Below, one piece after another: positions 1 through 64,000 of a stretch of 64,000 nucleotides of DNA. The notes beneath the pieces were generated by a model. It was not told where the DNA came from, searched no databases, and saw nothing but the letters and a program-made list of their open reading frames with translations. Within the stretch, counting starts at the first letter, position 1. Each line of letters opens with the position of its first letter. The position numbers and the translations under genes were made by a program. The DNA comes from Escherichia coli (GTDB taxonomy: Bacteria > Pseudomonadota > Gammaproteobacteria > Enterobacterales > Enterobacteriaceae): NCBI RefSeq assembly GCF_044324785.1, contig NZ_CP172127.1, one strand, 5' to 3'.

Positions 1-1322
<1,322 letters not shown>

Positions 1323-1488
1323 TTAAAAGATAACATGACAATGCATGATGAATATAACAACATATGATGTTATGTAATGTGGAGGAAGATCACAAAATTT
1401 CGCACAGGATCGCGCTGTGGCTAATGGATGTAGTTATCAAATTGAATTTAAAGTGAAAATATTTTTACGGGCGGGGGCAAGAAGGACA

Positions 1489-1525
1489 TAGAAACAAATA
1501 CGCCCTCGGAAAATCCAGAGGGCGT
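1489..1525 (-). terminator. putative intrinsic terminator downstream of yhfL
   Basis: Inverted repeat acgccctc / gagggcgt (1500-1507 / 1518-1525); on the minus-strand transcript it is followed by a U-rich run. Confidence 0.4.
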
Positions 1526-1565
1526 CGGGCAATTAAACCGGTGTTAGCCGATTTCTGTCAGAGAC

Positions 1566-1733
1566 TTACTGTGCAGTAGGACCGCAACCGCCAATGATTT
1601 TAGAAATAGAAATTGCCGGGTGCAGCAGGTAGTCGTAAGAGCAGTTCTTATCACGGTTTTCAATATGACCAGTACATGCAGTTAACGTAGCCAGTACCGC
1701 ACCTACCAGTGCAACTTTAATAAATTTGTTCAT
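1566..1733 (-). CDS. yhfL: small lipoprotein, 55 aa
   Basis: Manual translation MNKFIKVALVGAVLATLTACTGH...GGCGPTAQ; signal peptide with lipobox LTAC; below the 60-aa cutoff of the ORF track. Confidence 0.7.
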   Translation of the reverse strand: MNKFIKVALVGAVLATLTACTGHIENRDKNCSYDYLLHPAISISKIIGGCGPTAQ

Positions 1734-1979
1734 TTACATTCCCTATGTATTATATATTGATTAATATTCATTGTTTATATGAATATAAGCAGACTGCTCA
1801 TTAAGAACGATACAGGAATATTTAATTGGCGTCAGTGAGTGAATGGCTTAATTTTGTAAGTCGCTGTAACGGTGAATATAACCCATTAGCAGATAATATT
1901 TATTAAGGGGTTATGTTTTATTTGCTGAATATATAAAAAGAGTCATTAAGAAGGCCAGAATTCTCTGGCCCGGGTTACA

Positions 1980-3353
1980 TTAATGGTTGGAGAACCAGTT
2001 CAGTTTATCGCGCAGGCCAACAACCCGACCAATAATAATTAGCGATGGACTGTTCATTTGCTGCGCTAGTTCGCCCAGCTGTGTGAGCGTACCGTCAATC
2101 ACGCGCTGCGTGACTGCTGTTCCGTTTTCGACAATTGCCACCGGCATTTCGCCAGGCATACCGTGTTCAATCAGCTTTTGCTGAATGGTCGCGGCCTGAT
2201 TCAGCCCCATATAGAACACCAGCGTCTGTTTTTCTGCCGCCAGGTTTTCCCAGTCCAGCTCGCCACCGGTTTTTAAGTGTCCGGTAATTAAGCGTACGCT
2301 CTGGGCATAATCGCGATGCGTGAGCGGAATACCCGAATAGGCAGAGCAACCAGAAGCTGCGGTAATACCCGGAACCACCGAGAACGGAATACCCGCGTTG
2401 CACAGTGTTTCCAGCTCTTCGCCACCACGGCCAAAAATAAACGGATCGCCACCTTTCAGCCGCACCACGCGTTTGCCTTTTTGCGCTTCCCGCAGCAGGA
2501 TCTGGTTTATCTCTTCCTGCGGTACGCAGTGGTATCCCGCGCGTTTGCCGACGAAAACGCGATCAGCATCGCGGCGTACCAGATTCATAATATCGTCAGA
2601 AACTAGACGGTCGTAGACCACCACATCTGCCTGCTGAATTTGTTGCAGACCTTTCAGTGTCAGCAGCCCGGCATCGCCCGGACCTGCGCCAACCAGCACC
2701 ACTTCACCGCGATGGTCGAGCGGTTCGTTGATTAACTGTTCGGTCGTTTCAGTAATGGCTTTCTGATCGTTGTTTGCCAGCGACTGCGCCAGACGGTCAT
2801 TAACGAACAGTTTTTCCCAGAAACGGCGACGTTCACCCATTGTTGCGAACTGTTGTTTCACTCGACCGCGTAATTGCCCGGCGTATTTCGCTACCTGGCC
2901 CAGATGCAACGGCAGCAGTGATTCAAGTTTTTCACGCAACAGGCGTGCCAGAACCGGAGAGGTGCCGCCAGAGGAGACCGCGACCATGAGCGGTGAGCGG
3001 TCAATAATCGACGGCATAATAAAGCTGGCGGCTTTCGGCGCATCGACCACGTTACAGAAGATGCGACGAGCTTCAGCGGCTTCACTGACGCGCTGGTTAA
3101 GCGCGTCATCATCCGTCGCAGCAATCGCCAGCCAGCAGGTGTCGAGAAGGCTTTCATCAAATGGCCCTTCGACGAGGGTTAACATGCCTGCATCTGCCCA
3201 TGCGGTGAACTGCGGAATAAACGCTAATGCATTCACCGTTAAGCGAGCGCCTGCGTCTAACAGTAACCTTGCTTTGCGTTCCGCGACATCACCACCGCCG
3301 ACAATCAGACAGTCGCGATCGCGTAATTGGCAAAATATAGGCAAATGATCCAC
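1980..3353 (-). CDS. cysG: siroheme synthase (uroporphyrinogen-III methyltransferase / precorrin-2 dehydrogenase / ferrochelatase)
   Basis: 457 aa ORF, N-term [31 protein letters not shown]; length and sequence match CysG. Confidence 0.95.
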
Positions 3354-3371
3354 GTAAAAACCCCTTAGTAA

Positions 3372-4178
3372 TTAACCGGCAGCTGTTTCAGTTTGATTAA
3401 ATTTGTCCGCAACCGGACGATTCGCTTTCGGCGTAGCATACCAATAACCCAATCCCATGAATACGGCACCTGATAAAGTATTACCCAGCGTCACCCACAG
3501 CAGGTTATGACCAATACCCGCCAGCGTGTAGGCTTCGCTGTGGTTGCCAAACCAGGAGAGGGCGAACAGCGTCATGTTAGCGATGGAGTGCTCGTAGCCG
3601 GACGCGATAAATGCCAGCAGACACCACCAGATAGCGATAAATTTCGCCGCCCCTTCAGTGCGCAGCGCCATCCAGATAGCCAGGCAAACCAGCCAGTTAC
3701 ACAATGCACCTTTGAAGAACAGTACCATTGCCGGTGCAGTGGTTTTAGCCAGCGCGACGGAGTGAACGATGCTGGTATCTACCGGCAGCAGGCTACCGCC
3801 ACCCCAGCTATAGAGCATGGCAACGAAGACGGAACCGACCAGGTTACCCAGCCAGGTTTGCGGCAGGATTGCCCACATTTGCCCGTGGCTGATAGTGCCT
3901 GCTTTCACCCCAAAGGTGAGGAACATGGTGTGTCCGGTGAACAGTTCAGAACCAGCAATAATGACCAGCGTTAAGGCGATACCAAAGGTCGCACCCATCA
4001 CCAGAGGACGTACGGACGGATCGAGCAAATTACCGAGCGTGAAAATCAGGATGATCCCAAGACCCACATACGCCCCCGCCATGGCGGAGCTGACCCAGAA
4101 GCCGAGCGGGTTATTTGCCGACAGGCGTGCAATGCGCGCAGCGTTAGCCGCACACTTATTAATAGTGTCTGTAAACAT
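3372..4178 (-). CDS. nirC: nitrite transporter (FNT family)
   Basis: 268 aa ORF, multi-TM; position between nirD and cysG. Confidence 0.93.
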   Translation of the reverse strand: MFTDTINKCAANAARIARLSANNPLGFWVSSAMAGAYVGLGIILIFTLGNLLDPSVRPLVMGATFGIALTLVIIAGSELFTGHTMFLTFGVKAGTISHGQMWAILPQTWLGNLVGSVFVAMLYSWGGGSLLPVDTSIVHSVALAKTTAPAMVLFFKGALCNWLVCLAIWMALRTEGAAKFIAIWWCLLAFIASGYEHSIANMTLFALSWFGNHSEAYTLAGIGHNLLWVTLGNTLSGAVFMGLGYWYATPKANRPVADKFNQTETAAG

Positions 4179-4270
4179 TTGATTATCCTTAAAAAAATAA
4201 AAACAAAAAAATAAAACAAAAAGTTTAAAAAATGTCCTGCAATATACCGAAGGTTATTACAGGACCATGC

Positions 4271-4294
4271 AAAAAGGGGAGGCATTGCGCCTCC
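4271..4294 (-). terminator. hairpin plus U-run immediately downstream of nirD (possible intra-operon attenuator)
   Basis: ggaggc-attgc-gcctcc inverted repeat at 4278-4294, followed on the transcript by UUUUU (plus 4271-4275) and a long U-rich tract before nirC. Confidence 0.35.
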
Positions 4295-4304
4295 TGTTAA
4301 AACA

Positions 4305-4631
4305 TTAACCGCGCAGCTGTACCACGCCGTCTTTCACTCGTGCTTCGTAGTGCTTGACGGAAAACTGTTCGTCTTCCATGCACAAGCCGTCGCTTAAGCG
4401 AAAACGCTGTTTTTTCAGCGGGCTGGCGACCCACAGCTCGCCCTGATGTTCCGCAATCAGCCCGCGTGACAGCACGCTGGACTCGAAGAACGGATCGATG
4501 TTGCTGATCGCAAACACCTGGTCGCTGTGATATGGGCGGAAAATCGCGACCTGCTCGTCACCTAACAGCGCGCAGACGCCGGTTTCAGGCAGGATGTCAT
4601 CGATTTTGCAGATGTCTTTCCACTGGCTCAT
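4305..4631 (-). CDS. nirD: nitrite reductase small subunit (Rieske-like)
   Basis: 108 aa ORF MSQWKDICKIDDILPETG; 4-nt overlap with nirB stop. Confidence 0.95.
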   Translation of the reverse strand: MSQWKDICKIDDILPETGVCALLGDEQVAIFRPYHSDQVFAISNIDPFFESSVLSRGLIAEHQGELWVASPLKKQRFRLSDGLCMEDEQFSVKHYEARVKDGVVQLRG

Positions 4632-7171
4632 GCGTTGTCCTCCACCAGAGTTACCGGGATACGTTCATACGGCGTTGCCGGACGGTGCTGTTCGCGCTCT
4701 GGCACCATCTGCACGTTCGGGTCACGCTTGTCGCTGTTGATGAAGTGTTTGAAGCGAGTCTGCGCAGACGGCGTATTGACCGTTTCAGTCCACTCACACA
4801 CTACCGCTTCACGCAGGCGCGCCATCTCTTCTTCCAGATGAGCGTTCAGCCCCAGTTTGTCGTCAATGATCACCGCTTTCAGGTAATCGATGCCGCCTTC
4901 GAGGTTTTCTAACCACGGTGCGGTACGCGTCAGTTTGTCGGCAGTACGGATGTAGAACATCATGAAGCGGTCGAGATATTTGATCAGCGTTTCGCGATCG
5001 ATATCCGCCGCCAGCAGATCCGCATGACGCGGTTTCATGCCGCCGTTACCGCAAACATACAGGTTCCAGCCTTTTTCAGTGGCGATAATACCCACGTCTT
5101 TACCCTGAGCTTCTGAACATTCACGGGTACAGCCGGAGACACCGAACTTCATTTTGTGCGGCGTACGGATGCCTTTGTAGCGGTTTTCCAGTTCCACGCC
5201 GAGGCCCACGCTATCGCCCACGCCGTAGCGGCACCAGGTGCTACCCACGCAGGTTTTCGCCATACGCAGTGCTTTCGCATAGGCATGACCGGTTTCGAAG
5301 CCGGCTTCAATCAGCTGACGCCAGATCTCCGGCAGATCGTCTTTCTGTGCGCCAAACATCGCCAGGCGCTGGGAGCCGGTGATTTTGGTGTAGAGATTAA
5401 ATTCACGCGCGATACGACCCACCGCCATCAGCCCTTCCGGGGTGATTTCACCGCCCGGAGAACGCGGGATCACCGAGTAGGTGCCGTCTTTCTGGATGTT
5501 AGCGAGGAAGTTATCGTTAGAATCCTGCAGCGGAGTATGTTCCGGCTTCAGAATGTATTCGTTCCAGCAGGAGGCCAGCAGCGAACCGACGGTCGGTTTA
5601 CAAACTTCACAACCGTAGCCTTTGCCGTGTTTCGCCAGCAGTTCTTCGAAGGTTTTAATGCCTTCAACGCGGATTAAATGGAACAGTTCCTGACGCGAAT
5701 AAGCAAAGTGTTCGCACAGGTTGTTGTTAACTTCGATGCCCTGTTTCGCCAGTTCCGCGTTCAGTACCTGAGTGACCAGCGGGATACAGCCACCGCAGCC
5801 AGTACCCGCTTTGGTTTCAGCTTTCAGCGCCGCAACGGTGTGGCAGCCTTTGTTGATAGCAGCAATCAGGTCGCCTTTGGTGACGTCGAAGCAGGAGCAG
5901 ATTTGCGCGCTGTCCGGCAGTTTATCAACACCGATAGACGGCTTACCGCTACCAGAGTGCGCCGGCAGAATCAGAGAATCCGGGTTTTCCGGCAGCTCGA
6001 TAGCGTTCAGCACCAGTTGCAGCAGGTTACCGTAGTCGCTGGTATCGCCCACCAGTACCGCACCGAGCAGGGTTTTGTTGTCTTCGCTGACAATCAGGCG
6101 TTTGTAGATCTCTTTGCTTTCGTCGAGGTAAACGTAGCTACGTGCGCCAGGCGTGCGACCGTGCGCATCACCAATACCGCCTACGTCTACGCCCAGCAGT
6201 TTCAGCTTGGCGCTAAGGTCAGCACCTTCAAAGGCGTTTTCGCTGCCAAGAATATGGTCAACGGCGACCTGCGCCATTTTGTAGCCTGGTGCTACCAGAC
6301 CAAATACACGGTTGTTCCAGCTTGCGCATTCACCGATGGCGTAGATATCCGGATCGGAAGTCTGGCAGGAATCATTTATGACGATACCCCCACGCGGAGC
6401 AACGTCCAGACCACACTGGGTTGCCAGCTTATCGCGCGGACGGATACCGGTAGAGAAGACGATAAAGTCGACTTCCAGTTCGCTGCCGTCGGCAAAACGC
6501 ATGGTTTTACGCGCTTCAACACCTTCCTGCACAATCTCAAGGGTGTTTTTGCTGGTGTGAACGCGCACGCCCATACTTTCGATTTTGCGACGCAGCTGCT
6601 CGCCGCCCATCTGATCAAGCTGTTCCGCCATCAGCATAGGGGCAAATTCGATAACGTGGGTTTCAATACCTAAGTTTTTCAGCGCGCCAGCGGCTTCCAG
6701 ACCTAACAGGCCGCCGCCAACAACGGCACCACGTTTGCTGCGACGGGCGCAGGATTCAATGGCGTTGAGGTCTTCAATGGTGCGGTAGACAAAGCAGTCC
6801 TGGGTATCAGAACCTTTAATTGGCGGGATCCACGGGTAGGAACCGGTCGCCATGATCAGCTTGTCATAAAAAACGGTGCGCCCGGCGCTGGAGTGAATCA
6901 CCTTCTCCTGACGGTTGATGGTGATAGCGCGTTCGCCGACCAGAACTTTGATACCGTGTTTCTCGTAGAAGCCTTCGCGCACCAGCGACAGCTCTTCGGC
7001 GGTGTGGTGAGAGAAGTAAGACGAGAGGTGTACGCGGTCATAAGCGATGCGCGGTTCTTCACAGAAAACGGTAATATCAAAGTTGGCCGCATCAGATTTA
7101 TCAAGAAGATCTTCGATAAAGCGATGGCCGACCATACCGTTACCGATAATTGCGAGTCTGACTTTGCTCAT
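4628..7171 (-). CDS. nirB: NADH-dependent nitrite reductase large subunit
   Basis: 847 aa ORF, N-term MSKVRLAIIGNGMVGHRF (FAD/NAD Rossmann); length matches NirB. Confidence 0.97.
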   Translation of the reverse strand: MSKVRLAIIGNGMVGHRFIEDLLDKSDAANFDITVFCEEPRIAYDRVHLSSYFSHHTAEELSLVREGFYEKHGIKVLVGERAITINRQEKVIHSSAGRTVFYDKLIMATGSYPWIPPIKGSDTQDCFVYRTIEDLNAIESCARRSKRGAVVGGGLLGLEAAGALKNLGIETHVIEFAPMLMAEQLDQMGGEQLRRKIESMGVRVHTSKNTLEIVQEGVEARKTMRFADGSELEVDFIVFSTGIRPRDKLATQCGLDVAPRGGIVINDSCQTSDPDIYAIGECASWNNRVFGLVAPGYKMAQVAVDHILGSENAFEGADLSAKLKLLGVDVGGIGDAHGRTPGARSYVYLDESKEIYKRLIVSEDNKTLLGAVLVGDTSDYGNLLQLVLNAIELPENPDSLILPAHSGSGKPSIGVDKLPDSAQICSCFDVTKGDLIAAINKGCHTVAALKAETKAGTGCGGCIPLVTQVLNAELAKQGIEVNNNLCEHFAYSRQELFHLIRVEGIKTFEELLAKHGKGYGCEVCKPTVGSLLASCWNEYILKPEHTPLQDSNDNFLANIQKDGTYSVIPRSPGGEITPEGLMAVGRIAREFNLYTKITGSQRLAMFGAQKDDLPEIWRQLIEAGFETGHAYAKALRMAKTCVGSTWCRYGVGDSVGLGVELENRYKGIRTPHKMKFGVSGCTRECSEAQGKDVGIIATEKGWNLYVCGNGGMKPRHADLLAADIDRETLIKYLDRFMMFYIRTADKLTRTAPWLENLEGGIDYLKAVIIDDKLGLNAHLEEEMARLREAVVCEWTETVNTPSAQTRFKHFINSDKRDPNVQMVPEREQHRPATPYERIPVTLVEDNA

Positions 7172-7229
7172 TTTTGCCTCGATTTCTTTTCTATTACCGC
7201 CTACCTTAACGATTCAGCAACCCCGCTTA

Positions 7230-7243
7230 TTGATGTAAATCAA
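7230..7243 (-). promoter_or_regulatory. FNR binding site of the nirB promoter (about -41.5)
   Basis: Perfect TTGAT-N4-ATCAA palindrome ttgatgtaaatcaa centred about 65 bp upstream of the nirB ATG. Confidence 0.8.
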
Positions 7244-7256
7244 ATTCACCTTTATA

Positions 7257-7272
7257 TACTCCTTAAGGGGTA
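7257..7272 (-). promoter_or_regulatory. NarL/NarP 7-2-7 heptamer pair of the nirB promoter (about -69.5)
   Basis: TACTCCT-ta-AGGGGTA inverted heptamers (TACYYMT consensus) centred 28 bp upstream of the FNR site centre. Confidence 0.75.
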
Positions 7273-7432
7273 TATTGCTGATTTGTATAAATTTTCTTAA
7301 GTCACGGAATTGTCTGACATTTCATGTTTGTGCAAAAAACAGACAAAATGAACGGGTTTATAGAAATAGATGTACGTAGCAGGGTAAGAGAGGAAAAGGC
7401 CGGACGACGATAGCGCCGCCCGGCATGAGCAA

Positions 7433-8614
7433 TTAATGAGAGGTCAGGGTGTTATGCTGACGGTGACGGCTGACGAAACCTAACAGGAAGCACATCACAA
7501 AGACGACAGCGTACAGACCGTTTGCTGTAAGCAGTGCCGCCTGCGGACCGCTATGTTCAACAATCGGGCCGGTAACCACAAAGGTCAACATAGTACCGAT
7601 GGTCCCGCAGGTCAGGACAAAGTTAACCAGTTTTGGCGACGGTACTTTGGTCTGCTGTGAACCCAGGGTGATGATGGTGGTATAGATCGCGCTGGAGAAG
7701 AAGCCCAGGGCGAGAATTGACCACGCCATATGTGCCGGTGTTCCGGTGTTAAAGACGTACATCAGAATCGCAGCCAGACCAGCCAGTACGGTCAGGATAC
7801 GTTGCAAATCAAAGAAGCGAAGAATAAAGCTGAACGCCCACATGCCGACCATATATGACATCCAGAAGTTACTCACCAGCGTGCCCGCGTCGTTCAGGCT
7901 CATGCCCAGGCCTTTGGCATACTCCGGCACCCAGGAGATAAAACCTAACTGACCGAGGATGTAGCACAGCGCCGCAACAGAGAGAAACAGCACGCCGATC
8001 CCCCATTTTTCTTTCACTACCGGAGCATCCGTTTTTGGCGCATGTTTGCCCAGCGCCGGGAACTCACAACCGAAGGTCAGAATAAAAATAGCGACATACA
8101 CCAGCCCGATGCAGGCATAAACCCAGTACCACTCAATGCTGCGCGCCAGTAGAAACGCGGCGATCATTGGGAAAATCATCCCAGCCATACTGAAGAAGGA
8201 GTCGGTAAATAACAGGCGGGAACCGCGCTGACGCCCTTCATACATTTGTGTTATCAGGAATGTACCAATCGACATGGTGATGCCGCTGACCACCCCGAGA
8301 ATGAACATCGCCGCCGAGAACAGCGCCAGGCTGTGGCTGAACATCAAACCGGCAACCGCCAGCACCATCAGGAGAAAGCCAAAACGTAACTGCGTTTTCA
8401 ACGGGACGATTTCCATCAGCCAGGCGTTGAGGAAGATAGAGATTAAAATGCCGGCGTTGAGGAAGGTGAAGGTATTACTCATACTGGAAACAGGCAGATT
8501 GAAATAATCGGCGATATTTCCCATCACCATCCCGGTGACAATAACCAACGCACCGGTCAGTGCGTAGGAGAGAAAGCTAATCCATGTGAGCTTGATGCGA
8601 TTGCTGTTAGTCAT
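7433..8614 (-). CDS. tsgA: MFS-family membrane protein TsgA
   Basis: 393 aa [24 protein letters not shown], 12-TM pattern. Confidence 0.9.
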
Positions 8615-8875
8615 GATTGGCCTGCGTTCAAAAATAAAATGGCATAGCGGGATATGCCGCGAGCGGGCGATTTTAGGTGATTTTGTGATCTGTTTAAATG
8701 TTTTATTGCAATCGGTTGCTAAATTGCATTTTAAGAGGTGATTTTGATCGCAGAATAAAAAGTGATCGTCAGGTTACATATATTTCAGATACGTAAAATT
8801 AGGTAAAGGGATGGCCTTGTTCTTGAAGGCTATTTAGAATCTCTTCACTTGCTTTTTTTCTGCTCTGTTTGTTAA

Positions 8876-9457
<582 letters not shown>

Positions 9458-9465
9458 TGATTTCT

Positions 9466-9494
9466 CGCGCGGGCAATCTTGCCCGCGCTTCTGC
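9466..9494 (+). terminator. putative ppiA terminator hairpin
   Basis: cgcgcgggc-aatctt-gcccgcgc stem-loop 9 bp after the ppiA stop; weak T-run. Confidence 0.45.
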
Positions 9495-9561
9495 TCTCCC
9501 GGCGTAACCCGGATTTGCCGCTTATACTTGTGGCAAATGGACACGTTCAGGGAGGCATCAA

Positions 9562-9729
9562 GTGAAGAAACTCACCGATAAGCAAAAGTCCCGTCTCTGG
9601 GAACTTCAGCGTAATCGTAATTTCCAGGCCAGTCGCCGTCTTGAAGGCGTCGAGATGCCTTTAGTCACTCTTACTGCCGCAGAGGCTTTAGCGCGCCTTG
9701 AAGAGCTGAGGAGGCACTATGAGCGATAA
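9562..9729 (+). CDS. yhfG: small protein YhfG (antitoxin-like partner of Fic), 55 aa, GTG start
   Basis: Manual translation [55 protein letters not shown]; overlaps the fic start by 11 nt. Confidence 0.7.
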
Positions 9730-10321
9730 ATTCGGCGAAGGGCGCGATCCGTATCTTTATCCTGGCCTTGATATCATGCGTAACCGGCTGAACATCCGCC
9801 AGCAGCAGCGGCTGGAACAGGCCGCTTACGAAATGACGGCGCTGCGTGCTGCGACCATTGAGCTTGGTCCGCTGGTGCGCGGTTTACCGCATTTGCGCAC
9901 TATCCATCGCCAGCTGTATCAGGATATTTTCGACTGGGCAGGGCAACTGCGTGAAGTTGATATTTATCAGGGCGATACGCCGTTCTGCCACTTTGCCTAT
10001 ATCGAAAAAGAGGGCAATGCCCTGATGCAGGATCTGGAGGAAGAAGGTTATCTGGTTGGCCTGGATAAAGCGAAGTTCGTCGAGCGGCTGGCACATTACT
10101 ATTGTGAAATCAACGTGCTGCATCCCTTCCGTGTGGGAAGCGGACTGGCACAGCGGATCTTCTTCGAGCAGCTGGCGATTCATGCGGGCTACCAACTGAG
10201 CTGGCAGGGTATCGAAAAAGAGGCCTGGAATCAGGCAAATCAGAGTGGGGCAATGGGGGATCTCACCGCGCTGCAGATGATATTTAGCAAAGTGGTAAGC
10301 GAAGCCGGGGAATCTGAGTAA
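9719..10321 (+). CDS. fic: Fic-family protein (adenylyltransferase)
   Basis: 200 aa ORF; Fic motif [12 protein letters not shown] present. Confidence 0.93.
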
Positions 10322-10352
10322 AATAGCGCGGTTCTTTCGTACCGGAGCCGCC

Positions 10353-10916
10353 ATGATCCTGCTTATAGATAACTACGATTCTTTTACCTGGAACCTCTAC
10401 CAGTACTTTTGTGAACTGGGGGCGGATGTGCTGGTTAAGCGCAACGATGCGTTGACGCTGGCGGATATCGACGCCCTTAAACCACAAAAAATTGTCATCT
10501 CACCCGGACCCTGTACGCCAGATGAAGCCGGGATCTCCCTTGACGTTATTCGCCACTATGCCGGGTGCTTGCCGATTCTTGGCGTTTGCCTCGGTCATCA
10601 GGCAATGGCGCAGGCATTTGGCGGTAAAGTTGTGCGCGCCGCAAAGGTCATGCACGGCAAAACCTCGCCGATTACACATAACGGTGAGGGCGTATTTCGG
10701 GGGCTGGCAAATCCACTTACCGTGACACGCTACCATTCGCTGGTGGTGGAACCTGACTCATTACCAGCGTGCTTTGAAGTGACGGCCTGGAGCGAAACCC
10801 GCGAGATTATGGGGATTCGCCATCGCCAGTGGGATCTGGAAGGTGTGCAGTTCCACCCGGAAAGTATTCTCAGCGAACAAGGACATCAACTGCTGGCTAA
10901 TTTCCTGCATCGCTGA
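10353..10916 (+). CDS. pabA: aminodeoxychorismate synthase glutamine amidotransferase subunit
   Basis: 187 aa [22 protein letters not shown]; class-I GATase catalytic Cys in GVCLGHQ. Confidence 0.95.
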
Positions 10917-10986
10917 TTTCTGATTGCTATTAAGTGATTTTTTATGCATATTTTGTGATTGTAATTTCATGTTGGTTTATGCGTAA

Positions 10987-12225
<1,239 letters not shown>

Positions 12226-12287
12226 GACGCATCAGGCAAAAGATGTCGGATGCGGCGTGAACGCTGTATCCGATGGTTTAGCCTGCA
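12226..12287. repeat. REP/PU (BIME-like) element between argD and yhfK
   Basis: gacgcatcaggc ... tgtcggatgcggcgtgaacgctgtatccgatgg closely resembles the GCCGGATGCGGCGTGAACGCCTTATCCGGCCTAC palindromic unit. Confidence 0.7.
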
Positions 12288-14378
12288 TTACGCCTTCGAA
12301 TCCCGCAACTTGCGACTCAGCCAAATCCCGTGATGCGGTCGCTGACGCCATGCCATCGACGAAATGGTGTGCATGGTGTTCAGATGACCAATAACCCGCT
12401 GTAAATGCTGCTCCAGCGTACCTGCCGCGCCTTCGTGCGGCTGCATCTCCGGCGCATCCATGATATTGGCATCGCCGGAACTACCCGGTTCGTCATACTC
12501 CAGTCGCTGCTGACAACGCTGAATGGCGATTTCACAAGACTGTAAATACTCTTGTGCCAGTTCAGGTGGCAATGCCCGGTGTTCCCGCGCCAGCGTGGTC
12601 ATGGCATTAATATGCTCAACAATAAACTGGCTGTGCGTTACCCACAGTTTCATATCTGCCAGATAATGGCTGTTAAACGCCGGTTCCTGCATCGCCTGAT
12701 TCAATGAGTTATACAGAGTGTTATGCGCCTGATTTACCCGCATTCGCTGCCAGGCCAGTGGCGTAGGTTGCGGGTCCTCGCTCAGAATCAAGCGAATTGC
12801 TTCCTGATAGGCTTCTAAAGCGTCATGGGCGTTCTTACGCAATAACCCGCTCTGCCACTGCGGCCACAGCCAGACGGTACCACCGAAAGCAATTAAACAA
12901 CCAATAATGGTATCAATAAGACGTGGAAGGATGTACTGCTCACCGTTCAACCACAACAGTTGCAGGGTATACACTGCGGTAATGGTAAAACCGACCGTCG
13001 CCCAGCCGTAGTTTTTGCGCAATATCAGGTAGCTGGCGAGGGTGGTAATCAGCATCAACGTCAGGGTGTAACCTTCGGGAATTTTAAAGTGCAGGGCAAC
13101 GCCCGCAATGATTAACCCGACCACGGTTCCCACGGAGCGATTCACAATCCTCAGACGGGTTGCGCCATAGCCATTTTGCGTCACCAGCAATACCGTCATC
13201 AGGATCCAGTACGACTTCGGCAGATGCAGCGCGGTGCCCATCAGGCTGGCAACGCTTAACATCACACTGAGTCGTCCGGCATTGCGTAGCGCCGGAGACT
13301 TTAGTGACAGATAACTTTTCAGTGCCGGAAGTAACGGCATTCGCCGCTGTTTATCGGCCAGTAAGTCACGGGCATAGAGCGGTTTTTGGGTGCGCAGCAC
13401 GCGGGCGATGCGGCTGAAATGCCAATAGCAGAATTGCCCAACCGGATTATCCGGATGCTGGCGGGCGATTTTTTCCAGTGCGCCAATTTGCTTTTCCATC
13501 GTAAAACGCGTCGGCAGGCGATGGTAAAGAATGTCATCAGCCAGCACGCGCAGGCGAGCGGCGACGGTTTGCGCATTCCAGCGGATAACTTCTTCTGCAT
13601 GGCTACGCTCGACCAGCTTTTGCACCTCTTCCGGCTGATGCAAACTGACCGAAATATGTTCCTGCAAATCCAGCGCCTCCTGGAAAATACGCAGCATCCG
13701 CTTGTAATCGTTATTATTTTGCGCGGAAAGCATATGCATTTGCTGATAGCACTGGGTAATTAGATCGACCGCTTTTTGCTGGCGCACCAGCAGCGGCGGC
13801 AGCGCTTTTTCAGGGTCGGTGTGCTGGGTAAGCAGGCTGTATTTGGCTTCACAATAATCTGCCAGTTCACGGTACAGCAGACTTAGTGACTCGCGCAGCG
13901 GTTGTTCGCGCCAGATCCAGAACCAAAACCAGTTAAACAATCCGTACCAGAGAGTGCCCAACGCATAGATGAGCAACGGTTCCCAGACCGGCATGTATCC
14001 CGCCAGACTGAGGGTAAAAATGGCGGCGAGCAGCGATGCGGGAAGCAATTTTGCGTGCAATGGCCCCAGCTCAGCAGTGACGCCAAGTACCAGCGTTAGT
14101 CCAGTCAGCAAAAAGGGCAAGGGAACATCTTTTGCCAGTAACAGCTGTGTCAGCAAGCTACAGGTGGCAAACAGCGACGCACCAATGATTAAGCGTTTGA
14201 AAAAACGTTTATGAGGCGTATCAAGGCCCGCAATATTGCAACAGGCAGGAACGAGGGAGAAGAGCAGACCGAATCGTAATTCGCCAAGCATTAACCCAAT
14301 GGCCACGGGCAAACATAGCACCAGCGTTTGTCGCAGTGCATAGTTAATATCGGGGTGATAAATCAGTCTGCGCCACAT
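12288..14378 (-). CDS. yhfK: inner-membrane protein YhfK (FUSC-like)
   Basis: ORF track gives 700 aa from a TTG; the first ATG (14378-14376, MWRRLIYHP) gives 696 aa. Confidence 0.85.
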   Translation of the reverse strand: MWRRLIYHPDINYALRQTLVLCLPVAIGLMLGELRFGLLFSLVPACCNIAGLDTPHKRFFKRLIIGASLFATCSLLTQLLLAKDVPLPFLLTGLTLVLGVTAELGPLHAKLLPASLLAAIFTLSLAGYMPVWEPLLIYALGTLWYGLFNWFWFWIWREQPLRESLSLLYRELADYCEAKYSLLTQHTDPEKALPPLLVRQQKAVDLITQCYQQMHMLSAQNNNDYKRMLRIFQEALDLQEHISVSLHQPEEVQKLVERSHAEEVIRWNAQTVAARLRVLADDILYHRLPTRFTMEKQIGALEKIARQHPDNPVGQFCYWHFSRIARVLRTQKPLYARDLLADKQRRMPLLPALKSYLSLKSPALRNAGRLSVMLSVASLMGTALHLPKSYWILMTVLLVTQNGYGATRLRIVNRSVGTVVGLIIAGVALHFKIPEGYTLTLMLITTLASYLILRKNYGWATVGFTITAVYTLQLLWLNGEQYILPRLIDTIIGCLIAFGGTVWLWPQWQSGLLRKNAHDALEAYQEAIRLILSEDPQPTPLAWQRMRVNQAHNTLYNSLNQAMQEPAFNSHYLADMKLWVTHSQFIVEHINAMTTLAREHRALPPELAQEYLQSCEIAIQRCQQRLEYDEPGSSGDANIMDAPEMQPHEGAAGTLEQHLQRVIGHLNTMHTISSMAWRQRPHHGIWLSRKLRDSKA

Positions 14379-14382
14379 CGGG

Positions 14383-14416
14383 GGAAACAAAATGGCGCGC
14401 TACCAGGTAACGCGCC
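14383..14416 (-). terminator. crp intrinsic terminator
   Basis: ggcgcgctacc-a-ggtaacgcgcc hairpin 13 bp after the crp stop, followed on the transcript by UUUUGUUUCCC. Confidence 0.65.
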
Positions 14417-14428
14417 ACTCCGACGGGA

Positions 14429-15061
14429 TTAACGAGTGCCGTAAACGACGATGGTTTTACCGTGTGCGGAGATCAGGTTCTGATCTTCCAGCATCTTCAG
14501 AATGCGTCCCACGGTTTCACGAGAACAGCCAACAATCTGACCGATTTCCTGACGGGTAATTTTGATTTGCATACCGTCCGGGTGAGTCATAGCATCCGGT
14601 TGTTTTGCCAGGTTCAGCAGAGTCTGTGCAATGCGGCCCGTCACGTCGAGGAACGCCAGGTTGCCCACTTTCTCTGAAGTGACTTGCAGGCGACGCGCCA
14701 TCTGTGCAGACAGACGCATCAGAATGTCCGGGTTTACCTGAATCAATTGGCGAAATTTTTTGTACGAAATTTCAGCCACTTCACAGGCGGTTTTCGCACG
14801 TACCCATGCGCTACGTTCCTGGCCCTCTTCAAACAGGCCCAGTTCGCCAATAAAATCACCCTGATTCAGATAGGAGAGGATCATTTCTTTACCCTCTTCG
14901 TCTTTGATCAGCACTGCCACAGAGCCTTTAACGATGTAGTACAGCGTTTCCGCTTTTTCACCCTGGTGAATAAGCGTGCTCTTGGATGGGTACTTATGAA
15001 TGTGGCAATGAGACAAGAACCATTCGAGAGTCGGGTCTGTTTGCGGTTTGCCAAGCACCAT
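14429..15061 (-). CDS. crp: cAMP receptor protein (global regulator)
   Basis: 210 aa [53 protein letters not shown] with C-terminal HTH. Confidence 0.98.
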
Positions 15062-15362
15062 GCGCGGTTATCCTCTGTTATAAGCTTTCTCCAGAGCCAG
15101 ATAACGCCGCTGTCTCTGGATTGCCGAAATATGCTTCCCGCTACCTGGGAAGGGGCTATCAACTGTACTGCACGGTAATGTGACGTCCTTTGCATACATG
15201 CAGTACATCAATGTATTACTGTAGCATCCTGACTGTTTTAGCATAGCTTTCGCTTTGTGTCTCCTGGTGTCTCGCTTCAGCATGACCCAGGTCGCCTTCC
15301 GTTGCGCGATTTGGTTAGTACGCGTACTCTGTCAGGAAAATTGACGCAGTGGAGTAGCAAAA
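15062..15362. promoter_or_regulatory. crp / yhfA divergent control region (long crp 5' UTR, autoregulatory CRP site)
   Basis: 301 bp gap between divergent genes; CRP-like half sites TGTGAcgtcctTTGCA near 15180-15195. Confidence 0.5.
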
Positions 15363-15767
15363 ATGCAAGCGCGAGTGAAGTGGGTCGAAGGGTTAACTTT
15401 TCTGGGCGAATCCGCCTCTGGTCACCAGATTTTAATGGACGGCAACTCAGGCGATAAAGCACCAAGTCCGATGGAAATGGTGTTGATGGCGGCGGGTGGT
15501 TGCAGTGCCATTGATGTGGTTTCTATTCTGCAAAAAGGGCGTCAGGATGTGGTCGATTGTGAAGTAAAATTGACCTCTGAACGCCGCGAAGAGGCACCAC
15601 GCCTGTTTACGCACATTAATCTGCATTTTATCGTCACCGGTCGCGACCTGAAAGACGCAGCGGTTGCGCGTGCGGTAGATCTCTCTGCCGAGAAATATTG
15701 TTCAGTGGCGTTGATGCTGGAAAAAGCGGTGAATATTACTCACTCGTATGAAGTGGTTGCCGCGTGA
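15363..15767 (+). CDS. yhfA: OsmC-family protein YhfA
   Basis: 134 aa ORF MQARVKWVEGLTFLGESASGH. Confidence 0.9.
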   Translation: MQARVKWVEGLTFLGESASGHQILMDGNSGDKAPSPMEMVLMAAGGCSAIDVVSILQKGRQDVVDCEVKLTSERREEAPRLFTHINLHFIVTGRDLKDAAVARAVDLSAEKYCSVALMLEKAVNITHSYEVVAA

Positions 15768-15787
15768 TTTAACTATCCCATTGTGAA

Positions 15788-15809
15788 GCCGGATAGTATT
15801 TTATCCGGC
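15788..15809. terminator. hairpin between convergent yhfA and prkB (possible bidirectional terminator)
   Basis: gccggata-gtattt-tatccggc inverted repeat; no strong T-run. Confidence 0.35.
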
Positions 15810-15821
15810 GTAATAGCAAAG

Positions 15822-16691
15822 TTACTCGATTTTCTTTCCTTCCATCAATCGTTGCACCAGCGGCAGCATAATTAATTCCATTGCCAGACCCATTTTGCCG
15901 CCCGGTACCACTAACGTATTGATGTGGGAAATGAATGAGCCTTGCAACATCGCCAGCAGCCAGGGAAAATCGATCCCTTCCAGATTACGAAAATGGATCA
16001 CCACAAAGCTTTCATCCAGCGACGGGATACCTTTTGCCGCGAACGGGTTTGAAGTGTCGACGGTGGGAACGCGCTGGAAGTTAAGATGGGTGCGGGAAAA
16101 CTGCGGTGTGATGTAGTTGATATAGTCTTCCATTGAACGCACTACCGAGTCCATCACTGCTTCTCGTGAGTGCCCGCGCTCGCTGGTGTCGCGGATCAGT
16201 TTTTGAATCCACTCAAGGTTAACGATAGGCACCACGCCGACCAGTAAGTCCACATGCTGCGCAACGTTATGCTGTGGCGTGACTACGCCGCCGTGTAAAC
16301 CTTCATAAAACAGTACATCAGTGGGTTCCGGTAAAGGTTGCCATGGGGTGAATGTCCCAGGTACCTGATTCCACGGTACGGCTTCGTCGTAGGTATGCAG
16401 ATATTTGCGAGATTTCCCTTTGCCGCTCTGACCATATTCAATGAAGGTTTGTTCCAGCAGGCCAAAGTCGTTCGCTTCGGGGCCGAAGTAGCTGATATGC
16501 CGCCCGGCGTCGCGTGCTTTGCGGATCGCCATGTCCATTTCCGGGCGTGTGTAACGGTGAAAACTGTCGCCTTCCACCTCGGCTGCATGCAGATTTAACT
16601 GCGCGAATATTTTACGAAACGCGAGGCTGGTGGTGGTGGTCCCCGCGCCGCTGGATCCTGTTACCGCAATGACCGGATGTTTGGCAGACAT
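15822..16691 (-). CDS. prkB: phosphoribulokinase homolog
   Basis: 289 aa ORF, P-loop VIAVTGSSGAGTTTTS. Confidence 0.93.
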   Translation of the reverse strand: MSAKHPVIAVTGSSGAGTTTTSLAFRKIFAQLNLHAAEVEGDSFHRYTRPEMDMAIRKARDAGRHISYFGPEANDFGLLEQTFIEYGQSGKGKSRKYLHTYDEAVPWNQVPGTFTPWQPLPEPTDVLFYEGLHGGVVTPQHNVAQHVDLLVGVVPIVNLEWIQKLIRDTSERGHSREAVMDSVVRSMEDYINYITPQFSRTHLNFQRVPTVDTSNPFAAKGIPSLDESFVVIHFRNLEGIDFPWLLAMLQGSFISHINTLVVPGGKMGLAMELIMLPLVQRLMEGKKIE

Positions 16692-16744
16692 AGTAACTCC
16701 ATGACTTAGCTATCATTATTATCTCGTCCGCCGACGGTTGCAGG

Positions 16745-16963
16745 TTATTCGCGAAACTGACTGCGCGGCATGATATTGACCGTTTCGTGCAGCTCCGACC
16801 ATACCAGCACCGCTTCTCCGCACTGTAGCTGGCGTTTGACGTCGGCGACTTTCTGTTCAAGTGTACGCTCATGTTCACCATAATCGGTGCCTTCACGTAA
16901 CACAAAGCTTTCAATTAAATTTTCCAGCGTTTCGGGGGAGAGGTCTTGCCACGGAATCAACAT
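16745..16963 (-). CDS. yheU: UPF0270 protein YheU
   Basis: 72 aa [32 protein letters not shown]. Confidence 0.9.
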
Positions 16964-17979
16964 GATTTCGCCTCCAGATACGTTGTTAACCAGTCAGGAA
17001 TGCGTGACTCCAGCCACATTTGCGGATGAAGTAACGTACCGCCAATAAAGCCAACATGACCGCCATGTTCAGTCAGTTGATACTCCACCTGCGGGGGGAG
17101 ACTTTCCGGTTTCGGGATCACCTGATGATCCATAAACGGATCGTCTTTGGCGTGAATAATCAGCGTCGGTTTGGCGATCCGGTTCAGCATCGGCATGGCG
17201 CTACACTGACGATAATAGTCGATAGCGTCAGCGTAGCCGTGAATTCTGGCGGTGATGAGATCGTCAAATTCACGGATGCGACGTACCGATTTTAACTGCG
17301 CGAGATTAATCGGCAGTGTTCCGGGGTAGGCTGCCAGCTTGCGCGCGGCATTGGCTTTTAACAGGTTCAGCAAGTAACGCTGATAAACGCGGGAAAAGCC
17401 CTTTTCCATATGGTAACTACAGGCCTCCAGCATAAATGGCGCGGAGACAATTACCGCTGCATCAATCGGGAGGTTATTACCTTCTTTTGCCAGCAAACAG
17501 GCCAGCATATTACCGCCGAGCGAATAGCCGACGGCAGCCGTTGGCGCATGACCAAATTCGCGTTGCAGCCAGCGTAAAAACCAGCTGGCGTCTTCGGTTT
17601 CGCCCGAATGGTAAATGCGGTGCATACGGTTTGGTTCACCGCTGCATCCGCGAAAATGCATCACCACGCCCAGCCAGCCACGCTTTTGCGCCGCCTCAAC
17701 CAGACCGTGGGCGTAAGGGCTATTGAGACTGCCTTCGAGCCCGTGAAACACGACTAAACGCGGTTTATGCCGCGCCTGTGCAGGATCTTCACTCCACGCG
17801 AGATCGACAAAATCGCCGTCGGGCAACTCCAGTCGCTGCCAGTGCGGGGTGAATTTCACCTTGCGACGAAACAGACGCGGCAGCATGGTTTGTAGATGAC
17901 AATTGCTAAAGCCGCGCATGGGGGTGAATTCAGCACTGCTGCTGAATTCATTGGCATCGGTCGTCGTTATCTGCGCCAT
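16957..17979 (-). CDS. yheT: alpha/beta hydrolase YheT
   Basis: 340 aa [21 protein letters not shown]; ATG overlaps the displaced yheS stop (TGATG). Confidence 0.93.
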
Positions 17980-18074
17980 CAGTTGCTTTGGCCTTCCAGC
18001 AGCATCTGCTCAAGCTGCTCCTGGGCTTCCAGCCATGCCATTTCGCACTCTTCCAGGCCGGATTTGGCGCTGGC
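17979..18074 (-). pseudogene. yheS: displaced 3' fragment of yheS (last 30 codons plus stop), separated from the gene body by the IS
   Basis: Minus-strand translation of 18071-17982 gives SAKSGLEECEMAWLEAQEQLEQMLLEGQSN then stop, the native YheS C-terminus; no start codon of its own. Confidence 0.85.
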
Positions 18075-18829
<755 letters not shown>

Positions 18830-18933
18830 ATCAGCATACTTGTCCTTAGCCTTCTGCAGTGACAGCTGGTAGTACAGCGTGCTTCTGGCCAGCCCTGCAG
18901 CCTTTAACAGGTCAGACTGGCAGTGTCCGCACC

Positions 18934-19464
18934 TCAGGCTCCGGATGACTTTCGTTTTTTCTCCAGCTCCTGGCGCTTTTTTTCCAGGAGATGCTCCTGC
19001 ATGGCTTTCAGATATGCATTTTCTGCGCGAAGATAACGCAGCTCATTCTTCATCTCTTCCGGCGTCATGTTTGCCTCGTTTTCATGGGTATCATCAGAAC
19101 GGGTCATGCTTTTCTCCTTCCTGCGCCTGATAAAGGCCTCATTACCAGATTTGCGGTAGCCTTTTATCCAGTTTTTAACCGTGTTGTGGCTGGGAATGTT
19201 AAACCGGGCAGCTACCCGGGGTAGAGACTCAGAATGCCCGAGAGCATAAAGAACCACGCAAAGTTTATCTTCAGGAGAATAGCTACGCTTGTGTCTGCAA
19301 TCCAGTGCCCGAGGACCGTGAAGAAGAAAAAGATTAATCCAGTGTGAGAGGCTGGTGTGAGAAAGTTGAAAGAGTTTTGCCGTAGAAATGATGCCTGCAT
19401 GACCAGCCAGGTAATGATTTACAGCGGCAAGTTTTACTTCAAATGAATGTTTCATAAACTGCAC
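18934..19464 (-). CDS. IS transposase OrfA (HTH DNA-binding, leucine-zipper-like C-terminus)
   Basis: 176 aa ORF; size and motif KHSFEVKLAAVNHY typical of IS150-group OrfA. Confidence 0.85.
   Translation of the reverse strand: MQFMKHSFEVKLAAVNHYLAGHAGIISTAKLFQLSHTSLSHWINLFLLHGPRALDCRHKRSYSPEDKLCVVLYALGHSESLPRVAARFNIPSHNTVKNWIKGYRKSGNEAFIRRRKEKSMTRSDDTHENEANMTPEEMKNELRYLRAENAYLKAMQEHLLEKKRQELEKKRKSSGA
18976..18982 (-). other. programmed -1 ribosomal frameshift site A_AAA_AAG
   Basis: Transcript reads CUG GAA AAA AAG CGC in the orfA frame; the -1 frame is open from here through orfB. Confidence 0.7.
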
Positions 19465-21328
19465 CTTCAGATGTCAGATTATGTCCAACATTTGGGGTGC
19501 AGTTCATGGCTTGCTGTTGCAGGCATGCGGTCAGTTCTGCTTTACGGCTTTGATCGTACAGTTCGCTGTCGCCGAGTTTCTCTTCCGCCTGCGCCAGCTG
19601 TGCGTTCAGCTTCTCCATCTCTTTTTCCAGACGGGCAATCTCTTTACGCAGTGGCTGGGTTTGCGCACGCAGCTCCGCTTCCCGACGCTTCTGATCTTTA
19701 CGTGCCTGGGCGCTGTTCGCGTTCTCTTTTGGCGAGTCGTCGGCCTGGTTTTCCTGCTTTTGTACGTCGCTCAACCACTGTTGATAATCTTCCAGATCGC
19801 CGTCGAACGGTTCGACTTTACGATCGTGAACCAGGTAGAGATCGTCAGTGGTGGAACGCAGCAAATGACGGTCGTGCGAGACGACAACCAGCGCGCCTTC
19901 GAACTCGATTAATGCTTCGGTGAGAGCCTGACGCATGTCGAGGTCAAGGTGGTTGGTCGGTTCGTCGAGCAGCAGCAGATTCGGACGCTGCCAGACGATT
20001 AATGCCAGCACCAGGCGGGCTTTTTCCCCACCGGAAAAGCGGCGCGTTTCTTCCGTCACTTTATCGCCCTGGAAACCAAAGCCGCCGAGGTAGTCACGCA
20101 GTTTTTGTTCCAGTTCCTGCGGCGCTAAACGTGCCAGATGTTGAATAGGCGATTCGTCGGCGCGCAGGTATTCCAGTTGATGCTGGGCGAAGTAGCCGAG
20201 CTTGATCCCTTTCGCCAGATCAATTTCACCGCTGACTGGCGCAAGTTCGCCGGCTAACAGTTTGATTAATGTCGATTTACCCGCGCCGTTGCGGCCTAAC
20301 AGACCAATGCGCGAGCCGGGGACCAGATTCAGTTTAATCGAGTCGAGAATAATGCGATCACCATAGCCTGCGCTGACTTTTTCCATCTTTAATAACGGAT
20401 TAGGCAGGCTTTCCGGCGCGCGGAAGCTAAAACGAAACGGGTTGTCAACGTGCGCGGGGGCAATCAGCTCCATACGCTCGAGCATCTTAATGCGGCTCTG
20501 GGCCTGCTTCGCTTTGGTGGCTTTGGCACGGAAACGGTCGATATAACTTTGCAGATGCGCCACGCGTTCCTGCTGGCTTTCGTACATCGCTTGTTGCTGC
20601 GCCAGACGGGTGGCGCGCTGCACTTCAAACGAACTGTAGTTGCCGGTGTACTCGAACATGCTTTGTTGTTCGATATGAATAATTTTATCAACGATCGGAT
20701 CGAGGAAGTCGCGGTCGTGAGAGATCAGGATCAGCGTGCCCTGATAGCTCTTCAGCCATTTTTCCAGCCAGATAACGGCATCGAGATCGAGGTGGTTAGT
20801 CGGTTCGTCGAGCAGCAGCAAGTCTGAACGGCAAATCAGCGCCTGGGCAAGGTTAAGACGCATACGCCAGCCCCCGGAAAAATCACTTACCGGGCGCTCC
20901 AGTTGTTCATTGCTGAAACCGAGGCCGTGCAGCAGGCTGGCGGCGCGGGAGCGAATACTCCATGCGTCGATAGCATCCAGCTTGCCATGAATGGTCGCAA
21001 TGGCGTGCCCGTCGTTACGTTCGTTGGCGTCGTGTAGCTGCGCTTCCAGTTGACGATATTCACGGTCGCCGTCAATGACATATTCCAGCGCCGCTTGCGG
21101 TAACGCCGGCGTTTCCTGATTCACCCACGCCAGTTGCCAGCTTCCCGGAAAGGTGTAGCTGCCGCCGTCGGCGCTGATTTCATTTTTCAGCAATGCCAGC
21201 AGGGTAGATTTACCACAGCCGTTTTTACCCACCAGGCCGACTTTCTGCCCGGGGTTGATGGTGGCGGTGGCATTATCCAGCAGGACGCGCACGCCGCGAC
21301 GAATTTGTAACGAGGAGAAAACAATCAT
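19439..21328 (-). pseudogene. yheS: ABC-F family ATPase YheS, interrupted after codon 607 by the IS; reading frame runs 22 codons into the IS
   Basis: 629 aa ORF with two ABC cassettes; native sequence ends ...TACLQQQA, followed by IS-encoded MNCTPNVGHNLTSEGAVYETFI and stop at 19439. Confidence 0.85.
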
Positions 21329-21455
21329 AAGGTGCCGTATGTTCAGACTATGTTAACTTATCATTATGATAATGTAATGTATGGGCGAGCTGCCGCACCG
21401 GGCGCAATGGTAGCCCAAAACAGCGACTATACACAAAAACCATACCGGGAGGGGG

Positions 21456-22010
21456 ATGATGTCTCAGCCAGCGAAAGTTTTGCTGCTGTATGCCCATCCG
21501 GAATCTCAGGACTCGGTGGCAAACCGGGTACTGCTTAAACCGGCCACGCAGCTCAGCAATGTTACCGTGCACGACCTTTACGCGCACTATCCCGACTTTT
21601 TTATTGATATCCCTCGTGAGCAGGCATTACTGCGCGAGCACGAGGTGATTGTCTTTCAGCATCCTCTTTATACCTATAGCTGCCCGGCGCTACTGAAAGA
21701 GTGGCTGGACCGGGTATTAAGCCGTGGTTTTGCCAGCGGACCGGGGGGAAACCAACTGGCGGGAAAGTACTGGCGTAGCGTGATTACCACCGGCGAGCCG
21801 GAAAGTGCTTACCGTTATGACGCCTTGAATCGCTACCCGATGAGCGATGTTCTGCGCCCCTTTGAACTGGCGGCGGGCATGTGCCGGATGCATTGGTTGA
21901 GTCCCATCATTATTTACTGGGCGAGACGGCAAAGCGCACAGGAGCTGGCGAGTCACGCCAGAGCCTACGGTGACTGGCTGGCAAATCCGCTGTCTCCAGG
22001 AGGCCGCTGA
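21456..22010 (+). CDS. kefG: KefB ancillary protein (NAD(P)H-quinone oxidoreductase-like)
   Basis: 184 aa [23 protein letters not shown]; stop overlaps the kefB start. Confidence 0.93.
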
Positions 22011-23815
22011 TGGAAGGTTCCGATTTTTTACTCGCAGGAGTGCTGTTTCTCTTCGCGGCGGTGGCTGCGGTGCCGTTGGCATCGCGGCTGGGGATTGGCG
22101 CTGTGTTGGGATATTTGCTGGCAGGGATTGCAATTGGCCCGTGGGGGCTGGGGTTTATTAGCGACGTCGATGAGATCCTCCACTTTTCGGAACTCGGCGT
22201 GGTGTTCCTGATGTTTATCATCGGCCTGGAGTTGAATCCTTCCAAACTTTGGCAATTGCGACGCTCGATTTTTGGCGTAGGCGCGGCACAGGTGCTGTTA
22301 AGCGCGGCGTTGCTGGCGGGATTATTGATGCTGACGGATTTCGCCTGGCAGGCGGCGGTGGTCGGTGGCATTGGCCTTGCGATGTCTTCAACTGCAATGG
22401 CGTTGCAATTGATGCGTGAGAAAGGGATGAATCGCAGCGAATCCGGGCAGTTAGGCTTCTCGGTACTGCTGTTTCAGGATCTGGCGGTGATCCCGGCGCT
22501 GGCGTTAGTGCCGTTGTTGGCGGGGGCGGCAGACGAACATTTCGACTGGATGAAGATCGGCATGAAGGTGCTGGCGTTTGTCGGCATGCTGATTGGCGGG
22601 CGCTATTTACTGCGTCCGGTATTCCGTTTTATTGCAGCTTCTGGCGTGCGGGAAGTGTTCACCGCCGCGACGCTACTGCTGGTGTTGGGTTCCGCATTGT
22701 TTATGGATGCGCTGGGGCTGTCGATGGCGCTTGGTACGTTTATTGCGGGCGTGTTGCTGGCAGAAAGCGAATATCGCCACGAACTGGAAACGGCTATCGA
22801 TCCCTTCAAAGGCTTGCTGCTCGGTTTGTTCTTTATCTCTGTCGGCATGTCGCTCAATCTCGGGGTGCTTTATACCCATCTGTTGTGGGTAGTGATAAGC
22901 GTGGTTGTGCTGGTGACGGTGAAAATTCTCGTGCTGTATCTGCTGGCGCGATTATATGGCGTGCGTAGCTCAGAGCGGATGCAGTTTGCTGGCGTGTTGA
23001 GTCAGGGCGGTGAGTTTGCCTTTGTGCTCTTTTCTACCGCTTCTTCACAACGCTTATTCCAGGGCGACCAGATGGCGCTATTGCTGGTGACGGTGACGCT
23101 TTCCATGATGACCACGCCGCTGCTGATGAAGCTGGTAGATAAATGGCTATCCCGCCAGTTTAACGGACCGGAAGAAGAAGTCGAAAAACCGTGGGTCAAC
23201 GATGATAAACCGCAGGTCATTGTCGTGGGCTTTGGGCGTTTTGGTCAGGTGATTGGTCGCTTGCTGATGGCAAATAAAATGCGCATTACTGTGCTGGAGC
23301 GGGATATCAGCGCCGTTAACCTGATGCGCAAATATGGCTACAAAGTTTATTACGGCGACGCCACGCAGGTCGATCTTTTACGTTCTGCGGGAGCAGAGGC
23401 CGCTGAGTCTATCGTCATTACCTGTAACGAGCCGGAAGACACCATGAAGCTGGTGGAAATATGCCAGCAGCACTTTCCGCATTTGCATATTCTTGCGCGA
23501 GCGCGCGGACGTGTGGAGGCGCATGAGTTATTACAGGCAGGGGTGACGCAGTTTTCTCGTGAGACATTCTCCAGTGCGTTAGAGCTGGGGCGCAAGACGC
23601 TGGTCACGCTTGGCATGCATCCACATCAGGCGCAGCGGGCGCAACTGCATTTTCGCCGCCTGGATATGCGGATGTTGCGGGAGCTCATCCCAATGCATGC
23701 CGACACCGTACAAATTTCTCGCGCCAGGGAAGCCCGACGCGAACTGGAAGAGATTTTCCAGCGTGAAATGCAACAAGAACGACGCCAGCTGGACGGCTGG
23801 GATGAATTTGAGTAG
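22010..23815 (+). CDS. kefB: glutathione-regulated K+ efflux antiporter
   Basis: 601 aa ORF with CPA2 membrane domain and C-terminal KTN/RCK domain. Confidence 0.95.
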
Positions 23816-23824
23816 AGGGTAAAG

Positions 23825-24025
23825 ATGGCAATCCGAAAACGTTTTATTGCGGGGGCAAAATGCCCGGCCTGTCAGGCGCAGGATTCAATGGCGATGTGGC
23901 GCGAAAATAATATTGATATTGTTGAATGTGTTAAGTGCGGACATCAGATGCGAGAAGCAGACAAAGAAGCCCGCGATCACGTTCGCAAAGATGAGCAAGT
24001 GATCGGGATTTTTCATCCGGACTAG
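23825..24025 (+). CDS. yheV: small zinc-ribbon protein YheV
   Basis: 66 aa ORF with CPAC...CVKCGH cysteine pairs; 9 bp after the kefB stop. Confidence 0.9.
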   Translation: MAIRKRFIAGAKCPACQAQDSMAMWRENNIDIVECVKCGHQMREADKEARDHVRKDEQVIGIFHPD

Positions 24026-24119
24026 CGATATGCGCCGAGTTTTTTTAAGCTAGTGAGTACACGGCTGCAGAATTCCGCTACAATCTGCGCCACTATTCTT
24101 CCCATGCTCAGGAGATATC

Positions 24120-24710
24120 ATGAAAGTAGCAAAAGACCTGGTGGTCAGCCTGGCCTATCAGGTACGTACAGAAGACGGTGTGTTGGTTGATGAGTCTCCG
24201 GTGAGTGCGCCGCTGGACTACCTGCATGGTCACGGTTCCCTGATCTCTGGCCTGGAAACGGCGCTGGAAGGTCACGAAGTTGGCGACAAATTTGATGTCG
24301 CTGTTGGCGCGAACGACGCTTACGGTCAGTACGACGAAAACCTGGTGCAACGCGTTCCTAAAGACGTATTTATGGGCGTTGATGAACTGCAGGTAGGTAT
24401 GCGTTTCCTGGCTGAAACTGACCAGGGTCCGGTACCGGTTGAAATCACTGCGGTTGAAGACGATCACGTCGTGGTTGATGGTAACCACATGCTGGCCGGT
24501 CAGAACCTGAAATTCAACGTTGAAGTTGTGGCGATTCGCGAAGCGACTGAAGAAGAGCTGGCTCATGGCCACGTTCACGGTGCGCACGATCATCACCACG
24601 ATCACGACCACGACGGTTGCTGCGGTGGTCATGGCCACGATCACGGTCATGAACACGGTAGCGAAGGCTGCTGCGGCGGTAAAGGTAACGGCGGTTGCGG
24701 TTGCCACTAA
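24120..24710 (+). CDS. slyD: FKBP-type peptidyl-prolyl isomerase / metallochaperone SlyD
   Basis: 196 aa ORF with His/Cys/Gly-rich C-terminal tail (HGHVHGAHDHHHDHDHDGCCGGHGHDHGHEHGSEGCCGG). Confidence 0.97.
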   Translation: MKVAKDLVVSLAYQVRTEDGVLVDESPVSAPLDYLHGHGSLISGLETALEGHEVGDKFDVAVGANDAYGQYDENLVQRVPKDVFMGVDELQVGMRFLAETDQGPVPVEITAVEDDHVVVDGNHMLAGQNLKFNVEVVAIREATEEELAHGHVHGAHDHHHDHDHDGCCGGHGHDHGHEHGSEGCCGGKGNGGCGCH

Positions 24711-24724
24711 TACCGAAAAAGTGA

Positions 24725-24753
24725 CAAAAAAGCGGGGAATCCCCGCTTTTTTT
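24725..24753. terminator. bidirectional intrinsic terminator between convergent slyD and slyX
   Basis: A-run, gcgggg-aat-ccccgc stem-loop, T-run (aaaaaagcggggaatccccgcttttttt). Confidence 0.8.
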
Positions 24754-24758
24754 ACGCC

Positions 24759-24977
24759 TCAATAATGTGGCGGTGGCGTTTCTTCAGCCTGCGACGCGAT
24801 GTTCGACGGCTGGCTGGCTTTTAGCTTCTCGGTCAGCAGACGCAGATGATCGCGCAGTTTCGCCATCTCCATTTCATGAGCGGTCACCGTGACGTTCAGT
24901 TCTTCAATGGTGATTTCCTGAAAAGCCAGTCGGCTCTCCAGCTCTGCCAGGCGTGCTTCCAATGATAAATCCTGCAT
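24759..24977 (-). CDS. slyX: protein SlyX
   Basis: 72 aa [31 protein letters not shown], coiled-coil-like. Confidence 0.93.
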
Positions 24978-25057
24978 GATTCACCTCTTTTGTCGAATGG
25001 TTGCCGCGGATTCTACTTAACTTTGCCGCCCGAGACAGCACTCATTTCGCGGTCATC

Positions 25058-25085
25058 GAAACTAATTTAAACAAAAAGAGTCTGA
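25058..25085 (+). promoter_or_regulatory. putative sigma-E promoter of fkpA
   Basis: -35 GAAACT (25058-25063), 17 nt spacer, -10 TCTGA (25081-25085), close to the GGAACTT-N16-TCTGA consensus; about 110 bp upstream of fkpA. Confidence 0.45.
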
Positions 25086-25197
25086 AAATAGATGATAATA
25101 GGGCGTGTCTGTATGTAGATTTGTTCGACAACGCTTTATAGTACCCTTCTGATAATAGTTAACCCTGGGGTGAGATGCCCCGATCCTGGAGATATGG

Positions 25198-26010
25198 ATG
25201 AAATCACTGTTTAAAGTAACGCTGCTGGCGACCACAATGGCCGTTGCCCTGCATGCACCGATCACTTTTGCTGCTGAAGCTGCAAAACCTGCTACAACTG
25301 CTGACAGCAAAGCAGCGTTCAAAAATGACGATCAGAAATCAGCTTATGCACTGGGTGCTTCGCTGGGTCGTTACATGGAAAACTCTCTTAAAGAACAAGA
25401 AAAACTGGGCATCAAACTGGATAAAGATCAGCTGATCGCTGGTGTTCAGGATGCATTTGCTGATAAGAGCAAACTCTCCGACCAAGAGATCGAACAGACA
25501 CTGCAAGCATTCGAAGCTCGCGTGAAGTCTTCTGCTCAGGCGAAGATGGAAAAAGACGCGGCAGATAACGAAGCGAAAGGTAAAGAGTACCGCGAGAAAT
25601 TTGCCAAAGAGAAAGGTGTGAAAACCTCTTCAACTGGTCTGGTTTATCAGGTAGTCGAAGCCGGTAAAGGCGAAGCACCGAAAGACAGCGATACTGTTGT
25701 CGTGAACTACAAAGGTACGCTGATCGACGGTAAAGAGTTCGACAACTCTTACACCCGTGGTGAACCGCTCTCTTTCCGTCTGGACGGTGTTATTCCGGGT
25801 TGGACAGAAGGTCTGAAGAACATCAAGAAAGGCGGTAAGATCAAACTGGTTATTCCACCAGAACTGGCTTACGGCAAAGCGGGTGTTCCGGGGATCCCAC
25901 CGAATTCTACCCTGGTGTTTGACGTAGAGCTGCTGGATGTGAAACCAGCACCGAAGGCTGATGCAAAGCCGGAAGCTGATGCGAAAGCCGCAGATTCTGC
26001 TAAAAAATAA
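25198..26010 (+). CDS. fkpA: periplasmic FKBP-type peptidyl-prolyl isomerase / chaperone
   Basis: 270 aa ORF with signal peptide and C-terminal FKBP domain. Confidence 0.97.
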   Translation: MKSLFKVTLLATTMAVALHAPITFAAEAAKPATTADSKAAFKNDDQKSAYALGASLGRYMENSLKEQEKLGIKLDKDQLIAGVQDAFADKSKLSDQEIEQTLQAFEARVKSSAQAKMEKDAADNEAKGKEYREKFAKEKGVKTSSTGLVYQVVEAGKGEAPKDSDTVVVNYKGTLIDGKEFDNSYTRGEPLSFRLDGVIPGWTEGLKNIKKGGKIKLVIPPELAYGKAGVPGIPPNSTLVFDVELLDVKPAPKADAKPEADAKAADSAKK

Positions 26011-26020
26011 GCATTAAGAA

Positions 26021-26049
26021 CCGCCGCCTGACCAGGCGGCGGTTTTTTT
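26021..26049 (+). terminator. fkpA intrinsic terminator
   Basis: ccgccgcc-tgacca-ggcggcgg stem-loop followed by ttttttt. Confidence 0.85.
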
Positions 26050-26176
26050 ATTACAGGCCGGATATAATTAGTGCTGGAAAGCGGAACCTCCGCTGTATTA
26101 ATTTAGTTACCCGCATCATTAATGAGCCTGCCCTGAAAAGTTAACGACAGGCTCCTGAAAAGGAGTGTTTTTTTTC

Positions 26177-27284
<1,108 letters not shown>

Positions 27285-27285
<1 letters not shown>

Positions 27286-27644
27286 TGAAACGAATTGCGT
27301 TTGTTTTTTCTACTGCGCCTCATGGTACAGCTGCTGGTCGGGAAGGTTTAGATGCTTTACTGGCAACTTCCGCATTAACTGACGATCTGGCTGTCTTCTT
27401 TATTGCTGATGGCGTTTTTCAGCTGTTGCCAGGACAAAAGCCCGATGCAGTGCTGGCGCGTGATTACATTGCCACTTTTAAATTGTTGGGTCTGTACGAC
27501 ATTGAACAGTGCTGGGTTTGTGCGGCTTCACTGCGCGAACGCGGGTTAGGTCCGCAGACATCCTTTGTTGTCGAAGCCACGCCGCTCGAAGCAGATGCCT
27601 TACGCCGCGAACTCGCCAACTACGATGTTATTTTGAGGTTTTGA
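27285..27644 (+). CDS. tusC: tRNA 2-thiouridine synthesis protein TusC
   Basis: 119 aa ORF, DsrF-like; start overlaps the tusD stop. Confidence 0.93.
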
Positions 27645-27651
27645 GGCGTTT

Positions 27652-27939
27652 ATGCTGCATACATTACATCGTTCACCCTGGCTGACGGATTTTGCTGCGC
27701 TGCTGCGTCTGCTCAGTGAAGGCGACGAACTGCTATTATTGCAAGATGGCGTAACTGCCGCAGTTGACGGTAACCGCTACCTTGAAAGTCTGCGTAATGC
27801 CCCCATTAAGGTCTATGCCCTGAACGAAGACCTTATTGCCCGCGGTTTGACTGGTCAAATTTCGAACGATATCATTCTCATTGACTATACTGATTTCGTC
27901 AGACTTACGGTTAAGCACTCCAGCCAGATGGCCTGGTGA
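27652..27939 (+). CDS. tusB: tRNA 2-thiouridine synthesis protein TusB
   Basis: 95 aa [28 protein letters not shown], DsrH-like. Confidence 0.93.
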
Positions 27940-27961
27940 TGGCGGGATCGTTGTATATTTC

Positions 27962-28439
<478 letters not shown>

Positions 28440-28520
28440 TGGTTCTCCGTTAAGTAAGGCCAAACGTTTTAACTTAAATGTCAAACTAAACTCGTAGAGT
28501 TTTGGACAATCCTGAATTAA

Positions 28521-29006
<486 letters not shown>

Positions 29007-29090
29007 TCCCTTCGGAGTTTTAGTCACCAGGCGGGCGCTTCCAGTAAGCAGCCCGCTTTGGGCTACTTAAATTGAACGCCTAAAAGATAA

Positions 29091-31217
<2,127 letters not shown>

Positions 31218-31230
31218 GCCTAAGGGTTAA

Positions 31231-32472
<1,242 letters not shown>

Positions 32473-32496
32473 TTACACGTTAATTAGTTTCGAATT

Positions 32497-32523
32497 AAAA
32501 AGGGCGCTTCGGCGCCCTTTTTG
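32497..32523 (+). terminator. str operon (tufA) intrinsic terminator
   Basis: agggcgc-ttcg-gcgccct stem-loop followed by ttttt. Confidence 0.85.
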
Positions 32524-32569
32524 CATTTGTTGACTGCATTTCTTATTCGTACTGTCAGAACGAATAAAT

Positions 32570-32617
32570 TATTCATATTTAAAATATCAATTCAATTTAA
32601 TATTTTAAATATGAATA
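32570..32617. repeat. perfect 18 bp inverted repeat with 12 bp spacer in the chiA upstream region
   Basis: tattcatatttaaaatat (32570-32587) and its exact reverse complement atattttaaatatgaata (32600-32617). Confidence 0.9.
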
Positions 32618-32763
32618 TTTCTGTTTTTAAAATGCTTCATTTGTCAGGCTTTTTTCTTATTTTTAATGCCGCACTTTAATTCATATTGAAGGGTTCTCGT
32701 AAAACGTAAATAATTCCTGCGTAGGACTTTTGTTTTGCAGTTTTTACGTCACAAGGGATTATA

Positions 32764-35466
32764 ATGAAATTAAATATATTTACTAAATCTATGATTGGTA
32801 TGGGGCTGGTGTGTTCCGCTCTGCCAGCATTGGCAATGGAAGCATGGAATAACCAACAAGGTGGTAATAAATATCAGGTTATTTTCGATGGCAAAATTTA
32901 TGAAAATGCCTGGTGGGTTTCTTCTACAAATTGCCCGGGAAAAGCAAAAGCAAATGATGCAACTAACCCATGGCGTTTAAAGCGTACCGCGACAGCTGCT
33001 GAAATTAGTCAGTTTGGCAATACACTTTCCTGCGAAAAGAGCGGCAGCTCATCTTCTTCAAATTCAAATACGCCTGCATCCAATACGCCGGCTAATGGCG
33101 GTTCGGCTACACCAGCACAGGGCACTGTTCCGTCTAATTCTTCTGTAGTTGCCTGGAATAAACAGCAGGGCGGTCAGACCTGGTATGTCGTCTTTAATGG
33201 TGCGGTATATAAAAATGCCTGGTGGGTAGCCTCTTCTAACTGCCCGGGTGATGCGAAAGGCAATGATGCCAGCAACCCATGGCGTTATGTTCGTGCCGCT
33301 ACGGCAACGGAAATCTCAGAAACCAGTAATCCACAGTCCTGTACTTCAGCACCACAGCCTGCGCCGGATGTGAAACCGGCACCGGACGTTAAACCGGCTC
33401 CTGATGTTCAGCCAGCCCCAGCTGATAAGTCAAACGACAACTATGCTGTCGTAGCCTGGAAAGGTCAGGAAGGTTCTTCTACATGGTACGTTATCTACAA
33501 CGGCAGCATTTATAAGAACGCCTGGTGGGTAGGCGCGGCAAATTGCCCAGGCGATGCGAAAGAAAACGATGCCAGCAACCCATGGCGTTATGTTCGCGCG
33601 GCAACGGCAACAGAAATCAGCCTGTATGGTAATCCGGGTTCCTGTTCCGTTAAGCCGGATAATAATAGCGGTGCTGTGACTCCGGTTGATCCAACTCCGG
33701 AAACACCGGTAACTCCAGTTACTCCAACTCCGGATAATAACGAGCCATCAACACCAGCGGATAGCAGTAACGATTACTCACTGCAGGCGTGGAGTGGCCA
33801 GGAAGGTAGCGAAATTTACCATGTTATCTTCAATGGTAATGTTTATCAGAATGCCTGGTGGGTTGGTTCTGAAGATTGCCCACGTGGCACTAGTGCAGAA
33901 AACTCCAATAACCCATGGCGTCTCGTGCGTACAGCTACCGCTGCGGAAATGAGTCAGTACGGTAACCCGACTACCTGTGAAATTGATAATGGCGGCGTCA
34001 TTGTTGCGGATGGTTTCCAGGCCAGCAAAGCGTACAGCGCGAACAGCATCGTAGATTATAACGATGCACATTATAAAACCTCTGTCGATCAAGACGCATG
34101 GGGCTTTGTCCCGGGCGGCGATAACCCGTGGAAGAAATACGAACCGGCGAAAGCATGGTCCGCTTCCACCGTGTACGTGAAAGGTGATCGCGTTGTTGTT
34201 GATGGGCAGGCTTATGAAGCGCTGTTCTGGACGCAAAGCGACAACCCTGCTCTGGTTGCGAACCAAAACGCCACCGGTAGCAATAGCCGCCCGTGGAAGC
34301 CGTTAGGTAAGGCTCAGAGCTATAGCAACGAAGAGCTGAATAATGCGCCGCAGTTTAATCCAGAAACGCTTTATGCCAGCGATACGCTGATTCGCTTTAA
34401 CGGTGCGAACTACATTTCTCAGAGTAAAGTGCAGAAAGTTTCTCCTTCTGACAGCAACCCGTGGCGTGTTTTTGTTGACTGGACCGGAACCAAAGAACGT
34501 GTAGGTACGCCGAAGAAAGCGTGGCCGAAACACGTTTATGCACCGTATGTTGACTTTACGCTGAATACGATCCCGGATCTGGCTGCGCTGGCTAAGAATC
34601 ATAACGTCAACCACTTCACGCTGGCGTTTGTGGTGAGTAAAGATGCGAACACCTGTCTGCCGACATGGGGTACCGCTTACGGTATGCAGAATTACGCTCA
34701 GTACAGCAAAATCAAAGCTCTGCGTGAGGCTGGCGGCGATGTGATGCTGTCTATCGGTGGTGCTAACAACGCTCCGCTGGCTGCTTCCTGTAAGAACGTA
34801 GACGATCTGATGCAGCATTATTATGACATCGTTGATAACCTGAACCTCAGAGTCCTGGACTTCGATATCGAAGGCACCTGGGTTGCGGATCAGGCATCTA
34901 TTGAACGCCGTAACCTTGCTGTGAAGAAAGTGCAGGATAAATGGAAGTCAGAAGGCAAAGATATTGCTATCTGGTACACCTTGCCAATTCTACCGACTGG
35001 CCTGACGCCGGAAGGGATGAATGTCCTGAGCGATGCCAAAGCGAAAGGTGTTGAGCTGGCGGGTGTGAACGTGATGACAATGGACTACGGTAATGCGATT
35101 TGTCAGTCTGCAAATACCGAAGGCCAGAACATTCACGGTAAGTGTGCAACGTCTGCGATTGCCAACCTGCATTCACAATTGAAAGGCCTCCATCCCAACA
35201 AGAGCGATGCAGAAATTGACGCTATGATGGGTACCACGCCGATGGTTGGCGTGAACGACGTTCAGGGCGAGGTGTTCTATCTCTCTGATGCTCGTCTGGT
35301 CATGCAGGATGCGCAGAAGCGTAATCTCGGTATGGTTGGTATCTGGTCAATCGCGCGCGACCTGCCGGGCGGCACTAACCTGTCTCCGGAATTCCACGGC
35401 CTGACTAAAGAACAGGCACCGAAGTACGCATTTAGCGAAATCTTCGCGCCGTTTACTAAGCAATAA
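32764..35466 (+). CDS. chiA: periplasmic/secreted endochitinase (multi-domain, GH18-type catalytic domain)
   Basis: 900 aa ORF: signal peptide, four about 70-aa repeats, two CBM5/12-like motifs, C-terminal catalytic domain (DFDIEG). Confidence 0.93.
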   Translation: MKLNIFTKSMIGMGLVCSALPALAMEAWNNQQGGNKYQVIFDGKIYENAWWVSSTNCPGKAKANDATNPWRLKRTATAAEISQFGNTLSCEKSGSSSSSNSNTPASNTPANGGSATPAQGTVPSNSSVVAWNKQQGGQTWYVVFNGAVYKNAWWVASSNCPGDAKGNDASNPWRYVRAATATEISETSNPQSCTSAPQPAPDVKPAPDVKPAPDVQPAPADKSNDNYAVVAWKGQEGSSTWYVIYNGSIYKNAWWVGAANCPGDAKENDASNPWRYVRAATATEISLYGNPGSCSVKPDNNSGAVTPVDPTPETPVTPVTPTPDNNEPSTPADSSNDYSLQAWSGQEGSEIYHVIFNGNVYQNAWWVGSEDCPRGTSAENSNNPWRLVRTATAAEMSQYGNPTTCEIDNGGVIVADGFQASKAYSANSIVDYNDAHYKTSVDQDAWGFVPGGDNPWKKYEPAKAWSASTVYVKGDRVVVDGQAYEALFWTQSDNPALVANQNATGSNSRPWKPLGKAQSYSNEELNNAPQFNPETLYASDTLIRFNGANYISQSKVQKVSPSDSNPWRVFVDWTGTKERVGTPKKAWPKHVYAPYVDFTLNTIPDLAALAKNHNVNHFTLAFVVSKDANTCLPTWGTAYGMQNYAQYSKIKALREAGGDVMLSIGGANNAPLAASCKNVDDLMQHYYDIVDNLNLRVLDFDIEGTWVADQASIERRNLAVKKVQDKWKSEGKDIAIWYTLPILPTGLTPEGMNVLSDAKAKGVELAGVNVMTMDYGNAICQSANTEGQNIHGKCATSAIANLHSQLKGLHPNKSDAEIDAMMGTTPMVGVNDVQGEVFYLSDARLVMQDAQKRNLGMVGIWSIARDLPGGTNLSPEFHGLTKEQAPKYAFSEIFAPFTKQ
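32836..33996 (+). repeat. four tandem about 70-aa domain repeats within chiA separated by Ser/Pro/Thr-rich linkers
   Basis: Repeats of the form AWN.QQGG..Y.V.FNG.VY.NAWWV....CPGDAK.NDASNPWR.VR.ATA.E.S...NP..C; linker at 33358-33420 encodes PAPDVK-PAPDVK-PAPDVQ. Confidence 0.85.
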
Positions 35467-35473
35467 ATGTGTT

Positions 35474-35506
35474 GGCGATACCTTCCGGTATCGCCGCATT
35501 TTTTGT
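35474..35506 (+). terminator. chiA intrinsic terminator
   Basis: ggcgatacc-ttcc-ggtatcgcc stem-loop followed by gcattttttg. Confidence 0.8.
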
Positions 35507-35634
35507 CAATGGGCTACTTTTGGTAGCCCATTATTTTTATTCATATTTCTATTCTTTGCTTAAAAAAGAGTCTTTCCGTAATTGAAATAAGAACTATTTT
35601 CATTTATTTTTGAAGAAAGTATACGGGAGTCTCT

Positions 35635-35829
35635 ATGTACGTTTGTCTTTGTAATGGTATCAGCGATAAAAAAATTCGTCAGGCTGTGCGCCAGTTTTCC
35701 CCCCACTCGTTCCAGCAATTAAAAAAATTTATTCCGGTCGGCAATCAGTGCGGTAAATGTGTCCGGGCCGCGCGTGAAGTGATGGAGGATGAATTAATGC
35801 AGTTGCCGGAGTTTAAGGAGTCCGCATAA
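35635..35829 (+). CDS. bfd: bacterioferritin-associated ferredoxin
   Basis: 64 aa ORF MYVCLCNGISDKKIRQAV...CGKC, [2Fe-2S] cysteine pattern. Confidence 0.95.
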   Translation: MYVCLCNGISDKKIRQAVRQFSPHSFQQLKKFIPVGNQCGKCVRAAREVMEDELMQLPEFKESA

Positions 35830-35900
35830 ACGGAGTGTGTTTTTTGACTTACTCGTAAGCCGTTCTACGCTTCAAAGAGTGGAAGCGAAGGAGTCAAAAA

Positions 35901-36377
35901 ATGAAAGGTGATACTAAAGTTATAAATTATCTCAACAAACTGTTGGGAAATGAGCTTGTCGCAATCAATCAGTACTTTCTCCATGCCCGGATGTTTAAAA
36001 ACTGGGGTCTCAAACGTCTCAATGATGTGGAGTATCATGAATCCATTGATGAGATGAAACACGCCGATCGTTATATTGAGCGCATTCTTTTTCTGGAAGG
36101 TCTTCCAAACTTACAGGACCTGGGCAAACTGAACATTGGTGAAGATGTTGAGGAAATGCTGCGTTCTGATCTGGCTCTTGAGCTGGATGGCGCGAAGAAT
36201 TTGCGTGAGGCAATTGGTTATGCCGATAGCGTTCATGATTACGTCAGCCGCGATATGATGATAGAAATTTTGCGTGATGAAGAAGGCCATATCGACTGGC
36301 TGGAAACGGAACTTGATCTGATTCAGAAGATGGGCCTGCAAAATTATCTGCAAGCACAGATCCGCGAAGAAAGTTGA
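35901..36377 (+). CDS. bfr: bacterioferritin
   Basis: 158 aa [39 protein letters not shown]. Confidence 0.97.
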
Positions 36378-36384
36378 GCCGTGT

Positions 36385-36405
36385 CGGGAGGGAGAACCCT
36401 CCCGG
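36385..36405. terminator. hairpin between convergent bfr and gspO
   Basis: cgggaggg-agaac-ccctcccg stem-loop abutting the gspO stop; no clear T-run. Confidence 0.4.
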
Positions 36406-37083
36406 TTAATACGAGATCCAGGCCAGATACCCCAGGTTTATCATGCTGCCGAGCGCAAGCCACGGGCCGAATGCGATAGTGGTTATAGTCCGGCGTTGCA
36501 GAAGTTGTGAAACGATGGCGTAACCAATGCCACCCAGTGAGGCAATCAGCAGTATCATTGGCAACGTTTGCCAGCCACACCATGCGCCTGCAGCGGCCAG
36601 TAGCTTGAAATCACCGTAGCCCAATCCCTCTTTGTGACAAACTAACCAGACGCCCCAGTAAACACACCACAGCACCCCATAGCCCGCTACCGCGCCGTAA
36701 ACCGCATCATGTAAATCAATTAATCCATACTGCGCATTAAATACCAAGCCAAGCCAGAGCAGCGGTAAGGTGAGTTTGTCGGGCAGGAGCTGAGTGCGAA
36801 AATCAATAACACTGAGCGTGAGTACGAAACAGAAATAGAGAAAGAGTGCGCCAGTCACGATGGGCGTGAAAGGTGCCAGGGCGCAGGCGATAGCAGCAGC
36901 AACACAAAGTATCAGGGGCACTGTATCATTCCAGGCATATTTTTTTTGCCGGAAATGAACCAATACCTGGCGAAACGTTAACGCCGTTTTATCCTCCAAA
37001 GGCGAGAGGTGATAGGCCATGGCATTAACAAAATAACCTGCAATAAAACCAACCAGAATGAAGAGCGGCAGTAGCATTGCCAT
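36406..37083 (-). CDS. gspO: prepilin peptidase (type II secretion)
   Basis: 225 aa polytopic membrane ORF at the distal end of the gsp operon. Confidence 0.9.
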   Translation of the reverse strand: MAMLLPLFILVGFIAGYFVNAMAYHLSPLEDKTALTFRQVLVHFRQKKYAWNDTVPLILCVAAAIACALAPFTPIVTGALFLYFCFVLTLSVIDFRTQLLPDKLTLPLLWLGLVFNAQYGLIDLHDAVYGAVAGYGVLWCVYWGVWLVCHKEGLGYGDFKLLAAAGAWCGWQTLPMILLIASLGGIGYAIVSQLLQRRTITTIAFGPWLALGSMINLGYLAWISY

Positions 37084-37544
37084 TATTGTTGCTCCCTGAA
37101 GGACAAATGCTTGAGGGTGATCTCTTCGTTTCCGGCAAGAGTAAACTGAAGATCTTCAATAACAATACCGTGTGTTATCTGTGCCGTAGTGAGCCAGCGG
37201 GAGACGTTTTCGAGGGGAGCTGTGACAGGATGAATTGTCAGAGTATTGTCCGGACCGTTTTCCAGCGTGATAGTCAAATTCTCACGTTTTGCTTCCTCGA
37301 GAAGGATATTTTTGATGGGCTGCGTAAGCGCAGGATGACCAAGTAAACCATGGGTGCTCGCTTGATCCTGCATCCATTTGATGTCCTTCTTAATTTTTTG
37401 CGCGTGGGACTGATGCTCTGCAATGTAGGTATCTATCGGTTTTATCACCCCAAGCCAACAAAAAACGCCGAGCGAGAGAACCGCCAGTGCCGCAACGAGC
37501 TGTTTTTCCGATGTGGATTTTTCTGCCCACCATGATTTAATCAT
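37083..37544 (-). CDS. gspM: type II secretion protein M
   Basis: ORF track 161 aa from 37568; an ATG at 37544 (MIKSWWAEKSTSEKQ, 153 aa) lies directly after the gspL stop and is the more likely start. Confidence 0.85.
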   Translation of the reverse strand: MIKSWWAEKSTSEKQLVAALAVLSLGVFCWLGVIKPIDTYIAEHQSHAQKIKKDIKWMQDQASTHGLLGHPALTQPIKNILLEEAKRENLTITLENGPDNTLTIHPVTAPLENVSRWLTTAQITHGIVIEDLQFTLAGNEEITLKHLSFREQQ

Positions 37545-38707
37545 TTCCCTGAGCTCCTTACTGTCCATACGCCACTGACCGGATCTTTTTCTGTTTTTTC
37601 CATCGGAAGCCAGGACTGTGTTAATTCACAGAAACGATCGATATTGGCTTCACTCTTAGCACTCATTTTTAAGGTCAGCGACTTTTGCTTCTGGCTATAG
37701 TTCGCCTCCATTAACTGCAGTTCAGGGTGTTCCAGCAGAAGTGTTTGTAAATGATAGAGCAACGGCACAGCTTCAGGATATTGCTGAGCGAGTTGCTGCT
37801 TAAAGTAAAAACGAAAGTTGTGGGTGCGTTTGATTTGCGGGAAATAACGTTGCCAGGTTTCTTGCTGTTGTTGCTGAAGTTGATCTTCAATCTTAAGCGT
37901 ATGCCAGAGCGCGATGCCCCGGCTGCCAACAAAAGAAAGAATGGCGAGAACGAGACAGCTTACTGCCAGGCGGGCGAGCCATTTTCCCGATTTTCTTACA
38001 GTTTTCTGTTTACGAAAAACACCATGCAGCATGTCATAGCGCTGGAATGCAATATCGGCAGAATACAAACTCAGTGATGGTATTTCAGGATGCTGGATAA
38101 GTGGATTGGCCACTGCAACGCCGTGAGGTGCTACACCATAACAAAGCATATTCTCAGGCGGAAACTGGGCAGCAAGATGCTGTAACCAGTGTTCATCCAG
38201 TTCGTTGAAGGCATGTGCGGCACTGCGAATGAGCCAGCTTGTTTGCTGGTTAACCAGAGTCCAGCTATCTACTTCCCAGGGAAGATAGCAGCCATCTGGC
38301 AAAACCCGCGTCACGTTGAGTCCGGCAGTATGTAAACGCTCAAGATAGCGACTGAGTTTCTCCGACTGAATGCCTATCACCTCGACACTTTCGTTTTGTT
38401 TATCGACAACCGTCCAGTGCCAGTCCTGGGTGTTGTCGGGTAACGTCTCCTCTGCCAGCCATTGCAATGTTTGTGCGGTGAGTTTGTATTTGACGTTGGG
38501 CAGCGTGAGGGAACGATATAAAAGACCCTCTGGTGGGATCAAAAGATGAACATTTCCGGCACCGGGCTGATCGGCCAGCGACTCCAGCGGAAGATCGTCT
38601 GTGAGCGTATGTACCGAAGATACGCTATCTGCGGAGAACGTCATCCATTCCCAATGCTTACGCAGCGTCGAGGAAGAACGTATAACCATCAACGATTCAG
38701 GCATCAC
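37541..38707 (-). CDS. gspL: type II secretion protein L
   Basis: 388 aa ORF (387 if the second Met is used); operon position. Confidence 0.88.
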   Translation of the reverse strand: MMPESLMVIRSSSTLRKHWEWMTFSADSVSSVHTLTDDLPLESLADQPGAGNVHLLIPPEGLLYRSLTLPNVKYKLTAQTLQWLAEETLPDNTQDWHWTVVDKQNESVEVIGIQSEKLSRYLERLHTAGLNVTRVLPDGCYLPWEVDSWTLVNQQTSWLIRSAAHAFNELDEHWLQHLAAQFPPENMLCYGVAPHGVAVANPLIQHPEIPSLSLYSADIAFQRYDMLHGVFRKQKTVRKSGKWLARLAVSCLVLAILSFVGSRGIALWHTLKIEDQLQQQQQETWQRYFPQIKRTHNFRFYFKQQLAQQYPEAVPLLYHLQTLLLEHPELQLMEANYSQKQKSLTLKMSAKSEANIDRFCELTQSWLPMEKTEKDPVSGVWTVRSSGK

Positions 38708-38718
38708 GATCCTTATGA

Positions 38719-39702
38719 TTAGTAGAGTTGCAGCGTACGCCGATAGATTTGGGCGCTCTGCTGTTTACGGTTGAAAAAAATATGGCTTTGCCATCCCTGG
38801 GATTGTTCGTCGCTGATACTTTCCGTACTCAGCGTAAAATAGCGGCTATAGGGAAAGAGATGCCCTTTCACCTGAGCTACCAGAGGCTTCACGCCGGAGA
38901 AATCCTGCTGCGCCCAGTAAAGAAATGCATCCGTGGTTAGCCAGCCTTCCCTGGGCCTTTTTTGTAATAAGACCCGAGCGTCAGCATCCGTGATGTTATT
39001 GAGGAATAACGCTCTGAAGAGCGGAATATCGTTCTCAGTAAGCATATTAAGATTGATGCTAAGTTCCGTGGTTGGGAGAACGCAGACATACGGGATAAGT
39101 CGCTGATAGATGTTTTCGGTTATGCCTTTTATCTGACGCAATTCGCCGGTCAGAAAAAGCATCTGATTGGCGCTATGGCGAGGCGGCGTTTGGCTTTGGT
39201 AAAAGTTATCTTCTGCGCCGTGAAAGCGTGGCGAATCATCGGCATCAATATAGTCAGCGATTGATTGCACGATCTCATCGGTGTTTCCGCGATCGATACC
39301 GGCGTTAATCAGCAGCGCACTGAATACCTGGGTGGGAAAATCAGGGGAAGCCAGCGGGTCGTCAGAGATTTTTGCTAACGCATTGAGATTAAAACAGTGC
39401 TGGGCATCGCGTAACTGCCACTTCACTGTATTGCCATCTTCCAGCTGCAACTGTTGCGGCTGTGCCCAGTACTGCTGCAACGTGGTCTGTCTGTCGTTAT
39501 CTTTAACGTCCTGGGTGAGGCTGGCAAGCGCAAGTTTCTCCGCCAGTTCAATATCATATTGCCGTTGCAGATGATGGTTTACCTGGCGGGTTCGCTGAAG
39601 CTGGCTGTGAAAACTGAGCGTCATGTCTGCTGCCAGAGCAGCCATGAGCGCCAGTAGCATCAGCACAATGAGCAGCGCGACGCCGCGTTGTTCATTATTC
39701 AT
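38719..39702 (-). CDS. gspK: type II secretion minor pseudopilin K
   Basis: 327 aa [28 protein letters not shown]. Confidence 0.9.
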   Translation of the reverse strand: MNNEQRGVALLIVLMLLALMAALAADMTLSFHSQLQRTRQVNHHLQRQYDIELAEKLALASLTQDVKDNDRQTTLQQYWAQPQQLQLEDGNTVKWQLRDAQHCFNLNALAKISDDPLASPDFPTQVFSALLINAGIDRGNTDEIVQSIADYIDADDSPRFHGAEDNFYQSQTPPRHSANQMLFLTGELRQIKGITENIYQRLIPYVCVLPTTELSINLNMLTENDIPLFRALFLNNITDADARVLLQKRPREGWLTTDAFLYWAQQDFSGVKPLVAQVKGHLFPYSRYFTLSTESISDEQSQGWQSHIFFNRKQQSAQIYRRTLQLY

Positions 39703-40282
39703 GGTTATTATTCCCGGCCTGAGTCTGAGCTGGCGACTCTTCTCTTGCTAATTGCTCAGGTAATGCAAAACGACACTGTAGTGCCCCATATTGCTGAGTC
39801 TTCAGATGTAGCGTGACTGAGAGAGGATGTTCTTTGCTTTCCCCGCTGTTACTTTCCAGAAGAAAGCTCTCGACATGTTCCAGCATCGCCTGGGCAGGTT
39901 GATCCTTCCTGCCATCCACAGAAGTACGAACAGCACGGTAAAGCGTATGATTTCGTAGATACCAGTGAACTGTGAGTAAGGTTTGTGCTTCACTGAGAGG
40001 AGCCAGCGGATCACGACTTTGCGTGGTAAAAATAGCTTCTTCACCCAACACCATGATCTTGTCCGTACTCCGATTCCTCCGGGCGACCAATTGCAGGAGA
40101 TCGTTATCAAGAATGGTGATGGTGCGCTGTAGCTGATTGAACTGCTGGATTTCTTTCTGTGAACGTTGATGCAACTCGGAAGCTTGCGAAAAAATCATAA
40201 ACGCCAGCACGCTAAGCATTGAGAAAATCGCCAGCGCCGCCATGACCTCCAGCAATGTGAAACCCTGCTGGCGATTAATCAT
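39695..40282 (-). CDS. gspJ: type II secretion minor pseudopilin J
   Basis: 195 aa [23 protein letters not shown], prepilin N-terminus. Confidence 0.9.
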
Positions 40283-40652
40283 CTTGTGCCTGCCCGGATT
40301 TATTATCGATGCTTTGATAACGCGTAAGCGAGGTTGTCTGACCGCTGGGTAATGTCACCGTTATGGTGCGTTCCAGAAGCGTGCCGTCTTTGCTTGAGTG
40401 GATATCGCTGCGCCAGTTCCACTCTTCGCCATTTATTAACTCTTTGCCAGAACTGGACGTGTTTTCCTCGCCGAATGAATCTTGTGACTGAAGCTGGTTA
40501 TCCGCTATCCACAATGCCAGCGTCTCGTTGCGCATTCGCTCGATGGCATTTCGTTGCCCTTGCATACTGCTCATTAAAGTCAGAGCAACAGCGGTGAAAA
40601 TACTCATCGCCAGTAAGACTTCAAGCAGTGTCATCCCTGATTGTTTGTTCAT
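40275..40652 (-). CDS. gspI: type II secretion minor pseudopilin I
   Basis: 125 aa from the ATG at 40652 ([19 protein letters not shown]), overlapping the gspH stop as ATGA; the ORF-track start at 40691 is an extension. Confidence 0.88.
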
Positions 40653-41158
40653 GGGCGGGTATCTCTGACGAGCGTTTGATCCAGGGGCCATGATCCTGAA
40701 CAGACTAACGTTAGGAGCGGCTCACCGGTCCCGGCGTTAGCCATCAACAAAGAGAAGGGCGTGATTTGTCCGTCGGCCAGAACCACCACCTGCGGTTGGT
40801 TGCTGTCATCAGGTTTAAATGGCTGAAGTTGAATTGAGAGTTCTTCACCCCAGTCATTTTTGCTCTCGTCTGCGGCATCTTCTTGTAATGGAACCCAGCG
40901 CCAGGCTGATGGTGTTTTGCCCGGTACCATAATGCGCCATGCTGAATCAGAGAAATGGATACCGACAGGCTGACCACTCAGCGTGGCGCGGTCGATGGCT
41001 AATTCAAGTGCAGCGGTAAACCGCGCCGCTGTTTCGCGCGCACGAGTGTTGGCGGTATCTTCCCGACCATATGTGAAGAGCACCACACTTGCCGTGATAG
41101 CGACCAGCGCCAGCACCAGCATCATCTCCAGCAGGGTAAACCCGCGTTGCTGATTCAT
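40649..41158 (-). CDS. gspH: type II secretion minor pseudopilin H
   Basis: 169 aa [22 protein letters not shown]. Confidence 0.9.
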
Positions 41159-41165
41159 CGCTGAC

Positions 41166-41603
41166 TTACTTTTTCTTCTTGCTCAAACCCCAGTTGGTGA
41201 TGTCATCCTCGGTTCCCATTTCACCATCGGGTCCTGCTGAAAGCAGATCGTATGCACCATGTTCACCAGGATTAACGAGGACATAATCATTGCCCCAGGG
41301 ATCGGCAGGCAGACGCTTGATATAACCTTCTTTGTTATAGTTTGCGGCCAGCGGTGGTAGTGTCGGTGCTTCGACTAAGGATTCAAGTCCCTGATTTGTG
41401 GTTGGATAGCGATGATTGTCGAGCTTGTACATATCCAGGGCGTTTTCCAGCGCCACAATATCGCTGACGGCTTTTTGATTATCCGCCTTTTCTTTATTGC
41501 CCATCAGGTTGGGAACCACCAGGCTGGCAAGTACGCCGATAATGACGATCACCACCATAATTTCCAGTAATGTAAAACCGCGTTGCTTATCCGTTGCGCG
41601 CAT
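41166..41603 (-). CDS. gspG: type II secretion major pseudopilin G
   Basis: 145 aa [29 protein letters not shown]. Confidence 0.93.
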   Translation of the reverse strand: MRATDKQRGFTLLEIMVVIVIIGVLASLVVPNLMGNKEKADNQKAVSDIVALENALDMYKLDNHRYPTTNQGLESLVEAPTLPPLAANYNKEGYIKRLPADPWGNDYVLVNPGEHGAYDLLSAGPDGEMGTEDDITNWGLSKKKK

Positions 41604-41612
41604 TGTTTTTCC

Positions 41613-42809
41613 TTAGTTAATCATTGAGTTAAGTTGAAGAAGAGGTTGGAGTACCGACACGACAATAAACAGGACGATCAGTGCCATCGTAATAATGAGC
41701 GCTGGCTCGAAGATGGAGAGCGTTAAGGCGATCCGATTTTGTTGGAGTGTCTCCTGGTTATCTGCGGCTCTGACCATTAACGTGCCGAGCTGCCCGCTTT
41801 TTTCGCCAGAGGCCACCATGTAGAGCATCATCGGCGGGAAAATTGCGGTTTGTTCCAGCGAAAGATGAATGCTGTTACCCTGGCGGACGTTCTCTGCCGC
41901 ATTTGCCAGACGCTTGCGGATTTCGAGGTTGCTGAGACTTTCGGTGGACAAATTCATCCCATCCAGCAGAGGGACGCCGCTGGATTGCAAAATACTTAAA
42001 GTGCGGAGATAGCGTGCGCTGTTAATGGTGCAAATCAGCGGGCCGATGAGTGCAACGCGTAGCAATATGGCATGAAAACGGTGGCGGTTATTGCCGCGTT
42101 TTAACCAGAGCCAGAAACCTACAGCGACAATAAACACTGTCGCTAGTAATGTCGGGCCGGTATGTTGCAACGTGTCGCTCAGACCTAAAAGAATGCGTGT
42201 ACTCAGCGGCAGTTGCTGCTTCATATGCACGAACTGTTCGGTAATTTTGGGCACGACAGCAGTGAGGAGAATAATCACGACCACAATCGCCACCGCAGTC
42301 AGCATGCAGGGGTAGATCAGCGACTGAATGAGTTTGCTGCGGATTTTCTGCCGATTTTCATTGTAATCAGCCAGTTTTTCCAACACCGGGGCCAGCAGCC
42401 CGCTCTTTTCGCCCGCTTTAACCAGGGTACGGTAGAGCGAATCGAAAAGCGTGGGAAAATGTTGTAACGCATCGGAAAGGGGATGCCCTTCAAGGATGGC
42501 GCTGCGTACCTGATTTAACACATCAGCCAGTCGTTTATTACTGCTTTGTTGACCGATTACGGCAAGGCTCTCTTCCAGAGGTAATGCCGCTGCGCTTAAG
42601 GTTGCCAACTGCCGGGTGAAAAGCGTCAGTTCACTATGGCTGATCCTCGGGCGACGTGTTTTTACTCCCGAACTTTTTTGGGGGCGAATATCCAGCAGGA
42701 AAAGCCCTTCTTCACGCAGCCGCAGTCGTGCCTGACGTTCATCGTTAGCATCAATGATCCCTTGCAATTTTTGACCATCCTGGGTCATGGCGCGATAGCG
42801 ATAATTCAT
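41613..42809 (-). CDS. gspF: type II secretion inner-membrane platform protein F
   Basis: 398 aa ORF; start overlaps the gspE stop. Confidence 0.93.
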
Positions 42810-44287
42810 GCTTCGCTCTCCAGCGTGGCACTGGCGACGCGCATAACCTCATCCCAGGAGGTGTCACCGCTTATCACTTTTTGCAGGCCATTTTTGATTA
42901 AGGCATTGTGTTGTTGCCGGACCAGTCGCTCCAGTGCTTGTTCATCCACATTTTCATGAATAGCGGCCCGCAATTCCGGCGTCACCACCATCATTTCGTG
43001 GATCGCCATGCGCCCCTGATAGCCGGATTGATGGCAATGAGGGCAGCCTACGGGAGTGCCAATTGTCGTCACCGCGAGCTGATGATGTTTAAACATCTGC
43101 GCTTGTTGCGGCGATACAGGCGTGAATTGTCGGCATTGCGGACACAGACGACGAACCAGACGTTGCGCGATAATCCCTGCCAGTGAAGACGAAAGCAGGA
43201 ATGATTCGACGCCCATGTCGCGTAGCCGGGTGACTGCGCCTGATGCACTGTTAGTGTGGAGTGTTGAGAGTACCAGATGGCCTGTGAGCGAGGCCTGAAC
43301 CGCAATTTGCGCGGTTTCTGTATCACGAATCTCCCCCACCATGACGACATCCGGGTCCTGGCGAAGTATGGCGCGCAGGCCGCGAGCGAAAGACATATCC
43401 ACGCGGGTATTCACCTGCGTTTGTCCTATGCCTTCCAGTTCATATTCCACGGGATCTTCTACCGTCAGAATATTACGGCCAGGGGTATTAAGCGCCGAAA
43501 GAATGGCGTAGAGCGTGGTGCTTTTACCGGAGCCTGTCGGCCCTGTTACCAGGATAATACCGTGCGGAAGCTGAATGAGATTTTCTAAATCCTGTTTATC
43601 CGCTGCCGTCATCCCCAGGTTGTTCAATGAAAGCTGGAGGCTGTTTTTATCCAGTAGGCGGAGCACAGCGCGTTCACCATAGATGGATGGCAGTGTGGAT
43701 ACGCGGACATCTATGTTACGTCGCCCGATACGCAAACTGATTCTTCCATCCTGTGGAATACGTTTTTCGGCGATATCAAGACGAGCCATGACCTTAATTC
43801 GGGAGATAAGCAGTGCCGCCAGTTTTTTGTTGGGCTGTAAAATTGTCCGCAAAACGCCGTCGATGCGAAAACGGATCGACATTGTTTTTTCATAGGTTTC
43901 AATGTGGATATCGGAGGCGGTTTCTTTGATGGCCTCACTCAAAATAGCATTGATCAAGCGGATAACGGGTGCCGCTGAATCTTCATTCAGCAGATCTTCA
44001 TTTGCGGGCATCTCTTCCGAAAGCGAGAGAAGATCGACGGATTGATCGATATCCTGCGCAATCTGTTGCGACTCACCGGTATTCTGATGGAATACCGCTT
44101 CCAGCCGGGCTTCGAAATCAGCCTGTGACAAACTGGTCATGGTCTGGCACTGACCAACCTGACGCTGAATATCGAGTAACCGCTCGAATGGCGTATCGGC
44201 GAGATAAATAATCTCGCCCTCTGAATAGAGATAACCAATTCGTTGTGCCAGCGCCCAACTGGCGGGGTACGGTGAGTGAATTTTCAT
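42806..44287 (-). CDS. gspE: type II secretion ATPase E
   Basis: 493 aa ORF, Walker [13 protein letters not shown]-terminal CxxC pairs. Confidence 0.95.
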
Positions 44288-44296
44288 AAGAATGCC

Positions 44297-46249
44297 TCAC
44301 CGTGACGATGGCGCAGGGGCGTGACTGTTGAACGTGTTCTCATTCAGCACCGGCAAATCTTCCGAGCCAACCAGCGCTTTTGATTTCCCGTCGATTCGCA
44401 GCTGTTGCTCCTGACGGTAGCGGGTGTATTTCTCTTTTGACAGTGAGCGATAAACATCATCGTCACGGATAATCGTCGGGCGGATAAATACCATCAGGTT
44501 GCGTTTAGCGCGCTCGGTCGAGGTATAGCGGAAGAGTTGTCCCACTAAAGGAATATCGCCAAGCAGAGGAACCTTTGACACTTGCTCTTTAGAAAAATCA
44601 TCCAGCAATCCGCCCAGGACCACCGTTTCACCGGTTTTGACCAGCACGGCATTTTGAATAGTTCGGGTGTTAAATGTCGGGCCGAGCGTCGAATTAGACG
44701 AAGAGTCAACGCTGGAGACTTCCTGCTCTATTTCGAGCAACACCGCGTCGCCTTCATTGACCTGCGGAGTGACTTTGAGTTTTGTCCCCACCGTTTTGCG
44801 TTCGACTGTATTAAAGACGTTATCCCCAGAAGTGGTCTGGGAGCCGGATAGCACCGGCACATCCTGCCCAACGTTGAAGGACGCGAGTTTATTATCCAGC
44901 GTTACGATGCTCGGGGTGGCGAGGATGTCATTTTTATTATTACTGGCCAGCGCAGTCAACAATACGCCCCAGTCGCCATTGAAGAAGCCTGCGGCCATGC
45001 CATTGTAGGCGCTAAACATATCCCAGGCAGGATTCGCGCTGGTGATCCCACCATTCTTTTTATAATCAGCCACACCTTGCGCAGCGTTAAAAATCGGTAA
45101 TCCCGTATTGGTAAATTGCTGTGTGCCAACGTTTTTATTCGCCCATTGCACGCCGAGGTTGAGTCCATTTCCATCCTGAACTTCAACGATGATTGCCTCA
45201 ACCAGCACCTGTGCACGGCGAATATCCAGACGTGCAATTACCGTGGCGAGTTTCTCCTGGACGGGCTGGTCAGCGGTAATGACCAAAGAGTTGGTCTGTT
45301 CATCAGCGGTAATGGCGACATTATCCATCGCAGAAGTAGAAGAAGGCTTACGCGAATTCCCTTTTTCATCTTTCAGCTTTTCGGAAACACCGGTTAACAC
45401 TTCCACCAGATTCGTGGCCTTGGCATATTTCAGGTAATAGACCCGGGTATTTCCTTCCTCGCTCTCTTCAACATCAAGTGTTTTCAGTAACGAGGTGATG
45501 CGCTGACGTGCCTTTTCCGGCCCGCTGATAATAAGTGAGTTCGTTCGCTTATCTGCCACAATCTTCGCGGAAAGGAGGGCTGGCATCTGGCTTTTACCGT
45601 GGCTTTCGCTGATTAATTGATTCAAAATTTCGGCGAGATCTTCCGCTGACGCATATTCCAGATGAATAATTTGCTGCTTCTCTGTGCCGATGACATCAAC
45701 GCGCTTTATGACTTCAATCAGTTTATTAATGGTGGAGGCACGACCGGTCAGAATAAGAACGTTGGAGGGTTCATAATGCACGACATTGCCGACGCTGCCG
45801 CCATCCATCATTTGGCGAAGCAGAGGGGCAAGATCACGAGCAGGAACGTTCTCAAGCGGTACGATACGAGTGACCAACTCATCACCAGCGCCAGGACGAG
45901 AACTGTCAGCAATCATCCCTGGTGATGTTTTTACATTAGCTGAGCGCACCACTTTCAGAAAACCATTGTCCAGCGTGATCACGGAATAACCGTAAAGATC
46001 AAGAATACTTAAAAAGAACTGGTAGTACTCCTGTTGGCTAAACGTATCATTACTGCGTACGGAAATGGTTCCCTGTACCGAAGGGTCGATCAGGATCGTT
46101 TTGCCAAGATGCTGACCCACTATTTCCACGAACTGGCGGATATCGGCGTTATTGAAGTTAGCGCCGTATTGTTCGTTCTCAGCGTGCCCTGCACAAGGCA
46201 TGAGTAGTGCTGCCAGCAAGCAGCAGGTGATTTTATTGAGTCCTTTCAT
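44297..46249 (-). CDS. gspD: type II secretion secretin D
   Basis: ORF track 654 aa from 46261; the ATG at 46249 ([23 protein letters not shown], 650 aa) is the more likely start. Confidence 0.9.
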
Positions 46250-47048
46250 GACGCTGTCCATTCATTCCTGTAAGTTCCGCGACGGAAACATTTATCAAGC
46301 GGGGTACGCCGTTGCGACGAATTGTAAACTGAGCACTTTGTTGAGTTAGCAGTAAACTTAATGCCTGTGAAACCTCATCAGGGTGGGTCAGCGAAAGATT
46401 ATTGATCCTGAGGGCGATATCCCCTGGTTGTAGCAAGCTGGTGGTAAATGCGTTTAGGCCCTGACGAGGGTTCAATCGAAGCCCGTATATCTGTTCTCCA
46501 TCACGTATAGGCGTGGCGATAATATAATCAGCGAGTACATTTTGACTTTCCGAATCAGGCTGCTTGATGATGTCAGGTAGCCCTGGATGGAGTGTTACTT
46601 TTTCGTAATGCCCGTGAGTTTCAAACACAACGCTGGTTTTATTTATTTTTCTAATAAACGTTCCCGGCGCTGACTCAAGGGCTTCGTTGAGGGAGTATCG
46701 CTTTTGTTCGCTCCCCTCATTAATTAAGACAAAAGAAGTCTCATCATTCGATGTGAGTACAATACCATTAAGCGCTATAGAGAGCTTCGGTGTTTCCTGA
46801 TTAACTGCCACGGGATTTGCATCTTTTACCCCAGCATGATTATCGTTGCGCCATAAAGCGGCAAGGCTGAACTCAGACTGAAATGCATTTGTTGGTTGAT
46901 TAATGATCTGTCCATTTTTAACTATAGTTGTATGGAAATAATTCACATTAAAAATAATCAGCCCTATACTTATAAATATAATCAATATATTGATGGCAGC
47001 ATCTTTATTATGATTCGCCAGATGGAAGGGGAAGCGTAGTGTGGGCAC
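46233..47048 (-). CDS. gspC: type II secretion protein C
   Basis: 271 aa ORF with N-terminal TM segment; first gene of the gspC-O operon. Confidence 0.9.
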
Positions 47049-47227
47049 GATGTATGTTCTAATAAAATAGATTGGGTGGGTTGTATATTGACGTTAGTAT
47101 AAATAGTATTAATGCCGCTTGCATGAATCAAGCAAAATTTATTTATATTAGTAATATGTATTTAATTAATAAATGCATACATTATTTTTATGATTAAGGA
47201 TAATCAATAATTAAAACAGGAAGTTCT
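47049..47227. promoter_or_regulatory. AT-rich divergent gspC / gspA control region
   Basis: 179 bp AT-rich gap between divergent operons. Confidence 0.5.
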
Positions 47228-48697
47228 ATGTCTACGAGAAGAGAAGTTATTCTTTCCTGGTTACGTGAGAAACGTCAGACCTGGCGTCTGTGCTATTTGT
47301 TGGGTGAGGCTGGAAGTGGAAAAACCTGGCTGGCGCAGCAACTACAAAAAGATAAACATCGCCGTGTGATTACTTTAAGCCTCGTTGTTTCCTGGCAAGG
47401 TAAGGCCGCATGGATCGTTACCGACGATAATGCGGCTGAACAGGGCTGCCGTGACAGCGCCTGGACGCGAGATGAGATGGCGGGTCAATTACTGTATGCG
47501 CTTCATCGAACTGATAGTCGCTGCCCTCTTATTATTATTGAAAATGCTCACCTGAATCACCGCCGCATACTGGATGATCTCCAACGCGCGATATCTCTTA
47601 TTCCTGACGGTCAATTTTTGCTGATCGGCAGACCCGATCGAAAAGTCGAACGTGATTTTAAAAAACAGGGCATTGAACTTGTCTCGACAGGACGTCTGAC
47701 GGAGCACGAGCTTAAGGCAAGCATCCTTGAAGGTCAGAATATTGACCAGCCCGATCTCCTTTTAACTGCCAGAGTTCTGAAACGGATAGCTTTATTATGT
47801 CGGGGAGATCGCAGAAAGCTGGCGCTTGCCGGCGAAACAATTAGCTTATTACAGCAAGCCGAGCAGACCAGCGTTTTCACTGCAAAACATTGGCGAATGA
47901 TTTACCGCGTATTAGGTGATAACCGCCCCCGGAAAATGCAGCTTGCCGTGGTGATGAGTGGAACCATTATCGCACTTACCTGTGGTTGGCTACTGCTGTC
48001 CTCTTTCACAGATCCGTTCCCCGTTCCTGCGTGGCTGGTACCCGTAACGCCAGTAGTTAAACAAGATATGACTAAGGATATTGCTCATGTAGTGATGCGC
48101 GATAGTGAGGCGCTAAGCGTGTTATACGGCGTATGGGGGTACGAGGTCCCAGCTGATTCGGCCTGGTGCGATCAGGCAGTAAGAGCGGGGCTGGCATGTA
48201 AAAGTGGGAATGCTTCTTTACAAACATTGGTAGATCAGAATTTGCCCTGGATCGCATCGCTTAAAGTCGGGGACAAAAAATTGCCTGTTGTGGTCGTTCG
48301 CGTCGGTGATGCTACCGTTGATGTCCTCGTAGGGCAGCAAACCTGGACGCTGACACATCAATGGTTTGAGTCGGTATGGACGGGTGATTATCTTCTGTTA
48401 TGGAAAATGTCGCCGGAAGGGGAGAGTACCATTACGCGTGATAGCAGCGAGGAAGAGATTCTCTGGCTGGAAACGATGTTAAACCGCGCATTGCATATTT
48501 CGACAGAACCTTCGGCAGAGTGGCGTCCCTTGTTGGTAGAAAAAATAAAGCAATTTCAAAAAAGCCACCACTTGAAAACTGACGGTGTTGTTGGCTTTTC
48601 AACGTTAGTACATCTCTGGCAGGTGGCAGGGGAGAGTGCCTACTTATATCGGGATGAAGCAAATATTTCCCCGGAAACAACAGTGAAGGGGAAATGA
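47228..48697 (+). CDS. gspA: type II secretion accessory protein A (AAA+ ATPase, peptidoglycan-binding C-terminus)
   Basis: 489 aa ORF, Walker A LGEAGSGKT. Confidence 0.92.
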   Translation: MSTRREVILSWLREKRQTWRLCYLLGEAGSGKTWLAQQLQKDKHRRVITLSLVVSWQGKAAWIVTDDNAAEQGCRDSAWTRDEMAGQLLYALHRTDSRCPLIIIENAHLNHRRILDDLQRAISLIPDGQFLLIGRPDRKVERDFKKQGIELVSTGRLTEHELKASILEGQNIDQPDLLLTARVLKRIALLCRGDRRKLALAGETISLLQQAEQTSVFTAKHWRMIYRVLGDNRPRKMQLAVVMSGTIIALTCGWLLLSSFTDPFPVPAWLVPVTPVVKQDMTKDIAHVVMRDSEALSVLYGVWGYEVPADSAWCDQAVRAGLACKSGNASLQTLVDQNLPWIASLKVGDKKLPVVVVRVGDATVDVLVGQQTWTLTHQWFESVWTGDYLLLWKMSPEGESTITRDSSEEEILWLETMLNRALHISTEPSAEWRPLLVEKIKQFQKSHHLKTDGVVGFSTLVHLWQVAGESAYLYRDEANISPETTVKGK

Positions 48698-48698
48698 C

Positions 48699-49118
48699 AT
48701 GTTTGAATTCTATATCGCCGCGCGTGAGCAGAAAGAAACAGGTCACCCTGGTATCTTCTCCCGACAAAAACACAGCACCATAATATATGTCATTTGTTTA
48801 TTGCTGATTTGCCTGTGGTTTGCAGGAATGGTGTTGGTTGGTGGGTATGCCAGGCAGCTATGGGCGCTTTGGATAGTAAAAGCAGAAGTCACAGTAGATG
48901 CTGAAACGCCCGCTTTTAAACAATCAACACAACACTATTTCTTCAAAAAACAGCCACTCCCCGTCGTCGAATCCGTCGAGGAGGAAGATGACCCCGGCGT
49001 CGCGGTTGAGAATGCCACCTCTTCTTCTGAAGACGAAGAAAATACTGTAGAAGAAAGCGACGAGAAAGCCGGTTTAAGAGAGCGTGTCAAAAATGCGCTG
49101 AACGAACTTGAGAGATAA
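48699..49118 (+). CDS. gspB: type II secretion accessory protein B
   Basis: 139 aa ORF with TM segment and acidic C-terminus. Confidence 0.88.
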   Translation: MFEFYIAAREQKETGHPGIFSRQKHSTIIYVICLLLICLWFAGMVLVGGYARQLWALWIVKAEVTVDAETPAFKQSTQHYFFKKQPLPVVESVEEEDDPGVAVENATSSSEDEENTVEESDEKAGLRERVKNALNELER

Positions 49119-49150
49119 CCCGAAAGCTGTTTACTTTACTAGCAATACGC

Positions 49151-49178
49151 TTGCGTTCGGTGGTTAAGTATGTATAAT
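49151..49178 (+). promoter_or_regulatory. S10 operon promoter
   Basis: TTGCGT (49151-49156), 16 bp spacer, TATAAT (49173-49178); predicts a leader of about 171 nt. Confidence 0.7.
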
Positions 49179-49184
49179 GCGCGG

Positions 49185-49667
<483 letters not shown>

Positions 49668-49687
49668 TCAGGTCATTGAGCGATTGA

Positions 49688-52083
<2,396 letters not shown>

Positions 52084-52096
52084 TTTTAGAGGATAA

Positions 52097-52378
<282 letters not shown>

Positions 52379-52383
52379 GGTAG

Positions 52384-54312
<1,929 letters not shown>

Positions 54313-54337
54313 TACAGTACACTCTCTCGATACGAAT

Positions 54338-54368
54338 AAACGGCTCAGAAATGAGCCGTTTATTTTTT
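54338..54368 (+). terminator. S10 operon terminator
   Basis: acggctc-agaaatg-gagccgt stem-loop followed by ttatttttt. Confidence 0.8.
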
Positions 54369-54400
54369 CTACCCATATCCTTGAAGCGGTGTTATAATGC
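54365..54400 (+). promoter_or_regulatory. spc operon promoter
   Basis: TATAAT at 54393-54398; -35 region not cleanly resolved by eye. Confidence 0.55.
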
Positions 54401-54464
54401 CGCGCCCTCGATATGGGGATTTTTAACGACCTGATTTTCGGGTCTCAGTAGTAGTTGACATTAG

Positions 54465-55727
<1,263 letters not shown>

Positions 55728-55738
55728 GGTAGGGTTAC

Positions 55739-56047
<309 letters not shown>

Positions 56048-56074
56048 TTGTCACCAATTGAATCACGGGAGTAA

Positions 56075-57382
<1,308 letters not shown>

Positions 57383-57387
57383 GGTAG

Positions 57388-58521
<1,134 letters not shown>

Positions 58522-58528
58522 GTAGCAG

Positions 58529-60008
<1,480 letters not shown>

Positions 60009-60026
60009 TTTTTTCGCATATTTTTC

Positions 60027-60055
60027 TTGCAAAGTTGGGTTGAGCTGGCTAGATT
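60027..60055 (+). promoter_or_regulatory. putative alpha operon promoter
   Basis: TTGCAA (60027-60032), 17 bp spacer, TAGATT (60050-60055); overlaps a perfect 8-bp-stem palindrome at 60044-60062. Confidence 0.4.
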
Positions 60056-60145
60056 AGCCAGCCAATCTTTTGTATGTCTGTGCGTTTCCATTTGAGTATC
60101 CTGAAAACGGGCTTTTCAGCATGGAACGTACATATTAAATAGTAG

Positions 60146-60511
<366 letters not shown>

Positions 60512-60524
60512 TCGGGGTGATTGA

Positions 60525-61571
<1,047 letters not shown>

Positions 61572-61596
61572 AGCTTAGTACCAAAGAGAGGACACA

Positions 61597-62586
61597 ATGC
61601 AGGGTTCTGTGACAGAGTTTCTAAAACCGCGCCTGGTTGATATCGAGCAAGTGAGTTCGACGCACGCCAAGGTGACCCTTGAGCCTTTAGAGCGTGGCTT
61701 TGGCCATACTCTGGGTAACGCACTGCGCCGTATTCTGCTCTCATCGATGCCGGGTTGCGCGGTGACCGAGGTTGAGATTGATGGTGTACTACATGAGTAC
61801 AGCACCAAAGAAGGCGTTCAGGAAGATATCCTGGAAATCCTGCTCAACCTGAAAGGGCTGGCGGTGAGAGTTCAGGGCAAAGATGAAGTTATTCTTACCT
61901 TGAATAAATCTGGCATTGGCCCTGTGACTGCAGCCGATATCACCCACGACGGTGATGTCGAAATCGTCAAGCCGCAGCACGTGATCTGCCACCTGACCGA
62001 TGAGAACGCGTCTATTAGCATGCGTATCAAAGTTCAGCGCGGTCGTGGTTATGTGCCGGCTTCTACCCGAATTCATTCGGAAGAAGATGAGCGCCCAATC
62101 GGCCGTCTGCTGGTCGACGCATGCTACAGCCCTGTGGAGCGTATTGCCTACAATGTTGAAGCAGCGCGTGTAGAACAGCGTACCGACCTGGACAAGCTGG
62201 TCATCGAAATGGAAACCAACGGCACAATCGATCCTGAAGAGGCGATTCGTCGTGCGGCAACCATTCTGGCTGAACAACTGGAAGCTTTCGTTGACTTACG
62301 TGATGTACGTCAGCCTGAAGTGAAAGAAGAGAAACCAGAGTTCGATCCGATCCTGCTGCGCCCTGTTGACGATCTGGAATTGACTGTCCGCTCTGCTAAC
62401 TGCCTTAAAGCAGAAGCTATCCACTATATCGGTGATCTGGTACAGCGTACCGAGGTTGAGCTCCTTAAAACGCCTAACCTTGGTAAAAAATCTCTTACTG
62501 AGATTAAAGACGTGCTGGCTTCCCGTGGACTGTCTCTGGGCATGCGCCTGGAAAACTGGCCACCGGCAAGCATCGCTGACGAGTAA
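61597..62586 (+). CDS. rpoA: DNA-directed RNA polymerase alpha subunit
   Basis: 329 aa [56 protein letters not shown]. Confidence 0.98.
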
Positions 62587-62602
62587 CCGGATCACAGGTT
62601 AA

Positions 62603-63010
<408 letters not shown>

Positions 63011-63023
63011 TCTGAAGCAACGT

Positions 63024-63051
63024 AAAAAAACCCGCCCCGGCGGGTTTTTTT
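63024..63051 (+). terminator. alpha operon intrinsic terminator
   Basis: aaaaaaa-cccgcc-cc-ggcggg-ttttttt immediately after the rplQ stop. Confidence 0.88.
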
Positions 63052-63116
63052 ATACCCGTAGTATCCCCACTTATCTACAATAGCTGTACTCTTTTTGTTC
63101 ATCCCCTGGAGTATAT

Positions 63117-63485
63117 ATGTGGTTACTTGACCAGTGGGCAGAGCGTCATATAGCAGAAGCGCAAGCGAAAGGTGAGTTTGATAACCTGGCAGGTAGCGGC
63201 GAACCATTGATACTGGATGATGATTCTCATGTGCCACCGGAATTACGTGCGGGGTATCGCTTGCTGAAGAATGCCGGTTGCTTACCGCCAGAACTTGAGC
63301 AGCGGAGGGAAGCAATTCAGCTTCTGGATATCCTGAGAGGTATCCGTCACGATGATCCGCAATATCAAGAGGTTAGCCGTCGATTGTCATTACTGGAATT
63401 GAAGCTACGACAAGCTGGACTGAGTACCGATTTTTTACGCGGCGATTATGCTGACAAGTTGTTGAATAAAATCAACGATAACTAG
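63117..63485 (+). CDS. yhdN: DUF1992-family protein YhdN
   Basis: 122 aa ORF MWLLDQWAERHIAEAQAKGEFDNLAGSGEPL. Confidence 0.88.
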   Translation: MWLLDQWAERHIAEAQAKGEFDNLAGSGEPLILDDDSHVPPELRAGYRLLKNAGCLPPELEQRREAIQLLDILRGIRHDDPQYQEVSRRLSLLELKLRQAGLSTDFLRGDYADKLLNKINDN

Positions 63486-63495
63486 TGGAGTATGT

Positions 63496-63921
63496 ATGTA
63501 TCGCATTGGTGAGCTGGCAAAAATGGCGGAAGTAACACCCGACACGATTCGTTATTACGAAAAGCAGCAGATGATGGAGCATGAAGTACGCACCGAAGGT
63601 GGGTTTCGCCTGTATACCGAAAGCGATCTCCAGCGATTGAAATTTATCCGCCATGCCAGACAACTTGGTTTTAGTCTGGAGTCGATCCGCGAGTTGCTGT
63701 CGATCCGTATCGATCCTGAACACCATACTTGTCAGGAGTCAAAAGGCATTGTGCAGGAAAGATTGCAGGAAGTCGAAGCACGGATAGCCGAGTTGCAGAG
63801 TATGCAGCGTTCCTTGCAACGCCTTAACGATGCCTGTTGTGGGACCGCCCATAGCAGTGTTTATTGCTCGATTCTTGAAGCTCTTGAACAAGGGGCGAGT
63901 GGCGTTAAGAGTGGCTGTTGA
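63496..63921 (+). CDS. zntR: Zn(II)-responsive MerR-family transcriptional regulator
   Basis: 141 aa ORF MYRIGELAKMAEVTPDTIRYYEKQ (MerR HTH), C-terminal Cys metal site. Confidence 0.95.
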   Translation: MYRIGELAKMAEVTPDTIRYYEKQQMMEHEVRTEGGFRLYTESDLQRLKFIRHARQLGFSLESIRELLSIRIDPEHHTCQESKGIVQERLQEVEARIAELQSMQRSLQRLNDACCGTAHSSVYCSILEALEQGASGVKSGC

Positions 63922-63976
63922 TTTTTTGCACTGACAGGATTACACTCGCGCCGTTAAATAACCAACTGGAGTTTTT

Positions 63977-64000
63977 ATGAGCCGATATCAGCATACTAAA
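63977..64000 (+). CDS. arfA: alternative ribosome-rescue factor A, first 8 codons only (runs off window end)
   Basis: ATG at 63977 followed by SRYQHTK; too short for certainty. Confidence 0.5.

Follow-up and report, generated by a model that had tools for sequence, protein, structure and literature searches.

Do the short overlaps between neighboring genes of the gsp operon, the tus cluster, and kefGB in Escherichia coli point to coupled translation, and can they help to place the true start codons of these genes? We addressed these questions in a window of 64,000 nucleotides (the whole stretch of DNA that was analyzed; RefSeq contig NZ_CP172127.1). This window is an ordinary segment of the E. 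coli chromosome, collinear in reverse orientation with K-12 at ~3.44 to 3.50 Mb, with 96 to 100% identity to E. coli MEI003 and K-12 and with gene order and gene lengths unchanged. The gene set of the alpha type II secretion system (T2SS; C, D, E, F, G, H, I, J, K, L, M, and O) is complete and in the conserved order (Table 1), with gspAB, bfr, and chiA as neighbors. Adjoining genes of the DsrE, DsrE, and DsrH families between yheO (upstream) and rpsL (downstream) are the TusBCD cluster of the RefSeq annotation. The sole Rfam match in the region was the alpha-operon ribosome-binding site at 60076-60187.

Table 1. Genes at closely spaced junctions, with positions in the window, annotated starts, and longest ORFs (SD, Shine-Dalgarno site)
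Gene	Coordinates	Strand	Start and length	Junction or other feature
gspC	46233..47048	-	GTG start; 271 aa	TAA stop (46235-46233) lies 17 nt within gspD
gspD (secretin)	44297..46249	-	Annotated ATG 46249, 650 aa; longest-ORF ATG 46261, 654 aa
gspE (ATPase)	42806..44287	-		+9 nt from gspD stop; TGA stop inside ATGA shared with gspF
gspF	41613..42809	-	ATG 42809	4-nt overlap with gspE stop, ATGA 42806-42809
gspG (major pseudopilin)	41166..41603	-		+9 nt past gspF; leader MRATDKQRG/FTLLE
gspH	40649..41158	-		+7 nt past gspG; TGA stop in ATGA shared with gspI
gspI	40275..40652	-	Annotated ATG 40652, 125 aa; longest-ORF ATG 40691 (+13 residues), 138 aa	4-nt overlap with gspH, ATGA 40649-40652
gspJ	39695..40282	-		8-nt overlap with gspI, ATGATTAA at 40275-40282
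gspK	38719..39702	-		8-nt overlap with gspJ, ATGAATAA at 39695-39702
gspL	37541..38704	-	Annotated ATG 38704; longest-ORF GTG 38707, one codon earlier	+14 nt past gspK
gspM	37083..37544	-	Annotated ATG 37544, 153 aa; longest-ORF ATG 37568 (+8 residues), 161 aa	4-nt overlap with gspL, ATGA 37541-37544
gspO (prepilin peptidase)	36406..37083	-		1-nt overlap with gspM, TAATG at 37083
kefG	21459..22010	+	Tandem ATGATG starts, 21456 and 21459	Stop inside TGATG shared with kefB
kefB	22010..23815	+		1-nt overlap with kefG, TGATG at 22010; SD CAGGAGG 5 nt upstream
yheO	26177..26899	+	Annotated ATG 26177, 240 aa; longest-ORF GTG 26165, 244 aa	GTG 26165 inside SD AAGGAGTG
tusD	26899..27285	+		1-nt overlap with yheO, TAATG at 26899
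tusC	27285..27644	+		1-nt overlap with tusD, TGATG at 27285
tusB	27652-27939			7-nt gap after tusC

With the starts annotated in curated K-12 and in RefSeq, and with junction sequences read directly, the stop-to-start distances within the gsp operon are -17 (C/D), +9 (D/E), -4 (E/F), +9 (F/G), +7 (G/H), -4 (H/I), -8 (I/J), -8 (J/K), +14 (K/L), -4 (L/M), and -1 (M/O), and the overlap is 1 nt at each of kefG/kefB, yheO/tusD, and tusD/tusC. The gspC/gspD overlap grows to 29 nt if the longest ORF of gspD is used. The overlaps named in a sequence-only reading of this DNA (gspE/F, H/I, I/J, J/K, and L/M, yheO/tusD, tusD/tusC, and kefG/kefB) are all present. However, its list for the gsp operon omitted gspM/gspO and gspC/gspD, and the span to which it assigned all of them (36406-47048) covers the gsp operon alone, the kef and tus junctions (22010, 26899, and 27285) lying 9 to 15 kb to the left. 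Distances between -8 and +6 nt are found at E/F, H/I, I/J, J/K, L/M, M/O, kefG/B, yheO/tusD, and tusD/C, while gspC/D at -17 falls outside this coupling range. We also rejected the idea that the overlaps reflect frameshifting or gene fusion, as every downstream gene has its own start aligned to the N termini of its homologues.

Across E. coli, 707 of 2,987 unidirectional gene pairs (24%) lie between -8 and +6 nt, the commonest distances being -4, then -1, then -8, and coupling is lost once the gap reaches ~20 nt (PMC10666635). Six of the 11 gsp junctions are within these limits (binomial P of 0.028 against 24%), and 7 of the 11 overlap, compared with 8 of the 51 remaining co-directional pairs of the matching annotated locus (P of 0.0025, Fisher). 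Other T2SS loci were obtained by a GspG scan of genome contigs, which returned relatives of 66 to 79% identity and no Escherichia loci among the matches listed. The overlap frequency of the gsp operon is high relative to the E. coli background and slightly above that of other T2SS operons, in which 208 of 495 junctions (42%), pooled from at least 53 loci of other species, overlap. Seven or more overlapping junctions were reached by 4 of 53 other-species loci among the matches listed, placing 7 of 11 at the high end. The tight packing is genuine, yet typical for this kind of operon.

Gene order, gene lengths, and junction geometry are the same as in the gspC-O genes of E. coli K-12 (b3324-b3335, a cryptic alpha T2SS with divergent gspAB), which differ only by strain-level substitutions (96 to 99% DNA identity); strain MEI003 is the closest to the window, at 98.3% over the operon. 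The order C-D-E-F-G-H-I-J-K-L-M-(O) also recurs in Klebsiella pul, Pectobacterium and Dickeya out, Aeromonas exe, and Enterobacter and Citrobacter gsp, and T2SS relatives resemble the window in their frequent overlaps at E/F, H/I, I/J, J/K, and L/M. Among at least 80 loci from other Gammaproteobacteria, overlaps were present at H/I in 46 of 61, I/J in 49 of 70, J/K in 60 of 72, and L/M in 14 of 19; E/F overlapped in 28 of 74 among the matches listed, with 37 more at +1. The exact distance at each junction drifts among species between -8, -4, -1, and small gaps. Among the matches listed, I/J and J/K are mostly at -4 in relatives but at -8 in E. coli, and most relatives have a C/D gap of +13 to +22 where E. 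coli has a 17-nt overlap. The yheO/tusD overlap is -1 or -4 in all four other genera examined, with the same tus order and Pfam families. Ribosomal-protein operons are highly expressed and well studied, and those in the window contain similar junctions: rplD/rplW share an ATGA, and rplP/rpmC and rpmC/rpsQ each share a TAATG, a -4/-1 geometry like that of gsp, tus, and kef, which shows that the pattern is general.

In K-12, gspC-O is silent and is described as one H-NS-repressed transcription unit (PMC5797941). Within the operon of the window, 13 promoter-like sites were found versus 13.9 expected from shuffled sequence, and 21 terminator-like matches versus 12.2 expected, most of them weak stems of 5 to 10 pairs. 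Division of the operon by internal promoters or terminators was rejected because the promoter-like sites are at the shuffled level and the terminator-like stems are weak.

The gspC-O, yheO-tusDCB, and kefGB genes form tightly packed units whose many 1-, 4-, and 8-nt overlaps most likely couple translation by termination-reinitiation. A ribosome ending the upstream gene would re-initiate at the adjoining start, helped by an SD within the upstream gene, and the output of the downstream protein would thereby be tied to that of its partner. Our inference of coupling, a standard one, draws on the junction geometry and on experiments published for other gene pairs of E. coli. Coupling would be fitting because the overlapping pairs encode partners in complexes: GspE/F, the GspH-I-J-K minor pseudopilins, GspL/M, TusB-C-D, and KefG/KefB. 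The termination-reinitiation pairs studied by Huber et al. in 2019 (PMC6728339) and those of PMC10666635 likewise have -4, -1, or -8 overlaps, an upstream gene that contains the SD, and products that assemble into heteromeric complexes. SDs for the downstream genes occur inside the upstream CDS at gspF, gspJ, gspK, gspM, gspO, kefB, tusD, and tusC (-4.3 to -10.3 kcal/mol; spacers of 5 to 10 nt) and are weak at gspI (-2.9) and gspD. No paper joining type II secretion and translational coupling with gspM was found in the literature collection searched, nor were experiments or ribosome-profiling data on these junctions found in the accessible literature.

It is conceivable, though unlikely, that the overlaps arose neutrally from genome compaction and from start and stop codon drift, with each downstream gene translated independently from its own SD. 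Most downstream starts are indeed preceded by a usable SD, with good ones at gspM (-8.4 kcal/mol), kefB (-10.3 kcal/mol), and tusC (-7.9 kcal/mol), and the differing junction distances among species fit such drift. Overlap lengths have also been modeled as the outcome of loss and replacement of start or stop codons (PMC3887535). When 15 junctions were folded and compared with shuffles, none was significantly more stable (z of -1.5 to +2.0); hence, ribosome-binding sites look accessible, structure would not stand in the way of independent initiation, and coupling could be less than strict. However, four of five native E. coli pairs at -4 were strictly coupled, bioBF being the one tested pair without coupling (PMC6728339). 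The sharp peaks at -4, -1, and -8 and a 4.5-fold enrichment of complex subunits (30.4% of closely spaced pairs versus 6.8% of distant pairs are subunits of heteromeric complexes) point to selection (PMC10666635), and the H/I/J/K and L/M overlaps persist in distant genera.

Coupling could instead arise by RNA unfolding, in which passage of a ribosome along the upstream gene opens a hairpin that hides the downstream ribosome-binding site and no re-initiation is involved; we regard this as improbable. The gspE/F junction offers a hairpin that takes in both SD and ATG (-33.5 kcal/mol; z = -1.5), and the 17-nt gspC/gspD overlap exceeds canonical re-initiation distances, longer overlaps being assigned to this model in a review (PMC12548453). 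The z-score was not significant at any junction, and 14 of the 15 lay between -0.9 and +2.0, leaving a general hairpin-masking mechanism unsupported. It has also been argued that at -4/-1 spacing the terminating ribosome blocks the loading of a second one (PMC12548453).

The sequence-only reading had further proposed that the longest-ORF starts of gspM, gspI, gspD, and yheO are upstream extensions. All four calls match the starts chosen for K-12 by curators and for the nearest E. coli genome by RefSeq (PGAP), and independent evidence supports them strongly for gspM, gspI, and yheO and moderately for gspD. For gspM, gspI, and yheO, the annotated downstream codon is the true start, and the longest-ORF starts are spurious. 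The annotated gspM start follows an AAGGAG SD (-8.4 kcal/mol; spacer of 8), compared with -2.4 for the long start. Among the matches listed, gspM begins at -4 or -1 from the gspL stop in 58 of 70 T2SS loci, only one of the 58 having another start farther upstream, and the proteins align at their N-terminal M..WW..RE motif. The annotated start of gspI yields a 6-residue prepilin leader, MNKQSG/MTLLE, as in ~70 homologues; leaders of GspI homologues are mostly 5 to 10 residues long, and an upstream ATG is usually absent. The other pseudopilin leaders in the window (MRATDKQRG/FTLLE, MNQQRG/FTLLE, and MINRQQG/FTLLE) share with it a short basic stretch ending in Gly and a Glu at +5, while the GspK leader, MNNEQRG/VALLIV, is without the Glu.

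The coupling argument has no bearing on yheO because this gene is the first in its cluster. Its upstream GTG lies within the SD at a spacer of 0, its annotated ATG is invariant in 12 homologues in a Met column that is constant across genera, and the Erwinia and Sodalis loci contain zero upstream in-frame starts. For the tandem ATGs of kefG, published Ribo-RET and peptide data favor the second. In the part of the TRAINSPOTTER supplements available to us (PMC13245402), kefG is present and yheO, tusD, tusC, kefB, gspD, and gspM have no entry by gene name or UniProt accession; yheO, the tus genes, kefB, and the gsp genes are likewise absent from the accessible portions of start-site datasets.

The true start of gspD is probably the annotated ATG at 46249. 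Here too the coupling argument is irrelevant, because neither start yields a canonical overlap. That translation begins at the ATG at 46261, alone or as a second start, is possible but doubtful. Both ATGs are kept in all seven E. coli sequences compared, a CAGGAA precedes the upstream ATG by 3 nt while the annotated one has no SD in range, and the predicted N-terminal stretches of signal peptides in GspD homologues vary in length, so that four extra residues would fit. However, a good SD requires more than a 3-nt spacer, re-initiating ribosomes prefer the start nearest the stop (PMC12548453), and both the curated K-12 annotation and PGAP chose 46249, whose Met aligns to PulD residue 1. In addition, of the three codons separating the ATGs, two differ from strain to strain in E. 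coli (Ser/Cys and Val/Ala). Variation at gspC/D fails as a discriminator, since substitutions there alter both reading frames and both ATGs persist in 7 of 7 sequences. Either start would give the identical mature secretin after signal-peptide cleavage at ...GHA/ENEQ. Classical N-terminal proteomics therefore cannot decide the gspD start, as the signal peptide is cleaved (the chain of PDB 5WQ7 begins ENEQ), or that of gspI, where prepilin peptidase should, judging from the cleavage motif, remove the leader; ribosome-profiling or N-terminal checks on gsp starts are further hampered because the operon is silent in K-12.

The 17-nt overlap, the annotated gspD ATG without a usable SD, and the conservation of two in-frame ATGs at a distance of four codons raise one further idea, which we consider a long shot: at the gspC/gspD junction, secretin synthesis may strictly require translation of GspC, or two GspD precursors may arise, with signal peptides of 23 and 27 residues. 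If true, this would be a safeguard particular to the secretin-GspC pair and absent from relatives whose gap is +13 to +22 nt.

In summary, this observation matters little. Both the overlaps and the shorter starts are known already from curated K-12 and RefSeq annotation, and the layout is the textbook arrangement of tightly packed bacterial operons, with nothing new. That short overlaps signal coupled translation of complex subunits is established knowledge. The practical value is as a sanity check: longest-ORF tracks overextend 5' ends, and junction geometry together with homologue alignment corrects them.

A match to the 10.6-kb span of the gsp operon, which encodes the cryptic alpha type II secretion system (T2SS), was found in 3,120 complete Escherichia coli genomes, and the operon is carried by only 3,161 of 5,426 such genomes. 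The best match to this span is strain MEI003 (98.3% identity), and tiled comparison of the window with MEI003 and K-12 MG1655 gave 96-100% identity. The gene order begins with yheUTS on the minus strand and continues with kefG, kefB, yheV, slyD, slyX, fkpA, yheO, tusD, tusC, tusB, rpsL, rpsG, fusA, tufA, chiA, bfd and bfr, then gspO back to gspC (36406-47048, minus strand) and, beyond gspC, gspA, gspB and the S10, spc and alpha ribosomal-protein operons; the K-12 region at ~3.44-3.50 Mb has the same order in reversed orientation. The stretch most diverged from other E. coli is gspC-gspG (41000-47000, 96.3-97.7% identity), and the ribosomal-protein operons flanking gsp are 99.9-100% identical. 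The S7 protein specified by rpsG (28536-29006, plus strand) is 156 aa long, the form shared with MEI003, the K-12 annotation having a 179-aa form (540 nt). Across the window Rfam gave a single match, to the ribosome-binding site of the alpha operon (60076-60187, plus strand; RF00140, 102.7 bits).

All junctions were read from the sequence and then checked against the curated K-12 and RefSeq (PGAP) MEI003 annotations; these two place all of the gsp, tus and kefB starts identically. Every junction distance in the K-12 annotations of gspC-O, yheO-tusDCB and kefGB is the same as in the window. The eight start/stop overlaps listed by the sequence-only reading are confirmed; its list omitted the gspM/O and gspC/D overlaps, and the span that it assigned covers the gsp operon but not the tus and kef junctions, which fall 9-15 kb outside. 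The same -4/-1 pattern is present at rplD/rplW, rplP/rpmC and rpmC/rpsQ of the window. The yheO/tusD overlap is retained in Erwinia, Sodalis, Pectobacterium and Shimwellia, and that of tusD/tusC in two of these four. Outside these clusters, yheS and yheT share 1 nt (TGATG), and yheT and yheU share 7 nt (ATGTTGA; 16950-17985, minus strand). A single base separates gspA from gspB (TGA C ATG), and the gspA stop is additionally overlapped by an out-of-frame ATGA (48694-48701, plus strand).

Stop-to-start distances between neighboring genes (negative values are overlaps)
Junction	Distance (nt)	Shared sequence or motif	Position
gspC/D	-17		46233-46249
gspD/E	+9		
gspE/F	-4	ATGA	42806-42809
gspF/G	+9		
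gspG/H	+7		
gspH/I	-4	ATGA	40649-40652
gspI/J	-8	ATGATTAA	40275-40282
gspJ/K	-8	ATGAATAA	39695-39702
gspK/L	+14		
gspL/M	-4	ATGA	37541-37544
gspM/O	-1	TAATG	37083
kefG/kefB	-1	TGATG	22010
yheO/tusD	-1	TAATG	26899
tusD/tusC	-1	TGATG	27285
tusC/tusB	+7		

It had also been proposed that the longest-ORF starts of gspM, gspI, yheO and gspD are upstream extensions, and our results support this reading, with a caveat for gspD. Support is strong for gspM (161 aa as the longest ORF versus 153 aa annotated). The ATG at 37544 is preceded, with an 8-nt spacer, by AAGGAG, which pairs with the anti-Shine-Dalgarno (anti-SD) sequence of the 16S rRNA 3' end at -8.4 kcal/mol, while pairing for the ATG at 37568 is only -2.4. 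In 58 of 70 loci among the matches listed, a start codon of the gene that follows gspL lies at -4/-1 from the gspL stop, just 1 of these 58 having a further in-frame start upstream, and the E. coli GspM N terminus, MIKSWWAEKSTSEKQ, can be aligned with MKQWWQSKNQREQ, MMSWWNSLTTRER and similar sequences. The case for gspI (138 versus 125 aa) is equally strong and comes from the leader and the homologues, the SD being weak for both candidate starts. The ATG at 40652 gives a 6-residue prepilin leader (MNKQSG/MTLLE), resembling those of GspG, H, J and K of the same operon (6-9 residues), and in ~70 homologues among the matches listed the leader is mostly 5-10 residues; the ATG at 40691 would imply 19. 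Many gspI homologues have an in-frame stop one to three codons 5' of the start, and therefore the long form is impossible there. The ORF track over-extends gspL by one codon as well, a case absent from the sequence-only reading: the longest ORF begins at GTG 38707, immediately before the annotated ATG 38704 (GTGATG, 38704-38709, minus strand), with spacers of 1 nt (GTG) and 4 nt (ATG) to the SD AAGGA.

For yheO (244 versus 240 aa), the shorter start is strongly supported by SD and homology. Coupling has no part in this argument, as the gene stands first in its cluster. The SD AAGGAGTG ends in the very GTG at 26165 (spacer 0), and the ATG at 26177 lies 10 nt 3' of this SD (-8.2 kcal/mol). Met occupies this column in 12 of 12 homologues, from genera including Erwinia, Pectobacterium, Dickeya, Sodalis, Shimwellia, Rahnella/Rouxiella and Brenneria. 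Extensions in longer predicted homologue forms are mutually unrelated, and the Erwinia and Sodalis yheO loci have no in-frame start 5' of the matching ATG. Directly 5' of the yheO ATG is a terminator-like hairpin, GCUCCU-GAAA-AGGAGU followed by U8 (26151-26176, plus strand), whose 3' arm is the SD and which contains the spurious GTG. Both predicted folds, lowest-energy and centroid, contain it; the stability of its 96-nt context is not significant (z = -0.9), and the exact stem is without obvious conservation in Shimwellia or Erwinia. Possible roles of such a hairpin are masking of the ribosome-binding site or attenuation of yheO-tusDCB. At kefG, a tandem ATGATG (21456-21461, plus strand) is annotated from the first ATG in K-12 (184 aa) and from the second by PGAP (183 aa); a Ribo-RET start and peptide, tabulated as a 1-residue N-terminal truncation (PMC13245402 supplement), favor the second. 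The initiation signal of gspC is unusual, since the first gene of the operon has a GTG start (47048, minus strand) and no SD was detected in the 25 nt upstream. Codons 1-80 contain no in-frame ATG; the only other candidate starts there are a TTG (codon 22) and two GTGs (codons 35 and 80).

The start of gspD (654 versus 650 aa) is less clear. The ATGs at 46261 and 46249 (MKGLNK...) are four codons apart, both are present in 7 of 7 E. coli sequences, and the SD is poor at both (CAGGAA at 3 nt for 46261, none in range for 46249). The intervening codons are variable (Ser/Cys, Val/Ala), the same substitutions altering the GspC C terminus. Most homologue starts are offset by 0 to 3 residues from the annotated one, the annotated Met pairs with residue 1 of Klebsiella PulD (6HCG) in the alignment, and re-initiating ribosomes favor the start closest to the stop (PMC12548453). 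We consider it probable, though well short of certain, that 46249 is the true start. The mature secretin is the same from either, because the deposited 627-residue chain of K-12 GspD (5WQ7) opens at ENEQ, residue 24 of the 650-aa form.

The overlap geometry, SD motifs inside upstream genes and complex-forming partners (GspE/F, the minor pseudopilins, GspL/M, TusBCD and KefG/KefB) suggest that a ribosome ending the upstream gene would restart at the adjacent start, and such termination-reinitiation is most likely at the gsp, tus and kef junctions. Of five native E. coli pairs with a -4 overlap studied by Huber et al., four proved strictly coupled (PMC6728339); in the follow-up, distance dependence was steep, and complex subunits were 4.5-fold enriched among closely spaced pairs (PMC10666635). 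The gsp operon itself is silenced by H-NS in K-12 (PMC5797941). Independent initiation of the downstream genes, instead of strict coupling, is a less likely alternative; in its favor, several of these genes are preceded by a good SD site, and 0 of 15 junction RNAs were more structured than shuffled controls (z -1.5 to +2.0). The same result denies general support to coupling through RNA unfolding, for which gspE/F is the sole junction with a hairpin over SD and ATG (z = -1.5).

The overlap layout and the shorter starts were already known. Among unidirectional E. coli pairs, 707 of 2,987 (24%) lie within -8 to +6 nt, -4 being the commonest distance, then -1 and -8, and +9 to +12 forming a minor peak (PMC10666635). 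Six of 11 gsp junctions fall within -8 to +6 (binomial P = 0.028 against that 24%), and the non-overlapping ones are close to the published +10 peak. Overlaps occur at 7 of 11 gsp junctions; of the remaining 51 co-directional pairs in the same annotated locus, 8 overlap (Fisher P = 0.0025). Among the matches listed, 53 T2SS loci of other Gammaproteobacteria, each with at least 8 scorable junctions and with starts assigned heuristically as the candidate closest to the position homologous with the E. coli start, have overlaps at 208 of 495 junctions (42%) and 48% of junctions within -8 to +6; 4 of the 53 reach the 64% overlap of the window. Hence, given the excess over both backgrounds and the overlap frequency in these relatives, the gsp operon is packed more tightly than the genome at large, at a density roughly typical of the T2SS family.

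Follow-up and report, generated by a model that had tools for sequence, protein, structure and literature searches.

The 179-bp spacer between gspC and gspA is the orthologue of the K-12 gspAB/gspC-O divergent control region, and it is best explained as the H-NS-silenced control region shared by both operons, as published for K-12, a reading to which we assign a probability of about 0.9. The spacer lies at positions 47049-47227 of the window, by which we mean the whole 64,000-nucleotide stretch of Escherichia coli DNA that was analysed. The locus is the chromosomal (K-12-type, 'alpha') type II secretion system of E. coli, and the spacer is the control DNA common to gspAB and gspC-O. The region, its silencing by H-NS and its counter-silencing by SlyA are already known from K-12, and the window sequence is essentially the same. 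The analysis adds three observations. Conservation is higher in the spacer than at codon third positions nearby; a metagenomic relative, L016, retains all four promoter hexamers (23 of 24 bases); and low spacer GC is found in syntenic loci with only about 43% GspA identity.

In the mechanism that we favour, which is the published one, two weak but intrinsically competent sigma-70 promoters would stand back to back within an AT-rich stretch, some 350-400 bp long, that reaches into the first part of gspC. Coated by H-NS, and probably by StpA as well, this tract would hold both promoters off under laboratory conditions, while the naked spacer DNA would be accessible to RNA polymerase. Expression would follow the removal of H-NS or its displacement by a counter-silencer such as SlyA, which would give partial relief. 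The region is of practical interest for engineering protein secretion in E. coli.

Anatomy, composition and probable silencing of the divergent region

The first-pass annotation of this DNA had described a strongly AT-rich, 179-bp region between divergent gsp operons, and the open reading frame map places its non-coding borders exactly there, between the gspC GTG at 47048 and the gspA ATG at 47228. On the plus strand, gspA (47228-48697, 489 aa) is preceded by a Shine-Dalgarno sequence, AGGAA, at 47218-47222 and opens the gspAB operon; gspB (48699-49118, 139 aa, identified from its reading frame and the K-12 annotation) completes it, and the rpsJ ribosomal operon comes next. On the minus strand, gspC (46233-47048, 271 aa) is the first gene of the gspC-O operon, in which a full gspD-gspO set extends to gspO at 36406-37083, followed by bfr, bfd and chiA. 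Pfam domains agree with these assignments, with PF21327 (GspA_C39-like), PF01471 (PG_binding_1) and PF13401 (AAA_22) in the gspA product and PF11356 (T2SSC) in that of gspC. The order chiA-bfd-bfr-gspO...gspC / gspA-gspB / rpsJ operon matches the K-12 annotation, and the gap between b3324 and b3323 (K-12 3455399-3455577, NC_000913.3) is 179 bp with identical geometry. The window spacer shares 178 of 179 bases with K-12. The sole difference, at 47175, is a G in the window and an A in K-12, and it falls between the two hexamers of the predicted gspA promoter; the G is also present in strain LCP30S3_I5, and strain N3 is identical to the window at 179 of 179 positions.

The start of gspC carries no Shine-Dalgarno-like sequence upstream of its GTG (47049-47062, minus strand), the mRNA reading ...UUAGAACAUACAUC-GUG. 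Gene prediction in L016 settled on an ATG further downstream for gspC. The GTG start nevertheless stays plausible, as the N-terminal peptide is kept in frame in L016 (PTL.F.FHLA.HN), though it may initiate translation only weakly.

The AT-richness is borne out far beyond chance. GC content is 23.5% in the spacer against 50.8% in the whole window, a value as low in just 0.025% of 179-bp windows, and the spacer ties for the lowest GC trough within the 64 kb. Its core is more extreme, with 12-16% GC in the 50-bp windows at 47125-47199. The tract is also broader than first noted, as it extends into the first ~170 bp of gspC to a total of about 350-400 bp; the part at 46875-47024 (minus strand) has 24-30% GC and encodes an N-terminal membrane segment rich in Ile, Asn and Phe. 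The marked AT-richness over at least 100 bp that distinguishes an H-NS-silenced promoter region is thus found here along ~350 bp. For contrast, the rpsJ leader has 44-49% GC.

Three other AT troughs were observed in the window. One, at 32448-32804, is as deep as the spacer, with a minimum of 22.9% GC; it occupies the tufA-chiA spacer just upstream of the chiA reading frame (32764-35466, 900 aa), and the two deepest troughs accordingly flank the chiA-bfd-bfr-gsp block. Another is found at 35495-35681 (minimum 27.9% GC), between chiA and the bfd/bfr region, and the third, at 1703-1941 (minimum 28.5% GC), adjoins a 457-aa reading frame at 1980-3353 that is probably cysG.

Occupancy of the orthologous DNA by H-NS is documented in K-12, as the first-pass annotation had expected of so AT-rich a substrate. 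The comparison with H-NS ChIP data that it had put forward as a check comes out positive: gspA/gspC or gspCDEF is listed as H-NS-bound in the ChIP-seq data of Kahramanoglou 2011 and the ChIP-chip data of Oshima 2006, both as tabulated in PMC3661553 and PMC5797941, and genomic SELEX places an H-NS site in the gspA/gspC spacer itself (PMC3946193). In IPOD-HR profiles from which the RNA polymerase signal is subtracted, no prominent occupancy peak is left near the ribosomal operons except in the gspA-gspC spacer, and the authors describe the region as 'demonstrated to be repressed by H-NS', the precise location of H-NS having been previously unknown (bioRxiv 10.1101/2020.01.29.924811). The other check it had put forward, expression in wild type and hns mutant, is likewise published for K-12: according to the papers that cite Francetic et al. 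2000 (EMBO J 19:6697), H-NS silences gsp, the genes are derepressed in hns mutants and chitinase is secreted without H-NS. Transcriptomics of BL21(DE3) found the K-12-type (alpha) gsp cluster unexpressed under every condition tested.

That an activator would act at this place, a further expectation from the sequence, is also supported. In EMSA, the H-NS antagonist SlyA binds the same 179-bp K-12 fragment (apparent Kd about 50-100 nM), and its overproduction raises the gspCDEF transcript 2.4-fold (Curran et al. 2017, PMC5797941). The primers used in that study match both ends of the window spacer. The induction is modest and requires overproduction of the protein. Given the identity of 178 of 179 bases with K-12, the window strain would be expected to respond to H-NS and SlyA as K-12 does.

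Two sigma-70 promoters are predicted in the spacer. The gspAB promoter (47166-47194, plus strand) combines a -35 TTAATA at 47166-47171, a 17-bp spacer and a -10 TATGAT at 47189-47194, and transcription would start near 47201. It was found independently by our consensus scan and has the same hexamers as the K-12 prediction in PMC3946193. The hexamers of the gspC-O promoter (47103-47131, minus strand) were taken from that paper and then located by reading the window sequence: the -35 TTGATT runs from 47131 to 47126 and, after 17 bp, the -10 TACTAT from 47108 to 47103, which would place the start near 47096 and give a leader of about 48 nt. RpoD holoenzyme binds the K-12 spacer in genomic SELEX, and both promoters were predicted there as TTAATA-17-TATGAT for gspAB and TTGATT-17-TACTAT for the gspC operon (PMC3946193). 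The hexamers match the consensus at just 9 of 12 positions, and the scan of the whole spacer gave 3 promoter-like sites, no excess over the 2.8 +/- 1.6 in shuffles. The back-to-back -35 elements are separated by 34 bp (47132-47165), the most AT-rich core of the spacer, within which H-NS might nucleate.

The tract also corresponds to a region singled out in K-12. With the two MG1655 sequence versions taken to be offset by ~1978 bp, presumably accurate to about 2 bp, island 3453428_392 maps to about 46829-47220 of the window, roughly the AT-rich tract. This 'promoter island', K-12 gspA(-)/gspC(+), spans 392 bp and is H-NS-bound (Panyukov & Ozoline 2013, PMC3661553).

Conservation and the case for a possible further regulator

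Of 5426 complete E. coli genomes, 3132-3140 carry the spacer, and in 2958 of 3132 it is at least 99% identical to the window. Across nine aligned E. coli sequences it has 3 segregating sites in 179 positions, against 64 in 762 codon third positions (Fisher p = 6e-4), and a nucleotide diversity of 0.0047; the corresponding values are 0.034 for third and 0.0099 for first plus second codon positions. One of the nine was picked for its spacer variant, which makes the diversity estimate conservative.

The same pattern holds at greater distance. L016, whose GspA is 75% identical, has an alignable spacer of 180 bp with 23.9% GC that is 85.6% identical to that of the window, whereas codon third positions reach 67-74% and first plus second positions 80-83%. 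It keeps the gspA Shine-Dalgarno sequence and nearly all of the hexamer bases (gspA -10, 6/6; gspA -35, 5/6; gspC -10 and -35, both 6/6), and judged by this alignment purifying selection acts on the predicted promoter elements within the Escherichia-like lineage. The footprint is uneven. A highly conserved block at 47055-47148, with 85-95% identity per 20-bp block, spans the gspC leader, the gspC -10 and -35 elements and the start of the inter-promoter core, and the leader itself (47049-47096) is 93.8% identical. Most other 20-bp blocks also reach 85-95%, and the last has 79%. The sole poorly conserved segment is 47149-47168, with 47.6% identity, which holds the palindrome TTAATTAA.

Such conservation hints that the spacer is preserved beyond what a non-specific AT-rich H-NS substrate would need, and that additional sequence-specific constraints may act on it. 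It also bears on the strongest of the alternatives, that besides H-NS the block at 47055-47148 is the target of a further sequence-specific regulator, or of leader-based control, that serves as the natural switch. The identity of the block to L016 exceeds that of codon first and second positions, spacer diversity within the species lies below that of sites dominated by non-synonymous change, and SlyA, with its 2.4-fold effect, gives only limited induction. Part of the conservation is nevertheless accounted for by the gspC -10 and -35 elements within the block; the comparison draws on a single diverged sequence, L016; the leader gives no RNA structure signal (z = -0.77) and no Rfam match; and no candidate factor is known. 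We consider this addition to the H-NS model unlikely. The narrower proposal, that the low diversity (0.0047 against 0.034) and the conserved block reflect a binding site for a new sequence-specific regulator that acts as the natural switch of the secretion system, appears more doubtful still.

Under the favoured reading of an H-NS-silenced region, the residual value of the footprint is that it separates the constrained parts, both promoters and the gspC leader, from the unconstrained TTAATTAA segment. It is in the conserved block that the natural on-signal of a widespread but silent secretion system would first be sought.

Low GC at this site is retained much further away. In three enterobacterial loci from metagenome-assembled and Logan contigs, with GspA only 42-45% identical, the order gspF-E-D-C / gspA-gspB / rpsJ is kept, and the spacers, which do not align with that of the window, remain richer in AT than the locus as a whole (34-37% GC, the locus having 52%). 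Between these loci and the window, rpsJ-rplC DNA is 95.5-95.8% identical, and finding a gsp cluster so much more diverged than its neighbours at the same site suggests that it has evolved fast or been exchanged for a foreign copy. A conserved spacer 25-mer scanned over species-representative genomes gave one match only, an exact one in a 250-bp contig (NZ_VLXZ01000343.1, 0.86x coverage) of an Alkalicoccobacillus porphyridii assembly (Bacillales), which is almost certainly E. coli contamination.

Composition, palindromes and coding potential

The composition of the spacer might be read as that of an ordinary promoter, with no dedicated silencing, poor expression being due to weak promoters and to a gspC that lacks a Shine-Dalgarno sequence. 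Intergenic DNA in E. coli is generally AT-richer than coding DNA, and the 9/12 hexamers and the bare gspC GTG described above fit this reading. So do the results for specific H-NS signals. A high-affinity H-NS nucleation motif, TCGATAAATT (Lang et al. 2007), and intrinsic curvature from phased A-tracts are frequent, though not required, in H-NS-silenced regions; the best match to the motif in the spacer is 8/10 (47136-47145), with no local enrichment, and a simple periodicity test on the spacer found helical AA/TT phasing at a 10-11 bp period, the signal of curvature, not above shuffles (z at most 0.3). Against this, the spacer belongs to the lowest 0.025% of windows in GC and lies far below the rpsJ leader, and in K-12 three methods find H-NS on it and derepression depends on hns. 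Ordinary promoter composition is therefore a very improbable explanation.

Short palindromes, with TTAATTAA as the example, had also been remarked on in the first-pass annotation; they are present, but their significance did not hold up. Six sites in the spacer (47108, 47135, 47162, 47165, 47173 and 47208) are perfect palindromes of 6 bp or more, and one of them, TTAATTAA at 47162-47169, reaches 8 bp. Dinucleotide-preserving shuffles contain on average 7.4 of the former length and 2.45 of 8 bp or more, and the spacer is equalled or exceeded by 76% and 92% of the shuffles, respectively. A second TTAATTAA, at 46719-46726 within the gspC coding sequence, shows how the motif recurs by chance in an AT-leaning gene.

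These figures weigh on the idea that TTAATTAA, ATGCAT and ATTAAT are operators of a dedicated dimeric regulator of both operons, which is attractive in so far as regulators of the SlyA type bind AT-rich pseudo-palindromes and SlyA binds the K-12 fragment. The palindromes are at or below shuffle expectation in number and length, TTAATTAA falls in the only segment that is not conserved in L016, and ATGCAT (47173-47178) owes its existence to the strain-specific G at 47175 and is missing from K-12. The candidate SlyA site proposed for K-12, TTATATTAGTAA, lies at 47143-47154, 79 bp upstream of gspA (PMC5797941). Read on the minus strand, it agrees with the SlyA consensus TTAGCAAGCTAA at 8 of 12 positions, a score that nothing else in the spacer exceeds and that 83% of shuffles equal, and TTA-N6-TAA occurs once in the spacer, where 0.57 are expected; a recognisable TTAGCAAGCTAA-like site is thus absent from the spacer. 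With a match at chance level and only 7 of its 12 bases conserved in L016, where half of it falls in the scrambled segment 47149-47168, TTATATTAGTAA is not demonstrably a specific SlyA site. The palindromes were rejected as operators, a role to which we give hardly any credence. Since no H-NS motif exceeds 8/10, the simple periodicity test gave no sign of A-tract phasing and the SlyA-like site is at chance level, H-NS binding is probably driven by composition and minor-groove shape and not by discrete sites.

That the spacer encodes a small RNA or a small protein, and is not purely regulatory DNA, is the least credible proposal of all: of its two mechanical reading frames, the one of 41 aa (47072-47197, plus strand) is interrupted by a 1-bp indel in L016 and the one of 49 aa (46982-47131, minus strand) begins at a -35 hexamer, ahead of every predicted start site; the terminator-like hairpin at 47117-47133 has its second stem pair broken in L016, its conserved arm being the gspC -35 element; the gspC leader gave no structure signal, as noted above; and the sole Rfam match in the spacer is a chance miRNA (E = 0.47, 21.7 bits against a threshold of 74 bits).

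Loss of the region and comparison with known systems

About 42% of the 5426 complete E. coli genomes are without the control region. In O157:H7-type genomes such as strain 7409, compared with window 32700-49170, chiA and gspA-gspN are missing, and all that is left from bfr to rpsJ is a truncated gene for the prepilin peptidase (gspO); towards rpsJ the breakpoint falls at about 49172. In two other strains the control region is replaced by insertion sequences with adjacent deletions: EC2001 has IS1A in place of 46293-47192, ending inside the predicted gspA -10 element, and APEC 102026 has the IS5-like ISKpn26 in place of 46788-47292. IS1 and IS5 target H-NS-bound AT-rich DNA, as is known from the bgl operon. 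In strain LCP30S3_I5, codon 19 of gspA (at the equivalent of window 47283) has changed from TGG to the premature stop TAG, and the RefSeq annotation accordingly starts gspA 60 bp later, which looks like incipient pseudogenisation.

The nearest known system is the K-12 gspA-gspC region (b3323/b3324; Francetic, Belin, Badaut & Pugsley 2000), which is the same locus with the same length, flanking genes and synteny; it differs by the one spacer base at 47175, and its flanking genes are about 2% diverged from those of the window. Similar to the cryptic loci at which SlyA counters H-NS (hlyE/clyA, fimB, leuO and casA; PMC5797941), the gsp spacer is AT-rich and, in K-12, H-NS-bound, SlyA-binding and modestly induced, but unlike them it has no convincing SlyA consensus site, the best match being at chance and not conserved. 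The mapped extent of the orthologue's island among the K-12 'promoter islands' (PMC3661553) fits the AT-rich tract found here. Those islands, defined by an excess of overlapping promoter-like sites along 300 bp or more, were called by PlatProm, whereas our simple consensus scan found 3 sites against 2.8 in shuffles.

Within the window, the closest parallel is the chiA promoter region. It likewise sits in an AT trough, but it is unidirectional and lies about 14 kb away, on the opposite side of the gsp cluster. The product of chiA is the chitinase secreted by the gsp system, and chiA has been termed 'another H-NS silenced gene' (PMC5797941).

Outside the alpha cluster, the T2SS-beta of ETEC offers the broadest comparison. 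This system differs from the gsp locus in being a unidirectional operon at the yghJ/sslE locus, with no gspAB/gspC divergon. It is reportedly also repressed by H-NS and StpA. T2SS-beta (yghJ-pppA-yghG-gspC-M; Yang et al. 2007, J Bacteriol 189:142) is the second type II secretion cluster of E. coli, and B strains express it in laboratory culture but leave the alpha cluster unexpressed.

Follow-up and report, generated by a model that had tools for sequence, protein, structure and literature searches.

The stretch of DNA analysed here, which we call the window, comprises 64,000 nt of Escherichia coli (assembly GCF_044324785.1, contig NZ_CP172127.1) and contains the junction between the spc and alpha operons, where a spacer of 146 nt separates rpmJ from rpsM. 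The S10-spc-alpha cluster, in which this junction lies, encodes about half of the ribosomal proteins, SecY and the alpha subunit of RNA polymerase. How transcription is divided among the three operons S10, spc and alpha has been under discussion since the 1980s, and spc is usually described without a terminator. A window position w corresponds to MG1655 position 3502626 - w on the minus strand. The 321 bases that surround the hairpin that is the subject of this analysis are present at an identity of at least 99% in 5425 of 5426 complete E. coli genomes, and at 100% in the best-ranked records. The features of the junction are the following:

59892..60008, + strand: rpmJ, for ribosomal protein L36, which closes the spc operon; from the list of open reading frames, and annotated under this name in 5425 E. 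coli genomes and MG1655
60010..60026, + strand: A/T-rich stretch ttttttcgcatatttttc just before the -35; from the sequence
60027..60032, + strand: -35 hexamer TTGCAA; from the sequence and its conserved geometry
60037..60068, + strand: full 14-bp hairpin, made of an outer stem of 6 bp, a bulged A (A60043), an inner stem of 8 bp and a loop of 3 nt; from a fold of -18.8 kcal/mol, covariation and RNAalifold
60044..60062, + strand: core palindrome GCTGGCTA-GAT-TAGCCAGC; from the sequence, a terminator-pattern scan and an RNA fold
60050..60055, + strand: -10 hexamer TAGATT, at the apex of the hairpin (last two pairs plus loop); from the sequence and its conserved geometry
60056..60062, + strand: GC-rich discriminator AGCCAGC, doubling as right arm of the core stem; from the geometry
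60068..60077, + strand: U-rich tract, TTTT at 60068-71 and then GTATGT; from the sequence
60076..60187, + strand: S4-binding pseudoknot leader, Rfam RF00140 Alpha_RBS; cmscan match of 102.7 bits (E = 3e-24) over the full model
60155..60511, + strand: rpsM, for ribosomal protein S13, which opens the alpha operon and starts with GTG; from the list of open reading frames and the genome annotation

A hairpin superimposed on the alpha promoter

The hairpin begins 29 nt past the rpmJ stop codon. At its core, eight perfectly matched pairs enclose a loop of 3 nt, with caatcttttg behind them, and the terminator-pattern scan picked up the site independently; as RNA, the core stem folds with -11.8 kcal/mol (z of -4.3 against shuffled sequences). 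The first-pass annotation had described this perfect stem at 60044-60062 and its overlap, on the DNA, with a candidate -10 hexamer TAGATT. The stem is real, its size was understated, as the full hairpin has 14 bp, and the overlap holds: the -10 lies in the apex, within a conserved arrangement of -35, 17 bp and -10. A third tier of A/U pairs (60028-33 with 60069-74) lengthens the fold to 60028-60074 (-22.8 kcal/mol, z of -4.1); it showed neither double changes nor covariation in the alignment described below and is therefore not claimed as a conserved element. At 60039, natural variation between g and a replaces a G.U pair by A-U.

Both the core and the extended stem provide the stable, GC-containing RNA hairpin expected of an intrinsic terminator. 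The U tract that follows is short, with 3-4 U. The tail behind the extended stem, UUUGUAUGU, has a d'Aubenton-Carafa T-score of 3.26 and that behind the core stem, CAAUCUUUU, a score of 0.63, compared with 3.3-5.0 for the clear terminators of the window, so that 'weak or leaky terminator' is an apt description. By itself, a perfect 8-bp hairpin is weak evidence. Nested hits in the window number 35, spread over about 17 sites, where dinucleotide shuffles yield 6.4 +/- 3.0, and the chance expectation is about 0.015 per 146-nt spacer; what raises this palindrome above chance is its conservation, with compensatory change, across several orders of Gammaproteobacteria.

The promoter elements, TTGCAA and TAGATT with a 17-bp spacer between them, match the sigma-70 consensus at 8 of 12 positions and are spaced as sigma-70 promoters are (16-18 bp); the cut-off of our promoter scan was 9/12, and the promoter is therefore unlisted there. 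The A/T-rich stretch at 60010..60026 is possibly an UP-like element. Its proximal part, 'atttttc', is invariant in 17 Enterobacterales spacers, and Vibrio and Pasteurellaceae carry a similar 'atttttac' or 'catttttc' before the -35. Judging from the position of the -10 and from the published length of the alpha leader, about 94 nt, alpha transcription would start at about 60061-60063. If the start does lie at about 60062, within the right arm, RNA made from the alpha promoter is devoid of the left arm and cannot fold into the hairpin, which only RNA made from upstream promoters then contains. The Cappable-seq and Kim 2012 supplements held no entry for the start site of the alpha promoter. The region upstream of rpsM (PrpsM) is described as a strong constitutive promoter in Salmonella and E. 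coli reporters, so that promoter activity in isolation is on record for this region, in fragments whose exact boundaries may differ from ours. The Salmonella rpsM promoter is repressed directly by DksA in vitro, which fits the GC-rich discriminator forming the right arm.

Downstream of the promoter, Alpha_RBS is the S4-binding pseudoknot through which translation of the alpha operon is controlled (PMC3616713). The Rfam match begins 8 nt past the end of the hairpin (60068), which thus lies outside the covariance-model match and is not part of this family. When 60000-60160 is folded, the leader helix appears next to the hairpin, each independent of the other, and no competing pairing between the hairpin and the leader or pseudoknot was seen in this fold of a single sequence. 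A regulated attenuator, i.e. a switch between terminator and antiterminator, was rejected on the same grounds, as the fold holds no mutually exclusive structure.

Several other candidates were examined and set aside. A Rfam hit to mir-4079, at 20.7 bits where the gathering score is 62, is of the kind that any hairpin can give by chance, and a Fis, TrpR or REP-like site was ruled out on spacing or sequence. Within the palindrome, 60046-60060 reads TGGC-N7-GCCA, and genomic SELEX gave a low peak of RpoN holoenzyme in the spacer; a sigma-54 promoter was rejected, since the GG/GC offset in cTGGCtagattaGCCa is 10 on both strands compared with the required 12 (TGGCAC-N5-TTGC). A palindromic operator was dropped as well: its half-sites are not conserved, the stems covary between clades and the register is shifted by 2 nt in Pasteurellaceae.

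Conservation of the hairpin as RNA

For the comparison, S13 served to locate rpmJ-rpsM spacers in 80 species genomes, exact L36 sequences led to those of 38 further assemblies, and five metagenome contigs were added. The pattern used on the metagenomes, GTATCC-N3-6-CGGGCTTT, was unspecific, with only 5 of 120 loci being true rpsM leaders; these five added independent cases of a -10 within a hairpin. Among 17 distinct spacers of Enterobacterales, the block 60020-60071 is nearly invariant and the adjoining pseudoknot stems vary freely. The promoter geometry is conserved in Enterobacterales, Pasteurellaceae, Vibrionaceae, Aeromonas and Orbaceae, with a -35 of TTGCAA, TTGAAA or TTGCCA, a spacer of 17 bp (18 in Orbaceae) and a -10 of the form TAnnnT. 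Outside Enterobacterales the -10 starts about 100-110 nt (up to 119) before rpsM, and wherever the promoter geometry persists it sits at the apex of a hairpin whose stem sequence differs. The core stem of E. coli recurs in Aeromonas and Orbaceae, with different loops.

A first alignment, anchored on the promoter and essentially ungapped, comprised 20 distinct sequences from Enterobacterales, Aeromonas, Orbaceae and Vibrionaceae. Across the 14-bp helix, 86% of the cells are paired, and double changes occur at 7 of the 14 pairs; in the comparison with slid partners, the controls pair in 35-54% of cells and the true partners in 83%. The covariation score is 0.303, against 0.02-0.10 when the partners are slid by 1-3 columns, and none of 500 shuffles reached it. 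E. coli and Vibrio have an identical architecture, namely an inner helix of six pairs (eight in E. coli), a single bulge, an outer helix of six pairs and a T-run, and double substitutions separate them at five pairs of the helix. In Pasteurellaceae, represented by six distinct sequences, the helix has 11 bp and its centre is shifted by 2 nt relative to the -10; 95.5% of its cells are paired, and two pairs run through the series C-G / U-G / U-A. RNAalifold recovered both helices, the 14-bp one and that of Pasteurellaceae.

Among the cells that are not Watson-Crick pairs, 29 are G.U on the sense strand and 6 are A.C mismatches, the latter being what a wobble on the opposite strand would look like, an excess which argues that the selected object is the RNA of the + strand and not a palindrome in the DNA. 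The T-run behind the stem is conserved too, positions 60068-60070 being invariant and 60071 nearly so in the 20 sequences from four orders. Together, these comparisons indicate that the hairpin is selected as sense-strand RNA. One spacer of 107 nt (815-921 of locus L109, assembly GCA_900537085.1), which follows a Vibrio-type L36, carries neither the hairpin nor a -35/-10 match.

In more distant lineages the two elements are combined in other ways. Stutzerimonas and Pseudomonas have a strong terminator-like hairpin behind rpmJ, followed by a TTGATT-17-TATTAT promoter whose -10 does not overlap it. In Colwellia (locus L019, 1080-1108), the hairpin behind rpmJ contains the promoter GTGGCA-17-TATAAT within its two arms, and in two metagenome sequences related to Colwellia the left arm alone has changed, to G.U pairs against a fixed TGTATAAT. 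A further metagenome locus (L178) has an 11-bp stem with TGTATAAT in the loop and TTTTT behind it. Sequence comparison thus shows the presence of a hairpin in the stretch from rpmJ to the rpsM leader to be a theme general to Gammaproteobacteria. At least three registers are used for nesting the promoter in it; in cases of overlap the promoter side stays fixed, and the opposite arm adapts.

The Colwellia-like loci (L019 and, from metagenomes, L122 and L147) and L178, where the -10 lies in the right arm or loop, represent separate instances of nesting in a terminator-like hairpin, in other registers. In Pseudomonadales, Cellvibrionales, Halomonas and Marinobacter, the motif GCGCC(C)-TTTT follows the putative -10 (loci L028, L034, L038, L045, L051, L052, L068 and L077), and the rpmJ-proximal hairpin does not lie over the promoter. 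In Stutzerimonas the T-run is found in the loop of a leader helix further downstream. A role other than termination is therefore possible for the conserved T-run.

RNA 3' ends at the hairpin and their possible origin

Term-seq data allowed us to ask where transcripts end in the spacer. Supplementary file 1 of Adams et al. 2021 (PMC7815308) lists 3' ends at two sites in the U tract, both of the class 'orphan':

60070 (MG1655 3442556, minus strand): RNA 3' end in M63 glucose, 97,870 average reads (PMC7815308)
60075 (MG1655 3442551, minus strand): RNA 3' end in LB at OD 2.0, 77,819 average reads (PMC7815308)

In LB at OD 0.4, i.e. during fast growth, the same source holds no curated 3' end at the hairpin, so that the ends are confined to the two slower-growth conditions of the three. 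Position 60070 lies 8 nt past the core stem and 2 nt past the extended stem, and 60075 lies 7 nt past the extended stem; both ends thus fall, in vivo, at the distance of 7-9 nt from a stem that is expected of an intrinsic terminator. RNAs initiated at the alpha promoter and ending at these sites, 8-13 nt past the alpha start, would be too short to map, and the ends should therefore belong to transcripts from upstream. The first-pass annotation had likened the palindrome, as RNA, to a weak intrinsic terminator at the spc/alpha boundary and had named transcript ends or starts in this interval as the check; it had also suggested that the palindrome could modulate read-through or promoter activity. 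The likeness is borne out by a hairpin and U-run with covariation and by the presence of 3' ends at 60070 and 60075, which Term-seq as a method cannot assign to termination as opposed to trimming by exonucleases. Many ORF-internal 3' ends in the strongly expressed ribosomal-protein operons have read counts similar to those at the hairpin, and the bona fide rplQ terminator has 25,474 reads only, with its curated 3' end inside its own hairpin, on account of which we dropped read counts as a measure of efficiency.

In the reading we favour, at a probability of roughly 0.6, spc read-through transcripts meet a leaky intrinsic terminator in this hairpin, or at the least a structure that forms their 3' ends, and the element lies on top of the alpha promoter. 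Polymerases that come from the spc (and S10) promoters would pass through rpmJ, and the nascent RNA would then fold into the 14-bp bulged hairpin, with UUUGUAUGU behind it. Some polymerases would release there, or the transcript would be trimmed back later, leaving the 3' end of the spc mRNA at 60070-60075, and the remaining polymerases would continue into rpsM. Substantial read-through from spc into alpha was reportedly found by Cerretti et al. in 1983 and Lindahl et al. in 1990, and according to earlier reports most polymerases pass the hairpin site; a read-through of this kind fits a leaky terminator and not a tight one. A survey of 2006 lists the spc operon without a Rho-independent terminator.

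The same DNA would serve as the sigma-70 promoter of the alpha operon. With the -35 upstream of the left arm, the promoter spacer would supply the left arm, the AT-rich -10 the loop and the GC-rich discriminator the right arm, and the U tract would be the start of the alpha transcribed region. Alpha transcripts starting in the right arm (at about 60062) would be devoid of the left arm, which would make the promoter immune to its own terminator. The data show the hairpin, its conservation as sense-strand RNA, the conserved geometry of the promoter and RNA ends within the U tract; termination as the origin of these ends, the size of the terminated fraction and the exact start site are what we infer.

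The superposition might also be a mechanism in its own right, which we consider improbable. Sliding of polymerase after termination, followed by re-initiation, is known from single-molecule work, and at this junction polymerases of the spc operon released 8-13 bp past the alpha start could be delivered, as terminated core enzyme, onto the alpha promoter and re-initiate there. If this were true, read-through would be turned into fresh transcripts with the exact 5' end needed for S4 control. Termination might equally be tuned by S4 or NusA, to which we give as little credit; a NusA-like activity has been reported for S4, and such tuning would tie alpha transcription to free S4 and would explain why the 3' ends appear at slow growth only.

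Other uses of the hairpin have to be weighed against the leaky terminator. The hairpin could act only in the protection or processing of 3' ends: the S10-spc-alpha RNA would undergo cleavage further downstream, with RNase E acting at the AU-rich start of the leader as one example, exonucleases would stall at the hairpin and the secY-rpmJ mRNA would be stabilised. Ends at 2 and 7 nt past the extended stem are typical of exonuclease stalling as well, the U tract has little strength, these operons have many further 3' ends that are clearly not those of terminators, and the covariation supports the hairpin and no particular use of it. We nevertheless regard this as rather unlikely, since a protective hairpin needs no T-run, yet the T-run is invariant directly behind the stem in four orders, and 7-8 nt from either stem end is the spacing of intrinsic termination. 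The conserved T-run and the mapped 3' ends are also left unexplained if the hairpin is taken as an insulator, which would keep the promoter-region RNA inert in read-through transcripts so that the S4 pseudoknot (60076-60187) folds alike from either start. The end of the hairpin only 8 nt before the Alpha_RBS match, and the formation of hairpin and leader helix without interference in the fold of 60000-60160, would suit such a function; the folds show no competing pairing of the hairpin region with the pseudoknot, and we find it quite improbable.

The palindrome might act as DNA, as an operator for a dimeric regulator, as a cruciform that tunes promoter opening or as a divergent antisense promoter; the -10 lies at the centre of symmetry, the bottom strand reads TAATCT there, and a low RpoN-holoenzyme gSELEX peak has been reported in the rpsM-rpmJ spacer. 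A shared -10 would not account for a symmetry that spans 14 bp, the stem sequence differs among Enterobacterales, Vibrionaceae and Pasteurellaceae with its pairing kept and its register shifted by 2 nt, unlike what a conserved protein site would do, and G.U on the sense strand is tolerated far more than A.C, all of which makes an action at the DNA level very improbable. It is harder still to credit that the palindrome is a by-product of promoter constraints, i.e. of an AT-rich -10 and a GC-rich discriminator, helped by chance. About six perfect 8-bp hairpins per 64 kb are expected by chance, and a stem that is invariant within Enterobacterales is uninformative on pairing. The left arm, however, is part of the promoter spacer, where constraint is normally weakest, and yet in several lineages and three registers it changes in step with the right arm, by way of double changes and wobble intermediates.

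Related operon junctions and neighbouring RNA ends

Each of the components has known counterparts. The alpha-operon promoter (P-alpha or rpsMp), said to have been sequenced by Post et al. in 1980, is the same locus and the same DNA, with the same -35, -10 and discriminator, and is likewise strong and DksA-repressed; its known description comes without an account of the conserved complementarity of spacer and discriminator, which would act in RNA from upstream promoters. Alpha_RBS, the immediate neighbour, is restricted to similar Gammaproteobacteria, and differs from the hairpin in that the latter lies outside the model and would be absent from alpha-promoter transcripts if these start at about 60062. 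Canonical intrinsic terminators, such as the one behind rplQ (63026-63056), also combine a GC-containing hairpin with U residues and have 3' ends 7-8 nt past the stem; compared with the rplQ terminator, the U tract here is much shorter (T-score of 3.26 or 0.63 against 4.97) and the element lies inside a promoter. The rplL-rpoB attenuator is a partial terminator inside a ribosomal-protein cluster. Attenuators of this type likewise set relative transcript levels by leaky termination between co-transcribed units, whereas at the spc/alpha site neither a regulatory alternative structure nor factor dependence has been found, and the promoter overlap is peculiar to it.

The closest comparison is the preceding junction of the same cluster, between S10 and spc, which has the following features:

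54338-54361: S10/spc junction hairpin of 12 bp (aaacggctcagaaatgagccgttt), followed by attttttc; terminator-like
54390-98: spc promoter with an extended -10, TGTTATAAT, and the GC-rich discriminator GCCGCGCCC

Here too, a terminator-like hairpin and the stringent-type promoter of the next operon share one short spacer. They stand side by side at S10/spc, the hairpin ending about 30 bp before the -10, whereas at spc/alpha they are superimposed, with the -10 in the loop. A search of the Adams data for a curated Term-seq 3' end at the S10/spc hairpin, by the expected coordinate prefix (MG1655 ~3448260), gave no match.

The promoter, the read-through and, in supplementary data, the 3' ends at the spc/alpha junction are each already on record, and the hairpin would be another leaky operon-junction terminator. 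We found no earlier description of its deep conservation as an RNA built from the promoter's own spacer and discriminator. The nesting of hairpin and promoter is a tidy but fairly ordinary piece of wiring at an operon boundary, and its general lesson is modest, namely that promoter spacers can encode RNA structure for transcripts begun elsewhere. On a practical level, the hairpin offers a concrete, mutable element for testing how alpha is uncoupled from spc, as changes in the left arm should break the RNA structure and leave the -35 and -10 intact. It also calls for caution in the use of the popular 'PrpsM' fragment, which carries a terminator-like hairpin in the way of any transcription that comes in from upstream.

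Three further observations concern the surroundings of the junction. A perfect 8-bp palindrome at 61555-61575 (agctttac-tccaa-gtaaagct) lies at the end of rpsD, where it overlaps the rpsD stop, just before rpoA; it can also be read in a nested register (gctttact-cca-agtaaagc), and it has no T-run behind it. The most abundant Term-seq 3' end nearby is at window position 60188 (MG1655 3442438, minus strand), with 539,676 reads in LB at OD 0.4, one base beyond the 3' edge of the Alpha_RBS match (60076-60187). This position suggests a stable leader fragment carrying the S4 pseudoknot, protected from exonucleases or arising from pausing or termination at a trapped initiation complex. Finally, a 3' end at 59780 (MG1655 3442846), in secY and 112 nt before rpmJ, was present in all three Term-seq conditions, with a weak terminator-like hairpin upstream of it at 59731-59746. 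DirectRNA-seq coverage over the 800 nt past 59780 is 2.7 times that before it (4432 against 1615), a rise that fits extra initiation, or higher stability, around rpmJ and the rpsM leader.
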